This document shows positions 1 through 12,464 of a stretch of 12,464 nucleotides of DNA, piece by piece (position 1 is the stretch's first letter; the number at the start of each line of letters is the position of its first letter). Under the pieces are notes generated by a model. It did not search any database, had not been told where the DNA came from, and saw only the letters and a list, made by a program, of their open reading frames with translations. The stretch spans positions 1 through 12,464 of the forward strand of contig JBFMGU010000299.1 of assembly GCA_040752415.1 (NCBI GenBank). The letters are read 5' to 3'. The DNA is from Myxococcota bacterium. Its GTDB lineage: Bacteria > Myxococcota > JACRCW01. The position numbers were made by a program, and so were the translations under genes.

Positions 1-89
1 GGTCTCACAATGGGCTGAGCGCGGCACAAGGCATCACTGAGTCCGTGCCGCCCACTTGCACAACGGATTGAACGAGGCGGCACATCTAC

Positions 90-165
90 ACCTCCCCACG
101 CCGTGGGGGAGGTCGGCCGCCACGTCGAGGACTCCGTGCACGCGAAGGCGGCCGGGTGGGGGGGC
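90..165. repeat. REP-like palindromic extragenic element (two hairpins plus G-rich tail)
   Basis: ACCTCCCCAC (90-99) pairs with GTGGGGGAGGT (103-113) with one bulge. CGGCCGCC (114-121) is a perfect inverted repeat of GGCGGCCG (147-154), followed by GGTGGGGGGGC. The layout resembles dispersed CTCCCC...GGGGAGG...GGGTGGGG palindromic repeats of GC-rich bacteria. Only one copy is in the window, so repeat status is inferred. Confidence 0.5.
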
Positions 166-223
166 CAACTCGCCACCAACCCATTGGTCACAGTGGTTCT
201 GGAAGGGAATCCCAGCCGCACGA

Positions 224-256
224 CGTCGGGGGTCTCTAGGAAGGAGACCCGCGACG
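224..256 (-). terminator. GC-rich stem-loop just downstream of the thiolase stop codon (possible terminator or mRNA 3' stabiliser)
   Basis: CGTCG-g-GGGTCTC (224-236) pairs with GAGACCC-g-CGACG (244-256) around a 7-nt loop, 13 nt past the stop at 270. No U-tract follows. Confidence 0.4.
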
Positions 257-269
257 CGCGTTCACCACA

Positions 270-1466
270 TCACAACGACTCGACGATCACCGCCATGCCC
301 TGGCCACCGCCAATGCACGCGCTGCCAATGCCGTAGCGGCCCTGCCGCTGCTTCAGCGAGTACAGCAGGTGCGCCGTGATGCGCGCGCCGCTGGCGCCCA
401 GCGGGTGACCCAGCGCAATGGCGCCGCCGTCGACGTTGGTCTTCTCCCGGTTCAGCCCCAGCTCCTTCTCCACCGCCAGGTACTGCGGCGCGAAGGCCTC
501 GTTCACCTCAATGAGGTCCGCCTCGTTCAGCGTGCTCTGCGTGCGCTCCAGCGCGGCGCGGATGGCCGGCGCGGGACCAATGCCCATGATCTTCGGGTCG
601 CAGCCCGACACGCCCCAGCCCACCAGCCGCCCCAGCGGCCGCAGCCCGCGCTTGCGCGCGAAGTCGCCGGTGGCCATCACCAGGGCCGCGGCGCCGTCGC
701 AGATGCCGCTGGCCGCGCCCGCGTGGATCACGCCGTCCTTCTTGAACACCTTGGGCAGCTTCTTCAGCCCCTCCAGCGTGGTCTCCGGACGCAGGTGCTC
801 ATCCTTCACGAACTGCGTGGTGCCCTTCTTGCTCTGCAGCTCCACCGGCGTGATCTCGTCGTTGAAGCGGCCCGCCTCCTGCGCCGCCGCCGCCCGCTTC
901 TGACTCAGCATGCTGTACTCATCCACCTCGCCCTGGTTGATGCGGTACTGCTCTGCCAGCAGCTCCGCCGTCATGGCCATGGGCAGACCGGTGTACGAGT
1001 CGGTCAGCGCGCTCCACAGCGTGTCCTCGAACTGCGTGGGCTTGCCAAACGGCAGACCCGTGCGCGCGCCGCGCACCACGAACGGCGCCTGGCTCATGGA
1101 CTCCGTGCCACCGACGAGCACGCAGTTGGCCTGCCCCGTCATGAGCTGCTCCGCGCCGCTCACCACCGCCTGGAAACCGCTGCCGCACAGCCGGTTCACC
1201 GTCAGGGCCGGGACGTGCTGCGGGAGACCACTGCGCAGGCCCACGTGGCGCGCCAGGTAGATGGCGTCCGCGCTGGTCTGGCACACGTTGCCGAAGATGA
1301 CGTGGTTCACGTCCTCCGGGTTGACCTGCGACTGCGTCAACGCCGCCTTGCTGGCCACCACCGCGAGGTCCGTGGCGGTCTGGTCCTTCAGTGCACCGTT
1401 GAACGTCCCAAAGGCCGTCCGCTTGGCGGCGAGAAACACGATCTCCGTCTGGCCGAATGGCTTCAT
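270..1466 (-). CDS. Acetyl-CoA C-acyltransferase (3-ketoacyl-CoA thiolase), ACAA2-like
   Basis: Thiolase motifs NRLCGSG (nucleophilic Cys), NEAFA, GGAIALGHPLGASG and CIGGGQG. Start placed at ATG 1466 (MKPFGQTEIVFLAAKRT), preceded by a GGAG RBS. The longer ORF extension to 1718 has no thiolase similarity. Confidence 0.96.
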   Translation of the reverse strand: MKPFGQTEIVFLAAKRTAFGTFNGALKDQTATDLAVVASKAALTQSQVNPEDVNHVIFGNVCQTSADAIYLARHVGLRSGLPQHVPALTVNRLCGSGFQAVVSGAEQLMTGQANCVLVGGTESMSQAPFVVRGARTGLPFGKPTQFEDTLWSALTDSYTGLPMAMTAELLAEQYRINQGEVDEYSMLSQKRAAAAQEAGRFNDEITPVELQSKKGTTQFVKDEHLRPETTLEGLKKLPKVFKKDGVIHAGAASGICDGAAALVMATGDFARKRGLRPLGRLVGWGVSGCDPKIMGIGPAPAIRAALERTQSTLNEADLIEVNEAFAPQYLAVEKELGLNREKTNVDGGAIALGHPLGASGARITAHLLYSLKQRQGRYGIGSACIGGGQGMAVIVESL

Positions 1467-1765
1467 GCTGGCTCCAGGGCAGTTGGCCGCGTGCGGGTGA
1501 AAAGAGGGGGCGGCCGAATGAGTTGCCCACGCACCCGATAGCGGATGGGCCGCCCCCCGGCAAAGGCTCCCTGACCGAGGGACCACTCCGCCCACCCTGA
1601 GGATCTCTCCATGCCCCGGCGCCGAGCGTTCGCCACCACCTGACGCGGGGACGCCAGTCCACACGCGACCCCCGCCCCCGCAGCGCGTTGCGGGCCGTGC
1701 ACGCTGTTTGCGCATCAAGGTTTGCAGCCCGCTTCAACCCGCACGGGTGCCGCGGAGGGTGGAGC

Positions 1766-2204
1766 ATGATCTCGTGGGTGACGGGTGCGGTGCTCGTCAC
1801 GGAAATCCGTGCGCCGTTCCGCGAAGCGCGAACCCCGCGTCACTCCCCGACGAGCCGATGGGTACCGCTCACGCTCGTGCCCGAGGATTCCGCGCTTCCC
1901 CGACGAGAAGCATGGTGTCCGCGTGCGGGACCTGGCGCCGTTCACGCTGCTGGCCGCGGCGCTCGACGACACTGTCTACGTGCCGTCGGAGCTCGAGGTG
2001 ATGGCGGGCGGTTGTCCCCGCTGGGGTCGCCGGTACAACCGAGGAGGAGGGCGGCGTGGGCAATGCACCGTGCCAGGCGGATGCGCGAGACGTGCGTCGG
2101 TGCCCAACCGCTGCGCGACGCATTGCCCGGTGGCACGCGCTCGGATAGCCATGCGCCGCGCTGCGCGGTGGGGCGGCGCGTCACACCCAGGAGATCCTGA
2201 ATGA
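1766..2204 (+). pseudogene. Possible small hypothetical gene, apparently frameshifted near 1897-1901
   Basis: GGAG-rich RBS then ATG 1766 (MISWVTGAVLVTEIRAPF...VPLTLVPEDS) with GC-rich third positions. Coding-like bias continues in another frame (DEKHGVRVRDLAPFTLLAAALDDTVYVPSELEV), which ends in an ATGA overlap with the 2201 start. No family recognised. Confidence 0.22.
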
Positions 2205-4204
2205 GCCCGGCCCAGACCATCCGCATCCCCAACGAAGTGCTCTTCCTCACCGAGGATCCCAACCTCCTCAAGGAGCAGCTCGACGGGAAGAAGCTCACCC
2301 ATGATCCCAACCGCCCCCTCATCAACAACATCTCCACCGACGAGCTCACCCCCGGCTGGGTCTGCTTCTGGTACGACGAGACGCTGGGCGACTACTGCCT
2401 GGTGGGCCTGCGCGGCGGCGTGGTGCAGAAGGACAGCATCAAGAACCGCAAGCCCGCCGTCATCGTCAGCGGACTGAGCAAGGGCTGCGGCTCCTCACGC
2501 GAGACCGCGCCGTACGCCGAGAAGGTGGCGGGCGTGAAGCTGGTCATCGCCAAGACCATCGAGAAGATCTACGGGCAGAACTGCCAGAACATCGGCCTGC
2601 TCACGTCGACGGACTTCTCGCTGCTCGAGCGCATCGAGCGCGGCGAGGAGATTCCCATCAGTGAGTTCACCAAGGGGCTGGATGCCATCAGCGCGGCGAT
2701 TGTCGAGGCGGGCGGGCTGTTTGCGTACAACCGCAAGCGCCTCAGCGGCGAGGTGGCCCCGCCCGTCATCACCACGCCGGCGCGGCCCATGACGCTGGTG
2801 GAGAAGATCATCGCCCGCAACGCGGTGGCCGACGCCAAGACCGGCAAGCTCGGCGTCACCGCGGTGAAGCCGGGGGATGCGCTGTTCTGTCGCGCCGACC
2901 TGCGCTTCACCCACGAGTACGTCACGCCCATGGCGGAGGCGTGCTTCGTCGAGGGGTTTGGCAAGGACGCCAAGGTGAAGGACCCCAGGTCCGTGGTGGC
3001 CTTCCGCGACCACCTCACCTTCATTGGCCAGGTCATGCCGCAGAAGCAGAAGGACATGGGGCTGCTCAAGCTGGCCGACAACCTGGCCGTGGTGCAAAGC
3101 GACTTCTGCAAGCGCCAGGGCATCCGCCTCTACGACGAGATCAAGGACGCCTCCGGCAAGGTGGTGGGCTCCCAGGCCATCTGTCACAACGCGGTGCTGG
3201 AGGACCTGGCGCTGCCGGGTGACCTCGTCATTGGCAGTGACTCGCACACCTGCACCGCGGGCGCGCTGGGGACGTTCGCCTTCGGCGTGGGTTCCACCGA
3301 CGTGGCCAATGCCTGGTACACCGGCGACATCCGCGTCACCGTGCCGCAGACCGTCCGCTATGAGCTGGTGGGCACGCCCGCCGCCGACATCTGCGCCAAG
3401 GACATCATCCTGTTCATCATGGCGCAGGACTACATCAAGAGCGGCAAGGCCATTGGGCAGGTGCTGGAGTTCGGCGGGCCGGCGGTGAAGCTGCTCAACA
3501 TGGATGAGCGCGCCACCCTCACCAACATGGCCGTGGAGGCCGGCGCCACGACGGGCGTGGTGGAGCCGGATGACGTCACGCTGGACTACCTGGCCGCGAA
3601 TCGACCGGGAATCGACCGCGAAGCGGTGCGCAAGCGCTTCCTGTTCGCCGACAAGGACGCGCAGTACGTGGCCACCTTCAAGATCAACCTCAGCGAGATC
3701 CGTCCCGTGGTGGCCAAGCCCGGCGACCCGCGCAACGGCGTGTTCCTCGACGAGCTGATGAAGGAGAAGGGCAACATCAAGGTCGACATCGCCTATGGCG
3801 GCTCCTGCACCGGCGGCAAGATGACCGACATGGACATGTACGCCAGCGTGCTGGAGGAGGGGCTGCGTCGCGGGATGAAGGTGCACCCGGAAGTGGCCAT
3901 GTACATCCAGTTCGGGAGCCAGCGGATCAAGCAGTACGCCGTCGAGAAGGGCTACCTGAAGGTGTTCGAGGCGGCGGGCTGCAAGGTCATTGAGCCGAGC
4001 TGCGGCGCGTGCATCAAGGCGGGACCCGGCGTCAGCAAGAACGACGCGGAGGTCACCATCAGCGCCATCAACCGGAATTTCCCCGGTCGCAGCGGTCCGG
4101 GCGACGTGTACCTGGCCAGCCCGTACGTGGTGGCGGCCACCGCGCTGGCCGGGCACATCACGAGCCCGGAAGAGCTGTTCGGGAAGAAGCGCGCCGCGGC
4201 GTGA
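2201..4204 (+). CDS. Aconitase/3-isopropylmalate dehydratase/homoaconitase-family [4Fe-4S] hydro-lyase, fused, with N-terminal LeuD-like swivel domain and C-terminal LeuC-like domain
   Basis: Swivel motif GCGSSRE (2483-2503). Large-domain motifs MTLVEKII, DHL, ICH, GSDSHTCTAGALG (DSHT 3239-3250), RATLTNMAVEAGA, GGSCTGG (Cys 3806), CGAC (4001-4012), NRNFPGR and YLASP. AGGAG RBS upstream and strong codon bias. Confidence 0.93.
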   Translation: MSPAQTIRIPNEVLFLTEDPNLLKEQLDGKKLTHDPNRPLINNISTDELTPGWVCFWYDETLGDYCLVGLRGGVVQKDSIKNRKPAVIVSGLSKGCGSSRETAPYAEKVAGVKLVIAKTIEKIYGQNCQNIGLLTSTDFSLLERIERGEEIPISEFTKGLDAISAAIVEAGGLFAYNRKRLSGEVAPPVITTPARPMTLVEKIIARNAVADAKTGKLGVTAVKPGDALFCRADLRFTHEYVTPMAEACFVEGFGKDAKVKDPRSVVAFRDHLTFIGQVMPQKQKDMGLLKLADNLAVVQSDFCKRQGIRLYDEIKDASGKVVGSQAICHNAVLEDLALPGDLVIGSDSHTCTAGALGTFAFGVGSTDVANAWYTGDIRVTVPQTVRYELVGTPAADICAKDIILFIMAQDYIKSGKAIGQVLEFGGPAVKLLNMDERATLTNMAVEAGATTGVVEPDDVTLDYLAANRPGIDREAVRKRFLFADKDAQYVATFKINLSEIRPVVAKPGDPRNGVFLDELMKEKGNIKVDIAYGGSCTGGKMTDMDMYASVLEEGLRRGMKVHPEVAMYIQFGSQRIKQYAVEKGYLKVFEAAGCKVIEPSCGACIKAGPGVSKNDAEVTISAINRNFPGRSGPGDVYLASPYVVAATALAGHITSPEELFGKKRAAA

Positions 4205-4553
4205 AGCGCCGGGATGTCCGTGCGCGTGGCACCACGCGACGTCGTGGGCCGGCTTGCCAGGGCATCACCCCGGGCCTCGCACCGACCCTCCGCGACGTGA
4301 CGCTCGCCCGGTGCCAGTGAGAACGACCGCGCTCCCCCTCGAGACCCAGCAGAGTCGCGGACCATGGCCCAGGCGCGGCCGGTTGCGCGCGTGCCCAAAC
4401 CCGCGGCCCCGTTGAGCGCACGCTTTGTCCACGCCGACGTCAGGCGGGGAGTCCGTCGTGCGGGAGTTCCCGGACACGAGTACATCCGCCAGGGCCCTGA
4501 CGCGCTTCGCGCTCGTTCTGGTGTGAGGCGCGTGACGCCTTGCGAGGGGGCAG

Positions 4554-4922
4554 ATGTGCCAAAACGCGTATGTCCTGGTTGTCGACGATGACGTGGATCT
4601 TCGCGACTGCGTGGCGCTGTGCCTTGCCAGCGCGGGATTCCAGGTGCGGTCCGCCGGCGACGGCACCGAGGCGCTGCAACACCTGGCCGAGTCACCGCCC
4701 GCGCTGATCATGCTGGACATGCGCATGCCACGCATGGACGGGCGGGCCTTTGCCCGGGAGCTCCAGGTCCGCCATGGGCCGGTGGCGCCCATTGTCGTCA
4801 TGACCGCCGCGGAAAACGCCGGCGCCGCCGCCGCCGAGATTGGCGCCGCGGGAGTGCTGGGCAAGCCGTTCGACGTCGACGAGCTCCTGCAAACCGTGGA
4901 AAGGCACCTCCAGCATTGCTGA
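4554..4922 (+). CDS. Single-domain (CheY-like) response regulator
   Basis: VLVVDDD acidic pocket, LDMRMP phospho-acceptor Asp followed by MDG, VVMTA and KPF. 122 aa with no output domain. GAGGGGG RBS upstream. Confidence 0.93.
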   Translation: MCQNAYVLVVDDDVDLRDCVALCLASAGFQVRSAGDGTEALQHLAESPPALIMLDMRMPRMDGRAFARELQVRHGPVAPIVVMTAAENAGAAAAEIGAAGVLGKPFDVDELLQTVERHLQHC

Positions 4923-6408
4923 TCTCACGACGCGAGCTGCTGGCCGGGTTTGCCCGCTGCCTGGTGGCTGGCGGCGCGGCGGGATGGGGATTCCGTGAGA
5001 ACGAGGCGCGCCTGTTGGGGCTCGTCGGTGGCTCCCCGGACCCGGGCGACACCGTGGAGGCCGCGCGCAGGTTCCGCGGCGTCACGCTGAACGTGGGCTG
5101 GGAGACCGGCCTGCAGGCCCAGGAACCGCTGCGCTTCAGCGGACCGCTCTGGCACAGCCTCACCGGCATCCACATCAACGTGGTGGAGCTGGGCATGCCC
5201 CAGGACCAGTTCCGCCGCATCATGCAGGATCACCACGCCGGCGCCGGAGAGCTGGACTGCATGACCGTGGCCCCGGCGTTCCTTCCCGACCTGGTGGACG
5301 CGGGCGCGCTGGAGCCGCTGGACCCCTACCAGCGCGCCCACGGCGCGGACTCCGACGAGGCGGACCTCCTGCCGCAATATGCCAACCTGGGTGACTGGAG
5401 CGGGCGCCGCTACGGCCTCTTTGACGACGGAGACGCGCTCCTCCTCTTCTACCGGCGCGACCTCTTCGAGTCCGAGCGGAACCGGCGCGCGTTCGAGCAG
5501 GAGCACGGCCACCCGCTGGGCGACCCACGCAGCTATGACTGGTCCGCGTTCGTCGACGCCGCGCGTTTCTTCACGACCAGGTTGGCCCCGCATGGCTACG
5601 GCCTGGCGCCGTTTGCCCGCGACCTCCGTTGGGGTTGGTTCCAGACCATGTTGCGCGTGGCGCGTGGTCGCTTCTTCAACCCGGAGACCATGGACGCCGC
5701 GCTTGCCGAGGAGCCCCGGTGCGGACCATGGAGCGCCTGGCCCAGCTGCGCGACGTCATGCCGCCACTCCCCGGCGACCCACCCGCCGTGGACGTGGTCA
5801 TCTCCACCTATCTCTCCGGCAGCGCCGCCATGGCCACGTTCTGGCCGCCCCTGGGACGGTGGGCCGAGAAGTACGGGTCGGAGCACGAGGGGCTGACCCA
5901 CCTGCCGCGCAGCCAGGTGTCGGGAAGAACCGGCTACGCATTGCTTCCCGGCGGCTTCACGCAGTTGTCCGTGGGCTTCCTGCTGTCCATCTCGGCGCAC
6001 AGTCGCAACAAGGAAGCGGCGTATCTCTTCATCAAGTGGCTGCACAGCCCCGACATCAGCCTGCGGCGCGTCATGTACCCCGCGGCGCTGCGGGACCCGT
6101 ACCGCCTGTCCCACGTCCGCTCCCAGGTGTACCGCTCCCTCTGGCCCACCGCGGGCGAGTACCTGGACACCCTGGCGCAGGCCGCGTCCGGGCGCATGTT
6201 CCTGGACCTCATGATCCCCGGCCACGCCGAGTACGCGGAGGCGTTCCACGTTGCCGACACCGACATCCGACTGGGCGCCAGCGTGCCACGGGCCATGCGG
6301 CGCCTGGCGGACGCGTGGGACGCCATCACGGACCATCATGGTCGTCGTCGACAGCGCGCGGCCTACGCGGCCTTCCTGTCCCGGGCCGGCCCGCTGCTTC
6401 CGCCATGA
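4916..6408 (+). CDS. Tat-exported extracellular solute-binding protein (sugar ABC-type SBP family), split by a 1-nt frameshift at about 5714-5718
   Basis: TTG start at 4916 overlaps the regulator stop. Twin-arginine motif SRRELL is followed by a hydrophobic stretch. SBP-like segments: TGIHINVVE, LVDAGALEPLDPY, DGDALLLFYRRDLFE, then in the next frame SRNKEAAYLFIKWL and RDPYRLSH. The frames join at GAG GAG CCC CG GTG CGG ACC ATG if one base is restored. The stop overlaps the kinase start (ATGA). Confidence 0.85.
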
Positions 6409-8219
6409 ACCGCGTGAGCTTCCGCACCAGCCTGCTGGTGTCCTTCGCCCTGGTGCTGTCCCCGGTGGTCGTGCTGCTGGCCACCACCTTCCGCGCCAAC
6501 CTCACGCGTGAACAGCAAAGCACCCTGCATCTCCAGATGCTCTCCGCGCAGGCCTTCGCGCTGCACATTGAACAGGTCTTCGACGCGGCCGAGGGCCTGG
6601 CGCTCGCCGTGGCCCACGACCCCCTGACGCACACCATGGACCCCCGTCTGCTCGACGAGCACCTGCGCGACCTGGTGCGCGACCACGGCGGGGTGGACGC
6701 CGTCAACGTCTTTGACGCGCGCGGCATCAACCGTGGCTACGGGAATCCCGACCAGGCGGCGGAGCCGCGGCTGGACGCCTCGCAGCGGGATTACTTCCGC
6801 GTGGCCATGGCCACCAATCTGCCCGCGCTCTCCGACGTGGTGACGCTGATGCGGCCACCCGTGCCCGGGATTGTGGTCAGCGCGCCCATTCGCGACGCGG
6901 AGCGCAGACCGGTGGGCGTGGTGCACGTGGTGCTGCACGCCGCCCGACTCACGCGCGAGTACCAGGCCATGCGACTCAGCCCCGGGCAGGCGGTGCTCCT
7001 CATGGACCGGAAGGGACGCCTGGCATTCCACACCGGAGCGCCGCTGCTCACCGACGAGGACGCCCGCGCCATGATCAACCTGGACCTGGTGCACCGCGCG
7101 CTCTCCGGAGTTGCCACGCAGGGCGAGGCCTTCACCGATCCCGTCACCGGCGAAGTGCACCTGGGCGCGTTTGTTCCGACGCCACGGCATCACTGGGTGG
7201 TGGGCGTGATCATGAACCGCGTGGTGGCCACGGCTCCCCTGCAGGCCCTCTTCCGACGAGAAGTCCTGGTGTTGCTGCTCCTCTCGCTGCTGAGTGGAGG
7301 GCTGGCGTTGTGGCTGGCGCGGCGACTCTCGCATCCCGTCCGGCAGCTCCAGTCCGCCGCCCTTGCGGTGGGACGCGGCGCCATGGGCGCGCTGAGGCTT
7401 CGCACCCGCAACCGGGAGCTGCTCGACCTGGAGCAGGCGTTCAACCAGATGCAGGCGCAGCTGGAACAGCGCGAGACGCAGGTGCGCGAAGCGCTCACGC
7501 TCCGCGAGGAGTTCATGGTTGCCGCCGCGCACGAGCTCAAGACACCCGTCACCACCATCAAGACGTGGGCAAGGTTGCTGAGGGCCGGTACGCAATCCGC
7601 GGAACGCGTGCAGCAGGGCTTGCAGGCGGTGGGGCGACAGGCGGAGCGGATTGCCATGCTGGCGGATGACCTGCTGCTGGTGGCGCGCTTCAAGGCGGGG
7701 TCGGCGGCACTGGAGCGGGAGGAGTTGGACCTTCACGAGGTGCTCGACGAGGTGGTGGCCCGAGCCACGCGAGGGAACGGCGAGCAACCCGTGCGCGTGG
7801 TGGCGGCCCCGGGCGCGTTGTGGGTGCGCGGCGACCGCGAGCTGCTTGGCCGCGTGATTGCGCGACTGCTGGAGAACGCCATCAGCTACTCACCTTCCGG
7901 CGCGGAAGTGGTGGCTGCCGCCGAGAAGCACGGGACCGACGTCACCATCTCCGTGTCCGATCACGGCGTGGGAATCCACCCGGAGCGCCAACAGCACGTG
8001 TTTGAGCCGTTCTATGAAGTCGTGCCCGCGGGGGAGCGCGGCTACCGCAGCACCGTCAGCATGGGGCTCCACGCCAGCTACCAGATCATCGCCGCCCACG
8101 GCGGCAGGATGGGCGTGGTCAGCACGCCGGGAGAAGGCTCCACGTTCTGGTTCCGACTCCCGCTGGCCAAGGAACACGTCGTGGGAGCTGGCGGTGACGA
8201 GCGACGGGACAATGTGTGA
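6405..8219 (+). CDS. Membrane sensor histidine kinase (TM-dCache-TM-HAMP-HisKA-HATPase)
   Basis: Start MNRVSFRTSLLVSFALVLSPVVVLL (TM1). Cache motifs RDYFRVAM, IVVSAPIRD, VGVV, LMDRKGRLAFH and WVVGV. TM2 and HAMP (PVRQLQSAA...ELLDLEQAFNQM). H-box AHELKTPVTTI, N-box LLENAISYS, DHGVGI, FEPFY and GEGSTFWFRLP. The ORF-track extension to 5379 is a shadow frame of the SBP gene. Confidence 0.94.
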   Translation: MNRVSFRTSLLVSFALVLSPVVVLLATTFRANLTREQQSTLHLQMLSAQAFALHIEQVFDAAEGLALAVAHDPLTHTMDPRLLDEHLRDLVRDHGGVDAVNVFDARGINRGYGNPDQAAEPRLDASQRDYFRVAMATNLPALSDVVTLMRPPVPGIVVSAPIRDAERRPVGVVHVVLHAARLTREYQAMRLSPGQAVLLMDRKGRLAFHTGAPLLTDEDARAMINLDLVHRALSGVATQGEAFTDPVTGEVHLGAFVPTPRHHWVVGVIMNRVVATAPLQALFRREVLVLLLLSLLSGGLALWLARRLSHPVRQLQSAALAVGRGAMGALRLRTRNRELLDLEQAFNQMQAQLEQRETQVREALTLREEFMVAAAHELKTPVTTIKTWARLLRAGTQSAERVQQGLQAVGRQAERIAMLADDLLLVARFKAGSAALEREELDLHEVLDEVVARATRGNGEQPVRVVAAPGALWVRGDRELLGRVIARLLENAISYSPSGAEVVAAAEKHGTDVTISVSDHGVGIHPERQQHVFEPFYEVVPAGERGYRSTVSMGLHASYQIIAAHGGRMGVVSTPGEGSTFWFRLPLAKEHVVGAGGDERRDNV

Positions 8220-8338
8220 CCGCAGCGGGTCGCACGGATCACTCGCCGCTGGCGCTGCGCGCGGGGGACCGATGGAATGGGCTTCCTCCAAGGATGCAAT
8301 CGATGCCACCGTTGGCTGGTGGTCGATTCGGAGGTGGC

Positions 8339-9687
8339 ATGTCACGCGGATCTGGGCGCCATCAGCCGTGCCCATGCGGGAGCGGCAAGAAGTTCACGGC
8401 GTGTCACGGGAAAGCCGACGAGAGCGCCGGGGCCAGCCCGCAGGCGTTGGCCAACGAGACCCACGCCATCGACATCAGGTTGCTTGAACGGATCCTCAAA
8501 CACGCGAAGTCGCGCCTGGGGCCCGCGCGGCTGGTCAGCGTGTTCGACGAGGTCGTCGCGGCGTTCGGCGAGGACTCCGAGGGCGCGGAACAGATCGTGG
8601 CGCCGCTCGCGCTGTTCGCGATGCAGCCCGGAGGCGCCGCCCCCTGGCAGCGCAGTACCTCGCGGAGCATGGGTCCGCGCTCACCGAACGCGAACGAAGC
8701 TGGCTGGAAGCCCAGTTGGCGGCGCATCTCTCCGTGTGGGAGGTGCAGGACGTTGCGCCGGGACAGTGGCTGGACCTCAAGGACCTCTTCACCGGTGAAA
8801 CCCGTCGCGTCCACGAGGTCCGCGGGTCCCGCGTGGCGACCAGGCGCATGTGCCTGCTGACGCGCGTTGCCGACTGGGCGGGGATCTCCCTGCTGGCCGG
8901 CGTGCACCCGAACCCGCTGCCGCCCGAGCCAGGCGCCGGCGTCGTGGCGGAAATACGCACGTGCCTCGGCGCAAAGAAGAAGCCCGTGCCCCTCAGCAAG
9001 CTCCGGGACCCGGAAACCGCGCTGGACTTGCTCACGCTCTGGGGGAACGTGGTGGCTGCGCTGGACCGGCGGCCACCACCGACGATGGTCAACATGGACG
9101 GGGACCCGCTGCTCTTCACCGCGGACCACTTCCGCATTGCGCCCGGCGAGCATGATGCGCTGCTGCGCGACCTGGAGCGCATCCCGGGAGTGGAGCAGGG
9201 CGACGAGGGCAATCTCGTGTTCACGCGCAAGCCCAAGGCGAAGGGCGCGGGATTGGACAACGTGATCGTCGGCCACGCGCGTGTGGAGAAGGACGAGCTG
9301 ATCCTGGAGTCGAATTCCGTCCAGCGCGCGGATTGGTTGCGCGAGACGGTGGAGGGACGCGCGGGGACGCGGGTGACCTTCCGGGCGCGGACGCACCAGG
9401 ACCCGATGTCGTCGAACGGGGAGCGCAAGAAGCGCGCACCGCCACAGCCTCCACCGCCGGAACTGCGGGCCGCCATCCTCCAGCTCAGAGCGGAGCACTA
9501 CCGGAAGTGGCCGGATGTGCCGCTTCCCGCGCTGAAGGGAAAGACGCCGCGGGAGGCGGTGAAGCAGCGCGGGGGGCGCGAGAAGGTGGAGCAGTTGCTC
9601 AAGGAGATGGAGTCCATAGAGGCGGGGATGCCGGAGGGGGATCGGTTTGACTTCGCCGTGATTCGGAGAGAGTTGGGATTCTTCTAG
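8339..9687 (+). CDS. SEC-C zinc-binding motif protein with C-terminal Xre/MbcA/ParS-antitoxin-like helical domain, split by a 1-nt frameshift in the C-run 8640-8644
   Basis: GGAGGT RBS (8330-8335), ATG 8339, then GRHQPCPCGSGKKFTACHG (SEC-C). Adding one C to GCC GCC CCC TGG gives ...APLAAQYLAEHGSALTERERSWLEAQLAAHLSVWEV, in frame with ORF 8716-9687. The C-terminus HYRKWPDVPLPALKGKTPREAV...KVEQLLKEME resembles the WxxxPxPALxGxTP signature of Xre/MbcA/ParS C-terminal domains. Confidence 0.8.
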
Positions 9688-9723
9688 AATTGCAGTCGGC
9701 CAGCCAGCGCCGTTCAGATCACG

Positions 9724-12411
9724 TTACCGGATTGTCCTAGTCGGGAATAATGGCGGCAACGGTTTCCACTTCTTCCGCAGATCGGGATCGAGTGGGTCAT
9801 TGTGAAACAACCGTAACTCACCGACCGGCAAGGTTGCACACACCACATCGTCTTGTCCTCGCGATATCAGTCGGCATCCATCGCGCTCCCACTGCGCTTG
9901 TCGAGGTGTACGCACCCGGCAGTCGGAATAGGTGCCGTTATTCGCGACTCCGACAAATGCGTGAATCTCGAGCGCTGATGACTGAACGAAGTGCTCGAAG
10001 CTCGACGTATCCTTGTTCCATGCTGGCACGAAGAGAAGGTCAACGGCGCCAACCAACTGCGCTCGTGTGGCGAGTTCCATCAGTTCGCTGCAGATCAGAG
10101 GGATGAAGCAACCGTGCTCACTGCTGACTGTGATAAATCGGGTGGAAGGGTCGGGTGCGCTGAAGCCCACGCCTCTTCGTGTCAGCTGCTCTGCCTCCTC
10201 TCGGGCTGGACGACCCTTGTGCCACACCCACCAGGCACATGAGTGAAATGGGCGCGGAAGGTAGACAAACGCGTCGTTGAAAGCCCTGGTCCCAACCATG
10301 CGGTATTCACGTCCGGCGAGAAGGCCCAATGACGATTTCGCGAGGAATCGGCAAATGCCCCTTACCCAAGTCCGGGGAACGGACAGCTCGGGTAGCACAA
10401 GAATAGACGGGAGTTCGTCTCCTCGCTGGGACTCCTCCAGCGACCGATTCAGAACCCTCGCGAGACCGTCAAGGCGATCTCTCCCGTAGTGCGGATTTGA
10501 CAGCGACGCTTCCCACCACGAATCCCTTAGGCAAAGGTTACCCAAGATAACCTTGGTGGAGTCGGGGCTGGGAGTGCCTGGAACGCCATCTGGTGGAGCA
10601 ACTATGCGCGGTCCATCTCTGCGCATGGTAGGTCGGAAGTATCGAGTGCCCCGAATGGCGTTCAGGACAGGCAGTACCTTCTCAGGGTCATTTCCACCAT
10701 GTATCCATCGAGAAAGGATGTCAAAGTACGACGGCGGACGCACCATCAAGGCAAGCTGAACTTCGCTCATCCAATCATACACGTCGTCCCGAATCGAGTG
10801 GCAGATCCCCAGAAATGTCTTGTACGGTCCCGCTCTTGCCTGAAACTCTGGGTCTCTCTGTAGCGAGCGCCTAAGTCCATCGGCCACATGCGCGTGGATG
10901 CGAAGCTTGGGCGCTTGTTGGCCTAGGTCAGTCTCCCAGTCCAAGAGCCGAAGATCAGCTCGCCTGAGGCGTCGCGCATGGGCCACCAGAGTACTTTCAT
11001 CGTGTCGTTTGCGATCGGCTATCCATCCATGGGGTAGCGTGCTCCGTCTCAACAGTGACCGCCGGGTGCGGTCGAGGGGCATTGCAGCACAAACCTGCTC
11101 AAGAACGCGCGCCTCAAACCATGAAGTAAGGCGACGGCGTGACGATGGCCCCTCCAGCCGATCCTCACCCCAGTAGATCGGAAAGTTTTCGGCGTCCTTC
11201 GCAGACAAGAGCGCGATGCGTGCTGATAGACGGGAGAGGATACGACTTGACGATTCGTCGTCGCAGGCGACCAGCGTTGCGGCGAGAATCCGCATTGCTG
11301 TGTCAAAGAAGTCTATCCATCGGGACCAATCGGTGGCGAGTTCTGCCGCGGCCTGAAGATGTTCAGACGCGTATCGCGCTGCCTCGTGCGGTGGAAGAAA
11401 CGTAGCAGCGTTCACAACTTTGTCCGCGGCCGTGCCCACTGCGAGCCGCTTTAGGCTAAGAGCATCTGCATCGCGTAGACTGCGAGCCCGCTCTCCGTCT
11501 TGGCTTTGAAGAACGGCCACATCTATGTCACCCGTTCGAGGATCGAGGAACCGCCGCCGCTCACTGGATAGCTTGCGCAGTTCAGCGTCAACCGCATCCA
11601 CATAGGCTCGCGCCTCTGGCCCTTGCAGATCGAAGACGCGGACTTTGGTCGGTTGCACCCAGAGGTCGCTGCCGGGACGTTTCAATGTTTCCGCATCTAG
11701 GACCATTCTGGATGATGCGGAGTCTCGGAGTGGCACGAGGCGCGCGACGACGTCCCTTACTTTGTTCGACTCGTCCGCAGGAACCGACTCGACGAACACA
11801 ATATCGTCAACGTACCTCGCGTAGTGCACTACCGTCGGCAATGCCATGGCGCGACGGTCCAACTCAACCAGGGCGAGGTTGGCAACGACCCTTGAGGTGA
11901 GAGCCCCTATGGGTATGCCGATCTGGCGTTCGACCCTCAAAATGCGCTTAACTTGGATTCGAAAGCGCTGGTAGGCACGAAGCAAGCCATGTGTGGTCGA
12001 CTTATATAGGACGGGATCAAATCTCAGGTTCTGCCGACGTGCGTGCGACTCCAGTGCGTCGACAAATTCATCATCGACCAAGAACGACGGGTCGATACAG
12101 TCGTAGAAGGAGGCGAGATCAAGCGTTGTTAGCAGACAACGCTGGTGAGCGCCGACATACCCGTCCAGGATCTTGGTTGCAGCTCGCAGCGCGCCCTCTC
12201 GAAATGATCGGAAGGCGGGGGCCCAATAGTTGAACAGGCGAGAACCTCCGATATGCATCTCGGGTTCGGTCGAGCTTTGGTTCCGGCTAAGACGAAGACG
12301 ATTACCCAAGCATTCCCGGCCGAGAATGGAGTCCAAGCATGTGTGTCCGGATAGCAGAGGCCATGGAACTCTAACAATAACGCGCACATAGTCCGTTCGA
12401 GACCACGCCAC
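9724..12411 (-). CDS. Reverse transcriptase-nitrilase (carbon-nitrogen hydrolase) fusion; UG1/UG5/UG6-class, DRT1-like defence-associated RT; probably 5'-partial
   Basis: RT motifs: GNRLR, DLASFY (12103-12120), GIPIGALTSRVVANLAL (GIPIG 11905-11919), YARYVDD (YVDD 11803-11814) and QPTK. C-terminal nitrilase triad: LPELSVP (Glu 10387-10389), WHKGRPAREE (Lys 10216-10218) and LICSEL (Cys 10090-10092), plus PAWNKD and ANNGTYSDCRVRTP. The frame has no stop between 12411 and the window end, so the true start may lie outside. Confidence 0.92.
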   Translation of the reverse strand: MAWSRTDYVRVIVRVPWPLLSGHTCLDSILGRECLGNRLRLSRNQSSTEPEMHIGGSRLFNYWAPAFRSFREGALRAATKILDGYVGAHQRCLLTTLDLASFYDCIDPSFLVDDEFVDALESHARRQNLRFDPVLYKSTTHGLLRAYQRFRIQVKRILRVERQIGIPIGALTSRVVANLALVELDRRAMALPTVVHYARYVDDIVFVESVPADESNKVRDVVARLVPLRDSASSRMVLDAETLKRPGSDLWVQPTKVRVFDLQGPEARAYVDAVDAELRKLSSERRRFLDPRTGDIDVAVLQSQDGERARSLRDADALSLKRLAVGTAADKVVNAATFLPPHEAARYASEHLQAAAELATDWSRWIDFFDTAMRILAATLVACDDESSSRILSRLSARIALLSAKDAENFPIYWGEDRLEGPSSRRRLTSWFEARVLEQVCAAMPLDRTRRSLLRRSTLPHGWIADRKRHDESTLVAHARRLRRADLRLLDWETDLGQQAPKLRIHAHVADGLRRSLQRDPEFQARAGPYKTFLGICHSIRDDVYDWMSEVQLALMVRPPSYFDILSRWIHGGNDPEKVLPVLNAIRGTRYFRPTMRRDGPRIVAPPDGVPGTPSPDSTKVILGNLCLRDSWWEASLSNPHYGRDRLDGLARVLNRSLEESQRGDELPSILVLPELSVPRTWVRGICRFLAKSSLGLLAGREYRMVGTRAFNDAFVYLPRPFHSCAWWVWHKGRPAREEAEQLTRRGVGFSAPDPSTRFITVSSEHGCFIPLICSELMELATRAQLVGAVDLLFVPAWNKDTSSFEHFVQSSALEIHAFVGVANNGTYSDCRVRTPRQAQWERDGCRLISRGQDDVVCATLPVGELRLFHNDPLDPDLRKKWKPLPPLFPTRTIR

Positions 12412-12464
12412 TGCTGAATGAAGCGCGCATGGTCTCGTCGGAGGTGAAGGAACTAAAACTTTCT

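Follow-up and report, generated by a model that had tools for sequence, protein, structure and literature searches.

The question raised by this locus is whether the long open reading frame at the right end of the analyzed window, a stretch of 12,464 nt that constitutes an entire contig, encodes a working antiphage reverse transcriptase (RT) fused to a nitrilase. The frame is oriented on the minus strand and reads from position 12462 to a stop codon at 9724-9726, spanning 912 codons and unclosed at the contig end, or 895 codons if counted from a GTG at 12411. The original prediction of a single long open reading frame carrying the RT motifs DLASFY, GIPIG and YVDD together with a nitrilase Glu-Lys-Cys set is borne out, with all of these elements found as placed (Table 1) and a PADLOC profile match (E 5.5e-112) far beyond chance. 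A convergent gene is located downstream of the RT-nitrilase stop codon, and Rfam and tRNA scans identified no tRNA or credible Rfam family in the gene's region.

Table 1. Features of the RT-nitrilase locus and of the adjoining insertion sequence (IS) end, in window coordinates.
Feature	Position	Strand	Basis or remark
Putative UG5-large RT-nitrilase gene, retained 3' part (~870 codons and stop codon at 9724-9726)	9724..12337	-	PADLOC PDLC03780, alignment of relatives, tblastn
RT palm and thumb part, residues 43-345, without N-terminal extension and fingers	11428..12336	-	Motifs, profile matches
RT motif A, DLASFY	12103-12120	-	Sequence
RT motif B, GIPIG	11905-11919	-	Sequence
RT motif C, YVDD	11803-11814	-	Sequence
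Central linker between RT and nitrilase, residues 346-631	10570..11427	-	Within-family conservation (alignment)
Predicted nitrilase domain	9727..10569	-	AlphaFold2 model, Foldseek, invariant residues
Nitrilase Glu, in PEL	10384-10392	-	Sequence
Nitrilase Lys, in HKG	10213-10221	-	Sequence
Nitrilase Cys, in ICSE	10084-10095	-	Sequence
IS left end, with terminal inverted repeat at ~12338-12355	12338..12464	+	Repeat shared with contig C130; body runs off the contig
10 bases adjoining the IS end, GGAGTCCAAG	12328..12337	+	Would be the target-site duplication of a simple insertion

The highest-ranking PADLOC model for the window protein is RT_UG5-nitrilase (PDLC03780), with 373.9 bits over protein residues 29-907 and positions 119-891 of the 907-position profile, and the window gene is the only match to this model in the whole genome. 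The next-ranked RT family, Drt1a, scores 64.1 bits, and the RT_UG5_small model matches with an E-value of 2.6e-12. UG5-large was validated in 2026 and named DRT11 (PMC13436386, available portion); DRT11 itself scores 1016 bits against RT_UG5-nitrilase, compared to 374 for the window protein. DRT11 is recovered by tblastn, and BLASTP identity to the window protein is 34% over 264 aa of the nitrilase and 26% over 350 aa of the RT. Residues K833, C876 and E878 of DRT11 align with the nitrilase residues of the window protein, and the three RT motifs, as well as E692, K749, C791 and E793, are invariant in alignments of relatives. In a quick tree, the window's clade, which includes Myxococcus and MAG homologues with 39-45% identity, branches deeply as the sister of the DRT11 clade.

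The system had been proposed to be DRT1-like. DRT1 (UG1) has an identical RT-linker-nitrilase architecture, and both domains have its structure, 9yfd, as their top sequence match in the PDB (E ~1e-11; RT-part profile E 9.7e-11); however, the DRT1 chain of 9yfd is 1,229 residues long, against ~1,000 aa in the relatives of the window protein, a direct search recovers DRT11 and its relatives, and the Drt1a score is 64 bits against 374 for UG5-nitrilase, making a DRT1 system extremely improbable. On these sequence comparisons, the window gene is classified as a UG5-large RT-nitrilase (class 3 UG/Abi, DRT11-type) and not as DRT1, such that the PADLOC check upholds the suggested UG/Abi-type defense RT fused to a nitrilase and replaces the family to which it was assigned. 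The further suggestion of an uncharacterized subtype fails in that UG5-large has been characterized as DRT11, and holds to the extent that the quick tree sets the window's clade apart as a deep sister lineage of DRT11, with 26-34% identity.

Two other RT identities were considered and rejected: that of a group II intron RT/maturase (TIGR04416, 21.6 bits against a cut-off of 300; RF00029, no matches in the genome) and that of a retron RT (retron_St85_RT, 30.1 bits against a cut-off of 235; Ec67, 14.3 against 450). Rfam scans of the region contained no retron ncRNA family. With no such family reaching its cut-off, the earlier statement that the protein is neither a group II maturase nor a retron RT stands, and by its sequence the RT is classified outside the group II intron, retron, DGR and CRISPR types.

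Structure prediction was applied to both catalytic domains. The nitrilase part is modeled by AlphaFold2 with a pLDDT of 91.9 and a pTM of 0.91, and a Foldseek search with this model has mouse Nit2 (2w1v) as its top match (E 1.4e-12) among 213 PDB matches with E<=0.001, confirming at the level of the predicted model that the C-terminal domain has a nitrilase-superfamily fold with the Glu-Lys-Cys set. The linker that precedes it occupies the position of the connector domain in DRT11 (PMC13436386) and of the alpha-helical repeat domain in DRT1 (PMC13275509), as described in the accessible parts of these reports. For the RT, the domain of a full-length relative was modeled (pLDDT 85.2); residues 1..368 of this model align from residue 1 with the G2L4 RT (Z 20.0, rmsd 3.1, 267 residues aligned), and the model also matches the GsI-IIC RT (Z 18.9).

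The beginning of this fold is missing from the window protein. Family homology begins at residue 43 of the open frame, exactly at the junction at base 12337; tblastn alignments with relatives begin at query residue 42-43, and positions 1-118 of the RT_UG5-nitrilase profile have no match in the window protein, while full-length relatives match this model from profile position ~21. The residue aligned to window residue 43 is number 120-147 in all 34 of the 34 relatives, a set that includes four loci with frame breaks in the excised sequence, one of them N-terminal. Since the relative's model aligns from residue 1 with solved RTs, the missing piece would be part of the RT fold, and the ~120-147 absent family residues correspond in the modeled fold to the N-terminal extension and fingers. 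A 127-bp repeat at 12338-12464 contains the first 41 codons of the open frame and, with them, the GTG at 12411. The frame is open, as implied by the predicted length of at least 895 aa, but the gene is incomplete and the presumed start codon is located within an IS end. The description of both catalytic centers as intact is half right, as the motifs are kept and the nitrilase is predicted to fold, but the RT is without its N-terminal extension and fingers.

This 127-bp repeat is one end of an IS. It has 100% identity to the reverse complement of positions 1-125 of contig C130, and a copy of the IS elsewhere in the genome separates a histidine kinase from its receiver domain, which resumes at Pfam position 4 immediately past the right IS end. 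This receiver domain was located using a custom HMM over contig ends, the whole-genome listing of receiver domains being uninformative. The IS copy at the kinase site is flanked by a 10-bp duplication, GGCGGAGGAC. The right IS end, common to contigs C105, C196 and C277, is present in at least three copies, all copies of the IS ends are identical, and the left end agrees with the inverted right end at 14 of 18 terminal bases. An open reading frame with a basic C-terminal tail, oriented away from the RT-nitrilase gene, stops 17 nt before the right IS end, and a Shine-Dalgarno-like GGAGG is found near 12440, within the left end. The 36 C-terminal codons of this frame and the Shine-Dalgarno-like site are all that is visible of the IS coding sequence, with no transposase among them. 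The matching ends, the 10-bp duplication and the open reading frame ending near the right end are like those of bacterial ISs that have terminal inverted repeats and duplicate 9-10 bp of their target; unlike such elements, the body and transposase are unassembled here. BLAST searches with the 127-bp repeat returned only short chance matches in 401 genomes of the phylum and no match in the sole other genome of the host's family. Exact 22-mer scans of genome and metagenome contig collections, a 25-mer scan of metagenome contigs with the right end, and blastn searches of plasmids and phages with the IS queries likewise identified no match.

The assembly is high in GC and comprises 11.0 Mb in 520 contigs, with 96.8% completeness by marker genes. 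tblastn searches with the N-terminal 150 aa from 13 relatives identified no credible copy of the missing N-terminus elsewhere in the assembly (best E 0.015). Past the right IS end, neither the C196 flank nor the C277 flank encodes an RT or carries the expected target duplication, a family scan of the C196 flank identified no defense gene, and the right IS end followed by GGAGTCCAAG is found on no contig of the assembly. Because the IS body is absent from the assembly and three right IS ends are present with only two left ends, it is evident that contigs flanking the IS are missing, and the 5' fragment could still be present. It may survive on an unassembled contig past the IS or may have been removed by IS-mediated recombination, and the insertion could be polymorphic in the source population.

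A frame that is open to the contig end in a fragmented assembly might also belong to an intact and working gene whose N-terminus lies just past 12464, with the contig end alone making the cut. This is highly unlikely, as the first 41 codons resemble no relative and homology starts precisely at the repeat boundary, whereas relatives carry the missing residues in one uninterrupted run up to the position of residue 43. In addition, an identical 125 bp adjoin the unrelated kinase gene, and the element of which the repeat is part shows inverted ends and duplication of its target. The nature of this element could itself be questioned, as the repeat reads GTGTG after CAT. Group II introns have the 5' consensus GUGYG, which resembles the GTGTG at the junction, and the repeat might accordingly represent the 5' end of such an intron, inserted antisense in the RT gene. 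An intron is scarcely credible here, however: Rfam gives no match even at E<=10, domain V (RF00029) has 0 matches in the assembly, and the only intron-type RT match in the assembly is the UG5 gene itself. Furthermore, the inverted right end and the 10-bp target duplication are not made by introns, and the position of the basic-tailed open reading frame, with its stop 17 nt before the right end, also argues for an IS.

Once the IS is accepted, the truncated frame could still be expressed from the IS end, either from the GTG at 12411 or by read-through, and could function without the RT fingers as a stand-alone nitrilase effector or as a regulator of other systems. The 912 open codons, the in-frame fusion to the IS end and the lack of decay are consistent with such expression; however, a recent insertion would equally leave the frame without decay, a search of 9400-12464 for sigma-70-like promoters was negative, and the IS open reading frame points away from the gene. 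In the portions of the reports available, RT-inactive DRT1 is monomeric, non-toxic and without defense (PMC13275509) and RT-dead DRT11 is also without defense (PMC13436386), which adds to the evidence that a functional truncated product is very unlikely.

The locus is instead best read as a horizontally acquired, single-gene UG5-large RT-nitrilase interrupted by an IS at approximately family residue 125, the present copy most likely being a remnant whose inactivation is recent. The lower GC content of the gene (0.58-0.59, versus 0.65-0.71 across the remaining window) and the occurrence of homologues in 6 of the 401 genomes sampled from the phylum suggest horizontal acquisition. Neither stops nor frameshifts occur in the retained part, all 21 universal invariant columns are preserved, and with no decay in this part the insertion looks recent; the identical copies of the IS ends were also counted toward a recent insertion. 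Eight deviations occur at columns invariant in 15 relatives, with 0-10 in control rows. By analogy with the RT-dead DRT1 and DRT11 mutants, which lose defense, the window copy is probably inactive, and the idea of a working candidate antiphage system is unlikely to apply to this copy, in which the IS interrupts the gene.

Published relatives suggest how intact members may function. Their RT would produce template-free, protein-primed DNA that is covalently held on the protein, and this DNA synthesis would control both how the fused nitrilase effector assembles and its activity; phage infection would release this effector and lead to abortive infection. This mechanism is carried over from relatives at 26-34% identity, in another clade. 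The original prediction that DNA synthesis regulates a nitrilase effector agrees with the accessible parts of the later reports on DRT1 (PMC13275509) and DRT11 (PMC13436386). Template-free protein-primed DNA is described for DRT1, "DRT5S" and "DRT5L", and RT-inactive DRT1 is described as monomeric and without defense (PMC13275509); "DRT5S" and "DRT5L" are read here as UG5-small and UG5-large, the term UG5 being absent from the available text. In DRT11, RT DD>AA or nitrilase Cys>Ala substitution abolishes defense, protection is MOI-dependent, and the available portion of the report describes no ncRNA as having been seen (PMC13436386). In the window copy, the IS would have deprived the RT of its fingers and N-terminal extension, and the gene of its native start and promoter, and the leftover frame would merely read into the IS end.

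The window gene shares its PADLOC family with DRT11 (UG5-large, Sinorhizobium meliloti RMO17 pSymA, PMC13436386), along with the family's single chain of ~1,000 aa, in which an N-terminal RT with YVDD is followed by a connector and a C-terminal nitrilase with aligned K-C-E residues. As in DRT11, the gene is located in variable or acquired DNA. A neighboring transmembrane protein is common in UG5-large systems but not obligatory; DRT11 has no conserved partner of this kind, and none was found in the window's clade, where among 30 closer relatives no neighbor family is common to more than two loci, based on a crude hydrophobicity-based transmembrane call. At the window locus itself, the downstream gene is convergent and the IS has taken away the upstream side. 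It differs from DRT11 in sequence, with 26% identity in the RT, 34% in the nitrilase and a separate deep clade in the quick tree, and in the IS-caused absence of the first ~125 codons. DRT1 (UG1, Klebsiella pneumoniae, PDB 9YFD, PMC13275509) is similarly a class 3 UG/Abi RT with a fused nitrilase and, by analogy, probably follows the same logic as the window family, in which protein-primed template-free DNA synthesis gates a nitrilase. It belongs to a different UG family, however (64 versus 374 bits), and its priming site, Ser402, is reportedly not conserved in other class 3 DRTs (PMC13275509, available portion). UG5-small and UG6 systems have a related RT, as seen in the RT_UG5_small match, and a related nitrilase lineage, but in these systems the nitrilase is a separate gene (PMC13436386, available portion), whereas it is fused in the window protein.

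This locus carries a caution for the annotation of contig ends, as an open reading frame left open at the contig end mimicked an intact gene of 895 aa, while the codon that seemed to start it is part of a mobile element. The finding adds a divergent member to the RT-nitrilase defense family, a contribution of modest value, and presents a defense gene that appears to have been caught soon after its inactivation by an IS. The available portions of PMC13436386 and PMC13275509 contain no functional test of the window's clade. It is conceivable, although rather unlikely, that this clade constitutes a separate DRT subtype, distinguished by its priming site, trigger or nitrilase substrate, and that the present copy has, in addition, been freshly silenced by the IS, with its 5' fragment lying beyond the element; if true, the system would be switchable on and off in the population by IS insertion and excision.

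The window is one whole contig (12,464 bp) from an assembly of 520 contigs. An open frame on the minus strand carries all of the RT motifs (DLASFY, GIPIG and YVDD) and nitrilase Glu-Lys-Cys residues claimed for it in the original prediction. Numbered along the 912-codon frame, the latter are Glu692, Lys749 and Cys791, the last accompanied by Glu793. The GC content is 0.58-0.59 across this gene vs 0.65-0.71 in the remaining sliding windows, with the drop located near its stop codon, and plus-strand ORFs within the gene are all short (118 aa or fewer).

Coordinates of the RT-nitrilase gene, its motifs, the insertion sequence and neighbouring features
Feature	Coordinates	Strand	Remarks
RT-nitrilase open frame	12462 (contig end) to stop 9724-9726	minus	912 codons open; 895 from GTG at 12411
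DLASFY	12103-12120	minus	RT motif
GIPIG	11905-11919	minus	RT motif
YVDD	11803-11814	minus	RT motif
PEL	10384-10392	minus	nitrilase, Glu692
HKG	10213-10221	minus	nitrilase, Lys749
ICSE	10084-10095	minus	nitrilase, Cys791 and Glu793
IS left end	12338-12462		125 shared bases, 100% identical to reverse complement of C130 start
Split hybrid histidine kinase	C130:1-1553 + C105:1-420	minus (C130)	same IS between kinase and receiver domain
ORF, 323 aa	8716-9687	plus	no family match; left neighbour, converges on stop of RT gene
SEC-C-motif ORF	8216-8860	plus	overlaps 323-aa ORF in another frame
dCache-HAMP histidine kinase	about 6390-8219		one side of split solute-binding-protein gene
Solute-binding-protein gene, split	ORFs 4619-5896 + 5629-6408	plus	SBP_bac_1 positions 22-179 and 204-304
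Response regulator	4554-4922		other side of split solute-binding-protein gene
Aconitase-family protein	2201-4204	plus	ordinary host gene, GC about 0.65-0.70
Thiolase	270-1718	minus	ordinary host gene, GC about 0.65-0.70

The window protein matches the PADLOC model RT_UG5-nitrilase at 373.9 bits (E 5.5e-112; residues 29-907 on profile positions 119-891 of 907) and the nitrilase-only model RTasNitrilase at E 2.4e-30, whereas the Drt1a model scores only 64.1 bits, so that the proposed DRT1-like identity is not borne out. Its exclusion from group II intron and retron RTs held, every NCBIfam RT family scoring well short of its cut-off (group II, 21.6 of 300 bits; retron St85, 30.1 of 235; Drt2, 40.2 of 390). 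Pfam RVT_1 is sub-threshold on the window protein (22.6 vs 29.6 bits), as it is for DRT11 and one of the two full-length relatives tested. A tblastn search recovers the Sinorhizobium meliloti pSymA gene validated as DRT11, the translation of which is 34% identical to the window protein in the nitrilase and 26% in the RT; the YVDD, Lys, Cys and Glu line up with YVDD 294-297, K833, C876 and E878 of DRT11, in the numbering of PMC13436386. DRT11 itself scores 1,016 bits on the RT_UG5-nitrilase model, and relatives of the window protein about 400-430. The window gene almost certainly belongs to the validated UG5-large/DRT11 family (class 3 UG/Abi) rather than DRT1, as a divergent new addition.

Among 7,999 candidates scored from a search of 5.8 billion proteins, 134 homologues were found at E<=0.001, nearly all of 980-1,050 aa, the best being 45% identical to the window protein; hosts include Myxococcus xanthus, M. 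qinghaiensis, Corallococcus and Sorangium. Distribution is patchy: of 401 genomes sampled from the phylum, 6 have homologues (E<=1e-20, own genome counted). In a quick maximum-likelihood tree built on 33 rows, with four frame-broken loci omitted, the family separates into two clades that are deep and well supported. DRT11 falls in the first, together with an E. coli plasmid gene and genes of Nitrosomonas/Burkholderia type; the window protein falls in the second, beside M. qinghaiensis and a Pseudomonadota MAG (SH-aLRT 100). Residues 632-912, modelled with 31 relatives (pLDDT 91.9, pTM 0.91), gave a Foldseek list headed entirely by nitrilase-superfamily enzymes (mouse Nit2 2w1v, E 1.4e-12). In profile-to-PDB sequence searches, the RT part scored best against DRT1 (9yfd) among solved structures (E 9.7e-11), and the nitrilase part matched this entry alone (E 9.7e-12).

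The frame and motifs of the predicted 895-aa ORF are real, but its GTG start falls within an IS end and the gene is not whole; to that extent a real observation had been over-read. The window and contig C130 of the same assembly share this end and diverge completely at its junction. On C130 the repeat adjoins a PAS-HisKA-HATPase kinase gene exactly at the expected receiver-domain start, and a custom receiver-domain HMM run on all contig ends placed the remainder of that domain on contig C105, 129 nt from its end, restarting at Pfam position 4, the first residue past the element. The opposite end of the element comprises about 126 terminal bases common to C105 and the starts of contigs C196 and C277. 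Left and right ends form imperfect inverted repeats, with matches at 14 of their first 18 positions, and a 10-bp direct duplication, GGCGGAGGAC, lies on either side of the element at the kinase site. Inverted ends, the duplication and a receiver domain that resumes past the element are the signature of an IS, and the RT-nitrilase gene is very probably interrupted by a copy different from that at the kinase site. The right end bears a 36-codon basic ORF tail terminating 17 nt inside the element, and the left end a GGAGG about 100 nt inside; the element's ORF is directed away from the RT-nitrilase gene. The assembly lacks the IS body, and a promoter search over 9400-12464 gave no promoter-like site.

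In the alignment with family relatives, window residues 1-41/42 align to nothing and similarity begins abruptly at LDSILG (residue 43); tblastn matches of closer relatives, among 65 related loci, likewise begin at query residue 42-43. At the 57 of these loci with near-complete matches, the frame carries on upstream for another 94-430 codons (107-147 in most). Window residue 43 falls opposite a residue numbered 120-147 in 34 of 34 aligned relatives, four loci of which have frame breaks in the excised sequences, one in the N-terminal part. Family-conserved positions, such as the nearly invariant W65 and K69 (alignment A3), lie in the missing stretch. The model of a full-length relative (first 422 residues, pLDDT 85.2) superposes from residue 1 on solved RTs, namely G2L4 RT (Z 20.0, rmsd 3.1 Å, 267 aligned, model 1..368 on chain 5..300) and GsI-IIC RT (Z 18.9); the lost ~125 residues are therefore the start of the RT fold, read from this model as the probable N-terminal extension and fingers hairpin.

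Queried by tblastn with residues 1-150 of 13 relatives, the assembly returned nothing credible for the 5′ part (best E 0.015), and the family model matches only the window's locus in the genome. The RT-side bases adjoining the IS, GGAGTCCAAG, are not repeated beside the right IS end on C196 (GTAGGTATCC) or C277 (CTCCCCGGAG), and neither flank encodes RT sequence. The assembly contains at least three right IS ends, all identical, vs only two left ends, and one or more flank contigs must therefore be missing from it. An IS-mediated deletion is about as likely as a simple insertion whose 5′ fragment went unassembled. The retained 870 codons are without stop or frameshift, and 21 of 21 columns invariant across 34 relatives are kept; of the columns that do not vary among 15 closer relatives, the protein departs at 8, vs 0-10 in control rows, placing it at the high end but not as an outlier. 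With the intact frame, the kept invariants and IS end copies that are all identical, the interruption therefore looks recent.

Neighbourhoods were compared at 51 of the 65 loci of relatives. Among the flanking ORFs of the 30 closer relatives, every family is confined to at most two loci, so that the window's clade has the look of a single-gene system like DRT11; same-strand neighbours with a TM segment, called by a crude predictor, occur in 5 of the 30 and are mutually unrelated. In the distant clade including DRT11 relatives (loci L076-L096; Nitrosomonas, Burkholderiales and related), the gene sits among recurring large genes, with ~590-660-aa proteins to one side of it or to both in up to 10 loci, ~870-aa proteins directly downstream in 5 loci, and ~340-380-aa proteins directly upstream in 4 loci (L077, L079, L080 and L085), which may form a conserved multi-gene block. 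In the window, the SEC-C and 323-aa ORFs may be separate genes or parts of a single frameshifted one, and the two overlapping SBP_bac_1 frames suggest a frameshift, in a pseudogene or by assembly error.

According to PMC13436386, S. meliloti UG5-large is DRT11, which gives protection from podovirus-like phages only when the MOI is low, requires RT (DD296-297AA) and nitrilase (C876A) alike, needs no transmembrane partner and gives no sign of an ncRNA. PMC13275509 reports that DRT1 and purified 'DRT5S' and 'DRT5L' synthesize DNA without template or RNA, covalently protein-primed; we read the latter names as UG5-small and UG5-large, the term 'UG5' being absent from that paper's text. There, DRT1 DNA drives tetramer and filament assembly, both enabling and locking the nitrilase, DRT1 with inactive RT is monomeric and inert, and activation requires a phage helicase. 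By analogy, loss of the N-terminal extension and fingers would abolish polymerisation and thereby both assembly and defence; the window copy has likely lost function. The remaining interest lies in the depth of its clade, an intact member of which would be expected to share the mode of action of the published relatives.
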